Of a stretch of 64,000 nt of DNA, positions 1 through 64,000 are shown piece after piece. The position numbers and the translations under genes are program-made. Every line of letters begins with the position of its first letter. The stretch's first letter is position 1. The notes under the pieces were generated by a model. It was not told where the DNA came from. It ran no database searches and saw only the letters and a program-made list of their open reading frames with translations. The stretch comes from Malacoraja senta (taxonomy: Eukaryota), in NCBI GenBank assembly GCA_038087875.1, contig CM075989.1, positions 10,852,001-10,916,000 of the forward strand, written 5' to 3'.

Positions 1-255
1 TTACCACCCAGTCTACCAGGGACCAGGATCTTATGCCAGTGGCTGGCAGAAGAGGTCTGACATTGTCTGACGTTGTCCATGGATGCTCCTGTCCCAGAGG
101 TTGGCATCCCACCTACTCACCTGGACTTCTAGCCTGGACTAGGTGGAATAGCTCAGGGGTGTGTGGGGTGGGGAAGTTGCATCAAAGCCTTAAAGGGACG
201 GACAAGATCACAATCTTGCTTAAAAACAAAATGGCAGTGGTCCAGACTGCCCCTT

Positions 256-263
<8 letters not shown>

Positions 264-290
<27 letters not shown>
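264..290. repeat. (CT)n microsatellite
   Basis: Uninterrupted ctctct... run read directly. Confidence 0.9.
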
Positions 291-295
<5 letters not shown>

Positions 296-1111
296 TTTAC
301 AATCGTTAACAAGCCCACTTTATAATCAGCTTTCACAGCACAATAACTCTGCAAATTTCCCTTTAATACATACACCCAGTTAGCAACGAGGATTACAAAG
401 AAACGTGCATAATAAAATGTGGAATTCAGTGATTCCTTCTAGGCATGAGGTCTGTGGGTCTGGAAAGGGGTTGAGGAAGCTGTTGTGATTCCAAAGCAAA
501 TGTCGACACAAAATAAGTGGATCTTCAGTCTGCCTCATTGATTTCCTCATGAAGCTTTGCTGGCAAAAGGCCGTTACATTGGCAAGGACATGGATGGGAT
601 GCCTGGTTCAGTGCTTTGCTGATTGCCCAGTGATTATCTACACATCTTCATGGCCCAAATGTACTGGTGGCTGGGCTGTGTGCTGCACTGTGTGCAGTTG
701 CTGCCACCTGCAGGTTGTCTCTCACACTGCATGCAGCACAATGCCTACAGTGAATGAAAATCCAAAACTGCAGATTCTGGAAATTCAAAGGAAAAACCGA
801 GAGTGCTGGAAACGCTCAGTCCTAAGCTGCTTTACCTTTGTTAACTGTTTCTCTCGCCACAGCTGCTGCCCGGCCTGCTGAGTCAGCATCCATCTTCTCG
901 CTACTACCATCGGGCCACTCCCAGACCACCAGGTTCAGGAACAGCTACTTTTCTACAATCATCTGGTTCTTGATCATCCCCAATCAGTACCCCGTTCCTG
1001 CCTTCTCCCCATATCCCCTGACTCCGCTATCTTTAAGAGCCCATCTGCCATTACATCACCCGTTTCTGTAACCAATCTATATCTTGCTCTATCCTCTGAT
1101 AGCCGCCTTCA

Positions 1112-1902
1112 TCAAGAATCAAGAATCAAGTTTCCTTTATTGTCATTCAGACCTTTCGGTCTGAACGAAATTGTGATGCCTGCAGTCATACACAGAACCA
1201 ATAATAACAAAACATACAATAAACACAAATTAAACATCCACCACAGTGAGTTCACCAAGCACACCTTCACTGTGATGGAGGCAAAGTCTTAGTCTCCGTC
1301 TCTTCCTCCTTGTTCTCCCTCTGCGCTGAGGCGATCGATCCAGGCCGAAGATGCCGCCCTCCAGTCCAGCGGACCTCCATGGTGATGTCGCCGCCGCCGA
1401 AAGCCGGAACGCCGTCTCCGCTCCGAGACGGCCCGCCACAGCATCAGCTCCAGGTCCCGCAGTCTCCGCTCCGGACCCCGCCGTATCAGCTCCAGGTCCC
1501 GCAGTCTCCGCTCCGGACCCCGCTGCATCAGCTCCAGGCTGCCACCGAAAGCCAGAACGCCGCACCAGCAAGTCGGGCCACCGCTGCCTCAGCCCCGAAG
1601 ACGGCCAGCATCTCGTTGGTAAGTCCTGGTTGGCTCTGCCTCTGTAGCCTCGGGGTCGGTCGCAGGATGGAGGCGGCCAGCTCCGCCATTAGGCCTCACC
1701 ACAGACGGAGGCAGGGAAGGGGGATACGACACGAAAAAGTCGCATTCCCCCGAAGGAGGAGACAGAGGACATGTTTCTCCCCCCCTAACACAACCCAACA
1801 AACTAAAACTTAACAAAACAGGACAAAAAAAACCAACAGAAAAAGTAAAAACAAACGGACTGCAGGCGAGCCGCAGCCGATTAACAGCGCCGCCACTTCC
1901 GG
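1112..1902 (-). mobile_element. Non-coding, probably non-autonomous non-LTR retroelement with internal 42-bp GC-rich tandem repeats
   Basis: The minus strand starts CCGGAAGTGGCGGCGC and ends AATAAA (plus TTTATT 1136-1141) followed by a (CTTGATT)n tail. About 3 copies of a 42-bp unit lie at 1413-1540. It shares several sequence blocks with 43317-44057. Confidence 0.65.
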
Positions 1903-1974
1903 ATGTCTGCAACTCCACCAATTTATGTGTCATCTGCAAACCTACCAACCCGCTCATCTACATTTTCATCTAGG

Positions 1975-2150
1975 AAAGACACAAAATGCTGGAGCAACTC
2001 AGCAGGTCAGGCAGCATCTCTGGAGAACATGAATAGGTGACGTTTTGAGTTGGGACCCTTCTTCAGACTGATTGTAGTGGGGGGAAGCTGAAAGAGAGGG
2101 TGGACACAGGTGAGGGGGAGGGGTTGATTGCGAGTTGATTGGACAAGGGC
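1975..2150 (-). mobile_element. Penelope-derived short repeat (pseudo-LTR-like) with degenerate hammerhead core
   Basis: The minus strand reads TCAGTCTGAAGAAGGGTCCCAACTCAAAACGTCACC...AGATGCTGCCTGACCTGCTGAGTT. This is the same repeat that follows GIY-YIG coding sequence at 23400-23784. Confidence 0.7.
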
Positions 2151-3151
2151 CAGAGATGAAAAGTTCATCCAAGTCAGAAGACCACTGGACACAGACCTCC
2201 AGCCAGAATGATACACTTCCAGGCACAATGCAGTCTCACCCTAAAGCATGGACCATCCCACTGCATCAACAGAAGCTGCCTGACCTGCTGAAGTTCTCCA
2301 GCTCTCTGCTTTTTGCTGCAAACACACTACACATGCACAAATACACTTCCAAATGAATTACAGATCAGGAATATGTTGCTTGGTCTTTGGCAGAGTCTCA
2401 GCGTGACGTAATGATCTGTACGGCAGGTCGATGCAGGCAATGGGTTGGTTTATTCTGAATAAATAACAGATGAGACTTCTTCCTGCTCGTCTAGACGGGC
2501 TGGAACTGAAGACAGCGGCCCACAGATTGCTCATCCGCGCTGACGGACACCGTGTGGTATTGTCCAACTCAATACATGGACTCATTGCCATCTTCAAACA
2601 GAAATGACATAAAGCAGATGCTGAAGGCAGAAGATTGGGCCCGTGCCTGGAGAGGAAGTCAAGCCAGCGCTGGGATTCTGTCCATCTCCTTGTCTACAGA
2701 TCTCCCTCCTCACTGATACTAAATCAGTCAGGACATTGACCGACAGAGCACACTGGAGGGACAGGCACCACGACCTGCCCCTGCTGCTAGTTCTCATGCC
2801 TCTCACAGACCTTTCCCACCACCTCTCCATTCCCGCTCGCTCCATTCCTCTTTCAGTGCATATACATGATTGTCCTGCCTGTTGCTCTCTTCCCCATTAA
2901 ACCACCACAACAGAATGCGAGCGCATTATTCCAAAACATGTCCAAAGTGGATCCACATCAGTGTTCATACTTAAAACCATGAAGGGAATATTAGAGAAGC
3001 ATTAAAAGCTTGGTTTAAAGAACTGGGTAGTTCATAAGTTCATAGGTTATATGAGCAGAATTAGGCCATTCAACCCATCAAGTCTACCCCACCATTCAAT
3101 CATGGCTGATCTATCTTTCCCTCTCAGCTGGTCAAAATGCAACTTCTACCG

Positions 3152-3351
3152 AAGTGTGGATGGCCGTTGGCTCGCTAGGATCTCATCCGCCCTTTGACAG
3201 GTCTTGTTTTTGGTCCTGCTGGGCGTCCACAGCCCCCTCCTCACCTGGCAAACCAGGTGGGGGTCACGGTTTAGTCGCCGACTATCCAACCATCGAGCAG
3301 GTAGCATGGGATTACATGGTACATGGGAAATCCCCCCCCGACCTGACCTAG
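3152..3351. repeat. Unclassified GC-rich segment, probably an interspersed repeat, with a stem-loop
   Basis: Abrupt composition change, with CACCTGG-CAAA-CCAGGTG at 3242-3259. Family not identified. Confidence 0.3.
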
Positions 3352-3483
3352 ATGCGGCCTGAAGGATTTATCAAGATGTCACCAGGTAAATGGACTGGGG
3401 AAAACCAAACTCACTGGGCGGCAAACGTGAGCACAGCAAGCTTCCACAAACAGCAGTGTATTGAATCTCCAGCTAATCTGCTT

Positions 3484-3853
3484 TAGTGTGTAGGAAGGAA
3501 CTGCAGATGCAGGTTTATAACGACGATAGACACAAAATCCTGGAGTAACTCAACAGGTCGGGCAGCATTTCTGGAGAGAAAGAATAGGTGATCTTTTGGG
3601 TCGGAACCCCCTTTCAGAGTGACAGTGGAAGTTGGGGGGTGGAGAATAAACTGGAGGTGAGAGGAGGAGGTGAGAAACAAATCAGTGTTTAAGAAGGAAC
3701 TGCAGATGCTGGAAAATCGAAGGTAGACAAAAGTGCTGGAGAAACTCAGCGGGTGCAGCAGCATCTATGGAGCGAAGGAAATAAGAACGTTGCCTATTTC
3801 CTTTGCTCCATAGATGCTGCTGCACCCGCTGAGTTTCTCCAGCACTTTTGTCT
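3484..3853. mobile_element. Penelope-derived repeats, including a ~130-bp palindrome (3725-3853)
   Basis: AGACAAAAGTGCTGGAGAAACTCAGCGGGTGCAGCAGCATCTATGGAGC is followed by its reverse complement. Confidence 0.75.
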
Positions 3854-4099
3854 GGCTGAGAAACAAATCAGGGCCAGCAACAGATGATCTCTGTTTTAAG
3901 GTTGGCTGAGGGGAAAATGTTGAACATTCGAGTATTCCCCCTCTCCTCAAAAGAGCTGGATGGTCAGTGATGAGAGTGCTCAGTCCGATCTCTCTGCCAG
4001 AGCCACACTCCATGGCTGCTGAACTGGATGAGACCTTTGCTTTTGGATTCTACTCACCAGCCACAACTAACACACGTCATTCATAAAAACTTCCCTTCA

Positions 4100-4430
4100 A
4101 GTAACTTTGAGTAACCCTTGCATCCCCTCTCTCTCTCTCTGTCCCACCCCCACCCTAGTCACTGTCATCCTGGTGAGTTTCATTGTCTCTATAACTCATT
4201 ATTACCTAGCCCGCAGTCAATAATGGACCCTTTCATTTATCATTATTACATTTTTTGCAACTCTTTCATTCATCTGTGCTTTATCCATCTACATCACCGT
4301 CTATATCTCTCTTCTCTTTCCCCTGACTCTCAGTCTGAAGAAGGATCCCCACCCGAAACGTCACCCATTCCTTTTCTCCAGAGATGCCGCCTGACCCGCT
4401 GAGTTACTCGAGCATTTTGTGTCTATCTTC
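4100..4430 (+). mobile_element. Penelope-derived 3' repeat with hammerhead-like core
   Basis: A pyrimidine-rich tract is followed by CAGTCTGAAGAAGGATCCCCACCCGAAACGTCACCCATTCC...GAGATGCCGCCTGACCCGCTGAGTTACTC. Confidence 0.7.
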
Positions 4431-5689
4431 ACCGAATCCAAACACATCTAAATCCACCTGTATTGGAAAACATTTCAGTTCCATGTTCCTCCTTTGTTAA
4501 ATGTCTGTTTGTAACTCTTGAGCTGTGCGTTTAGCAGTGTTTGTGTTGTGACCTCTGGCTAACTATCTAAACAAGTCTCTTCCTTTCTGAACTGACAGAT
4601 CCAATTTTAATGTGGCAGTGCTGAGACCCTTAAACATCCTGTCTGGTTAACCTTTCCTGATTCAGACCACTTCCCACATCCGATCTTGAACGCAAAGAAA
4701 CTAAAGGAGTGAGGGCATCCAGGGCTGCATAATCAGGTAACAGTCAAAGTCCTTTGAGCTTATAATTCAGACAGAATGTTTTGTCAGCACCATATTGAAC
4801 CAATAAACGATAAATTGACACCATGTGCAATGCAAGACCCGAAGGCTGTTCACGAGAGTGAAAGAACCATAAACTAAGTTTAGTGAAGGAACAACATGTT
4901 CACATTTATCAATTATGGAGGGGAAAAGCTCCTCATTAAAATCAAGAATCCTCAGCAAAAATTTAGTCCAAACCTCTGGGCTTGGCTTCCTATCTTTGGA
5001 TATTTTGTTGTCCGTAATCATGGGGCCAATCTCACCGCAAGCCTGATTAACGCAGGCAAAGACAATTAAAAGGTAATGATGAATCAGTTGGGACTTGGAA
5101 GGAAGTATTTGTGGTTTGCAGGCTGAAGCCAAGATGAGATCAACAGGTTGCCCTCGTTCTTGGTCCAACTAAGTTGAGAGTGGCATGGTGTGCTACTGCA
5201 CTCAGCTATCAAACCACTTGAAAGGGCTTTGCAGAAATGGTCTGGAACAACATCTTTCCGCTCGGTCAGTGAGGCTTCAATGTTAGATTGTGATGATGAA
5301 TGTTTCTGAAACCACCAAGCCATCTGCTCCTCATTAGTTCTTCCAGCTGGGATGGCAGGCGGCCAACAGTGAGGCTAACCTTGTGAGGTTTGCCCACATC
5401 AAGCGCCATCTCTCCCTGCCCACACGGACCAGCTATGCTTCATTACAGCATACCAAAAAAAAACTGTTAAAGGAAACACGGGTTTCTGCATCCGAGCGTG
5501 AAGCACATTTATGAGACTTTTATCTCCGTCCATCTACTCAGCTGCAAACACATGTGGATATTGTAAGAGATCATTTCAAAGTTATCCGTCAGCTAATTCA
5601 TAAGTTTATGGAGCAGATTGGTTCTGAGATGCATAATGGATCTCAGTATCACCCTCCAGGGCTAGTTTTCAATGCAAACACCTCCACTA

Positions 5690-5721
5690 GTCTGAAGAAG
5701 GGTCTCGACCCGAAACGTCAC
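5690..5721 (+). ncRNA. Minimal type I hammerhead-ribozyme-like motif in a Penelope-derived repeat
   Basis: CTGAAGA (5692-5698), extra A, stem II GGGT-CTCG-ACCC, GAAA (5712-5715), palindromic ACGT, GTC cleavage triplet. Stem I is only about 2 bp locally. Confidence 0.5.
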
Positions 5722-5987
5722 CCATTCCTTCTCTCCAGAGATGTTGCCTGAGCCGCTGCGTATTTTGTGTCCATCTTCAGTGCAAACTAGCATCTGCAGT
5801 TCCTTCCTACTCCACTTAGAGAACATCTTCAACACTCCTAAACCAAAATATCACAAGGTGCGTCCTTGCACATTATCAAACAAAATGTGACTCCCAGCTA
5901 CGGAAGCAGATATACGGACAACTACTGTACCAGATCAGATTGTAAAGGAGCGGCAAAGGATTATAAAGAAGGGCAGTGACGGTATGG

Positions 5988-6123
5988 ACTCCTATATATC
6001 GGCGAGACCAAATGCAGACTGGGCGATCATTTCGCTGAAGGCCTTTGCTCAGCCCGCCTTGGCCTCCACAATCTCCCGGTTGCCAAACACTTTAACTCCC
6101 CTTCCAATTCTCATACTGACCTC
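5988..6123 (+). mobile_element. Penelope-like element GIY-YIG endonuclease fragment
   Basis: Translates as LLYIGETKCRLGDHFAEGLCSARLGLHNLPVAKHFNSPSNSHTDL, with YIGET and VAxHFN motifs. Confidence 0.8.
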
Positions 6124-6344
6124 GCACATGATGTGATTATTCTCATTTCTCCCCTCTCCTGCCAGGCACAAGATATAACAGTTTGAAACCATGTACAACC
6201 AGTTTCATGAACAGGAAGGGGAGGATCGGAAGGGTTAAGAGGATTGTGAGCCAAATGCAGGTAAATGGGACTAGCCCAGTATGCCGGCAGGGTTGGTATG
6301 GTCAAGGTGGACATACGGGTCTGTTCCTGTGCATTGGGCGCCAC

Positions 6345-6515
6345 ATCTTTTGCATTTAAGAAACAGTTAGACAAGCACATGGATAGGACCGATTTGGAGG
6401 GATATGGGCCAAACGCAAGCAGGTGGTACCACTTAGCTGGGGCATGTTGACCAGTATGGGCAAGTTGGGCCGAAGGGCCTGTTTCCATACTGTATCACTC
6501 CATGACTGTGACTCT
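6345..6515 (+). mobile_element. CR1/HER1-type LINE 3' end fragment
   Basis: FKKQLDKHMD-type ORF2 C-terminus, then a GGGCCGAAGGGCCTGTTTCC tail and short CTATGA-like repeats. Confidence 0.7.
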
Positions 6516-6792
6516 ATTACAACTTAGGTTCTACTTCAAATGTACCTCATTGGCTGAGAAAGCCCCTGGCTATGAGTTTGTAAAAGGTAGAATAAAAATG
6601 TCTAAATTCCAATCACTAACATTATAGAATCTCGATCAGTATCGATAAGGGGTTGAATCCACTTTGCAGTCGAGTACAAACCCAGACTCTCTGGTAATTA
6701 CGTGCCTCAGAGCCGGTCTCCGGCACTGCCTTCCATTCACCCCAGCCCAATGGCAATTGCATTGGCAATCCCTCACCATCCTCATTGCATCA

Positions 6793-7040
6793 GTGGCACA
6801 GCGGTAGAGTAGCTCACAACGCCAGAGACCCAGGTTAGATCCCGACTATGGGTGCTGTCTGTATGGAGTTTTACGTCTCCCTGTGACCATGTGGGTTTTC
6901 TCTGGGTGCTTCGGTTTCCTCCCACACTCCAAAGGCGTACAGGTTTGTAGGTTAATTGGCTTTGGTAAAATTGTAAATTGTCCCTAGTGTGAAGGATAGT
7001 TAGTGTACGGGGATCGCTGGTCGGCACTGACTCAGTGGGC
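6793..7040 (+). mobile_element. HE1-like tRNA-derived (V-domain) SINE
   Basis: A-box-like GTGGCACAGCGGTAG, B-box-like GGTTAGATCCC, and central V-domain-like GTGGGTTTTCTCTGGGTGCTTCGGTTTCCTCCCAC. Confidence 0.8.
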
Positions 7041-7732
7041 TAAAGGGATGTAACTAATCAGGTGAAGATGCCAGCTAGCCCTGCATAAAGAGAAGTCGAG
7101 TATCTCACAATCGCCATGATACACCAGCTGTCTGATACCTCCCTGCTTTAGGACTGAGGCTCTTGGCTTCCAACTCCAAGCCAGAACCATCATAGCAACG
7201 TCCTGTGGCCACCCCCCACATTGATCCAAACCACTGCATATCCACGGCCGAGACATTCAAGTGGCTGCAGGTCTCGGCAAACGGTTGAGAACGAAGTGTT
7301 CCACAGCAGTTGGAATTGGGTTGCAATACAAGGGCTGGCTTGGATGGAAAACTTTCCACTGCCAAGTGAGAGAAGCAGAGGGGAGAGGAAACCAAAGTGG
7401 GGTCGGTCAGTGAACGGTGGTGACGGGGAAGGCATTGCACGAGTGGTAGCAGGTTCAGCAGCAACCTTCTCAAGGGAAGACTTGCAATGCAAGGGACAGC
7501 TGAGACCGCAGAGCTCGTTCAAACAGTTGCAACAGTCACAATGGGCAACGTAGCCTTCTGCAGGACAGGATAACTTTCCCACATTCTTCAGTGGACTCAA
7601 ATTGCACATTTAAAACCTGGGAATAGGATACACATAGGTTGCGAGGGAAAGTTTTCCACAGGCCAAAGGGCTGGTGGGAATAGGGCCAATCACTGGAGTC
7701 AGGATAGTGTAGGCAAGGAATTGCAGATTGTT

Positions 7733-8103
7733 TAAGATGCTGGAAAATCGAAGGTAGACAAGAGTGCTTGAGAAACTCAGCGGGTGCAGCAGCATCTATG
7801 GAGCGAAGGAAATAGGCAACGTTTCGGGCCGAAACATTGCCTATTTCCTTCGCTCCATAGATGCTGCTGCACCCGCTGAGTTTCTCCACAACTTTTGTCT
7901 ACCAAGGAATTGCAGATGCTGGTTTCAACCGAAGATAGCCACAAAATGCTGGAGTAACTCAGCGAGACAGGCAGCATCTCTGGAGGGAAGGAATGGGTGA
8001 CATTTTGGGTCAAGACCCTTCTTAAAACTCTAAAAGGGTCTCGACCCAAAACGTCACCCATTCCCTCTCTCCAGAGATGCTGCCTGTCCCGCTGAGTTAC
8101 TCC
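7733..8103. mobile_element. Two adjacent palindromic Penelope-derived repeats
   Basis: Inverted arms at 7753-7903 (centre GTTTCGG-G-CCGAAAC, ~7828) and at 7951-8103. Confidence 0.8.
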
Positions 8104-8219
8104 GTCAGGATAGTATTGAGATTGGCGTCAGGGGAAATAACTTGGAAGGTGTGGAGAAAGAGCAGGGGAACGGGATGACTACCACAAATCTCTTGCCGTT
8201 TATTTGATTTCCTCACGAC

Positions 8220-8492
8220 ATGGCAGAAGGCCATTTGGCCCATCGAGTGGCTGGCTCAGAGCAATCTCGAAAGTCTCCTTTACTCAGTGTTTCCCTGTAA
8301 CCTAATCACTCTGACATTCCCATCAACTCCCCCCAGATTCTACCACTCACCCATACCCTCACCATGGCAGATTAACCTTCCAACCTGCAGGTTATTTTAA
8401 TTGTGTAACACCACATGTTCACAGGGGGAACCTGCAAGCTCCACACAGGCAGCAGCCGAGGTCAGGTGTGGCAGCAGCTCAACTGTGCTGCC
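8220..8492 (-). mobile_element. Old, diverged HE1-like SINE
   Basis: Degenerate match to the tail (GGCCATTTGGCCCATCGAG) and head (CAGCAGCTCAACTGTGCTGCC) of other SINE copies in the window. Confidence 0.5.
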
Positions 8493-8536
8493 TTTTGTCA
8501 GAGTTATTATTTCTCCTTTTTCCCCACAGATCGTAC

Positions 8537-8875
8537 AAAATCATGAGAGGAATAGATCAGGTAGACGCAGAGTCTCTTGCCCAGAGTAGGGGAATCAAGA
8601 ACCCGCGGATATAGGTTTAAGGTGAGCGGGGAAATATTTAACAGGAACCTGAAGGATGTGTGGTGGGTGAGTGGAATGAGCTGCTGGAGGAGGTAGTTGA
8701 GGCAGGTAGTATCGCAGGTAGTTAAGAAACATTTGGACAGGTACATGGATAGGACATGTTTAGAGGGATATGGGCCAAATGCAGGCAGGTGAGACTAGTG
8801 TAGATGGGACATGTTGGTCAGTGTGGGCAAGTTGGGCCGAAAGGCCTGTTTCCACGCTGCATCACTCTATGACTA
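8537..8875 (+). mobile_element. CR1/HER1-type LINE 3' fragment
   Basis: AAAATCATGAGAGGAATAGAT...GGATATAGGTTTAAGGTGAG...TGGAATGAGCTGC...GGGCCGAAAGGCCTGTTTCC...CTATGACT. Confidence 0.75.
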
Positions 8876-9468
8876 AATGAGATGCTGTTGGGCCAGCATT
8901 CCCTGTTTTGATCTCAGACTTCCATCTGCCACGCTATATTTTCATGGTCGAATGGCTCTGCTCAGATCAGTAAAGGTTGAAAGGCTGAGTAGCTTCCATC
9001 CCTGCTGTAGAAATGGTGATTTAAACTGGGGCTCAATGCCTGAGATTGAATGTGTGACTGATCATCTGGTAACCAAGATCACTGCTCCCACTGGCGATCA
9101 GAGTTTCACCAGCTTACAAACCTTCAACAGTCAATGCAGAGACAAACTGTGAACACCAAAGTCAAGACAAATCAAGATTATCATTATATCCAAAATGATG
9201 GTACAGGTACAATGAAGCTGTTGTACCTGAACTGCACACAAGGCTACAAGTGCAACTTAACCCATGGTTTGTAAAGTTGGAACATAACTTCCCAACTCTT
9301 AGTCCTATTCCCTGACCTATGAAGGCACGCATGCCATATGCCTACTTCACCCACCCCCATCTGTGCTGCCACTTTTAGGGAACTGTGGACCTTAACCCCA
9401 GGATCTCTCTGATTAATATTCCCCTAATGTCCTACCATGCCTCGTGAATATCCTACCTATATTTAACT

Positions 9469-9783
9469 TTAGTTTAGTTTAGAGATATAGCATTGCAATA
9501 GGCCCTTCGGCTCACCGAGTCTGCACCAACACATATTAACCACACATTAACCATACATTAACACTGTCCCACACACACTAGGGACAATGTTATGTTTATA
9601 TCAACCCAATTAACCTACAAACCTGTACCTGGAGTGTGGGAGGAAACCGAAGATCTCGGAGAAAGCCCACGAGGTCGCAGGGAGAATGTACAAACTCCGT
9701 TCAGACAGTACCTGTGGTCGGGATCGAACCTGGGTCTCCGGCGCTGTTAGGCAGCAACTCTACCGCTGCACCACCATGCCGCC
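9469..9783 (-). mobile_element. HE1-like SINE
   Basis: Minus-strand head GGCATGGTGGTGCAGCGGTAGAG...GGTTCGATCCC, V-domain, and a (CTAAA)n tail. Confidence 0.85.
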
Positions 9784-11134
9784 CATTGTTTAAAGAAAAG
9801 TGGAAAGCACAATTTGGATATTTTTCCTTGCTTGCAATGATCTTTAGTTTGTGAAGGGCACTGTTGAACTTGGCAGACCTACTGTTGGCAAACCTGCACC
9901 ATATCCCACACACAGGAATCCCCCAAAATAAAATAAATGATACTTTATCAAAGATGCCAAGTTTCCAGAGAGTTAGAAGTGCCTAAAGCAGGGCTTACAC
10001 CATCATGATTCTGTAGGCACCAAATGCCTCATTAAATCAGCAGGATTTATTCATACTTGGCAGAACCTGAGAAAGAAAAACAACCTGCCTGTTTTACACA
10101 ACCTGAAATATTTCCCAGCGCTGGAAGCAATTTAACACATAACATTAGAAGCCCGTCAGAACATGTAATGTTTTGCACGGGTTGAATTAGGCAGGATTCC
10201 TGGAGACCAAGTCTGAAGGAACGCTGTGTCCACATGGCCGACTGCCCAGCCCAGACACATTCACACTGCAGGCAAAATAAAACACGCAGATGCTGCAAAC
10301 CTGAAATAAAAGCGGAAAATGCTGGAAACACTCAGCAGGTCAGGCAGTCTGTGGCGAGAGAAAGTGAGTCTATATTTCAGTTCGATGATCTTTAGGTGTA
10401 GGGGTGTGTAGGTGTGGAGCTGTGTAGGTGTGTAAAGATGTTTGTGTGTGGGGAGGTGGGCGCAGAGGTGAGTGTGCATGTAGGTGAGTGATCATCAGGC
10501 TGTGCAAAGTGCCGATCCCATTGAACTCCACCTGAATCGCTACATTCCTAAGCAATCAATGGATTGTCAAGTGTTCACACTGGGTGATAAAGTCGCTGAA
10601 AAAATGACATTTAATTCTTTAATCTATGGAAATATAACGTTCAAGTGATAGGATTAATAAAATGGTTAAATAGCAGTGCTGAATCAGCATCAGTCTGCCT
10701 GTGGTGATTTATTATTCCTATCGAGCCCTAGCCATTACTATATTGATCTTGGGGACCTCTGGGACCTCCAGTCATGAATTTAACATCTGTATCACCAATA
10801 CCAAAGGGGTAATTACCTTGATTCCACCAGCAGAGTGTGATCGTGTTACACCAGTTCACATCAAACCACCTGCAAACTGAGGCACTCGAGACCAAAGGAT
10901 GAATGTTACATTCTATTGAAGATTTAAACAGTGTTCCGGATCTCCCAAAGCATTTGGCAGCCAAGTACTTTTCAAGTGCTGTCATTGCAGTGAGGTCCGT
11001 AACACAGCAGCCAAACTGTAGTTGGCCTGCTCCCAAACAAAGCAATTTCTTCAACGGCACCTCCTAACCCTGTGGCCTCTGGGGGTTCAGAGACACTGGG
11101 ACGAGGGAAAACCATCACCTGAAGATCACTCACA

Positions 11135-11420
11135 ATAAGAATAAGGGGTAGGTCATTTAGGAGAGAGATGCGGAAAAACGTTTTCACCCAGAGAGTTGCG
11201 AGTCTGTGGAATTCTCTGCCACGAGCGCAGTGGAGGCCAACACACTGGATGTTTTCAAGAGAGAGTTAGATTTAGCTCTTAGGGCTAATGGAATCAAGGG
11301 ATGTGGGGAGAAAGCAGGAGCGGGGTACTGATTTTAGACGATCAGCCATGATCATATTGAATGGCGGTGCTGGATCGAAGGGCCGAATGGCCTACGCCTG
11401 CACCTATTTTCTGTTTCTAT
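11135..11420 (+). mobile_element. CR1-type LINE 3' fragment
   Basis: Encodes IRGRSFRREMRKNVFTQRVASLWNSLP, then a TGAATGGCGGTGCTGGATCGAAGGGCCGAATGGCCTAC tail. Confidence 0.8.
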
Positions 11421-11548
11421 AATCCTGAACTGGAAATACACCACTTTGTTTGTTTACCTAATCCTGTTTCACCCATCTGTGTGAATACCTTCCACACAGC
11501 CTGCAGTAGCTTGTGAGGGGGCAACACAGCTGAATATATGTTTTAATC

Positions 11549-11702
11549 AGAAGATAGACACAAAATGCTGAAGTAACTCAGGGGACAGGCAGCATCTCTG
11601 GAAAGAAGGAATGGGTGACTTTCAGGTCAGGTCTGCTGAGTTACTCCAGCATTTTGTGTCTATCTTCGGTATAAACCAGCATCTGCAGTTCCTTCCAACA
11701 CA
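11549..11702. mobile_element. Palindromic Penelope-derived repeat
   Basis: GAAGATAGACACAAAATGCTGAAGTAACTCA...TGAGTTACTCCAGCATTTTGTGTCTATCTTC inverted arms. Confidence 0.7.
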
Positions 11703-12343
11703 TATGTTTTAATCAGGTTGGCAGCTGCCCTGATTCAGGAGAACTCTCTTGCTGCTGTAGATAACGTTGTGTCTATCATCGAATGGAGAACAGACAGGGT
11801 CTCACTTTAACATTCGGCCAAAAGGCAGAATCCCGAATACCGTAGCAATGGGGTCAGTGGTGGAGAGACCAAGTTATTGGGTGCTTTTAAAGCAGAGATT
11901 GATAGGTTCTTGATTAATAAGGGTGTCACGGGGAGAAAGCAGGAGAATGGAATTGAGAAGAAAAATAGATTGAATGATCGAACGGCAGAGCAAACACAGT
12001 AAGTCAAATGGCCTAATTCTTATGATCTTGTCAGCCTGGATTCAGAGAACAGGCATGGGCATGCAGATATCCTCTTCAGTTTCAGAAGCAAGGCTGCCAT
12101 CCATGAGCTACAGCCGACACTAAACACCCAGAGAAAGGATGCCATGTGATAATGATGTTTAAGTTAATGCAGACCTGGATGGGCAGATGCTGGGAGTTTG
12201 AAGGTAACTTCTTCTGCAGACCCATCTCTATTCCTTTTCTCGAGATGCTGCCTGACCCGCTGAGTAACTCCAGCATTTTGTGTATATCTTCGGTGTAAAC
12301 CAGCATCTGCAGTTCTTTCCTACACATCTTGTGCCCTTTGGTT

Positions 12344-12630
12344 AACTTTAGACGTACAGCACGGAAACAGGCCCTTCGTCCCACGTCGATCATCGATTAC
12401 CCGTTCACACTAGTTCTGTTATCCCACTTTCTCAACCACTCCTTAGACTAGGGGCAATTAACAGGGGCCAATTAACCTACAAACCCGCACATCTTTAGGA
12501 TGTGGGAGGAAACCCGCATGGTTGCAAGGAATACGTGCAAATTCCGCGCAGACAGCACCCGAAGTCAGGATCGAACTCGGGTCTATGGCACTGTGTGGCA
12601 GCAGCTCTACCCACTGCGCACCTGTGCCGT
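12344..12630 (-). mobile_element. HE1-like SINE
   Basis: Minus-strand head GGCACAGGTGCGCAGTGGGTAGAG...GAGTTCGATCC, with a GGAAACAGGCCCTTCG tail on the plus strand. Confidence 0.75.
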
Positions 12631-13837
12631 CCATTTAGTTAACAGTTGGGGACATGGGCAACTTGACTTCAAGTTACCTTGTCATCTCTTGGGCCAGAAG
12701 TAGAACAGCCCAATTGGTCAGAGACTCGAGCGTCACAAGGGTTCAATGTGAGCCTCCATGGGCTTGTTCCATCCTGGTGCAATATGAACAGCATTATTAA
12801 TCACTTCACAATTTAGAGAGCAGAGACACTGCTCACTTTCGATTGAATATCAACTTTCAGTAAAACAAGGACATCTAGTTACAATGGCAATTAAATGAGG
12901 TGTTATGCAAGAGGAGCAAAAATGCAATTTTAATTCCACTTTATTAGTTAATGGAGAGAAGTGAAGGACATTAAATGTTGGTGTTCCACAATGGGTCCAA
13001 AGGTGCAGAGTCTTGCAGCAATCTCTTGTTTTTATTCTTCAAATCTCTTATAACACCTTTTCTTCTTTCCCATACCACTGGTTTTGAACAGAATATTGTT
13101 TCAAGGGAACTGCAGAGGCAAGAATTGCCCACATCAACAAATGGCATGCAAAGCAAAGACCAAGTGCACAATAGCTACCCGATAGCAAGTTATTCAACCA
13201 AAAAGGAGTGGAGGAAATATGAATTGGATTGGAAGTGACCCAACCTGCACAACCCTAACCACAACCCCAGCTCAGCACTGAACCATGACAGATTTTACAC
13301 TAGTTTGCTCTGCATACTTTGGCTTACACGAAGATAGCCTAGATTACCTAAAATGACAAATTGATGTATAATTAATGTCTGTATGTTTGCATTTAATATG
13401 GCCATAAAGCTGCAGCAAGTAAGAATGTTCCAGTCCATATGCCAATTAAGCACTCAGCTCACATGTGGGAAAAGTAGTCAAATATTTAGACACGTAGGGT
13501 CAGAAGGCTTGCACTCAGCAAACATTAACTCTTTCTTTCCACAAATGCTGTTGCTGGATTGGAAGTATTTTTTTAAATCATTCACAGGAGGTTGATATCA
13601 GTGTCAGTTGATATGCAATAATCAGTGTCCAATAATCAGTAACAAGTCAACACATCATTGGCTCTAGTCCCACTAGGCCAGCCGGATAAGGAAGACAAAA
13701 TTGGTAAACATAATGTAATTTTACTGATACTAGCCGTGTTGCAGAAATGTCATGCTTATTTAATAATTAGAATATAAATACCAAACTGCCAAGGTGCAAT
13801 TTGAACTCATATCTCTGGACATAAATCCATTAAATAG

Positions 13838-14276
13838 AAACAAGGAATGGCAGATGCTGGATAATACATAAATGGACACAAAGTTCAGGAGTAACTCAGT
13901 AGGTCAGGCAGCATCCCTGGAGAACAGGGATAGATGATGTTTCAGGTCGAGACTCTTCAGACTCCCGGAGGCGACGGAAGAAGAGCTCGACATCATGGTG
14001 GGCCCGGGACTCGTTGAGGTGTGGGGGGGGGGGGGGGTTATACAATCGAGGACCAATCATTCTGCATCTGAAAAAGGGAGGTCAGGGGGGATGGTGAAAA
14101 CACAGCAAGGGTGAGAGGTGAGGGCTGAGGCCAGGGGGGCAGACGGGTGGAGGGGAGGCTTGGAGAACGTACTATGGGTGAATGATGATCTGAAAAAAAG
14201 TCTTGATCTAAAACATCACTTATCCATGTTCCCCAGAGATGCTGCCTGAGTTACTCCAGCACTTTGTGTCCTTTTG
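13838..14276. mobile_element. Inverted pair of Penelope-derived repeats enclosing a G-rich spacer
   Basis: GGACACAAAG...GGAGTAACTCAG...GGCAGCATC at left and its reverse complement at 14230-14272. Poly-G run at 14023-14037. Confidence 0.6.
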
Positions 14277-17200
14277 CTGTTCCATTAAGTGCAGTCTTAG
14301 GAAGCCCTACATTTGTATAATACCTTTCTCTGCCTTGTAACACCCAACACCATTTAATAGTGGTTTAAGACTCTCTGTGTGGTCTCCAAGATAATGTAGG
14401 ATTTGGAGTTAGTGCTCTGGTCCACAAACTCTCACAACCAACTCTGCGCTGGTAGGCCAAACCATTGTTCTCAAAGTCTGAAGGGTCTCAAGCTGAAACG
14501 TCACCCATTCCTTCTCTCTGGAGATGCTGCCTGTCTGAGTTACTCCAACATTTTGTGTCTATCATTGTTCTCAAATGTTGGCTGAAATATAAATATTGGC
14601 CAGGGCACCAGCAACACCATATTCAAAATCACTTTTATTTACCAATAAGAGTAGACAGACTTTTTGTCTTATCCATATACAATGCCTCTGCTGGTGAAGC
14701 ACGCTCTCAGAATGGTACTGGAAATGTCAGACCAGCTGTTTGCATTCAAGACTCTGGTTAAAGCAATTAACCCGGATCTGAAAGCATAATCTACTACAAC
14801 ACGTGGCACACATGTGCCCTTTTTATAAAACACTTTCATTTAACAGGGGGCATGGAAGGAATCATTCTGAGCAGAGCTAGGGTGACAGAAATCCATTTGC
14901 GGAGCCCGTAAGTCACACACAGGCATCAGTAGGTGCAATAGTAAAATGGGATTATTCTGTTGAACAGAACGTGCATGTTCTTTTTGCCTGAACTTGGAGC
15001 AAACAGTGGGTGAACCTGCTGAACAGCATCAGCCCTGCCCTGAAGCCGAGAACGATGCACAAAATTAGCTTAGCTCCACTGAACAAACTTTATTTTGGGA
15101 GAACAAGAAATTGCCTCCAACGCTAAAGTCTAAAAATCACTTGCCGTGTAATTATCATTGTTTCTTGCCTTTCAGTTTCATTTTAAGGAAAGTTGAAGCC
15201 AGGAACGATGTGGAGAATGTTACGTGGAGGTTAGTGTGCAGTAGAAATAGAGAGAAGAGACTGCCATGCATGAGGAATGGGAGCCCCTTGTATCCACTTC
15301 AGTAAGATGATGTCCAATCTTCCACCACGGTGCCAATTGACCAGTGAATCCATTGGAATTTTTAAATGATCAGTCAGTTAACTACATGGATAGATTCTGG
15401 TCTCGAAAGTTTCTAAATTAAAAACACAACTGCATCGAGCGTGATAACCTCCAGTATTTTCCACTGATGTCAAAATAACTAATTTGTTCTTTGGCATCAC
15501 TTCATTGATTAACATTTTCATATTAGTGACCTGCAGAGCAATCTGAAATGATTTTAACTGGGGGCCGAAAAAAGGTGTGTGCTTGAATCATAATCGTGGC
15601 AAGTCAAATAAACATTTAAAAGCTTCAGATGTGGCACAGCACAATAATTGAAGAACTGCACATTGATTATGTGCATGTCGCATTAACATATTTATCTCCA
15701 AAGGACAAAGGGAAATGCGTCTAATAACTATTATTTGCATAATTAGGACAGGCATTAAAAAGATAATGTCATTACTCAAAGCAACAAGAAACATTGGAGT
15801 CTTTGAAGCATTTGCCACTTTAATGCGGAGTCACTGTCTGGGATTATGCGGTTCATTAACTGAAATCTGCGGATCGTCGGTGATAAAGTAACATCTAACC
15901 AAAGGAAATATTTCCGTGAATAAGGAGTCAATCTATGGTAGACAATCCCTGAGGAGATGATAAAAGCATTCAGTCTTAATTTATTCCAATACAAGTTGAA
16001 TAATTCCTTTTGGATACAGCATTGTGCCAATGTAGTATAATTTGAGATACAGGAATTATTTTTTGTTAATTCATTGCAGGTATGTGGCTGTAATTTAGGA
16101 CGGTACTCATACCATACCTCTGATTGCTCTTGCAAAGAGGATGGTGATCCATTTTCTTGAACTGATGCTGCTCTTCCAATGGAATTGCTCCCCACAGATA
16201 AAGGATTGATGATGGGATCCTGCATGCCGTGTTGCTCTCCATCACCTGCTTCCCTTGTGGGTTAGGTTTACATGTGGGTTAGCTGTCAAATCACTGCTGC
16301 TGCCGGTTCATGCTACACCTGCCAGTGGAGCGAGTGACTGGGTGCCCAACAGCCAGCTTCATTGAGTGTTGGTACATTTGAGGTTCTCCTGGTAAGTGGG
16401 GAGTGTTCCAAGAGGTGCAGTGACATGTGCCGTGCTAGAAATATTTTGGTAAATCTTTCACCACAAAATACCCATCCATCCTGCTCTTGCAGCGACAGAT
16501 TTATATGGTCAATCTAATTAAACGCATGCCTGCGCTGCAATTGAGACTCTACGCTTTTGATAAGTGCCCAGACAAAAGATGCCTTTGGTGAAAAAAACCC
16601 CAGCTGGATGTCAATGTTCTTTGTTTGTGTCCTTGCTCTCTAACTGCTCCCATTTACCCATTGACCAGATAACCTTGTTTACAGCTTATCCCAGTGGTCA
16701 GCCTGATTTTACCCTGCCACACTCCATGTGGGCTCATGTGCATTGGTGATGCCTTATTGGTGACATCAGCCCATCCCCTCCTTCTCCCAACACCCAACCA
16801 AAGACAAAACCCCCACTGCTGAATTTAAAAGTGTGATTACTATTGGTATAACAACAAAAAGTAACCCAGGGAATAAAATGTGCTTTTTCAGTCATTGGTT
16901 AGCATTAGGAATGCACTCCAGTGATGAAAGGAGGCAGATTCACCTGCAACATTCAAATAGGAGGTGAACAAGGACATGAAAGGAAATAATCTGCATGGTT
17001 ACAGGGAGAGAGTAGGGACAGGGTGAGCTAGATTGCTAGCACAGAATCAGTGGAGCAAATTAGGTAAGTCCCTGATTAAATTAATCAATTTACCCCAAAC
17101 CCAGCAGAGGTAGTATAGTGTTGTCAAGAAAGTTTTGGGGATTCTGGAAGCACTTATCCATTGGATTCTATTCCCATCAACCTGGAGGGTTTCCCGATAC

Positions 17201-18639
17201 AGGATGGACATCAGACAGGAAATATTTTGAGAATATTTTAACCAAAAGTAGCTAAAATTAAATGGGGAGGAAGCTAGGTGAAAGTGGACGAGCAAGATAT
17301 TTGGAACTGATGTTAACAACAGTTAAACCGCAGGCAATGAAAATCATCTAATTGTGTTGGAAAATCCTTTGGTCTTTGCAGTAGAGTGAACAAAATGGGG
17401 AAAAGGTTTGGTGCTGTGTGCCAGTGTAAGTGCTCTCCAGACATGGGAAGAGTGATCCATTTATCACATTAAGCAAATCCAATTGTAATTGTTAGTCTGC
17501 GTTGGTTCAAAGTGAAATAAAAGAGAGATGATTAAATTAGACTGGGATTGATACAGTGTACCCAGAAGTGAAGATAAGCTTTTAATTATTCAACCCATTT
17601 CTTCCCACAGGTCACTGTTGAATCAGCTCATTTTCTGATATTAGATCTCATTTATCTGACGCCCTGCAATGTTACTTTGCCCTCCCTGGTTTTCTGGTGC
17701 CGTGTTAGCTTCATTTACTGAAGAAAATTGATCTACTCTCAGTAACCCAGTGCCACTTTGCTGTCATGTTGATTTGAAACAGGATTATTCAGTCTGGCAG
17801 AGGCCAACCACTCTACATTTGAAAGTGTCAAAATGCTGGAGTACCTCAATGGGTCTGGAGAACATGGGTAGGTGACATTTTGGTTCGGGGCCCTTCTTCA
17901 GACTCAATCACTCTAGAATTCTCCTCACTTCCCCTGAAAGCAGTTAACCACAGTATTATAAGATATATTAAATTTAATATTCTAATAGTTTTAAACAGAA
18001 TGCGATTTTACCTGGAAGTCAGCGATCCAACAAACTGGATGACACAATGATTGGCAACAAAGAACCAAAAAACGTTAAATTGTCTTTTAAAATTAATTGG
18101 TGTTATTATAACATAACAGTGATAGAGTACCATTACATGTTAATTTAGGTTTCTGACAGCTAAAAAGTGTAGCAGGCTACTATTAACTGCCTATGCACTC
18201 TGGGAAAGAATGTTCCATTTTAAAGTTATTTTTCTCTTTCTGATCACGACAGATGAAAACATTTTTTAGGTGGGCCTTGAATAATCTGTGTAATGGCTTG
18301 GTTTAGAAAGCTATCTCAAGGACACTAAAATATTGCAGCAAGACCTTTACTGTTGAGCTTTTAGTTACAAGGAGAGCTTTTAGTTACAAGGAGAAAACGC
18401 GCCCTTTCATTAGGATTTAAAAAAAAATCTTGATAATAAATTATTAATTGGTTGGTAAGGAATTAACTTGAGGGCAATAGTTCATCATACTAAGAAAATA
18501 TTTAAAATTTTGAATAAATGTTCATTTAATAACAATGTTCTCTCACCACCACCCCCATCCATTGCCCAACTCTCAGACACTGCCCGTTTCTGGAGTCTAA
18601 TTTTGCTGTACAACTCTTGCCGTACTACACAGAGGTTTA

Positions 18640-19285
18640 TAATATCAGAAAGGCATAGATAAGGTGGATGGTCACAGATTTTTTTCCCCCATGGTGAGGA
18701 AGTCTAAACCAGAGGGCATAGGTTTAAGGCAAGAGGGCAAAAAATGTATTGAAGACCTGAGGAGCACCTTTCTCCACACACAGGTTGGTGGGTATATGTT
18801 CACTTTAGACTTTAGACAGTTCTGAAACAGGTCCTCTGGCAGACCGAGTCCGTGCCAAGCAGAGATCGCCCTGTACACTAGCACTATCCCACACACAAGG
18901 GACAATTTACAATTTACAGAAGCCATTTAATTAGCCTACAAAGCTACACGTCTTTGGAGTATGGGAGGAAAATGGAGAACTCGGAGAAAACCGATGTGGT
19001 TATAGGGAGAACATACAAATTCAGCGACAGACAGCACCCGTAGTCAGGATCGAACCCGGGTCTCTGGCAACTCTACTACTGTGCTGCCGAGTTGCCAGAG
19101 GAAGTGGTAGAGCAGGTACAACTATGACTGTCAAAAGACTTTGGGACAAGTACACGGATGGGAAAGATTTGAAGCAATATGGGCCAAGCACAGTGGGACA
19201 AGCTCAGGATTGGTACCTTGGTCAATACGAATGAGCTGGCGCAAAGGGTGTGTTTCTGTGTGTTATATCAGACCATGACTACTCA
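18640..19285 (+). mobile_element. CR1-type 3' fragment interrupted by an HE1-like SINE (minus strand, ~18803-19088)
   Basis: CR1 sequence (AGAGGGCATAGGTTTAAGG...GTGGGTATATG) resumes as GAGTTGCCAGAGGAAGTGGTAGAG after the SINE. Confidence 0.7.
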
Positions 19286-19299
19286 ACAGTCCAAAAGCA

Positions 19300-21485
19300 C
19301 TGATAAATTTTGTCCAAACCTGGATCACTAGACAAAGGACCACCTTCATCTTAAAGGCTCCCAGAACTACTAAAAAGCAGCCAACTGGAAGATAGTCAAT
19401 GGGTGATGGAGGCCTATTTGATCCAGTAAACCTCTAACCTGAAATATACCACTGTAAGTACCAGTCAGGTTAGACACTCCGTCCTGATGGGTTGAACAGG
19501 AAAACGATAGTCAGTGGTGCAGTGTAACAAAGGTTCAAAGAAAAGACTCAATTACCATGAACAGAGAGATCTATAACTAGATATATAATATTCATCCACA
19601 TAACATTTGTTCCAGTCACATTACAAATAGGCAACCATTTGATGCGGTTGAGGAATAACGTGATGAACACTGTCAAAATTAAACAGATGTCTAGGTATCC
19701 AATATTATTCAGTAACAAAAATACCACGACCAGTCCAGCTGAGAAATACATCAGTACCTCGGTTCTATAAAGAATCTATTAGAATGGACAGTTCTTCTAA
19801 CTCCATTAAGAGGTAACAGAGTACAGCAGAAACCTAATGCAAATCTACAAACTACATCAGCTTGCTGCAAAAAGATAACACTTTGATTAACAGTTAAATT
19901 ATAAATCAGACTTGGCCAGCCAAGTAACTTTATAAAGGAAACATTATGCTGCTGTTGGCTTCAATCTGGAATTACAGATAGGCACTGAAACTAGATCACA
20001 TGGACTTTGCTGTAGAGGTTTATATAACACATTCACTTTAAAATAATATTGACATCACCCCTTCACTTTTAACTGGGTTAGCCCTCTACGAATATACAGG
20101 TAATTGCATAGTACAACATCTTGCATGAATATACTAAAGGGTGCATCAGGGATTTAAAAATAAAGATTTTTGCCATCCAAACGGTTTGTAGCCATCTCAT
20201 CCTTCTCTGCTTTCACATTAAAGATTGGGCCCCTACAATTCAGTGGCGAAAGAGTATTAGAATTCTTCAGAAAATTCATTTCTGGGTACAAAATGTGAAG
20301 AGGCTCCATTTCACTTAATTTTAATGATAGCAATAGCCTTAACGTAATGGTCACAGCTTGGACATGCACATGCTAGGTGTGAATGAAACAATAGCTATGT
20401 CTATGGTCCCTCCTTTCTTGACCATTTGCCAGGGGACACACACCAGAGTTGCCATGCTACTCAATCTCTGATCACACAGGCTGGGGAGTGGAAGAGAACT
20501 GTATTACAAGGCGGACAGGAATCAGAGGTTGATAACAATTACCTAAAAAAAAAACCTACAAATACTGCAGATAGTAACCCTTTCATTCTGGTGAGATGTT
20601 AACTATTCAGTACGCCATCTCTCTGCAGAAGGTCTGGCCATGTCTGGACACCTCAAACATTATGCTCGCTTTTCTCTTTTTAGCCTCTGACACACTTGAG
20701 TTCTGATCTACCCTTCCCTCAAGGAAATAAATTAATTCTTTGAAGAGCAAACTAAAATTTTCCTGACAGCTAATATATATAAAAAGTGGGAAGTGTGTGT
20801 TGAAATGCCAAAGCTTGGTAGTCACAGGAATGCCATCACAGCCGATGGTTCATAAAAAGCAAAATGCATCTTTTTATGATGTGTTTGCGGCTCATGTTGG
20901 ACATCAAAGGAGACTAAATATATGCTTTAAGTTTGTTTCGTCTGGAAATCTTCCTGTGGATTCAAAACCCAACAAATCCCAGGAGTCCCATGAGAAGGAT
21001 TGCATCTAAAAGAAATCTGTCCATAGGATGTTGAGTTTTATAGCAACGTTTCACACTTCCAGTTCCGTAAAGTCACAGTGTAGCACAATCTAAGTCAAAT
21101 AAGATATTGAAGCCCTGGAGTCAAAACGCAAGTTAAGCATATCTTTGTGGCAACAAATTTCCCACAAGGTCAGGCAGGGGCTTAAGGTTGAAACAAAAAC
21201 TAATCAAATGGCAATGGCAACAAATGAAAATGTATCAGATTGCAGCATTTACTTTTTCTTGTTCCAATAAGCTGAACTTCTTTGTACTTTAGTACATAAA
21301 TCTGAAATAACCAACATGGGAGGGTGCAAACTGGAAATGGCTTTGCTTTCTCTTCCAATATAATGGATTTTTTTTTTTTTAAAGGTGAAGAGCTTAGGCC
21401 ACCAGGTAAATGCTACAACAGCTCCAAGTAGTCTTGTTACAGCCTTTAACACAGCAACGGTAAATACTTGGGTGCCAGGATTCTG
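19300..21485 (-). other. UACA: Probable UACA 3' UTR (3' end not resolved)
   Basis: AT-rich, repeat-poor sequence directly after the stop codon. I saw only variant poly(A) hexamers: AGTAAA (plus 21248-21253) and ATTAAA (plus 20320-20325). Confidence 0.4.
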
Positions 21486-21557
21486 CTAGAAGACAAACTC
21501 CTGCCGCATCCGAATGATCTGCAACAAAGCAGCTTGCACATCTTCATCCATGTGACC
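21486..21557 (-). CDS. UACA: UACA terminal coding exon, GHMDEDVQAALLQIIRMRQEFVF*
   Basis: cag acceptor, phase 0, TAG stop. Matches the UACA C-terminus as I recall it for human (GHMDEDVQEALLQIIQMRQ). Confidence 0.95.
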   Translation of the reverse strand, partial: GHMDEDVQAALLQIIRMRQEFVF

Positions 21558-21745
21558 CTGACAAGAAATGCAGAGAGAAGTGACTGAATCAGGCTTTTAT
21601 ACACATTATTTTATTAAGGTTAGAAATAAAAGAAACAAATAGTTGAATTTGTAAGAGAAGGGGTGCACATTCAGGGAGCAAAACAGCACAAGTAGTGAGT
21701 GGCCATTTGGCCCATCGCAACTACACCATCTCTTTGAAAGAGTAA

Positions 21746-22050
21746 TGGCCCTGTCCCACTGTACGAGTTCATTCAAGAGCTCTCCCGAGTTTTAAAAAAT
21801 AATAAAACTCGTGGTAAGCACGGAGAATGAACGTAGCGGGTACGTCGGAGCTCGGGGACGTCTCTTAGCGGCTCGTAACTCGGGAAACGCGGTAAGCTCT
21901 GGAAGACTCGTGAAGATTTTTCAACATGTTGAAAAATGTCCACGAGAGCCCCGAGTACCTACGAGTGGCCATTACCGTAAATCTCCGAGTTCGAATCAGG
22001 GCAAACTCGGGAGAACTCTTTGAATGAACTCGTACAGTGGGACAGGGCTT
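21746..22050. mobile_element. PIF/Harbinger-like MITE
   Basis: ~45-bp terminal inverted repeats GCCCTGTCCCACTGTACGAGTTCATTCAA..., flanked by TAA (left) and TTA (right). No coding capacity. Confidence 0.8.
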
Positions 22051-23265
22051 TTACTTGATCAATCGCACTCTCCTGCTCTTTTCCCATAACATTTTCTCCC
22101 CTTCGAGTTTTTCCAATTCACGTTTCAAATTTCCTGTTGAATCTGCACCAGCCTGCCAAGTAGAAAAAAACCATTTCTCCAATTTACAATTTCTTAGATC
22201 CACATCCTCTGTTGACTGGCCTTCTTGACACTCCATACCCATTGTATCAAGACTACCCCTCTACCCTTCAATTACATATACACCCCCAATCAAATATTCA
22301 CTTTGCCAGTCTCTGCTTTGGAGACAGTCCCAACTCTTCCGACAAAACAGACCCCTCATCACAAGGGGCATTCCACTCAGGTTCTCCAGCACCTTCTCCA
22401 AGTATCTAACACGACTGCAAAAACATGGAGCGTGGAATTGTTGCAAAACTGCAGCTGTGGGCTTACAATGTAAAGGTTTAACGTCATAAAAATTAGAAAA
22501 TAACTATCTGCCCCTCACACAGAACACTATGAAGATCCACTCAGTACAATGAAGCGAAACTACCGTTCTGTTGTAAAAAAAATAAAATTGCTGGATTAAC
22601 TTAACGGGTCAGGCAGCACCTCTGGGGGTGACGTATCAGATCGGGACTGTTCCGGCAAAGACTGCTGTAAACCCCTATCTGGCTCAATGAAATTATACAG
22701 AGAGAGAAACCAGCCGTCCTTCCCCAGTCTGGGCTACAAGTGACTCCAGATGACAACTGTTGTTGAAACTTCCCCGTCTCCTCAGTTCAGGGAGAGTCAA
22801 TTAGAGATTGACACCAAATGCTGGCACTGCCAGAGCTGTCTGCATCCCAGGAATAATTTTTTGAAAATTAAATGCACATGGGTGAGCATCTGATGAATTT
22901 TTATGTCAGTTAAATATTAAAAGGATGAGTAATCCATGAAACGTAGTTATTGAATAGATTACTGTTCATAATAACATTCATTAACCTTGCTGAAAACTTC
23001 ACTAAAGTTTGGGAAAGGTTTCATAAAATTGGAAGCATTCCAGACACTGAAAGGAAGTGATTTAGTCAGGAAATAAGAACCATCCCCATCAGAAAGTCTC
23101 CCAGCAACAGAAAATAACTAACTAGCGGTCAATTGGAAGGTGGACAATGGGCAATTGGAGACCCATCTGATCCAGTTAACATCCAACCTGCAGAAGGTAC
23201 CACAATAAGTACCAGTCAGTAGGTTATAGCCCTATATAGCTCCTAGTTCCCATCTTGTCAGATGG

Positions 23266-23866
23266 TTTAGTTTAGTTTAGAGATACAGCGCGGAAACAGA
23301 CCATCAGCCCACGGACCAGTAATCCCCGTACACTAGCACTATTCTACACACTAGGGACGATTTACAATTTTTACCAAAGCCAAATAACCTACAATCCTGG
23401 GTAGACAAAAATGCTGGAGAAACTCAGCAGGTGAGGCAGCATCTATGGAGCGAAGGAAATAGGCAACGTTTCAGGCCGAAACCATTCTTCAGACTGATGT
23501 GAGGGTGGTAGGGTGGGGGGCGGGAAGAAGAAAGGAAGAGGTGGAGCCAGTGGGCTGAGGGAGAGCTGAGAAGGGGAGCAGAAAGTAGGGACTACCTAAA
23601 ATTAGAGAAGTCAATGTTCATACCGCTGGTGTGCAAACTGCCCAAGCGAAATATGAGGTGCTGCTCCTCCAATTTACGGTGGTCCATACTCTGGCCATGG
23701 AGGAGGCCCAGGACAGAAAGGTCGGATTCGGAATTGAAATGCTGAGCCACCGGGGGATCAGGTTGGTTATTGCGGACCGAGCGGATGTCTTTGGAATATG
23801 TAAGGAAAACGGAGCACCCAGGGAAAACCCAAGCGGTCACGGGAAGAACGTACAAACTCCGTACAG
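23266..23866 (-). mobile_element. HE1-like SINE split by a Penelope insertion
   Basis: SINE tail at 23266-23399 and V-domain at 23785-23866 join up as ...CCTACAATCCTG|ATGTCTTTGG... Confidence 0.75.
23400..23784 (-). mobile_element. Penelope-like element 3' end (GIY-YIG C-terminus plus pseudo-LTR with hammerhead-like core)
   Basis: Translates RSVRNNQPDPPVAQHFNS...RKLEEQHLIFRLGSLHTSGMNIDFSNFR*, then a pyrimidine tract and CAGTCTGAAGAATGGTTTCGGCCTGAAACGTTGCC. Confidence 0.85.
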
Positions 23867-23891
23867 ATTCTATCAACATTGTCCTACATAC

Positions 23892-23957
23892 CTGTGCAGC
23901 ATTCAGGAGGTGTGTCCGATAAATTGCAATGACCTCACGGTGTTGCCTGTCAGCATC
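23892..23957 (-). CDS. UACA: UACA penultimate coding exon, DADRQHREVIAIYRTHLLNAAQ
   Basis: cag acceptor and GTATGT donor, 66 nt, phase 0/0. Near-identical to the recalled UACA motif DADRQHQEVIAIYRTHLLSAAQ. Confidence 0.95.
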
Positions 23958-25224
23958 CTGTGGGAATATCAGAAAAGATGGGGGATCAAAACTGCGGGAA
24001 ATTAAAATTCAATATGATTTTTAAATAAACAGAGAATGCGATAGATGCTCAACAGGTCAGGCAGCATCAGTGAAGAGAGAAACAGTTAACAGTACAAGTG
24101 AATGTCCCTTCATCAGAATCAGGAAAGTGAGATAAACACATTCCATTGGGAACAAGAGAATGTGTGTGACAGGGTGGAGATCCAAGTGACTGCAGTCCCC
24201 ACCCTAACACACTCTTTGTTCTCACCACTCCTACAGCTCTCTCCAACTTGATATGAAATAGTTTTCTTGCTCGAAGAACACAATGCTGAAGTAACTCAGC
24301 AGGTCACGCAACATCCCTAAAGAACATGGATAGGTGACGTTTTGGGTTAGGAACCCTTTTCAGTTGAGAACTCACTATGTTTAAAAAAAGAAACTCTGGA
24401 TGAGCAGATGAACAGCCTTAAGCTGCAGAACTATTAACCAAGAACTAATTAGTGGCGTCTGAAGAAAGGTCCCAACCCGTCTGAAGAAGGGCCCTGACCT
24501 GCCTGAAGAAGGGTTCCGACCTAAATATCATCTGTCCATGTTCTCCAGAGATGCTGCTTGACTCGCTGAGTTACCCCAGCGCTTTGTTTTACTCAGCAGT
24601 GAGAATTGTCAAATGTCCATTTTTGACCATCTTGGATTTGGGCTGAATGGCCTCCATCACAATGTTATATGGTTCGATCACTGGTGGATTTCTGGGGTGA
24701 TTGCAAAGACTCAGTTGAAAAGAGAAGGGCCAAAGGTCAGTACTATGCATACTGTGTCAGCAGTACTAAAGCCGTCGTGGAGGAAGCAGTGGGACTGCTG
24801 CCAGCAAAACACAAGCACTTTATATATTGTTGCAAGGGATGAGATTGTTACAACTGTCCAGACGTAGTCCTTGTGTTTAATTTTCCAAATGGTGCCATGT
24901 TTCCATTGATTCAGGCAAACACTGGACATCATGTAGCATCCTATAATTCCAACAGCCCCAAACTCCGATTTACTCCCATCACTATGGCGCACTAAACAAA
25001 CCTCCTTGTTATAGAACTATTACCCAAAACAGGGACATTTTACAGGAAGGAACAATGACAGTTCTGAAGGCTTGGAGTTGTCAGATCAGTCAACAATCCT
25101 GCATGTCCCACGTCCCTTTTATGTTGCAGCTGCTTCCTTGTAAAGCTAAAATACACGTTGAGCTGCCTTCACTGCTTGAATGGAACTCCACTGGAGCTGT
25201 TCCCACACAGTTTAAGTGTATTAT

Positions 25225-25770
25225 TATGTGGTACGAATACAATGAAAATCTTCCAGCTTGCAGCAGCATCAAAGGCACGTTGACTCAGACAACACAAAAA
25301 ATAAAATAAATAAGAGAGTGAAAAAACAAAGATTGCAAAAACAAGACACGAGTGCAAAAAATAGAAAACAAGTCCATGGTGGGGCAAGATGTGGTCCGTA
25401 GTGTTCTGTTGCCGAGTTAGGATTAGGGTTGTGCAGGTCTGTTCAAGAACCTGATGGTTGTAGGAAAGTAGCTGCTCTTGAACCCGGCGGTGTGGGACGC
25501 CAGTTTTCTGTACCTCCTGCCCGATAGAGAAGAGGACATGGCCCGGCCCGATGGTGGGATCATTGATGATACTTGCAGCATTTTTGAGGTAGCGTCTCAC
25601 GTAGATATTCTTGATGGTGGGAAGAATTGTGCCAAGATGACGGGGCCGAGTCCACCACTCTCTGCAGCTTCTTGCATTCCTGTGCGTTGGAATTGCTGAA
25701 CCAGGACATGATGCAACCTGACAGGATACTTTCTACAGTGCATCTATGGAAGTTTGCTGGAGTATTTGGT
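25225..25770 (-). mobile_element. Rex1/Babar-type LINE 3' fragment (degenerate)
   Basis: ANFHRCTVESILSGCIMSWFSNSNAQECKKLQRVV is the typical post-RT C-terminus of Rex1/Babar elements. Confidence 0.7.
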
Positions 25771-27766
25771 GACATGCAGAGTAGACAATCGGAACCTTTT
25801 CCCCCAGGATGAAAAAAATAAAATACTTGAGGGCATAGCATTAAGGTGAGAAGGATGAAGTGCGAGGCAAGTTTTTTGTTTCACACCGAGGGTGAAGTGA
25901 GCCTGGAATGTGCTGCCAAGGGCATTGGTGAGGCAGATATGACAGTGACATTTGAGACTTCTGAACAGCACATGGATATTCAAGGAATGAAGGGATATGG
26001 ATTATGTGCAGCAGATAATTGTTGGTTTTGGCATCATGTTCGGCACAGATGTTGTGGGCCAAACGGCCAGTAGTTTTATGTTCTGATGTTCTAATATTCA
26101 GCATGAACATTTAGCATTCCTTTGGCATAAGGCAAGAACAGTAATGTGCAAACTAAAGATTCATTGCTCCTGACTGCTCTAGACATGCACACATGTTTAA
26201 CTTGATATTTGAACTGTAACACAATGAATCAGGCAAATTAAAGTGTAGTAATTTTACTGTATTCTTGCATCTTAAATAACCAGAACAAAATAGACAGCTC
26301 GTTGTCATTAATTGAAGCTTCAGTTAGCATATAAAGTAAGCAATTTAGCTCAACCTTTTAGATTGTTACTCTTAATCAAAGGCAAAAGGTCTCGCAAACT
26401 GGTGAACATGTTGTTCATAGCTATGAATTTCCAACTTGTTTAGCATCTTTATCATGGCTAAAATATCCCAAGGTGCTTCAGATGGTTATTAAATTGGATG
26501 AACAATTGCTTGGTCAAAGCGGCAGAAAGAGAGACAAAGATGGGAGGGTTGGGGAGAAAATGCCAGGGCTCAGGATCCAGGCAACAGAAGGAAGGACTGG
26601 CAATGATGGAGCAATTAAACCAGGGATAATTGAAAGGCTCAGATTGGGGGAACAGCAATCCCGTGGAAGGGTTGTCGAGGTAGAAGAGACTACAGACGTA
26701 GGGAAGACCGAGAACATGAAAGGATTAAAAAATGTAGGTAAATCAAGGTGCTATTTGCTGGAAGCTAGGGCTGTTTATAATCTGAGGGATGAGTGAATGG
26801 GAGTTGTTGCGAGTAAGCCACAGCCTAGCTGAGTTTTGGACAAAGTGTACAACCGTGGTAGTCAAAGAATCGCTGTACAAAGCACTTTCTTTAGAACCCC
26901 CTGTGAGACTGTTGTCCAAACCTACTGCAGTATTCTGTACCAAACCAACTTGAGGTCAACGGGCACCAGATAACCATTAGTTGTTCTAACCCACTTGCAA
27001 ATCCACTATAGGTTTATTTTCTGCCTGCCACCAGCCAGAAGGTCCCTCCCATGGGAGGCAATCCAACGGTTATAAGAATCTGATATGTTAACCATTTTGA
27101 ATAGAGGTATCCGCACCATCAACTCACTGCAATGCCCTCGCTGTTCACTTCTATTAAAGTGTTTTGGTTGTCCTAAGGATTTTCACTCCATAGCCATGCA
27201 GTTAACACATCAAGTACTTTTTTTTTTAAAACAATATATTGTGTGCAAGATCTTTATACTTAAATTACCTCAATGTTAAGGCCTCACTTGCCCACAAAAC
27301 TCCAAACTCTTGGCACTCTTTAATACTGGTTAAAACTAAACCAGACAGGAGAGACGAGTAGATTAACTTCTAAGAATGTATTTTATGGATGCGAGAATTC
27401 CCTGCCCATTCTTAATTCCCACCACAGGAGATGAGGCACCTCTGTCAACAGTTGCAGTCTATGTTTTGTTGCAGCGAAAGGTCACATTCATCATGAAAAA
27501 CATTAATTCATCAGCGAGCTAGGAAGGGTTGCCAAGTAGGATGGAATTAATATGTGCCAAGTTATGATTTAACAGAAACTCACTCACCTCCATCTCACTA
27601 TTAACCTTCTAGCTCACACTTTGAAATAAAAAACTAATTATTTCCAAGATGTTGAAAAAGCACAATGGCTGAGAGCACAGCGAGTGTACAGTGACAATGA
27701 CAAGACTAGGTCCCGTGCATGTTTAAGATGTGGATATATCATGCATATTAATTATGGTCAACTTAC

Positions 27767-27916
27767 AGCCAGCTGTTGCTCCAGGTTTTTGATCTGGTTC
27801 TGGAGTGCCTCCATTTGCTGACTCGGTCTCTTGGGGTTATTGGCAGAGTAGGAAAGCTGTGACAGGCCATTCAGTGCCTGCTTCAGCCTTTCCACGTCAG
27901 TTAACAGCTCTGTAAT
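27767..27916 (-). CDS. UACA: UACA exon, ITELLTDVERLKQALNGLSQLSYSANNPKRPSQQMEALQNQIKNLEQQLA
   Basis: tag acceptor and GTAAGT donor, 150 nt, phase 0/0. Contains the conserved ITELLxDVERLKQALNGLSQL block. Confidence 0.95.
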
Positions 27917-28777
27917 CTATCCAGAGGAGAGGGGGGAAAAATGTACAACTTGGTCAATTCACACACCACTTCCTTCAACAGTCGCAGTTGGTCAAGTCAC
28001 ACACCAAGTAGTCCCAACGCAAGGCAGAATCGACATGATGCAGTAAAACTTCAACAATCCAGAACATTCTGCACTTCTGGTGATAGCAGAACTACAGATT
28101 TTTCAGACGACTGAATGATCAGAATTAACATCAGGCAAAAATCAAACTGCTGGAGGAACGCAGCAGATCAGGCAGCATCTGTGGAGGCAAAGGGACAGTC
28201 GACGATTTGGGTCAAGACACCCCATCAGGACCCATGTAGAGTCTCGACCCAAAGTGTTTACAGATGTTGCCTAACCCACTGAATTCCTCCAGCAGTTCAT
28301 CTTTTGCTCCAGATTCCAACATCCATAATCCATTGTCTCTTATTACCACCCCAACACAACTTGAATTTGTTTTGGAAAAATTTTGTTCATTACACAATCT
28401 TAAAAAAATTAATTTCCCTGGGAACATGGCAAGATTAAAGGATGCATGAGAACCCATGCAGAGTCTCGAACCCATGCAAGTCGTAAGGGAGTGTAGCAAA
28501 CATTACTGGGTGAGATACCAGACAATTAGGATTTCCAAAATGTCAGAGCGGGAATTATTGGAGCTTTACTGTAGGCATGATGGATTTACGATCAAATGTA
28601 AGCGAAGGTTTCTGAAACAATCTTCTGCAAATAAGATTTCATTTCTGCACCACCTTTTCTGATGCAGTACATCTCATCGATAATTAGTACTTTCTAAAGG
28701 TGTTCACAGCAATTGTAATGTAAACGCATCAGACAATTTGCCCCAGCAAGTCTTTTCAAACAAGAAAGTACCAATGA

Positions 28778-28980
28778 TAGACAAAGTGTTGGAGTAACTC
28801 AGCGGGTCAGGCAGCATCTCTGGAGAAAAAGGATAGGTGACATTTTGGTTCGAAAGTCTGAAGAAGGGTTCCAACCCTAAACGCCACCTTTCTCTCCAGA
28901 GATGCTGCCTGACCCACTGAGATACTCCAGCACTTTGTGTTCTATCTTTGATATAAACTAGCATCTGCCATTCTTTGTTT
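28778..28980. mobile_element. Palindromic Penelope-derived repeat in a UACA intron
   Basis: ACAAAGTGTTGGAGTAACTCAGCGGGTCAGGCAGCATCTCTGGAGA... and its reverse complement, with CTGAAGAAGGG in the centre. Confidence 0.75.
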
Positions 28981-29254
28981 CTATAAGAAGGTGCCAATGG
29001 TCAGTGATGATTTTGTTCTTCAAGTGATTCTGTTGTTTGTTGCGGCATTGAGGAAAACACCTCTGCTCTTGGAAATATCACCACTGAACCAGAGGCAATG
29101 TAATGGTTCAATATTCCATCGTGTGAACTGCCTCTCTAATATTAGATTTTGACTCCAGAGTAGCTAGGTCTTGCAGGAGAAACAAAACAAATGCAAATGA
29201 TCCATTTCATCATTTTATATTTTTTTAAAGAACTGCAAATTAAAATATCTCAGC

Positions 29255-29530
29255 TTAGTTTAGTTTTGAGATAGAGTGCAGAAACAGGACCTTCTGCCCA
29301 CCGAGTCCGCACCGACCAGCAATCCCCGTACACTAACACTATCCTACACACTAGGGACAATTTACAATTTTTACCAAAGCCAAATAACCGACAAACCTGT
29401 ATGTCTTTGCAGTGTGGGAGAAAACCTGAGCACCCGGGGTAAACCCATGCAGTCACAGGGAGAAGATACAAACTCCATACAGACTGCCCCTAAAAGGCAG
29501 CAACTCCACCGCCGTGCCACCATGCTGCCC
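29255..29530 (-). mobile_element. HE1-like SINE
   Basis: Minus-strand head GGGCAGCATGGTGGCACGGCGGTGGAG, V-domain, and a (CTAAA)n tail. Confidence 0.8.
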
Positions 29531-29921
29531 TATCGAGTTACTTGAGCCCACAATAAAACACCTTGAAACCCATCCTCTAAGTCATTTCATTCAAGAGTGG
29601 AGCTTCAGCATCTCTCATGTTTCAGATTTCCTTATAACAGAGGATGCGGCCATTTGGCCCATTGAGTTCATGCTACTCTCAGTGCACCCTCACTTCCCTT
29701 TCCCTCACTTATTTCCCCAACATTCACTCTACCAAGCAAATGCCAGGTTTTCAACAAACTTTGTGTGTAGAAGTTTGCCCCAAACCTCTTACTGGATCAG
29801 CTAATAATTTTACATTCATCTTTGACTGTCTCAGAAATGAAAACAATTAAGTCTCCCCCACAAAGAAAAACCCAGTGCCCAGATGTCATTGTCAATAACA
29901 AGGCAATTTCCTTCATATTAC

Positions 29922-32627
29922 CTTGTTATCCTTGGCCTCAATTTGCTTGGCAGATTCCTGAATGCTTTTCTGCAAATCACAGATTGTTGCCATGGATTCA
30001 TCATATTTATTTTTCAGCTCTTTAATTTCCTGTTCAAAGCTGAATGTTTTCGATTGAAAGGTCTCCTTTTCATCTTTAGCTGCTAGTTCTTTCTCTTTGG
30101 CATGCAACACTTCAGTAGACATGTGCTCGTGCTTCTCCTTCAACTTGGTCAGGTTTTCAGTTAATGAGTTTATCTGTGCTTCTAAAGATGTCTTCACCCT
30201 TTTGTGCTCTGACAAGTCCAATACTTGCTTTGCCTCCAGTTCTGTTATTGTTCTCGTCATTGCATCAGTATCCATGTGTAACTTGGAAATCTCTAAAACT
30301 TTTCCTTTCATTTCTTCCTCCCTCTCATTCATCTGGTTCTTCAGCTCTATAATATCTTCTTCCATCTTCTCTTTCAACTCATTGTGCTGCTGAAGTAGTA
30401 GATAATCTTTCCTCTGATCATCCAACTGGAGGAGGAGAGTGGCTACTTTCTCTTCCTCCTGCTCCAAAGAGTCCTTCACTTGTTCTTTTTCCTGCTGCAG
30501 CTCAGTAACTCTGCTGCACAGCGATTTTTTCATGCTTTCAAACTCCTCAACGGGAATGTATTCTAACCTTATTTTCTCTTCCAACACTTGGGCGGCCAAC
30601 TGCAGCCTGGCATTCTCTGCCTGTGACCTTTCATTCTGTAATTCAGAATCCACAATCCTCTTCTTCACTTCTTCCACTTGCTCATCCTTTTCTTCCATAC
30701 CACTGACAAACTTGCTTTCCATTTCTTCATACACGGCTTTGGAAATGTAATGGCATTCCAGATTTCCCTCCAACTGTGTAACCATTTTCATCAGCTCTTC
30801 TGTCTCTCCCTCGTATCGATCGGCTTTCCCTTGAAACACAGAACATTGCTGAGTTTTCTCTGACAATTGATTCTTCAGGTTATTCACCATGGCATTAACT
30901 GCATTCTGGTTTTCCTTGTAATTTTCAATGGGAATAAACTGTGACTTGATGGATTCTTGCAGTGTTCGAAATCTGTTCACCTGGCTTTCCTTTTCCTTGC
31001 TCAGTGCCACAACCTGCTCCTGAATCTCCTTGTAATTCAATTGAGTGTGTTCAACCTGCTTTTGAAGTCCCTCCTCTTTTCTGTTCCAGGCAGCCTTCAT
31101 TTCTTCATGCTGCTGAAGACTAACGTAGTCTCTCTGCACTTCATTGCACAGTTCAGCCAGCTGGTCTTTCAGTTCCTTATTTTCCTGCTCACACTTTGCC
31201 AATTCGTCTTGTACTACATTACATTTCTGCATCACAGTCGACAGCTCGATCGCAGCTTTCTCTGAAGTCGTGCTCAGGTGGGTTCTTAGTTCTTCGTGCT
31301 TTTCCAGGGGCACATATTGATTCTTCAATGATTCTTTCACGGCAACGATTTCTTTGAGTACATTCTCAGTCTCTTGTTGTGCCTGGCCATACTTCTTGTT
31401 GAGTTCATCCAGTTCCTTCTTCGAGCTGCCCAAGATGGAATTCAGCGCTATTATCTCCTCTTTGTGTTTCTCTGGAGGAACATATAGAGACTTCACATGA
31501 TTCAGGTTTTCACTTATTGTGTTCTTCTCAAGTCTTAACCCTTCTGCTTGTCTCAAAGCGTCCTTGTGCCTTTGTGAAACCTCGGAAATTTGCTTGTTCA
31601 GATCTTGAACTGCCTGGTTCAATGAAGATTTCATTTCGTCATGCATCTTCAAAGGTACGTAATGTGTTTTAAGTTTGTGTTTGAAGTCTTCCAGCTCAGC
31701 TTTGATAGTAACGTTCTCCAGTTTAATAGCTTCATTTTCCTTCTGCAACTTCTGATGCTTCTGCGTAACATCAGTAAGGATACCACTCTGGTTCTCCAAC
31801 TTTCCCTTCAGCAACTGATACTGCTCAATCTTCACACATGCCGCTATCTGGGCTCGCTCTCGCTCCAAGTCCTTCTGCAATTGAACAACTTCCACCTGTG
31901 CTCTCTCGTACTTGTTCCCCGTCGACGCCACCTGCTTCTCCTTCTCTTCCAACTTACTGAGGAACGAGTTTCTCATGTTCTCAAACTCTTCTGCCTGCAC
32001 GCACTGCGACAGCTTTGCCTTCACGCTCTTCAGTTCACCTTCAACTGCACCGACCCTTTTCTCTGCCTCCTGCTTCCTTTGCTCCGCCGTGCTCAAAGCC
32101 TTCTGCAGCTCTTTCACCTCCTTCATGTGCTGCTCCACATCCACAACCGGTTCCTCGATCGATAAAGCACCCAGTTTAATTTGGTGCTCCAACCTCTCCA
32201 CATTACCCACAGCTTCCTCGTATTTCGATTTCACTTCCCTCAGCTGATTTTTAAGTTCTTCCACCATCCTGTTGCTTCCCGCTGAGCCCTGCTTTGAAAG
32301 GTGATCCTTCAGGGCATTAACATGCGCTTGTAGGATCTTCACTTTACCTTCCGACTCAAACATTCGCTTCTGCACATCATTCAACGCATCCTCTAGCTGT
32401 CTAATCTGCTCATCCGATTCCTGCTTCACACGGTTGCACTCGTCTCTCAGGACATCACACTGCTTATTCCTGCTCACTAGCTCCTGCTGGAGACTGCCCT
32501 TCTCCTTCTTTGCCGTCTCAAACCACCTCCTCATCATCTCCAGATCCTTCACGTTTTCATATGTACCAGGTGTGCCGTGATCAATCAGCAACATATCACT
32601 TGACCCAACAGCCGATTTGGAAGAATG
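29922..32627 (-). CDS. UACA: UACA large coiled-coil exon (2706 nt, 902 codons)
   Basis: Acceptor atttttatttcag|CAT (11 codons before the ORF-track Met) and donor AAG|GTAATA, open throughout. Contains the UACA blocks SDEQIRQLEDALNDVQKRMFESEGKVK and IQESAKQIEAKDNK. Confidence 0.97.
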
Positions 32628-33196
32628 CTGAAATAAAAATATTTAGAAAGCCATTACTACAGCATAACAAGTTGAATGAAATATCCAAAACGCGTGGTGA
32701 TTTTGTGAAATTATTTGACAACTGGTGCCGTGATCCTAAATGCTATTTCATCAATTCGAGGCAAATTATCGTGATCTACCTCAACCAACTAGATCCGATC
32801 TCCCAACTTGCCTCATTGCAGACCTTGCACTTTTTTCACTGCACTTTCTCTGTAACTGCAACACCATAATGCTGTAACACTACATTCTGCACTCGGTATT
32901 TTTTCTCTTTGCTTCGTACTTGTGCATGGCTTGATAGTACTCATGTATAGCATGATTTGACAATAGTACACAAAAAAGTTTTCACTGTGTCTCAGTACAC
33001 TATAATAAATACTAATCCTATAATAATTACTAATCCTATTGTTGGTAATAACCAACTTATTAGCAAAATATCCACCTGTTTCTAATAATGTTGTTGGCCT
33101 AATCCATATGAATAAAATGAAGCTGCCTGCTTATGGAGGGCACCTACATAAGAAATTGTATAAAAACCCTTGAAACATGTCCAAAATGGAATGCTT

Positions 33197-33507
33197 CTTA
33201 GTTTAAAGATACAGCATGGGAACAGGCCATTCGGCCCGCCGAGTCCACGTGACCATCGATCACCCATTCTCACTAGTTCAATGTTATCCCACTTATCCCC
33301 TCTCTACACATTAGGGGCAATATACAGAAGCCAATTAACCGACAAACCCAGATGTCTTTGCAATGTGCGGGAAACCGAAGCAGCTGGAGGAAACTCACGT
33401 GGTCACAGGGAGAACGTGCTGAACTCCAGACAGACAGCCATCCGAAGTCAGGATCGAACTAGGGACCCTGGTGCCGTGAGGCAGCGACTGTACCAACTGT
33501 GGCACTG
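33197..33507 (-). mobile_element. HE1-like SINE
   Basis: Minus-strand GTGCCACAGTTGGTACAG...AGTTCGATCC head, V-domain and CR1-like tail. Confidence 0.75.
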
Positions 33508-33880
33508 TACCAATCTTTGGCTTCTGGGCCTTTGATTTCTCTAGTTCTACAACCCTCCTCCTTCTATTCAATATATCAAAACCAGGCAAATTGAGGAGGG
33601 AACTCAGCAGGTCATGCAGCATCCATGGAAGGAAATGGACAGGTGACATTTAAGGTCGGGACCCTTCTTCCCATTCATCTGTCAATTTTCCAGAGGCGGT
33701 GATAGGGATACACGAGATAGATGGGATGAGCATAACCGGATGTTTTTGAGGTCAGCATGACCAATACACCAAAGGGTCTTTTTTACCTGTTGTACCACAC
33801 TATACTGCAAGAAAAATGGGTCCAGCTATCCAATTGATTTTATAGACCATGTCAAGCAGGATTTTAAAAAAGTCACTTAC

Positions 33881-33933
33881 TTGTGATTCCATGCCCAAAA
33901 GGTTAAGCTCCTTAACAGCTAGTTCTTCTTTCA
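33881..33933 (-). CDS. UACA: UACA exon (53 nt), (V)KEELAVKELNLLGMESQ
   Basis: Polypyrimidine tract with aag acceptor and GTAAGT donor. Phase 1/0 fits both neighbouring exons. Confidence 0.85.
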
Positions 33934-35505
33934 CTTGTTTCGGAAAAAAATGAAACAGAAAACAAATATTTATTACAAAGTGTGCTTACACATTTTTAAT
34001 TATATTTGGCAATTTTACACTCAGTTCATTCCATAATTGGATTTGCAATATGATTTTCTTCACACCTCAAAGGAATGAAAAAATAAATTATGTGAAACAC
34101 TAAATACGCTACAAAATAATTGAGAACTTGGCTTGGAACTGGGCTCTTGATCTCGGGAATAGGTACCTGAAGATGGAACATGATTCTTTGTCATCTAGAG
34201 ATCTTGCGTGAATCATGCTCGGGGAAATTTTAATCCATTTCTGGGTGTTATCAGAATTCTGCTCTTTACAACTGGTGTTTATAGAGCATCATTAACAACA
34301 GCCAAATATAACTGGTTTCTTTCAGATATGAGGTGATATCAGCAATACCCTCTCTCCTCAGTGGGGTTTGTCAATGAGAGCAGCTTTAATGAGTTTTCAG
34401 AAAGGGAATCTGATCAATCCATGAAGGAAACAAAAAACAAGGGATTTGCAATAAGACTGGGCAGTAGGATTAGCCAGATTATGCCTCAAGAAAACCAGCA
34501 TGGGTTCAATGGGACAAATGGCCACATTCTACACGTTGTATTCCATTCAGCACAAAGCACAAATTTCACATGGAGGAACCACACAGGCCTTCTGACTGAA
34601 AGCATACAGGTAGTGCATCGGAGTTGAGAATTTAAGTGCACTGTTAGGATAGAGCAAAATTGACATTACATCTGGGAACACTCAGCATTCCTAAAAAATT
34701 GGAAAGCATCTTCCAACACAAAGCATCTGATTCCTTAATGTATGCCAAAGGATAAATAATTTACATATAAACCCTGCTAATTAACACACTTCACATGCTT
34801 GTGAAAAGATTTTCACTATAGAAACCTTGAAAAATCTGAATGCCCTTTCTGATTGAAGGATAGATTTGAGTGCCAGCAGCTGCCTTGAGAGAAATGCTTT
34901 CATTATTTTAGATTGCTTCCTATTTCACAGTTCAGCTGCAATGGGACAGCACAAGCTCAACATGCAAACAATTGAAGTGCATTACATCTACCCAAGACAC
35001 CAGCCAGTTAACAAAGAAGTAATCAGGAATCTGTCCACTTAAAAAAAAACTAATCAAAGCCAAGATTGTTTGCTCGATGCAATAAGGGTAAAATACACAG
35101 GCTTTGCAGTCATAAAAACAACAAGATCTTGAAATACCACAATTACTAATGAATTAACCATTCACAGCCAAGGAACTAATAAAATATCACTTAAAACACT
35201 GCATTCATTGGAGCTCCCGAGAGCAACATGAATAATTGCATAAGTTCTTAGATATTCACAGCATTGCATCCCAAGGAAAGATCACCGTTCAAATTTTTGT
35301 CACACATTTATCAATTTACATCTGATAAATGCATTACAAATCAAATTACACAAAAATTAAACTTTTATTCATGTAAATTTGTCTATGTCACTATAATGAG
35401 AGCGTCACCATTCAGCAATGCATTTCTTTGCTGACCATTCCAAAAATGTAAATTCATGGGTGCAAAATATCAAAGTCAGAATACTCAAAAAATATTTGTA
35501 CTTAC

Positions 35506-35554
35506 CCTTTGCTGCCTGGATTCCAGCTGTCATTTGTTCATATAGATGCCCAGC
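35506..35554 (-). CDS. UACA: UACA exon (49 nt), AGHLYEQMTAGIQAAK(V)
   Basis: ttgcag acceptor and G|GTAAGT donor. Phase 0/1 bridges the 41832 and 33933 exons. Peptide similarity is weak. Confidence 0.7.
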
Positions 35555-35904
35555 CTGCAATCATAACATCAACACACAAGGTTCATTGAGAGTAAATGGG
35601 AAGCTCCACCAGCAACTAGTATTGATACAGCAAATTCAGCATAATTAAAATGTGCAAGTTTTGGTTATTACAGCTTTTTATCCAATGAATAAAAAGAGGT
35701 GGTCACAAGAGGTGGTATTCAGACAGATCAAATGCTTGGTCAAAGCAATGTTTGAAGGAACATCTTGAAAGAGAAGGGGGATTTACAAAGGGAATCACAG
35801 ACTGTAAAGTCTTAATTGCTAATTACAGAGGGACTAAACTTGTGATTGCACAGAGGTCAGGACTGGAGAAGCAAAGAACTGTGAGCACCTAGATCTCCAG
35901 GAAC

Positions 35905-36135
35905 CAGTGTGTAGGAAGAAACTGCCAATGCTGTTTTAAACCAAAGATAGAAAAAAATGCTGGAGTAACTCAGCGAGACAGGCAGCATCCCTGTAGAGAA
36001 GGAATGGGTGACGTTTTGGGTCGAGAACGTTCTTCGGACCTGAAGAAGAGACTCGACCTGAAACGTCACCCATCCCGTCCCTCCAGATTTGCTGCCTGTC
36101 CCGTTGAGTTACTCCAGCATTTTGTGTCTATCTCC
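35905..36135. mobile_element. Palindromic Penelope-derived repeat
   Basis: AAAATGCTGGAGTAACTCAGCGAGACAGGCAGC...GCTGCCTGTCCCGTTGAGTTACTCCAGCATTTT, with a degenerate CTGAAGA...GAAACGTC core. Confidence 0.75.
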
Positions 36136-37267
36136 AGGATCCAGACTGTCCTGGTGTAAATCTTAAAGGATCAATGAGGTACAGCTCCATCCAGTTTCGT
36201 GTCTGCTTACATGCAAGTCTTTTTTTTCTTAGAATCAATGTTAAACCACATCATTGGGAAAATAATGGTATTCTTTGACAGAGACAATGACAGAGAAAGA
36301 GCACCCAAATAATGGGAAAATAGTTTTATCCTCTGCTTCAAAAACAATCTCAAAATTAATGAAAAATCAATTCAAGCCAGCAAAACATACCACACAATCT
36401 TTGCAGGACTTGAAAGTTAGTAAGAAAGAGCTTGGGCACGGCATGCAGAGGGATTGGAATGTATTATGGACTGCACTCACTCTGTAACTCAGTCAACATT
36501 ATCAACCAAAAGAGAGATTGAAGACCTGATTCAGAACATGACTATTTCAAATACGTAACTCGGAGGCATCAACAGAACCAGGCAAATTAATTGTGACTTT
36601 TTTCCTGTATCTGCACTTAATCGCACTGCAGAAGAATGTAGACATCTGGAATATGGCTCACAGGGACACAAAAACAGAAACAGCCACAACTGAATGATAT
36701 CCTTCATCTGTCCAGGGTGAAAGCTATGGCAATCAGATTGACTGTCCCATTGTTTACTTCCTGCATTTTGAAGGGGGAAATAATAGGTTTAATAACAATT
36801 ATTTCAATGGAATTTGAGACAAGGGGGTCATTGACTGGAAAATTGTGAGATGAAGTTCAGAAGCATTTCTGCACACAGGGTAACAAAAGCTTGTAATTTC
36901 TGCCAATGCCAACTGATATTGGTTGAATAGTTGATTTAACATCTAAGAGTTAGGGATTTTTGTTAATGAACTGCATTAAGATTGTTGGTGAAAGGGTGTG
37001 TGAATAGATTCAACCATGGTTGTCCTGAAGACAGTAAGAGTTGACCATGTAGGCTTCTCAAGGGGAACCAGTTCATTACCAATTTTTAACCAGGGTATTA
37101 GGGATGCCTCATTTAGTTTCTCGTTAAATATCTTAACATTTTAAACTGTGTAGCCTCCATGGCTTCGTCCTTCTCAATCTGCTTAATCTTCTACAGCCCT
37201 ACAATGCTCCAAGATATGTGCACTCTGCTAATTCCAGACAATTTCAACTTTGCAGTTAATGATATTA

Positions 37268-37593
37268 TACATAGATACATAGAAAATAGGTGCAGGAGTA
37301 GGCCATTCGGCCCTTTGAGCCTGCACCGCCATTCAATATGATCATGGCTGATCATCCAACTCAGTATCCCGTACCTGCCTTCTCTCCATACCCCCTGATC
37401 CCCTTAGCCACAAGGGCCACATCTAACTCCCTCTTAAATATAGCCAATGAACTGGCCTCAACTACCCTCTGTGGCAGAGAGTTCCAGAGATTCACCACTC
37501 TCTGTGTGAAAACGTTTTTCCTCATCTCGGTCTTAAAGGATTTCCCCCTTATCCTTAAGCTGTGACCCCTTGTCCTGGACTTCCCCAACACCG
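37268..37593 (-). mobile_element. CR1-type LINE 3' end
   Basis: ORF SRTRGHSLRIRGKSFKTEMRKNVFTQRVVNLWNSLPQRVVEA, followed by the 3' UTR and a short-repeat tail. Confidence 0.85.
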
Positions 37594-38344
37594 GTAATGT
37601 TAAATGCCCACTAAACTTTATTAAACGTTTGGCTTCTTAAAAGTGTCTCCACTCCTTCTCTCACCCTTCTCCCCCCCCTCTCCGTGCTCTCTAAAGGACT
37701 TGTCGTTACTGTGCCAGCCGTCATTTACCTTCCTGTTCATCGCGAGTGTGAATTTCAGACAGCGCTCCCCCGCTTTCCCTGGCCCCCACCTTTGCGGTGT
37801 GTGTGTGCGTGTGGTGTGGTGTGTGGGGCGTGTGTGTGTGGGGCGTGTGTGTGCGTGGGGCGTGTGTGTGCGTGGGGCGTGTGTGTGCGTGGGGCGTGTG
37901 TGTGCGTGGGGCGTGGGCGTGTGTGTGTGGGGCGTGGGCGTGTGTGCGTGGGGCGTGTGTGTGTGTGTGTGCGTGTGGCGTGTGCGTGTGTGTGCGTGGG
38001 GCGTGTGTGCGTGGGGCGTGTGTGTGCGTGGGGCGTGTGTGTGCGTGGGGCGTGTGTGTGTGTGCGTGGGGCGTGTGTGTGTGTGTGTGTGCGTGGGGCG
38101 TGTGTGTGTGTGCGTGGGGTGTGTGCGCGTGGGGTGTGTGTGCGTGGGGCGTGTGTGTGTGTGTGTGTGTGCGTGGGGTGTGTGTGCGTGGGGTGTGTGC
38201 GCGTGGGGTGTGTGTGTGGACGGTCGATCCGGCTGGCGGTTTCATCGCTGACGGTCGATCCAGCTCGAGGTTCTTCAGGCGAGTGCCCTCGAGCTTGAAG
38301 GTTGAAGACAGTCGCTGAAAAGTCGCGTTAGTGGGACAGGCCCT
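37594..38344. mobile_element. Truncated Harbinger-like MITE carrying an internal GT/GC-rich tandem array
   Basis: The right end AGTGGGACAGGCCCT|TAA matches the TIR type at 21746-22050. The left TIR is absent at the CR1 junction. Confidence 0.6.
37797..38219. repeat. Compound (GT)n/GCGTGGGGC tandem repeat
   Basis: Repeated GCGTGGGGCGTGTGTGT-like units with variable GT length, read directly. Confidence 0.95.
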
Positions 38345-38689
38345 TAAGGGTCACACACCTTGCTCTGGATTTATGATCGCCTATATTACAGGTAAGCCAA
38401 AGAAGTTTACAGATGAGCTTTTAATGGAATTCCATTTGAAAGTTATCGTTCCTGATATTAACTATTTTTCTCAGACAATTTATTGAGATCATAACAGAAT
38501 TGAAATTGCCCTGGTGGGATTTCAATCACATTAGAATAAGAGTATAATTTTGTTCTCTGCTACCACTCCACTGACGTAACCCAAGAGCTTTGTACTTCAA
38601 ATTTTGTTTGAATATGCACTCATTAAAGTGGGGTGGTCTAAATTAAAGGCCTATTCATAAAATAGGTTGTGTAGGTCACAGATAGTTAA

Positions 38690-39955
38690 GAGCACAGAAG
38701 GATGTAACATGTGGAGATGATAGAAGAAAACCTACTGATCATTTGAAAATGTGAGTAAGGGCAGGTTGTGGTCAGGAAACTGAGATTCTGCAATGGGATG
38801 TACATGGATTAAGTGTCTGGGTAAAATACAGGCAAAAGGAGATTAATCTGTGGAAGTGCGAGGTCATGATCTTTGGAAGAGAAATCAAAAGGCAGATTGT
38901 AATCTAAATGGAGAGCGCAAATTGAATTGAATACATTTTATTAGCCAAATATGTATACATACAAGGAATTTGCCTTGGTGCTTTGCTCGCATGTAACAAC
39001 ACGATATACAGTAGACAATTAAAAATAAAATATTATAATTTAAACGTGAAGAATGAAATAAAATACCAGAGCAAAAGGAGGCTACAGACTTTTGGCTGTT
39101 GAGTAGAGCTACTGCTCGTGGAAAAAAAGCTGTTTGTATGTCTGGCTGTGGTGGCTTTGACAGTCCGGAGTCGCCTTCCAGAGGGAAGTGCTTCAAAGAG
39201 TTTGTGGCCAGGGTGAGAGGGGGTCAGAGATGATCTTACCCACTCTCTTCCTGGCCCTTGCAGTGTACAGTTTGTCGTGGTATGGAGGGATCTAGGCATT
39301 CTAGTGCATGAATCACAAATACAATAAGTAGTTAGGACAGCAAATGGCAATTTTACTTCCATTGCACAGGGGGTGGTGTTTAAAAAGAGGGTTTGTTGTA
39401 ATTGTACAGGATTGGTGAGACCTGACCGAGAACACTGTGCATAGTTTTGATCCTCTTACCAAAAAAAAAAGACATGGCAGTGCAAAGGAGCTTCACCAGG
39501 ACAATCTTTGGGATGAGAAGCTTGTCCCAACCAGATAAACTAAATAGTTGGTTACGTATTACTTGCAGTCTCGAAGAATGAGGGATGGCCTTATTCAAAG
39601 ACCCATGACCTTAAAGGTGCTTCTCAGGTTAGATGCTGGGATGTTTATACTAGTGGAGAGACTCAAACAAGGGGACACAACTGCAAGATAAGGGGCAGGA
39701 CATTTAAAACTGAGACATATGGACATTTCTTCTCTCAGATGGTGGTGAACCTCTGGAGTTCTCTGTCCCACCGAGTGGCAGAAGCTGGATCATTAGAAGT
39801 GTTTAAAGAGGAGGTGGATTAATATTTGAAAGAGCAAGGAATGGACGAAAGGGAAATAGCACAGATGAATTGAGGCTAGCATAGATCAGCTATGATATTA
39901 AACAATGGGGCAGGCTTGATGGCCTACTCCTGCCTCTATTTCTCTGTTTTCTAGT
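38690..39955 (+). mobile_element. Degenerate CR1-type LINE segment with a nested Rex1/Babar fragment (minus strand, ~38920-39272)
   Basis: CR1-like sequence flanks an insert reading LTPSHPGHKLFEALPSGRRLRTVKATTARHTNSFF on the minus strand, with a (CAATT)n tail. Confidence 0.7.
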
Positions 39956-40039
39956 GCAATGGGTATCTCAAAAGGAATTTCACAAGATACCACATCAAAG
40001 CTCCTATCACCAGATAGGGTTATCACATACGAGCATCAG

Positions 40040-40870
40040 AATAAATACACCATTTTCAGTCGAAGGCTGCAACTAGTGGAGTGTTCCTGAGATCAGATCT
40101 TGGCCCTCAATTCTTTGAAATTGTCATTACTGGCCTGCAAGTAGGACAGAGTGCAAGATATTCAAAGTATGTGGGAGGGCATGTTGCAATGAGAATATTA
40201 CAATTCTGCAACAGTACTTGGATAAGTGGAGCTGTCAGTGAATTATTGGCAAATGGAATTCAGTTTGGGAAAATGAGGTTATGCACTTTGAGATTCGAGA
40301 TAATAGTCTGTCTTTAGATTCCTCTTAAGAGCAAACTGTCTCAATTAGAATGACTGCAGGGAGCAGAGGGATCCAGGCATTCTTGTGCATGAATCGCTAA
40401 TCTTGTGCAGACAGATACAGCAAGTGGTTAAGGCGGCAAATTACCTGCTGCCTTTTTTTGCAAGATGTTTAAAAAAGGAATATTGTTGTAATTGTACAGG
40501 GTACTGATCAGGCCACAACTGGCAAACAGTGCAGTTTAGTCCCCTTATTTATGGAAGGGAGAAAATTTCAAATGAGGGGACATAGTTACTGGGTGAGGGA
40601 GCAGTCATTTAAACCCAAGGTGCACAGGAACCTCTTGCAGAGGATGACGAATCTCTGGAATTCTCTTCCTTGCAGGGTTGTGGAGGTGAAATCATTAGGT
40701 GTGTTTGAAAACAAAGTTGTAGATATTTTTTTTAAAGATCAGGTCTTGAGGGCAAGGAATAAGCGCAGCAGAAAAAACGAGGCCTGGAACTGACCAGCCT
40801 TGATGTTGAATGACAGGGCAGGCTTGAGGGGCCAAGTGGCCTATGCCCGCTCTTATATTCTTCTGTTCCA
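40040..40870 (+). mobile_element. Degenerate CR1-type LINE 3' portion
   Basis: Remnant of the TSGVPQGS-type motif (ACTAGTGGAGTGTTCCTG), RGHSYWVR...NLWNSLP, and a GGGCCAAGTGGCCTA tail. Confidence 0.6.
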
Positions 40871-41418
40871 AGACCATACCAACTCCATGCGAGGGAAATC
40901 CAGCAGGTCCCAATCCCTTAGCATCAAAGATTATTTCGTTTCAGACACCTATCTAACTCCATTTTGAACTATACAGTTGAATCGGCTTCCACAAACAGCA
41001 CCAGTACTTGTATTTCAGCTACTCAATGCATTCTTTCTCATCACTTTTTGAATGACAAAAGGCATGAATGTGTGTTAAAGATTAAACACAAAGGATCAAT
41101 TCTCATCAGGAGGAGTGGCCTAACAGAGGGCTTCAAGGATAGGAAAGAATCCAATCAAGTAGATGTGAAGATGTTTCCACTTACAGAGGGGACCAGAACA
41201 AAAGGCACGAATAATAAAAAATCGCTATTAAACCATTCAGGATTCTTTTACAGAGGAGAAGGTGGAATTTGCTGAACAGGACACAGCTTAACAGAATTAG
41301 GGGGAAATCGGATAAATACCCAAGAAAAAAAAGTATACATTGATGTGAATACGACAAGGAGCACGGAGAGGTTTGTGTGGAGTGTCAATATTAGCACAAT
41401 CCCATTTTGTTAAATGAA

Positions 41419-41652
41419 TGGTACACAAAAATGCTGGAGAAACTCAGCGGGTGCAGCAGCATCTATGGAGCGAAGGAAAATACAATGTTTCGGGCCGAAA
41501 CCCTTCTTCAGATTGATGGGGGGTGGGGAGAAGAAAGGAAAAGGGCGGAGGAGGAGCCCGAGGGCTGAGGGATGGGAGGAGACAGCCCGAGGGCTGAGGA
41601 AGGGGAGGAGACAGCAAGGGCTAGCAAAATTGGGAGAATTCAATGTTCATGC
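41419..41652 (-). mobile_element. Penelope-like 3' end with hammerhead-like core
   Basis: Minus strand: GGCATGAACATTGAATTCTCCCAATTT (GMNIEFSQF), pyrimidine tract, then CTGAAGAAGGGTTTCGGCCCGAAAC. Confidence 0.75.
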
Positions 41653-41831
41653 CCCCAGACAGGCCATTCATTGTTAAATGAATGGCCTGTCTGTGCTCTA
41701 AATACTGACCAAAAGTGGCTGGTGGCTGGATTGAATGGGATACAGAATATATTAGCAATGATGGACGAAGCAGTCTGTTTGAATCACAGTATTAGTGATT
41801 TATTCTTTGCCCTGAAATGTCATCCACGCAC

Positions 41832-41930
41832 CTCGTAAGTTTTAAGTTTTGCTTTCAGGCTCTCCAGCATCTTCGAATTGTCTTGTTGCTCTCGTTCTCT
41901 TGCCATCAACAGATTTTTCAGTTGCTGTTT
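41832..41930 (-). CDS. UACA: UACA exon (99 nt), KQQLKNLLMAREREQQDNSKMLESLKAKLKTYE
   Basis: ctaacag acceptor and GAG|GTGCGT donor, phase 0/0. Resembles recalled UACA REKLKSLLAAKEKQHEESLRTIEALKNRFKYFE. Confidence 0.9.
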
Positions 41931-43316
41931 CTGTTAGATTGGACAGAGCATAATACTTTAAATTAAACAATTCCACAGGCACTCCGATTCAGTGCCCGAT
42001 TTTACTAGCGGCATTGGTGCATAACGTTCTTGCGTAAAAACAAAAATGTTGAGGGGATCAACTGATGACCCACTCAAAGCTGCGACTTGTAAACATCGAA
42101 AACAGGAGCAGGAGGCCATTCAGCCCTTGAATCTGCGCGCTATTTCATGGGACCAAGCCTGTCGTCCACCTCTATATCATACCCACTCCTTCTTCCTGAT
42201 ACCTTTACTGAGCAGAACCAGTTAGGGATTTGGGAGCAGAAGACTGGAGGTTCCTCACCTAACATTAAGCTCATATCCATCTTGATATAGCAGTCCTGGC
42301 AAGGGAGGCAGCAGGGGACAGATCAGGGGAGATAGAGTTCAGGATGTTGTGTATGACAAAATGTTAACACACCACGCTGATGTTACAAACGTTCAGTTGC
42401 AGCATTGGGGGCAATCTAATATTTCAGCGAAGATTATCCAAATGGGTTTAAGGCTTTTTTAAATTTGTAATCTCAATTTAAAACACAATCTTGTGACTAA
42501 CACAATAGATTGTGTCGATTAACCCCCCTTCAAGAAAGGAGCTAAATAAATGCTGTGATAGAACAGGATTCCTCATTTCAGAAAGCGCTTTGCACTGTAT
42601 AAAGTGTCCAGTCAATATATTGATCAATTTAAATTGCTGCATTGCTGGACTGAACCACAAAACTGCACTGATTGATGAATATTCTATATAACTTGGAGAA
42701 TCAGGCAGCATAAAGGATGGGCAATTCAGCCTGAAAATTAGAAATCCAGGAAGAAATATTAGGAAACAAATCCAGGGCACAACATTAAATTACATGAGAT
42801 GAGAAGGGGGCAACAGTTTAAACTACAGGACGGTTAATTTAATTTAATGTTGCCAGGAACGTTTAAGTCACATGCTAGAATAGAGACTTCAGTAGAGCAG
42901 TGGAGGTAAGTGCCAGAGTGATTCAAGAATTAGTAATTATAAATATAGAAAAAATTGCAGACCACGCTAAATTGGCACAATAAGGAGAATGGATTAAGTT
43001 CAAAGGAGGAATACATAATCCTGCAGAATGGCTGTTTAATTGGCAAATAATATCAGTTGGTAGGAACATTTCGGTGCAAAGAGTAAAAGGCCACCAGCTG
43101 AAGAAAACAACCTCTAATAAGGTTTTTAAAAGCAGACGAAGCTCTGAGGATTAATCGTACGGAGCACAAATTGGAACACACATATACGCTATTTTGAAAT
43201 TGGACAAATTCAGGATAAACCCTCAGTGCATGCCATGTATAATTCGATATTACAAATTATAAAAATAGTGTAATGAGGCATTAAATTAAAAAGGTATTGA
43301 AATGAACTAGGAACCA

Positions 43317-44057
43317 CCGGGTGGCGCCAGCAATGGCGGCCTCGCCAACAGTCTGTCTGTCCCTTCATTGTTTTTTTAGTTTGTGTTAAATGTATGTTTT
43401 TAGTGTTCTTTAGCTTATTTTATGTGGGGGGTGGGGGAGGGGGTCAGGGGAAACTTTTTCTAATCTCTTACCTGAACGGGGATGCGATTTTATTTCCGTA
43501 TCGTATCTCCGTCCATACTACGGCCTAACATCGAGGAGTTGGCGGCCTTTGCTGGAAACTGACTTCGAGAGCTCCTCCGTGGGAGCCTGCAGACTTTAAC
43601 ATCATGGAGCTTGCGATTCCTTTGCCAGGGATCGACCTCTGAGCTCCAACCACGGGTGCCTGCAGACTTTAACATCGCGGAGCTCGCAGTCTCTGGTCAG
43701 AGACCGACTTCGGGAACTCCAAGCCGCGGGAACTTCGACCGCCTCGACGAGGGGGCATTGACTGCCCCGACGCAGGGGTTTCGACTGCCCCGACGCGGGG
43801 GCTTCGACCGCCAGTTGTGGGAGCATCGATCTCCCCGACGGATGGTTCGACTGCCCCAACCGCGGGAGAAAAATTAGGGAAGATTAGACTTTATTGCCTT
43901 CCATCACAGTGAGGAATGTGGGGAATCCGCTGTCTGGATGTTTATGTTATCTTTTATGTCGTTGTGTCTTGTTGCTTTTTTAGTGTGGCTGTATGGTAAT
44001 TCATATATCACAGTACCTTATTTGGTACACGTGACAATAAAAGACCTTTGAAACCTT
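43317..44057 (+). mobile_element. Non-coding, probably non-autonomous non-LTR retroelement related to 1112-1902
   Basis: CCGGGTGGCGCC 5' end, internal ~22-bp GACTGCCCCGACGCGGGG repeats, CCATCACAGTGAGG block, and AATAAA (44036-44041) plus a short tail. Confidence 0.65.
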
Positions 44058-44199
44058 AGAAATACATTTATTAAACAGTCAAGAATGCCAGAAAAGATTG
44101 GATCTCCACTCCCTGAAAAAGAGGGGAAATTATCCGAATGGAGATTTTAAGGTTGAAAGAATTTGAAACACTGGACATTTCAGAGAGGAAGTTGAAACA

Positions 44200-44955
44200 A
44201 AGCAACATCTTTTGAGGAATATAAAGAAAGCAGGAAAGAACTCAAGTAGGGAATTAGGAACCCCTGAACACACCATGAAATGTCATTGGTCAATCAGATT
44301 AGAGACAATCCCAAGGTACTCTATACATTAAGCAAGAGGGGGCAACTAGGCAGAGGGTAGGAACCACTCAAGGATAAAGGAAGGAATTTAAGCCTTAAAT
44401 CAGAGGATGTAGGCAAGGTGTTAAATTAGTACTTTTGCATCAGTATTCACATAGGCAAAGGACATGGAGGATAGCAAGATTATTGTGGGGTGTACTAACA
44501 TGCTGGGGCATTTTGAGATCGAGGAGGTGGTGCTGGTTTTGAAGAGCTTTAAGATGGATAAGACCGCAGGGCTTGATGGAATCTATTCCAGGTTATTGAG
44601 AGGGGATTGCTGGGGCCTTGGAGATTTTTGTATCCTCTCTAGCCACAGTCGAGGTCTCAGAGGACTAGAGAGTAGCCAATATCATTCCTTTGTTGAAGGA
44701 AAATGGGAATAACCCAGGAAATTATAGACCTGGAATTATTGACATGAGACGTGAGCCTCATGTCAATGGCAGGGAACTGATGGATTGGATTCTTTTTAAT
44801 AGGATTTACTTGCATGAGGAATAGAATGGGCTAATTAGGGACAGTCAGCATGGCTTTGTCTGGGGCATGTCATGTTTTACAAACTTGATTGAGATTTTAT
44901 TTTTGAGGTGGTGATGAAGGTGATTGAAGAGTGTAGTAGGGCAGTGCTTGTCAAA
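44200..44955 (+). mobile_element. Degenerate CR1-type ORF2 internal fragment
   Basis: Remnants DKTAGLDGIYSRLL, GNYRP, IRDSQHGFV and CFTNLIE. Confidence 0.75.
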
Positions 44956-45770
44956 TAGTTGCTTTAAACAGCCTCCTGGTTCCTTTACTGCAGTGACAAT
45001 TACACCACAATTGTACTTAATTTACATCAACCCTTTTGAAACATTGAGGGTTTGAAAGGAACAATAGAAATGTCAGTCTTGCTTCTTTACATCTAATGAT
45101 TGTAAAAGAATCTTGCACGAAAAAATAATCTTTAGCAATTTAAAGCAGCATGATGCTCAGCATAAAAATGACTGCCTCAGTTCCAGCGACCCAAGTTTAA
45201 TCCTGACCTTGGGTGATATCTGTGCAGTTTAACATTATTTCTGTGACTAGGTGAGTTTCTCCCTGCATCACTGGGACCGAGAAAGTTATTTGGCCCCTGT
45301 AAATTAACCCCATTATGTGGGTTAATGCCAAGAGGAGTGAAAATGGTGCTGATGGGCATGTGTGAAGAATAGTTGCAGGAATTCAGGGAAATTAGGACAA
45401 GAATGGGAGAAATAGATTACTCCTGCAGAAACCAGCATGGCTCCAATCTGTATCGTACTTGTCAGCAAAGTTGTCCACAATTTAACACCATGTGGCACCA
45501 TTTAATATATGATTGAGGGGGTTGACAGCAGTAAAACTGAGGAATTATAATTTGACAAGGCGAATTTTAAAAAGCTGTACAAGATTAGATATAGAGGAAA
45601 TCATAGGTTTCATCAGCCTTCAGTCCTGGGAAACATTGAATTGGAAGAAGAGGCAGTGGAGGCAGTGGGTATCGAGATTTCAAAAGAATGACAGTTGTGA
45701 GAAATAAATGCATCCTTCACCACGTACCAATGCAACCCTAAATTCACATGTTTAAATGTTAAAAACTCAC

Positions 45771-45803
45771 CTCATTTTGAAGCTCTCCCACTGACTTGCA
45801 CTC
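45771..45803 (-). CDS. UACA: UACA exon (33 nt), ECKSVGELQNE
   Basis: tacag acceptor and GAG|GTGAGT donor, phase 0/0. Its position corresponds to recalled EVMVADDLESE. Confidence 0.8.
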
Positions 45804-48152
45804 CTGTATAATGGGAACAACAACATTTACCAAAAGCCACAAAGCATTTCACGGAGACCACCCTATCTCAGTTATTTGATCACACGTGACATTTTTGGCT
45901 GCACTTACAGTAACTACAAAATTACCAAATAACTAAGTGTTCAATTCCTCACTAAGTCTCTGAAAATCCAACGACCATAATGTCCAAAGATGAAAAGTAT
46001 TAGAGGAACTTTAAAAGTAGCAGGTGGGCAATGTCAAGATTCTGAAAGCCCACAGATTCGAGAAAGGAGAGGGATCCACACTCTAGTCCGTGGAAAGTCA
46101 GAGGTTAACGTTGGAAAATAGCTCAGAGGTGAGAAGAGAAGGTCATGAAATGAATGAGCTGGTAAGCATGTTCTGTTTGAAGATAAGAGTATAAATGACC
46201 AGGGAAGGAAAGTAAAAGAAAGAAGAGCATGAATGCACAGCAAGAGACACAGCTAGATAGGAATGCACACAAATGTCATGCTGATAAAAACAATCTGCAT
46301 CATTGGATTGCAATGTAATCACTCTGCCATTCCAATATCAGTGGCTGAGTTATATTTTTACAAAAAAGCACTGCCTGATCGTAAAATTGGTAACCTTTGC
46401 TTGGTCATTTCAGTAAATTATAGTAAAACTCTTTACATATAATTACATACATTGCAAAATGTTCTGAAGATTACTCTCATTACTTTAATATTATTTTAAT
46501 GTATTGTACTTGCAAATGACATTTAGCTGATTGGATACAAGGCACTTTGCATGTGGGAGTGGATGAAGAAACGAGTTAATAGGAAATAATTACCATATTT
46601 GCATTAGAGAGCATCAATCGGTTTGGATAGAATTAAAATGCTTTTATTTTCAATGACCGCAAGTCAATGTGTTTGAAGTGGAAATTAGATTAATTACTTT
46701 AAATAGGGCACCCCAGAATTTATATAAATAAACATTCGTGGGGACGAACAATGAGTCAGTCATTTTATTTTCAATGATTCTGCTGCAGAAAAAAAAAAGA
46801 GGATTACATTTTTACACGGGTACCCAATTGTTATACCACTAACCTACAGCCCGAAACATGCACTCTCTTCAGCAGCAGTGTTTCACAATTGCAGTGTGGA
46901 CTATCTACAAAATACAGCATATTCATTTGCTTACCCTCCATCACAGTATTTGCCAAGCTTAGAACTCACACAACAGGTCAAGAACAGCAGGAGGACCGGA
47001 CTGACAACAGATGCAAGTTTCCATCCAGTTCACACACTGTTCTGAAATACATCAATATCCAGGAACTACCAGTACAACAGCAGTGAGAGCAATGGGCTAA
47101 GCTAAATACACACTCCCAAGGGATGGTTAGGGAGGGGCAATAAATAAATGGGACCTTGCCAGCCATAAATACATCTGAAATAAATCAAGAAAGAAGCAAG
47201 TGTAACGCCCAGTAATTAGTATTACATTCCATTTTCTGCATATCCAAACACCCTGAGGGACATATCACCTTTATCCAAACACAAAGTGCTGGCGGAACTC
47301 AACATGTCAGGCAGCATAGTCCCTTCTTCAGACTGGCATATGCTGCCTTAGCCATTGAGTTCCTCCAGCATCTTGTTTCATGCTCAAAATTCCAACATCT
47401 AGAGTTTCTTGCATCGATATATCAACTTTTATAGATATTCAAGAATTCTTTGGAGTTTGTCAGTTTTGAACACAGAGCCACAGACATAAGTGAAGTCATG
47501 GAGTCTGGACTCCAAAAAACAAGTAGCAGATATGTGAAATGGGCCTGTTATCTCCACCACAATTAAAACAGCTGTTTCTCCTCATCAATGACTCTGCCTT
47601 GCCTCTGCTCACCTATGGCTGAAAGCTGACTTTATCTCGAGGACATCTATCCCAAACCGCTATTCATTTTGCACTGGTTTTTACTTCCACGCTGCCATCC
47701 TAATACACCGCTCATCAACCTAAAATCAGCCAAAACTTTTGCCCACATCCTAATACACACCACCACACCATGCTCACTGATCCGCAGGCTCCCGAAAGAA
47801 CAAATCTCCAATTTTAAAATTTACATACGTTTCATCATCTCCCTAACTCGTAATTTCCTCACTACTCAAATCTCGATCCTATTAACCTGTTTGCTCCTCC
47901 TCGGGTGTCTGTGCCTTCAGCTGCCAATGCTCTTCATTCCAGAATTCCCTCTCCCAACTTCTTTGCCATTACCAATTCTTCTTCAAGATGCTCTTGAGAA
48001 ACTACCTCTTTGACCAAGCTTTTTAACAAATTGCCCTAATTTCTCCGTGATTCGATGTCAAACTTTGTTTAGCAATGCTCCTGTGAAACAGCCATGGATT
48101 TATTTTTTCCCTTGTTGAGGGTCCAGTTATATGCAGATTATTACTGACGTAC

Positions 48153-48260
48153 CTGGCTCAGTTGTTTTTGAAGTCCATTCACTCTCTCCAGGAAGGCCTT
48201 CTGTTCATGACTGAGCTTTTTCAACTTTCCTTTGAGATCCTCATTTTCAATCTGAAGTTC
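48153..48260 (-). CDS. UACA: UACA exon (108 nt), ELQIENEDLKGKLKKLSHEQKAFLERVNGLQKQLSQ
   Basis: ctttag acceptor and CAG|GTACGT donor. Contains the conserved LxIENEDLK...VNGLQ motif. Confidence 0.92.
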
Positions 48261-48404
48261 CTAAAGGCAAATAAATTAAATTTACCCAAACGGTGGAGTT
48301 GCAGGTGGGTGAGTGGGATTTGCAGAGAAAACAAACCTGGATGCTGGCTGCACTTGTTTTGAATTAGAAAATGGGTGCAGGGTGTTCAGATCTGGGACTC
48401 AATC

Positions 48405-49892
48405 AACTGTATGCGAGTATGAGAATAGCTCCTCTCCTTGCTATTTGTTTTACTGGCTTTATGATTCATGGCTTGTTACCAGACTCAATGTTGTCTGTTC
48501 TGTTAGTGCCGGTCACCAAGGACATAGCTCGTAAAGTAGGCAGCCTAATTAATTACAGGCCCATAGCTTCAGCCAGCAAATTGTCAAAAGTCTTAGAAAG
48601 AGTTCTGCTGGATAGAGTAAATGAGTTTGTTAACTCCACGGATAACCAGTTTGGTTTTAAAACTAAACATGGCACTGACTTGTGCATATATGCCCTAAAG
48701 GAGATTGTAAACAAATATAGAGGCAAAAACTCTTCAATTCTTATGATGCTTCCAAAGCCTTTGATCGTGTTAATCACAGAAAGCTGTTTGTTAAAATGAG
48801 TCAAAGAGGGGTGCCTAAATACATTGTGAGAATTCTGGCTTACTGGTATGCCCACCAGACTATGCAAATAAAATGGGGCAATAGGATCTCAGCCCCATTT
48901 GGGGTTAGCAATGGTGTAAGACAAGGGGGAATTTTGACCCCAGTCCTTTTTAATCTTTATATTGATGATCTGTCCAAACAATGGAAAGCCTGTAATACTG
49001 GGTGCATGATTGGTAATATTTTAATGAACTATATTATGTATGCAGATGATCTTGTGGTCTTTAGTCGATCTAGCGCTGGTCTACAGCAGCTCCTTAATAT
49101 ATGTTCTGTGCATGGTGTGGAACATGATATTAAATATAATGCTTGTAGGAGTGCTGTTATGATCTGTGGAACCAAAGAGGATAAATGTCTAACATTTCCT
49201 ATTTTTTAATTGTCTGACAATAATCTTAGTGTCTGTAATAAGGAAAACTATCTAGGGCATTTATTACAGAACGAATGACAGATGATGAGGATATTTATAG
49301 GCAACGACGTATGCTGTATGTACAGGCAAATATTCCCTTGCGTAAGTTTGGTGCATGTACAGATGTCGCTGTTTGGAGCATATTGCACACCACTCTACAC
49401 TGTGCACCCGTGGTCGAACTACTGAAAGACAAGTTTGCAGAGACTAAAGGTGGCCTATAATGATGCCATGAGAACACTGCTAAGGAAACCTAGATGGTGT
49501 AGTGCTAGTAACATGTTTGTGGCTGCAGGAGTCAATACTTTAGAAGCTATGCTAAGAAATCATATGTATAAATTCATTTGCAGGATGGATAAATGACTCT
49601 AAAAATGTAATTATCGTGTCGTTGTCAAACATAAGGTTTAGCACTACACGCTACGAATCCCAGTTGTGGAGACATTGGTATCGCTGTCTCGTTGTAGAAC
49701 ACTGATCTTTCTTTTTTTATTCTGGATTTTAAATCATGTATTGTTTTTTTTTTAATATATAATTTATGATGCTTTTATCAGTGATACTAAGATTTTATAT
49801 GTATTTTATGATGTTTTTATATGCAATGTATTTTTATGTAATGTTGTCCCTTGTCTGGACCTTGAGTCCAAAATAAAGTTTATTATTATTAT
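48405..49892 (+). mobile_element. 5'-truncated non-LTR retrotransposon RT (RTE-X-like; clade tentative), pseudogenised
   Basis: NYRPIA, DNQFGFK, KAFDRVNH, GVRQGGILTPVLFNLYIDDL and YADD across frameshifts, ending in AATAAA plus a (TTA)n tail. Confidence 0.8.
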
Positions 49893-52340
49893 AACTAATA
49901 TGGAATCGACGAGGTGCTGAATCAAGGCCATGCTCATCGTCTTAAGTGGGCACAAAAGATCACACAGCATGATCTCAAGGGCAAGTTAGTTCTCACTGAA
50001 TCCTACCTGATATTTATCCCTCTGAGAACCACCAAAAACAATCTAGTCTTTGTCACATTTCCTCCAAGAGTGCTTTCGCTCCAAAACTGTTGAAAAGCCC
50101 ATAAACACATTTGAACTCTCAAAAGGCACAACCTAAGCTAGTCCTATTTTTCTACATCCATCTCAACTCGAATTACCACAGGTATGAATACTTGCAGGAA
50201 GAGATTTGCAATGAATGCAAGATTGAATAGCGCAAATAAATTCTTCACTCACCCAGACTGAACTGCTGAGTTTTCCCCCGCATTTTCTATTTTTATTTCT
50301 TATTCCAAAGATGATTAGTTGTTTGCATGCTTTCCAACAGCATTTAATTGTAGTGGTGTAAAGCAATTTTAAATTTGTAAATGAATTGCTATCGGAATTT
50401 TGAGTAGCTCAATGTGTAGTGCTCGTCAATGAAAAGGGCAGCAAGTGTTGCAGAGTTGGTGCTGCTGTTTTGCAGCTCCAGGGATCCAGGTTCAACTTTG
50501 ATATAGGGTAATGTTGATGTAGAGTCAGGACATTTTTCCCATGCCCACATCAGTTTCCATTGGGTGCTCAAAAATGTGCTGGCATGTTAATTGGCTGCAA
50601 TAAGTTATTTAATTAAAGCACGTTCTCTCTTCCAGCAAACTAGTGTCACGGTTGCCTCCCCGACTTTCGGTCCCAGCACTGAGGCTCGAGTTGCACTCAG
50701 TCAGCTATGATGGAGGCAACTTCACTCACACAGCCAGTGGTAAATTTCTGAAATAGGCACTGTATTCTGATCTCTGTTGCGGTAGGAGATTATAGACAAT
50801 GCAACAGACTCAAGAGAAGGAATGGATGATGTTTCCAGTCTGAAGGAGGGTCTCGACCCGAAACATCACCCATTCCTTCTCTCCAGAGATGTTGCCTATC
50901 CTGCTGAGATACTCCAGCATTTTGTATCTATCTTCGTTATAAATCAGCATCTGCAGTTCCTTCCTACACATCACAGATTCAAGGATGTGCTCAAAGTTTC
51001 CTTGATAAAGGATAACATTTCCATTAAGTTCTGGCTGCCTCCGCCCATGACAATAAAAGGTGGTAAAGGAGCATTTGGAATGGTACGTGAGCCTCTAGGT
51101 TGTACATCTGAGGCACATGTTAAGTGGTGGGATGAGTGGACCATCTCACAAATTACCCAGCAATCTGCCCCTTCTTTGGAAGTATCTGGGGTTCCCTCCT
51201 TGGCCACATCAGCCACCTTAGAACTTCTAAACCAAAGTGGTATCGGTAAATAACAGGAGTCAACGGGAAGCTGCTGGACATGAGAGGATAAGCTGTAAAG
51301 AAGTAAGGAGAGGGGGATGGCTCTACTCGGAGATGCTATGGATCTGATGGGATCCTCCTATGTTGTAGAATGTAGATCTGAGAGATCATTTCTGTTGTAC
51401 ACCTGGTTTAGAAGATGTCATCTCTTAAGCCAACATAAATATAGCTATTTAGAAGCTGGTGAAAATCTAACAGTTCCTTTTTATCATAGGCCTTGTGTGT
51501 TTATAGCAAGGTACCAAGATGTAAGTTTTGTGCACATGTCCTGTTCACAGAGCCTTGAGGATATGATCTAGGTGGGCACTCCTGGTTTCAAGCTGAGGAC
51601 GTACTGCTCAGTTGGAACTGCCATCTCTTTTCGTCTAGTCAGTAAGCCAAGACTGAAGCCTGGCCAGAGCTCTCTCTGCCATTCTTGACGTTATTAGACC
51701 CTGGACCAGCATCTTTTTTAGTGGGGGAGAAAAAAAACCCCACTCGCGTTGCAGTTTGTGGAAGCTTGCTAAACATCATTTGGTTACCAAATTGTACAGT
51801 GAAGTAACTACACTTCATTGGCTGCAAAGCACTTTGGCCCATCCCAAGGTTGAGAGAGTGCAAGGATCTTTCAATATCAGAATGACTACCTTTCACGTTA
51901 CTGTGTAGAGAAACGTTATACAGGCTTAGTTCTATCGACGTTGGTGTTGTTAGACTTTGCAACAAAGATAAATTGTGCTTAATAGCACATTTCATTAATA
52001 GAGCAGCAGGGTTGAAGCAGTCTGTCCAATCGTGCTTAACTAACACATTTGTTACTCAGATCTGCAATTACTATGACAGAGATTGGAAATAAATTCAAGT
52101 GCAGGAAATTAAAATAATAAATTGAAGGAAATTTGAAACGCTGAACATATATTAGATCTTTTAATGTCTGAAGAGGTGCTTGAGGTGAGTTTTTCCTGAT
52201 TGATTCGATATGTGCTTTCGGCAATTACATTGAAAAGGCATCTGGATAGGTATGGGAAGAAGAAGTATTTGGAGGGAAATGGGTCAACTGTGGGCTCATA
52301 GGACTGAGATGATGGACAAAAGGGCTTGCTTCTATGCAAT

Positions 52341-52690
52341 AGACAATAGGTGCAGGAGTAGGCCATTCGGCCCTTCGAGCCAGCACCGCCATTCAATGTG
52401 ATCATGGTTGATCATCCACAAACAATACCCCGTTCCTGCCTTCTCCCTATATCCCCTGACCCCACTATCTTTAAGAGCCCTATCTAGCTCTCTCTTGAAA
52501 GCATCCAGAGAATCAGCCTCCACTGCCCGCTGAGGCAGAGAATTCCACACTCACCACTCTGTGTGAAAAGTGTTTCCTCATCTCAGTTCTAAATGGCTTA
52601 CCCCTTATTCTTAAAACTGTGGCCCCTGGTTCTGGACTCCCCCAACATCGGGAACATGCTTCTTGCCTCTAGCGTGTCCAAACCCTTAAT
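52341..52690 (-). mobile_element. CR1-type LINE 3' end
   Basis: IKGLDTLEARSMFPMLGESRTRGHS...WNSLPQRAVEA...FKRELDRAL, followed by the 3' UTR. Confidence 0.85.
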
Positions 52691-53532
52691 GTATAACTCT
52701 GACCCTAAAGGGTGAAGCACCATTCTCTGAGATACTGGAGGTCGGAAATAACAATGTGCAGGGTGCAGTGTGTCAGCCATCATCCGTGGAAGGGGAAACA
52801 GTTTAATGATGGTGTACAAACACAAAGTGCTGGAGTAACTCGGCGGGCTGGGCAGTACGTGTGGAGGGAGTGGGTAGGTGACATTTTGGGTTGGCACCCT
52901 TCCTCAGGCTAATGATGGTGCCTCGTCATGGCCGACGCATTGAAATTTTACGACATATGGCCCTTCAGTTGCTGCTAACCCTTACCTGCGGCACCATCGG
53001 CTGTTAAAGTGCAGTTCTACTCATGGGTGCCTGATAGACTCTCTACAACTTTTGCTGTCTGAATTTCAGATTCGTTCGGATACAGTCGAGTAAACGTTAG
53101 TAAATTAAAAAAATTAAAAAAGTGCTACTAATTAAAAACATGTGCGTTGAAATGATGGAAAAAGCGCTTGCTTAACGTTGCCTATCAAATGAATGGTAGC
53201 ATAAAGCAAAAGAGTGAGACGAGAAGAGTTATCTGGCTCATTTGCAGATACTTGCAAGGGTTTCTGACATCCAGCATGGTCCTGACTGCCCAACCCCAGC
53301 ATTGCTCGATGGATTCACAAACCAGCCATTGGTTTATTCCATAACCTCCAGACAGGAACAAGGTGATGAGCTTTTAAACCTTACAGGTACGATCGGTGTG
53401 GGATTGGGAAGGGGAGTTAAAATGGTTAGCAACTGGGAGATCCAGCAGGCCTGGAGTATTGGTGCTACAATCTCAGTGATGGGAATTGAACCCTCAATCT
53501 GTTGAATTCAGAGACAACAGTAATATCTGCCA

Positions 53533-53700
53533 GGTAGACAAAAATGCTGGAGAAACTCAGCGGGTGAGGCAGCATCTATGTAGTGAAGGAAATAGGCAAC
53601 GTTTCGGGTCGAAACCCTTCTTCAGACTTCAAACCCGCTGAGTTTCTCCAGCATTTTTGTCTACCTTCGATTTTCCAGCATCTGCAGTTCCTTCTTAAAC
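53533..53700. mobile_element. Palindromic Penelope-derived repeat
   Basis: GGTAGACAAAAATGCTGGAGAAACTCAGCGGGT...ACCCGCTGAGTTTCTCCAGCATTTTTGTCTACC. It is flanked by an apparent duplication of ACAGTAATATCTGCCA (53517-53532 and 53699-53714). Confidence 0.75.
53596..53627 (-). ncRNA. Minimal hammerhead-ribozyme-like motif, sense to the UACA pre-mRNA
   Basis: Minus strand GT-CTGAAGA-A-GGGT-TTCG-ACCC-GAAA-CGTT-GC: intact core, UUCG-capped stem II, GUU triplet, weak stem I. Confidence 0.45.
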
Positions 53701-53965
53701 AGTAATATCTGCCAAGTCAGGGTCATACCATGGACTGTATTGCATCAGAGTAAATTATTCAATGAGGGGACTATTGACAATGGACCTTCAAAGATGTTAG
53801 GGACACAAGAGACTGCAGGGGCTGGACTGACGGAAGAATTCAGAAAGTCAAGCAGTGTCTGTGAAAGGAAACGAGTTGTCAACATTTCAGGTCAAGACTC
53901 AGCATCAGTTCCTCCAGCAGTTTGTTTTTTCCTTTAGCTGGTTAAAGAACATGTTACAATAATAC

Positions 53966-54055
53966 CTTTATAGTGCGCTGCTCCTTCTGACTCGGTGCCA
54001 AATTGGTTTCGACTGGAAGATGTCTTTGATCTAGCTTCTGTGGCATTTCAGCAGC
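53966..54055 (-). CDS. UACA: UACA exon (90 nt), AAEMPQKLDQRHLPVETNLAPSQKEQRTIK
   Basis: ttacag acceptor and AAG|GTATTA donor, phase 0/0, open. The C-terminal part resembles recalled SHQREHQNIQ. Confidence 0.75.
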
Positions 54056-54429
54056 CTGTAATTTTTAAGGAAAATAATGCAATCACTTTAAATACAGGAT
54101 TTTTCAATGATGAAACAAAGTCTCAAGCTTGTGTGCATTGAATTATCTGTGATTGAATATCTGTGTGGCTCAGTTCATTCACCGATCAGTTGACATTTAA
54201 CATGACCTTTCCTCCAATCCATCTAAACTTTGAATCGGTGCTGCAGCAAGAGATTGGATAGTAATAATTAGTTTTGGTTGCATACAAACAGCAAAAGATA
54301 CAGGTGCTATGCAGATGATGTGTTGCCCAATCCTCATTTATTCTATACACGCTTCTGTCTCAATGCGCGTGTCAGCTTCTGAGTTAAGATGCTTCTTTGT
54401 AAACTAGCGATGGTGGACACCCATAAATT

Positions 54430-54647
54430 AATGGTGGTCTACAATGAGATGTGGAGTTAGAGGTACAGAATAAATGGTGGACTACAATGAGTTGTGGGGT
54501 CAGAGGTGCAGAACTAATGGTGGTCCCATAATGAGATGGGAGATTATTGGTATAGAAATAATGGTGATCCACAGTGAATTGTGGGGTTAGTGGTGCAAAA
54601 CAAATTGAGGTCTCCAATGAGATGGGAGGTTTGGGATCCAGAATAAA
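54430..54647. repeat. Degenerate ~43-bp minisatellite, about 5 units
   Basis: Units start AATGGTGG(T/A)C(T/C)ACAATGAG at about 54430, 54473, 54516, 54560 and 54603. Confidence 0.75.
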
Positions 54648-56856
54648 TCTCCTTCCATTAAAATTATATTGGACTTCGATACTCGAAATTCAGTATTCTG
54701 TATTTCAGCCTATCTCCGCTCAAAAAAAAATCTTCATTGATAATGGTCAAAGGGATGTACCCAGGGATCAGCAGGCAGTGCCCACATTTCGGAGAAAGGC
54801 TCCACAAAAGATTGGAGACCGGTTATCCTAATGGCCATCTTGTTGGAACTGCCGCAGCAACTACTCAAATACCAACAAAACAGGAAGAGATAAACTGGTC
54901 CCCGTAATTAGATTTATTATTTCAGAAAAGTCGGCATCTCATAAAAACTGATCCATTCAAAGTGCATTTAACAGTGCCAGCAGACTTCACTGCTGATGTC
55001 TTCACTGCTTAAGATCTTTCAAATTCTCCTGGAATTATCCACTGTGCTCTACAGCCTGGAGGTTTAAGTAGACATTTTAATGTAATTCAATTTCCTTCTT
55101 TCCAAAAACCAGGTAATGACCTTGCGCAATAATCACATACGCCCTGATCCAAGATACCCATTTATACAGTCATGCTTCTTTTAAAACACAGATTGAAATG
55201 TAATCATCTTTCCTGTCCGCCCTCCTCTCCATCATTCTCAAATTTCACCATGTAAGCTTTGAAAACAGCATGAGTGCCAGAGTGGAGAATCGTGAAACAA
55301 AGGGGTGGAGAACAGCTGTAATTGCCAACAGATGGCTGATCACAACAAAAGCTGTCAAGAACCAATTTCGAAGTGCAATGGCTTACTGCAGGAATCATTA
55401 CCAAGATTAAAATATTTACAATTGTCAAAAATAATTTTTAGAAAATCGCTAGGTATCTGAGGAGGGTGTTAGGTAGTGATGCTGCTTCACAGTACGAGTG
55501 ACCTGCATCTATTCCTGCATCTGCTGATGGCTGTGCAGAGTTTGCACATTCTCTCCGTGATCACGTGGGCTTCCTTCTGATGCTCCTCCCGTTTCCTCCC
55601 CCATGCTAAGGATGAGTGGGTCGGTGGGCTAAATGGCAGCCCACATCCCTGGTGCAGATGAATCAGAGGGAAGTGGATGGGCATGTGACAGAATAGGTTC
55701 CATAGAAATAAGTGGGGAATTGGGATTCTCCAAGGCAATCTGGATTCACTGGACGAAATGGACTCTCAATGCATGAAAAACACAGTGTAGTCCAACTCAC
55801 TGGAAAGACTGGTATATATTGCCCATTTCTGCTGAATTTACTGGGTTATTCCAGATAGCAGATATGAGTCTTATCAGGGAGAAGTCAGCAGAATGAGAGG
55901 GAAAAATAGATCAGCCATAATTGAATGATGGAGTAGACTGAATGGGGTGAATGGCCTAATTCTATTATTAAGTTTTTTTTGGTGAATAAGGTGATCCATA
56001 TAGGCCTTTGAAAGTCTTTGTTGAACCAAATGGTAAGTTTTTAGAAGTTTCATAGTCACCTCTACCGAGATTAGCCTTTTACTCCAGGTTTATTTAATTA
56101 CTTGAATTAAATTCCCATTTTGCTCTGGTGGGATTTGAACTTGCATCTCAGGATCAACAGTCCAGGTCACCAGCTTTAGTTGTTAAACTAACAAAACCAT
56201 TAGACATCAGGCAACATCCGAGAGTGTGGCCAAGGGGTTCTTCCCCACCACCCATCAAGATTCTCTGCAGGAGGTTGGGTTGGACAAAAGATAACGGGGA
56301 GCAGAGGAGGGGTCAAAATGGAGAGGTCAGTGAGGGGACAACAAAAGAACCTAGTGAGGGGATGAGAGGGGTAGATGCAGAACTGTTGAGGATTGTATAT
56401 TGAGATTGGGCACAAGCTTGGTATGATTCAGTCTGTCTTTGTATTATGAGGGTGCACAATAAGTTAGAGCATAGAGCCAAGTCTCCAATTGCCATTTATT
56501 CCCATCGGACCAAGAAGACACCCTACATTAAAAAATAAATAAAAGCACCAGTATCATTCACTCAAACCATTCTCAACTCCAAAGGTATGCCGGGAATTAA
56601 TTCAGCCTATGAAAAGAATCATAGTAAGAACAGGAATTGTTGGAAACCATTCAGCTGGCGCGGCAGCACCTCTGGTAAGAGAGGCAGAGTTAACTCAGTG
56701 CTGTTGAAGGGTCTTGAATCCAAAACATTGACGTTTCTCTCTCCACAGATTCTGCATGATCTGCTGAGTGTTTCCAACATTTCTTGCTTTATTTCAGATT
56801 TCCGATATCTGTAGGTCATTTACTGATGTATACGTGCAGTATTTTTCTAGACTTAC

Positions 56857-56894
56857 CTGAGAAACTTGGTGTAATTTCACACTGGATTCTCTCA
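56857..56894 (-). CDS. UACA: UACA exon (38 nt), (x)RESSVKLHQVSQ
   Basis: ctttttacccccacag acceptor and CAG|GTAAGT donor, phase 1/0. This is the most 5' exon found in the window. Confidence 0.75.
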
Positions 56895-57588
56895 CTGTGG
56901 GGGTAAAAAGGCAAAATATTAACAGCATGAATTATGAACAAATTCAACCTTCCTCTGCAATCCAGATTGTATAATTCGTGAACAAAGGTTAGCAAGGAAA
57001 TAGATTACACAGAGAGACAGTACATGGGTGGCAAAGTAATTGTGCAAGAACACCTTTGTAACAGTTAGTGCCACTTACATACAATCCATAGACCAACATC
57101 ACTGAAGGCACCTCTTAGGACCTCTGACACTTAGGAAGACATAGGCAGCAGACAAGAATGCACCCAACACGGGACACCCTACGCTGACATGGATGTAAGC
57201 ACCAGTCTTTCTATTGCTGGGTCTAAGTGCTGGAATTTCTTCTCCAACAGCACTGAGGGAGCCACCTTCAACAAAAAGTGCAACAGTTCAAGAAGGCAGC
57301 TCATCACATTCTGAGCTATTAGGAATGTGGGATAAATGTTGGTCTATCATGACACCCACAATTCACGACTGAATAGACAAACTTTGCCCTATGTTTGGTT
57401 GTCACAAATGGGAACAATTCAACATGTAGAAAAACAACTTCTACATGTAATATTCATGGAGCTGCATCGCAGTCTGAAAAAACAATAATTCAAAGTCCTG
57501 TTCATAATGTGAAAATTGTTCATAATGTGAAAATTCTACGAGCTAGAACAAAATTGTGTGTGTTAATAATCATAACACTCTATGATTA

Positions 57589-57778
57589 TGGGTGCTCCAG
57601 TTTCCTCCCCCATCCCAAAGGCGTGCAGGTTTATAGATTAATGGCCTCTGCAAATTGCCCCTAGTGTGTAGGGAGCGGATGTGAAAGTGGGATAAAATAA
57701 AACGAGTGTGAACAGGTGACCGATGGTCAGTGTGGACTCTGATCCGAAGGGCCCGTTTCCAAGCTGTATCTCTAAACT
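57589..57778 (+). mobile_element. HE1-like SINE, 3' part
   Basis: GGGTGCTCCAGTTTCCTCCC...AATTGCCCCTAGTGTGTAGG...CCGAAGGGCCCGTTTCC...TCTCTAAAC. Confidence 0.7.
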
Positions 57779-58225
57779 CTGTCCTGTTGTGTACCTGTCC
57801 AAATGTCTTTCATATGTAGCATTTGTTCCCGCCTCTACCACTTCCCTTGACCTATTGATTTTCCGCATTGATTTCATTTCATATTTGAAGAATAGTTTGT
57901 AGGAATACCCAGAATTCTAGTTAACATTTATATCTGAGTCAATGTCCTTAAAGCAGGCCATTATCACACGCTGGCTGTGGGAGCCTATTGTGATTTTACT
58001 TCGGAGTCACGTGAGTGACTACGTGAAGAAGACCCCGTCCAGCCGCACACGTGTCATATCGATCAGACGCATAGCGTTCATGACCGTGTGTGGAGGAGCA
58101 GGAGCTCCTCCGACCGGTGAGTAAAGCAAAAGTAAAGCAAAAGTCGGAAGGTAAGTGGGTTACTTTCACTTACAGGAGCGTTTCCTTCCCGTGCAGACTT
58201 GTTGGTGGAGCTCCACAAGTTTATT

Positions 58226-59700
58226 ATGGAGAAAGGGGAAGGAGAGGCGGCCAGGGACGCACCGTAGTAAAACCCCAGATCCTAAGGGTAGCGGGCGTCA
58301 GTCAGTGGAGTCAGTGGCAGCGAAGTCATTAACTCCCGTTGCGGTCGAGTGTGCCGTTAAACCGCCGGCGGCGGGGCGCAAGGCTGGACAAAAGTCGGGC
58401 CGACCTGTAGACTCGGATGAGTCAGACCCGGAGGTATACCCTCCTTAGGCAGGAAAGAATATTGCACTGCAAGGGTCAAAACTTTAGAACTCCTGATGGG
58501 GCAGATGATTTATAAAGAACCCCCACAGGAGGATTTAAGTCGGTGTTGGCCAATGGAGGATATAGCACAGGGGGTGCCTTGGATGGGACAGGCACAAGGG
58601 TGGCCTACAGGAGAGCCATCAGAAATGCCTGTGCAGAAACATTACAGTGGTTGGCCTACAGGAGAGCCAGTGCCCAAAAATGCCAGAAAAAAGGCAATAT
58701 ATGTGTTGGCTTATTGGAGAGCCAGTACTAGAAATGCCTGAACAAAAGGCAGCACAAACGTGCAATGACAAATGTGCCAGCACCGACAATATAAAGAGAA
58801 AAAATAATGAAGCGTTGGCCTAGAATTGAGCCAGCACCAGCAGCACCTGAAACAGGGCTGCCTATCCGTGGGCCTACAAGAGAGCCCGCGCAGGGGGAAT
58901 CTGGCAGAGACTTACCTGAAACAGGGGAGCCAGAAATTACCCAACATAAAGATGAATATCTAGATTCAGATGATGATTTATATGAGGACCAGAGCCCATT
59001 ATCAGAGCTAAAATGTTCCAAGGCTGGCACAAAAGTTTGCTGTTCCCAGAGTAACAGGGGAAACTTTGAGAGAGGAAATAGCTATGACTATAAATTATCT
59101 ACTCTCCCATCAGCCCCAGGAATTAACTATGGATGAGACTATCAAAAAGTATGAGAGCCCGGAAAATTGTGAATTGCTAGCAGTTCCAGCAGTGAATAAC
59201 TGGATATGGGTTATTTGAGCAGTGGTTTACGCTCACAAGAATTGAAATTACAACGAGTGCTGAAATTGCTGCGGTCAGGCATATCCAGTGGTATTGGATG
59301 AAGATTTTATATCGGATTCACAACAAAATGCATTAGCACTCATGTGTAGTGCGCACTTTGAAATAAATTGTATTCGTAAAATTGCAATAAGACCAAATAT
59401 TCATCCTAGTTATGCAGGCTCTGCAAACCATCCAATATACAAATGCCTAAATTTGCTTTTTGGAGAAAAACTAGCAAAGAAGCTAAAGGATCACCTATGC
59501 TGAGCAGAGCGGTGCGAAGGCAGTATCCCTATAGGCGAAATGCTGGTGCTGGAGAAGGAACAAGCCTATCATTCTCGTATACACGTTGACGTGCTGCACC
59601 GAGGATACGTGGAGGTTACAATGTGCCTACTAGAAGGGGCAACAATTGCCGGTGGCAAACCCCGAGGTAGGGGGGCTTGGTCTGGTAAGAAACGCAACAA
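58226..59700 (+). pseudogene. DIRS gag-like ORF1, fragmented
   Basis: Low-complexity N-terminal part, then YESPENCELLAVPAVN and IRPNIHPSY...LLFGE blocks typical of DIRS ORF1. Several stops and frameshifts. Confidence 0.55.
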
Positions 59701-61160
59701 ATGTTTCACACTCACAAATAAGGGGAAGGTTACGATTCTTCCTAAAAGAATGGCAATCAATAACAAATGATTCATTTATTCTATGTAGCATTGTAGGATT
59801 CAAAATTGAGTTCTCCACGTTTGGATCCTCCAATTCAGCATAATTCAAACTGGTCACGGATTTTCTCAAAGGAAGAGAATGTTGATCAAGGGAGAATTGA
59901 AAATTGTATGCGGAAAAGGGGTAATAGAAAAATCAGTAGAACAACACCATCAGTTTGTGTCAAATATTTTCCTAGAACAAAAAAGGATGGTGGATGTAGA
60001 ATCATTTCGGATCTGACAAATCTTAACCTTTATGTACAGTAGAAACATTTCAAAATGGAAACATTTACTAATGCCATTCAGCTGGTCACAAAGAATTGCT
60101 ACATGGCAAGCACAGATCTGCAAAATGCATATTATTCTGTGGCAATGCATGGTAATGATCAAAGATATTTGAAATTTAGATGGATGTCAGTTATGGCAAT
60201 TTAAAGCATTGCCCAATGGCCTGACTTCAGCACCAAGATTATTCACTAAATTACTCAAACCAATTTTAGCTCTGCTAGGATCTGAGGGCCATGTATTAAT
60301 GGTTTATTTAGATGATATTCTGATTGTGCGGGACACTTTGGCTACTGCAAAATTGTCAGTATCTAGAGCCAAATACATTTTGAAAAAATGGGTTTCATTA
60401 GTCACCTACAAAAATCAAAATTGTTACCGAGCAAGAATAATTGATTAGCTAGGGTTCACAATTAACTCTGAACACATGGTAATCACCTTGCCAAAAGAGA
60501 AGGCTGCAGTTAATTGAAGATTGCACTAAACTCATAAATGAGGACAAGCCTTCAATTAGAGAAGTGGCAAGCTTGCTGGGCAAATTAATTGCTGGGTTTC
60601 CAGCTGTCAGGTTTGGACCATTGCATTATCAATGTTTACAGAGGGCTAAGGTACAAGCATTAAAAATGAATACAGGGCATTTTGACAGGCCCATGAAATT
60701 AACAATTGGATCCATTACAGAAATAGAATGGTGGATTAACAATGTCTCTAATGCTTCCAGAAAAGTTCTGGTAGAAACACCTTCCGTCATTCTACAGACT
60801 GATGTAAGTGCTCTTGGATGGGCGCAACTAACATGATTTCCAGCTGTGGAGGTAGGTGGAATGTCGATGAAGTACCTTTCCTTGAAAATTAAGGAATAAA
60901 TTACCTAGAGCTGTTAGGAGCATTTCATGGCCTTAAAGCTTATTGCACTAATATGGGAAATGTGCATGTTCAGGTACAGGTTGACAATACTACAGCTGTA
61001 GCATACATAAATCACATGGGTGGTATCAAATCAGAATCATGTGATAGATTGGCAAATGAAATTTGGACCTGGTGTATTGTCAGGAAAATCTGGCTGTCAG
61101 CAATATATTTACCAGGAAAATTTAACACAATTGCAGACAAAAGATCACGTAAATTTAATG
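59690..61160 (+). pseudogene. DIRS reverse transcriptase-RNase H, fragmented
   Basis: GRLRFFLKEW, KKDGGCRIISDL, HFKME, DLQNAY, LPNGLTSAPRLFTK and YLDD, then RNase H motifs QTDVSALGW, INYLEL, VDNTTAVAYIN and NTIADKRSR. Multiple lesions. Confidence 0.9.
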
Positions 61161-61164
61161 ATAA

Positions 61165-61586
61165 TACAGAATGGATGTTACATCAGGAAATATTTAAGCA
61201 AATTGTAACACGATTTGGAATGCCAAAGATTGATTTGTTTGCATCAAGACTAAACCACCAATTGCCTAAGTATGTGTCACGGGAACCTGATCGTGGTGCA
61301 GTAGCGGTAGATGCTTTCTCGCTACATTGGGGTGATATGTTTCTGTATGCATTTCCTCCATTTTGTTTAAATCAATAGATGCCTACAGAAAATTAAACAG
61401 GACTCAGCCTCGGGGATTTTGGTGGTACCAGATTGGCCTACACAGCTATGGTATCCACTGGTGTTAAACATAATCAAAGAACCCCTTATGGTTATTCCAA
61501 AGCAGGTGAAACTGCTTGTAAACCCTGTAACTAATGAACCACATCCTTTATATGATCGTATTGGTTTGTTGATTTGCAGATTCTGA
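61165..61586 (+). pseudogene. DIRS DNA N6-adenine methyltransferase-like domain
   Basis: EWML...IDLFAS (SAM-binding motif I-like), DAF...W, YAFPPF (motif IV-like), then after a frameshift ILVVPDWPTQLWYP. Confidence 0.8.
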
Positions 61587-61589
61587 AAA

Positions 61590-62550
61590 GGTCATATCTT
61601 GGAAGAGGATTATCAGGCCGTACGGTGGATGTTATAGCAGCAGCCTGGAGGAATAGTACCCAGAAGCAGTACATTTCTTATATAAAGAAATAGGAGGTGT
61701 TTTGTTCAGGAAAGAATATTGCATATAGCACAGCAGAAATTTCAGATGTATTAGAGTTTCTTTCAACTCTTTACTACGAATTAAAAATTAAGTTATAGTG
61801 CAAACAATACTGCACGAAGTGCACTCTCTGCATATTAAGCAGTGAATCAGAACAAAATCCAATAGGATCACATCCTTGGGTCTGTAGGTTTATGAAGGGA
61901 ATTTTCAAATCCAATCCTCCTAGACCTAGGTACACAGAAATCTGGAATGTAAAAGATGTACTGATGCTGCTGAAGGATTCAAATCCTATTGAAACTCTGT
62001 CATTAGCCGAAATCACCATGAAATTGGTTATGCTGACGGCATTAGTTTCAGCTCAGAGAGTACAAACATTACAGAAATTAAATTGACAGAATGAAAGTAG
62101 GGGCAGATGCCGTTACATTCTATGTCTATGATTTACTGAAGCAAAGTAGACCTGGGTTCACGGGATGTAAGTTGGAGTTTTCAGCATGGCTATGTGTAGT
62201 AACATATGTAAGATGTTACATGGAAACAAACAGAATCTTAAGAGGCACAGAATTAGCATCTTTTATTAGTCATAAAAGTCCTCATAAGAAAGTGTCAACA
62301 CAGACAATTTCAAGATGGTTTGAAACAGGTGTTGATTTATTCAGGTATTGATACTGATAAATTAAAATCTCATTCCACCAGGGCGGCATCAACATCGGCC
62401 AGGGATTCAGACGTTCCAATAGACCTTATCCTCGCGGCCGCAGGATGGGCAAGTGAACAGATGTTTCACAAGTATTACCATAAGGAGATTAAAGATCCCG
62501 GGGTGGTTGGTGATGCCGTGCTGGGTTCAGTATTAAATCCCCCATTATGA
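61590..62550 (+). pseudogene. DIRS tyrosine recombinase, fragmented
   Basis: Catalytic signatures SAQRVQTL (R), LKQSRPG, KSHSTRAAS (HxxR), AAGW and FHKYY (Y). Stops and frameshifts present. Confidence 0.9.
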
Positions 62551-62704
62551 TAAATGGGTTAATTTGTTAAAATAAATAGAACCATTAACTGATTACATTT
62601 AATGTTGTGGTTATGCATTGTTGATTGTGCTTACTCAATAGAGTCAATCAGTGCAGTGAGCACCTGGATTTTAATCCACGGTGTGAAATCACAGAGCTTT
62701 GAAA

Positions 62705-62817
62705 TCTTCACGTAGTCACTCACGTGACTCCGAAGTAAAATAGTAAGATTAAACGAGAACTTACCAGTTTGAAGTTTGATCTTTATTTTATGAGGAGTAA
62801 CGTTGAGGGATTACGTG
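62705..62817. repeat. DIRS internal complementary region (ICR)
   Basis: 62705-62741 is the exact reverse complement of 57993-58029 (37 nt). 62740-62817 is the exact reverse complement of 62964-63041 (78 nt). Confidence 0.95.
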
Positions 62818-63519
62818 CCCTCCGCTCCCACCCTCATAAAAGGATCGAGCTGGTAGTTCTAAGTCTTTATGCATCTTACTATCATACTTCAGTAATTATC
62901 GTCTGTGATTTTCACTCCGCTGCTTTGAAGATTGACGCGTGTACGGCTGGACGGGGTCTTCTTCACGTAATCCCTCAACGTTACTCCTCATAAAATAAAG
63001 ATCAAACTTCAAACTGGTAAGTTCTCGTTTAATCTTACTATCAAATTGCTAGCGAGCCAGCTACATAACAATTTCATAAATGCACTTCAAAGTGGCTGTA
63101 AACAACTTTGGCATATCCAGAGATGATAATGAATACTTTAGAAATGCTACTCCCCATTTTAGGATCCCCACATCTTGCACTTTCGCTATCGATTGTATTT
63201 TGAATTGAAGAATTGTGATTACGTGAAGCATGTTTGTCATTCTGAACCTAATGAATGAAACAATTTACAAATGACCATAAAGTATTGAAGCACACAGGAG
63301 AGGGAGAGGAACTCAGCCACTTTTGTAATGAATTAAAAATGAAATATTTTACACGATTTAAAGCAATAACAATTATTGGAATAACAAACAATAATAAATC
63401 AATTTAAAATCTTATAGGGGTGAAAGGCAGCAAACAGCTGGAAACCATCCTGGAAGTGAAGGATGAATGAAAAACATTCATTTTCCAGTAAATGGAAAAG
63501 TGGCCAATTTGAGATGTTT

Positions 63520-63950
63520 ATGACAATATAAAAGTCAAGGAAGAGGCTTACAAAGTTTCCACAAATGCTGTTGACTCAATGAATGGAAGACTTCAGAACC
63601 AAGACATTTAAAAAAAAAGACAAGATAAAAATTGAGAAACAAATTAATGAGAATCATAAAAATAAGCTTCAATAGCAAGGCCAACAGGAAAAGAGAAGCA
63701 AGGAGAAAATGTTGATCTCTTACAGGTAGAAAAGGGAGAATATAATAAGCAATTAAGAAATAGCAGAGATATTAAGCAAACACTTTGTCTGTGTTCTTGG
63801 AAGACAAAATAATCCTGCCAGAAATACCAGAAAACCAAAGGTCTAGTACAATGGGGTACTGAAGGAAATAAGTAATAGAATTTAAAAAAAGGTTATTAAG
63901 AGAAGCAAGAGGAGATTATAAGGGTCTTGATGGAGTCCCTTTCAACTTCT
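63520..63950 (+). mobile_element. Degenerate CR1-type ORF2 fragment
   Basis: Remnants of the endonuclease-RT linker (AAGCTTCAATAGC...ACTTTGTCTGTGTTCTTGGAAGAC), similar in character to 44200-44600. Confidence 0.45.
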
Positions 63951-64000
63951 CTAGCCAGAAAACTGTTGAGTAGCAAATGTTGTTCCTTTGTTTAAGAAAG

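Follow-up and report, generated by a model that had tools for sequence, protein, structure and literature searches.

A coding-dead DIRS1-like retrotransposon with ICR-matched ends in the genome of Malacoraja senta

This analysis revealed that positions 57993-63041 of the window (the whole 64,000-nucleotide stretch of Malacoraja senta DNA that was analysed) hold a full-length, coding-dead DIRS1-like retrotransposon comprising gag, RT/RNase H/MT and tyrosine recombinase (YR) regions. This single locus is a dead transposon. In our preferred, tentative reading (probability about 0.45), it is a copy from a large, old cartilaginous-fish family, itself functionless and outside any sizeable dead subfamily, and its ends were reset when a parent that was already dead underwent one round, or a few rounds, of copying in trans. 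We observed the structure, the lesions, the high copy number of the family and the rarity of this copy's changes among its relatives, and we infer the history of re-copying.

So far, Dictyostelium has been the main system for testing DIRS replication, and a family that numbers hundreds to thousands of copies in one vertebrate offers a test case. Each copy carries three repeat pairs (left end/ICR, right end/ICR and inner ITR/ITR) that can be compared with the divergence of its body, a comparison which separates dead-donor re-copying from hairpin conversion and reveals which terminal parts are reset in each cycle.

Structure of the element and its termini

The element spans 5,049 bp on the forward strand, as do all features given below, and is the only copy of its kind within the 64-kb window; no TSD is apparent beyond a 2-nt junction overlap. 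Its left terminus (57993-58029) is complementary to the left ICR (62705-62741) over 37/37 nt, and its right terminus (62964-63041), consisting of the outer ITR and the right extension, is complementary to the right ICR (62740-62817) over 78/78 nt. Both pairs of inverted arms are therefore 100% identical, as the preliminary description had reported, CpGs included; each ICR-paired arm holds three CpGs, and as repeats the arms stand far above chance expectation. The 78-bp fold-back at the 3' end, with 146 nt between its arms, has a predicted stability of -103.8 kcal/mol (z = -17), which was equalled by 0/100 shuffles.

The two ITRs are not identical, their outer part being divergent and their inner part (left 58020-58056, right 62933-62969) conserved: 65 columns align at 86% overall, and the inner 37 nt contain two mismatches. 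These fall in the inner pair 58030-58056/62933-62959 and involve copy-specific changes at 58052, a CpG-type transition, and at 62943. At the 3-nt circular junction, the left end matches 3/3 and the right end 2/3, at a putative target site; the third base at the right end (63042) is unpaired with the ICR. The termini had been described as perfect, which holds for the ICR-paired outer arms but not for the inner ITR or for this junction base. Directly inward of the left ITR lies a CpG-rich leader (58057-58226), the presumed promoter and 5' UTR; CpG o/e is 0.93 in 58060-58450 versus 0.36 in the element body.

Terminal split direct repeats, the hallmark of PAT and Ngaro elements, were not present among the six direct-repeat families of 56000-64000, which counts against membership of those groups. 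The window contains no second copy of either flank, save one weak match (E 0.032).

Coding region and lesions

The element is colinear with the gag-pol-YR protein P0022, and all three of its ORFs, which share one strand, are broken. Frameshift-aware alignment against intact relatives called four stops and at least 17 frameshifts, so that the earlier count of at least ten lesions was an understatement; all eight positions named at that time were accurate, give or take a few bases, and the TAA lies at 60890-60892. The gag-like ORF (58227-59690, start and end approximate) has at least five frameshifts (59014, 59210, 59290, ~59414 and ~59450), each observed against four to eight of nine references, and contains a 21-nt repeat in five copies at 58598-58887. 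In pol (59681-61586), which comprises RT, RNase H and an MT-like domain, three stops (60040, 60446 and 60890) are accompanied by at least eight frameshifts: those at ~59972, ~60187, ~60380, ~60435, ~60500, 60822 and 61370 are present against every covering reference, and at least one more lies at ~59815-59830. The YR ORF (61568-62550) has one stop (61691), four frameshifts (~61784, ~61835, ~62082 and ~62320) and two in-frame losses (~62190 and ~62398). As relatives reach about 60 aa farther upstream, this ORF probably overlapped the end of pol.

The YLDD motif of pol (60305-60316) and the HSTR motif of YR (62371-62382) are undamaged. Pfam matches include RVT_1 (E 1.8e-6) and Phage_integrase (E 3e-6), the PF00589 match in YR scoring 27.6 bits against a cut-off of 27.1. 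The MT-like domain, which follows RNase H, gave matches below the cut-off (PCIF1_WW, E 3.4e-4; Dam, E 0.029) and aligns to relatives that give the same weak Dam match.

Family members in public sequencing runs

Contigs from four of eight listed public runs were compared, two from the same species (X1 and X2) and two from other organisms (X3 and X5), whose contigs do not cover the unique flanks. No RNA data set was listed as containing the element, which carries no information on its expression. The family is high-copy in the contigs of all four runs, and its other members are mostly without the changes of this copy. The comparison is based on 40 of 365 differing-site rows: at 35 of these 40 listed sites, about 95% or more of the depth differs from the window in both X1 and X2. 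Two stop sites and eight frameshift sites are among the listed sites at which other family members are without the changes of this copy. The lesions are private as far as the contigs can show, which is one half of the outcome that the preliminary description had named as refuting its claim; contigs lose rare variants, so one or a few sister copies could escape detection.

The alternative letter makes up 98% of the depth at 58052 and 99.8-99.9% at 62943 in both runs. At 62982, in the ICR-paired right end, it makes up only 82-83%, and the window's letter there may therefore be a subfamily state. The last 24-25 nt of the element are common to other family copies. The sequences at 62982 and 62943 each occur twice per element, yet their depths are unequal.

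Both X1 and X2 contain the right junction of the insertion, and in X1 the site looks homozygous-filled. An empty-site joint was not among the 15 of 128 joints listed, an absence that carries no evidential weight.

Divergence of the body and of the ends

The divergence (d) of the element body is about 3%, with bounds of 1.8-4.8%. The stops give 2.9% (CI 0.6-8.6%), the share of words held gives 1.8-2.0%, which is a floor, the closest X3 contigs give 2.2-3.6%, and the differing places in X1 give up to about 4.8%. Among the ICR-paired bases, by contrast, 0 mismatches in 228 were observed against 6.8 expected at d = 3%. The probability of this outcome is 1.1e-3 at d = 3%, 0.017 at 1.8% and 1.8e-5 at 4.8%, and it is 3.5e-4 when indels are included, of which the paired segments have none against about one expected. 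Their 12 CpG dinucleotides are likewise undamaged.

The copy-specific changes at 58052 and 62943 adjoin the ICR-paired segments (2/54 versus 0/228, Fisher P = 0.036) and are therefore evidence against wholesale replacement of the ends. If the inner ITR was also reset during replication, the anomaly is weaker: counting it as reset gives 2/282, with P = 0.12 at d = 1.8% and 0.01 at 3%. Strand-biased hypermutation, as would result if an RNA or cDNA intermediate had been edited, was not seen (P >= 0.30 in 8/8 tests), and strong CpG decay was not seen, with 1/13 of the listed C-to-T or G-to-A type changes at a CpG.

Divergence since insertion is at most about 1.3%. The insertion had been described as young, which is appropriate only in this relative sense, and the site looks filled on both homologues in X1. 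A rate of 7e-10 per generation, taken from the available text of PMC10587355, would convert 3% into about 4e7 generations; this is not credible, and the rate therefore does not transfer simply.

Origin of the matched ends

In the re-copying scenario, a parent copy would have lain dead in the genome, accumulating most of the ~3% change, while retaining its CpG-rich leader and being transcribed. Intact relatives would have supplied the gag, RT and YR by which its RNA was reverse-transcribed and integrated once or a few times. The outer ends would have been re-synthesised on the ICR during this cycle and would consequently match it, whereas the RNA-derived parts, among them both inner ITRs, would retain the parental damage; the new copy would afterwards have become common or fixed. 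Templating of DIRS ends via the ICR, which the preliminary description had taken as established, is a published model, and RT acts in trans (PMC7192593, available text). The difference between the ends and the body holds up statistically, and the proposal that most lesions predate the insertion is the single most likely reading, while staying a matter of inference.

Several observations count against re-copying. The X1 and X2 contigs show no sister copy that carries this damage, the site appears to be filled on both homologues in X1, and one would expect about three private changes in the ICR with mirror counterparts in the ends, none of which is demonstrable in the 40 of 365 rows, where 62982 is the one site of that region. 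In PMC7192593, a truncated construct yielded cDNA but did not complete transposition in the assay used. The active helper invoked earlier was not seen: the search for an intact helper returned protein relatives that are all at most 79% identical.

A somewhat doubtful alternative is an ordinary old insertion of an intact element that was damaged in place, the 228 ICR-paired bases having escaped mutation by chance. As the default fate of any copy it has a high prior, and in a rough model it is preferred at d = 2% unless the prior for re-copying reaches about 10%. It agrees with the apparent privacy of the changes, with a mutation spectrum lacking strand bias, as for decay of chromosomal DNA, with an inner ITR as diverged as the body and with an insertion site that looks fixed. 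At the central d, however, it requires an event of P = 1e-3, together with 12 intact CpGs and the lack of indels.

It is less likely that the insertion is old and that gene conversion or template switching at the fold-back homogenised its 78-bp arms, while chance accounts for the match of the short left pair. The very stable hairpin, with arms 146 nt apart, would favour such a process. At d = 3% a perfect left pair alone would arise with P = 0.11, and the other long-range pair, the inner ITR, is diverged; moreover, conversion of terminal repeats makes LTR elements of plants look young (PMC7251063). Nevertheless, all of the ~5 expected changes would need correction, no supporting evidence was obtained, and PMC7251063, in its available text, deals with direct repeats.

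A broader and rather improbable reading is that in this family, genome-wide, the ICR and ends outlive the body, either because intact relatives copy full-length dead elements again and again or through self-correction of the hairpin in the chromosome. A hint comes from read depth in the four runs: 62982 exceeds 62943, which lies 39 nt from it, by factors of 6, 14, 9 and 8. The repeatedly re-copied set would perhaps also include short end-only derivatives. If this reading were true, ages of DIRS elements derived from ICR-end identity would be biased, and vertebrate DIRS1 would include a hidden non-autonomous population.

Very improbable is the lineage that had been proposed to be undergoing copying, in the sense of a coding-dead subfamily of many full-length copies that an active helper amplifies. 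The perfect ends would fit it, as would the ICR and right-end sequence being far deeper than the body in all four runs, and a length difference in only 6-55% of the depth at the listed frameshift sites in X1 and X2 is compatible with sharing, although gaps are invisible in short contigs, which lowers these shares. Against it, the window's letter occurs in zero contigs of X1 or X2 at 12/40 listed sites, despite the persistence of contigs at 1-3 times single-copy depth at other listed sites, and 9/11 longer contigs have net lengths consistent with absence of the window's breaks. As this copy's changes are mostly missing from the rest of the family, a widespread coding-dead lineage is unsupported; no empty allele was seen. 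An assembly artefact, with lesions arising as sequencing errors in a repeat or ends polished to the family state, is the least credible explanation: the window's own body letters are unconfirmed by reads or contigs and several indels lie in short runs or dinucleotides, but the flank contigs of X1 and X2 show 0 differences over ~1,000 bases each, a 909-codon open frame persists at 29916-32642, the differences are mostly substitutions (158/270 transitions in X1), and the perfect arms stand alongside two private inner-ITR changes.

Comparison with known elements

Both action in trans and non-autonomous elements of the DIRS order have precedents. The ends of one of the latter, TOC1, are split direct repeats, and Repbase contains non-autonomous zebrafish DIRS families. 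TOC1, from Chlamydomonas, is a precedent for mobilisation without own proteins and, unlike the present copy, a true multi-copy non-autonomous family (PMC9940879, available text). Dictyostelium DIRS-1 shares an ICR complementary to both ends and has an RT shown to act in trans, but differs in its long ITRs and active copies; the available text of PMC7192593 demonstrates trans action for RT, not the completion of a cycle that starts from the RNA of a coding-dead donor. The listings of our literature search, which covered mainly open-access papers, contained no report of this family or of vertebrate coding-dead full-length DIRS1 lineages; the element annotations that accompany PMC3266345 may include comparable cases.

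Closest in structure are DIRS1-like elements whose ITRs are short and whose ORFs have no long overlap, such as LgDIRS1 and AcaDIRS1 (Table 3 of PMC3266345, from its available text as for all values here). The size (5,049 bp versus a mean of 5,160), the conserved ITR (~37 nt versus 31-36), the right extension (~45 nt versus 48) and the ICR (37+78 versus 39-86 and 45-88) are comparable, and the start ATT, the putative circular junction AAT and the YLDD and HSTR motifs are the same. An imperfect third right-junction base is also given for several elements of that table. Unlike them, the present element is coding-dead and has a vertebrate host.

A search of metagenome, viral and prokaryote collections for an exact 24-base terminal pattern gave 0 matches, and a metagenome protein scan yielded, among 32 candidate stretches, one locus (L001, 56%) whose repeats are without DIRS termini. 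The best named relatives are predicted DIRS-derived proteins of skates, Amblyraja radiata XP_032904474.1 and Leucoraja erinacea XP_055488383.1 and XP_055504906.1. Identities of skate proteins to the RNase H/MT fragment are 75% and 71%, a comparison made at the protein level between different families or species. For gag, the closest named match comes from Leucoraja erinacea, a protein with 57% identity over 62 aa.

Results

The DIRS1-like element at 57993-63041 on the plus strand, the sole copy within the 64-kb window, was found to combine ICR-matched outer ends with dead reading frames. As claimed in the preliminary description, the ICR (62705-62817) pairs with the left end (57993-58029) at 37/37 bases and with the right end (62964-63041) at 78/78 bases, with three CpGs in each paired arm; its left and right halves (62705-62741 and 62740-62817) overlap by two bases. 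The "perfect termini" of that description hold for these pairs but not for the inner ITR pair (58030-58056 versus 62933-62959), whose two mismatches it omitted, nor for the third base of the right-end junction, which is not as in the ICR. A third-base mismatch of this kind also occurs in several of the published elements in Table 3 of PMC3266345. By domain order, ITRs, ICR and junction, the element is assigned to the DIRS1-like superfamily. Its terminal anatomy most resembles that of LgDIRS1 and AcaDIRS1, two elements with short ITRs, and its best named relatives are skate proteins (57-75% identity), which makes a skate or ray the probable host. Among the publications listed in literature searches, none dealt with this family. 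A DIRS-like pol relative (56%) lies at 2596-3054 of L001, a 3.8-kb metagenome contig among whose repeats there are no DIRS termini.

Coding lesions were mapped by frameshift-aware alignment to intact relatives ranked best in protein searches, namely nine gag proteins, nine pol proteins plus the gag-pol-YR relative P0022, and seven YR proteins. Four reproducible stops (60040, 60446, 60890 and 61691) and at least 17 frameshifts (gag 5, pol 8, YR 4) were identified, which bears out the earlier count of at least ten; YR also carries two in-frame losses. Towards the 5' side, within the first half of gag, additional breaks seen against a single reference were excluded from the count. The YLDD and HSTR motifs are both intact. 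Since gag, pol and YR are all dead, the element is unable to mobilise itself. Three frameshift pairs (59414/59450, 60380/60435 and 61784/61835) are close, the second shift undoing the first after about 35-55 bases, and a 21-nt unit recurs five times in the gag region (58598-58887) at spacings of 51-109 bases.

Eight public runs share words with the window, two of them more than half. Four of the eight were compared with 57000-63400 at 85% likeness, all as contigs, in which rare variants are lost. In X1 and X2, contig sets from the same organism, the unique flanks are matched without a difference, over about 620 and 380 bases in each run, at depths of 25 and 4, and the body reaches 1.1-3.1e5 and 1.3-5.3e4, respectively. 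Since summed depth is not copy number and is inflated by overlapping short contigs, perhaps up to 30-fold, we keep our estimate for this organism at hundreds to thousands of copies. The family is also present in X3 and X5, from two other organisms, where the unique flanks have no cover.

A single unbroken X1 contig starts at 63018, crosses the right junction and continues into the flank, its depth of 22.9 being close to that of the left flank (25); an equivalent X2 contig starts at 63017 (depth 3.8). An empty allele would make the contig graph branch at this junction, so X1 looks homozygous for the filled site. The element side of these contigs spans 24-25 bases (below the 31 required for bridging), and their starting there implies that the last 24-25 bases are identical in other copies. 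Both runs come from one study, and the assembled animal may itself be the source of X1, so they do not constitute a population sample.

With regard to the lesions, the comparison listed 40 of the 365 rows for substitutions and 12 of the 72 for indels, under an unstated selection rule. In 35 of the 40, X1 and X2 alike have another letter at roughly 95% of depth or above, which lends no support to the proposal that a coding-dead lineage is being copied; at 12 of the 40 the window's letter occurs in no X1 or X2 contig. The listed rows include two of the four stops: the other letter accounts for 99.5% (X1) and 99.1% (X2) of depth at 61692, and for 65% and 98% at 60448. Of the 12 listed indel rows, eight coincide with mapped frameshifts and a ninth with an in-frame loss; the length difference appears there in just 6-55% of depth, which by itself is compatible with shared lesions. 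Depth falls at these sites, and short contigs unable to display gaps probably account for the low shares. Net length was assessed for 11 longer contigs of 32 listed records, six further break-spanning records having unresolvable gaps; nine are consistent with absence of the window's breaks and two, both from X5, gave no simple fit. Both inner-ITR mismatches are private to the element (other letter, 98% and 99.8%). Because the window's letters are rare, most of the net lengths fit contigs that lack the breaks and the inner-ITR changes are private, a sizeable dead subfamily is unlikely. Nevertheless, one or a few sister copies would escape detection in contigs, as do the element's own letters.

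Divergence of this copy from its source was 2.9% as estimated from three stops in 2,265 in-frame sites (CI 0.6-8.6%), or 3.9% with the fourth. The share of words held sets a floor of 1.8-2.0%, and 270 differing places in X1, SINE and subfamily sites included, set a ceiling of about 4.8%. To the closest four of eight listed X3 contigs divergence was 2.2-3.6%, and to the other four 4.9-9.8%. Had all change arisen in place, the probability that none fell in the 228 ICR-paired bases would be 0.017 at 1.8%, 1.1e-3 at 3% and 1.8e-5 at 4.8%; at 3% the right pair alone gives 0.009 and the left 0.11. The inner ITR (2 changes in 54 bases) is consistent with the body rate. Change since the ends were last equalised has an upper 95% bound of 1.3%.

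Discussion

We tentatively favour, with a probability of roughly 0.45, a single copying of a dead parent by helper proteins acting in trans. In the DIRS model as outlined in PMC7192593, the outer ends are absent from the transcript and are restored with the ICR as template; the process depends on the ICR, and the reverse transcriptase acts in trans. The outer ends would thereby be reset while the interior retained parental damage, and this damage would extend to just inside the reset segments, matching the observed pattern. Such re-copying predicts about three ICR changes that are private to this copy and have their counterparts in the ends. The sole listed row in these segments, 62982, has the other letter at 82-83%, and the window's letter may be a subfamily state.

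That all damage arose in place and spared the ICR-paired bases by chance is the next most likely reading; against it stands P = 1.1e-3 at 3% divergence. The same DIRS model also has part of the left ITR rebuilt on the right ITR (PMC7192593); if this covers both inner-ITR mismatch sites, those changes would postdate insertion and the anomaly would shrink (2 in 282, P 0.12 to 0.01 for divergences of 1.8-3%). Conversion that keeps the ICR and ends alike is somewhat less likely than chance; conversion between terminal repeats is described in PMC7251063 as distorting age estimates. A rough model with our own priors and 12 settings gave 0.14-0.94 for re-copying, 0.01-0.65 for chance and 0.05-0.39 for conversion; the final weights are judgements, not measured values. 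Decayed DIRS copies are described as common (bioRxiv 10.1101/2021.08.05.455354), and PMC9940879 documents a non-autonomous element of the DIRS order. A spreading coding-dead lineage is highly improbable here, the window's letters being rare in other copies. An artefact is the least credible reading, and sequencing error is an unlikely source of the differences: the flanks are identical in two runs, a 909-codon frame stays open at 29916-32642, and the differences are mainly substitutions (transitions 158/270), among which a test for strand bias found none. The 909-codon frame, on the minus strand, is coiled-coil-like, has a weak Pfam Rod_CreS match below cut-off and is probably a large host exon.

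One lead reaches beyond this single dead locus, namely a family-wide excess of ICR/right-end depth. Depth in the four runs is 2.8e6, 7.2e5, 200 and 77 at 62982, and 4.6e5, 5.0e4, 23 and 10 at 62943. Although summed depth is not copy number, the ICR/right-end sequence (62964-63041, 62740-62817) is carried by far more molecules than is the body or the inner ITR. The surplus may stem from short derivatives or from other subfamilies with common ends, the simplest source being subfamilies that share ends and have bodies less than 85% alike.

Ten X1 contigs over four listed joints, from other loci, link 57769-57778 to 57992, 62736 or 62739, placing a left or right end of the family just past the 3' tail that closes a SINE-like repeat (57589-57778). 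These are independent insertions, perhaps with a preference for A/T-rich tails. The flanks 57960-57992 and 63042-63170 resemble what we take to be halves of one old SINE relic split by the element, of which the window holds no second copy. Elsewhere in the window lie a minisatellite with a 43/87-nt period (54425-54648) and a long GT-rich tandem array (37797-38218).
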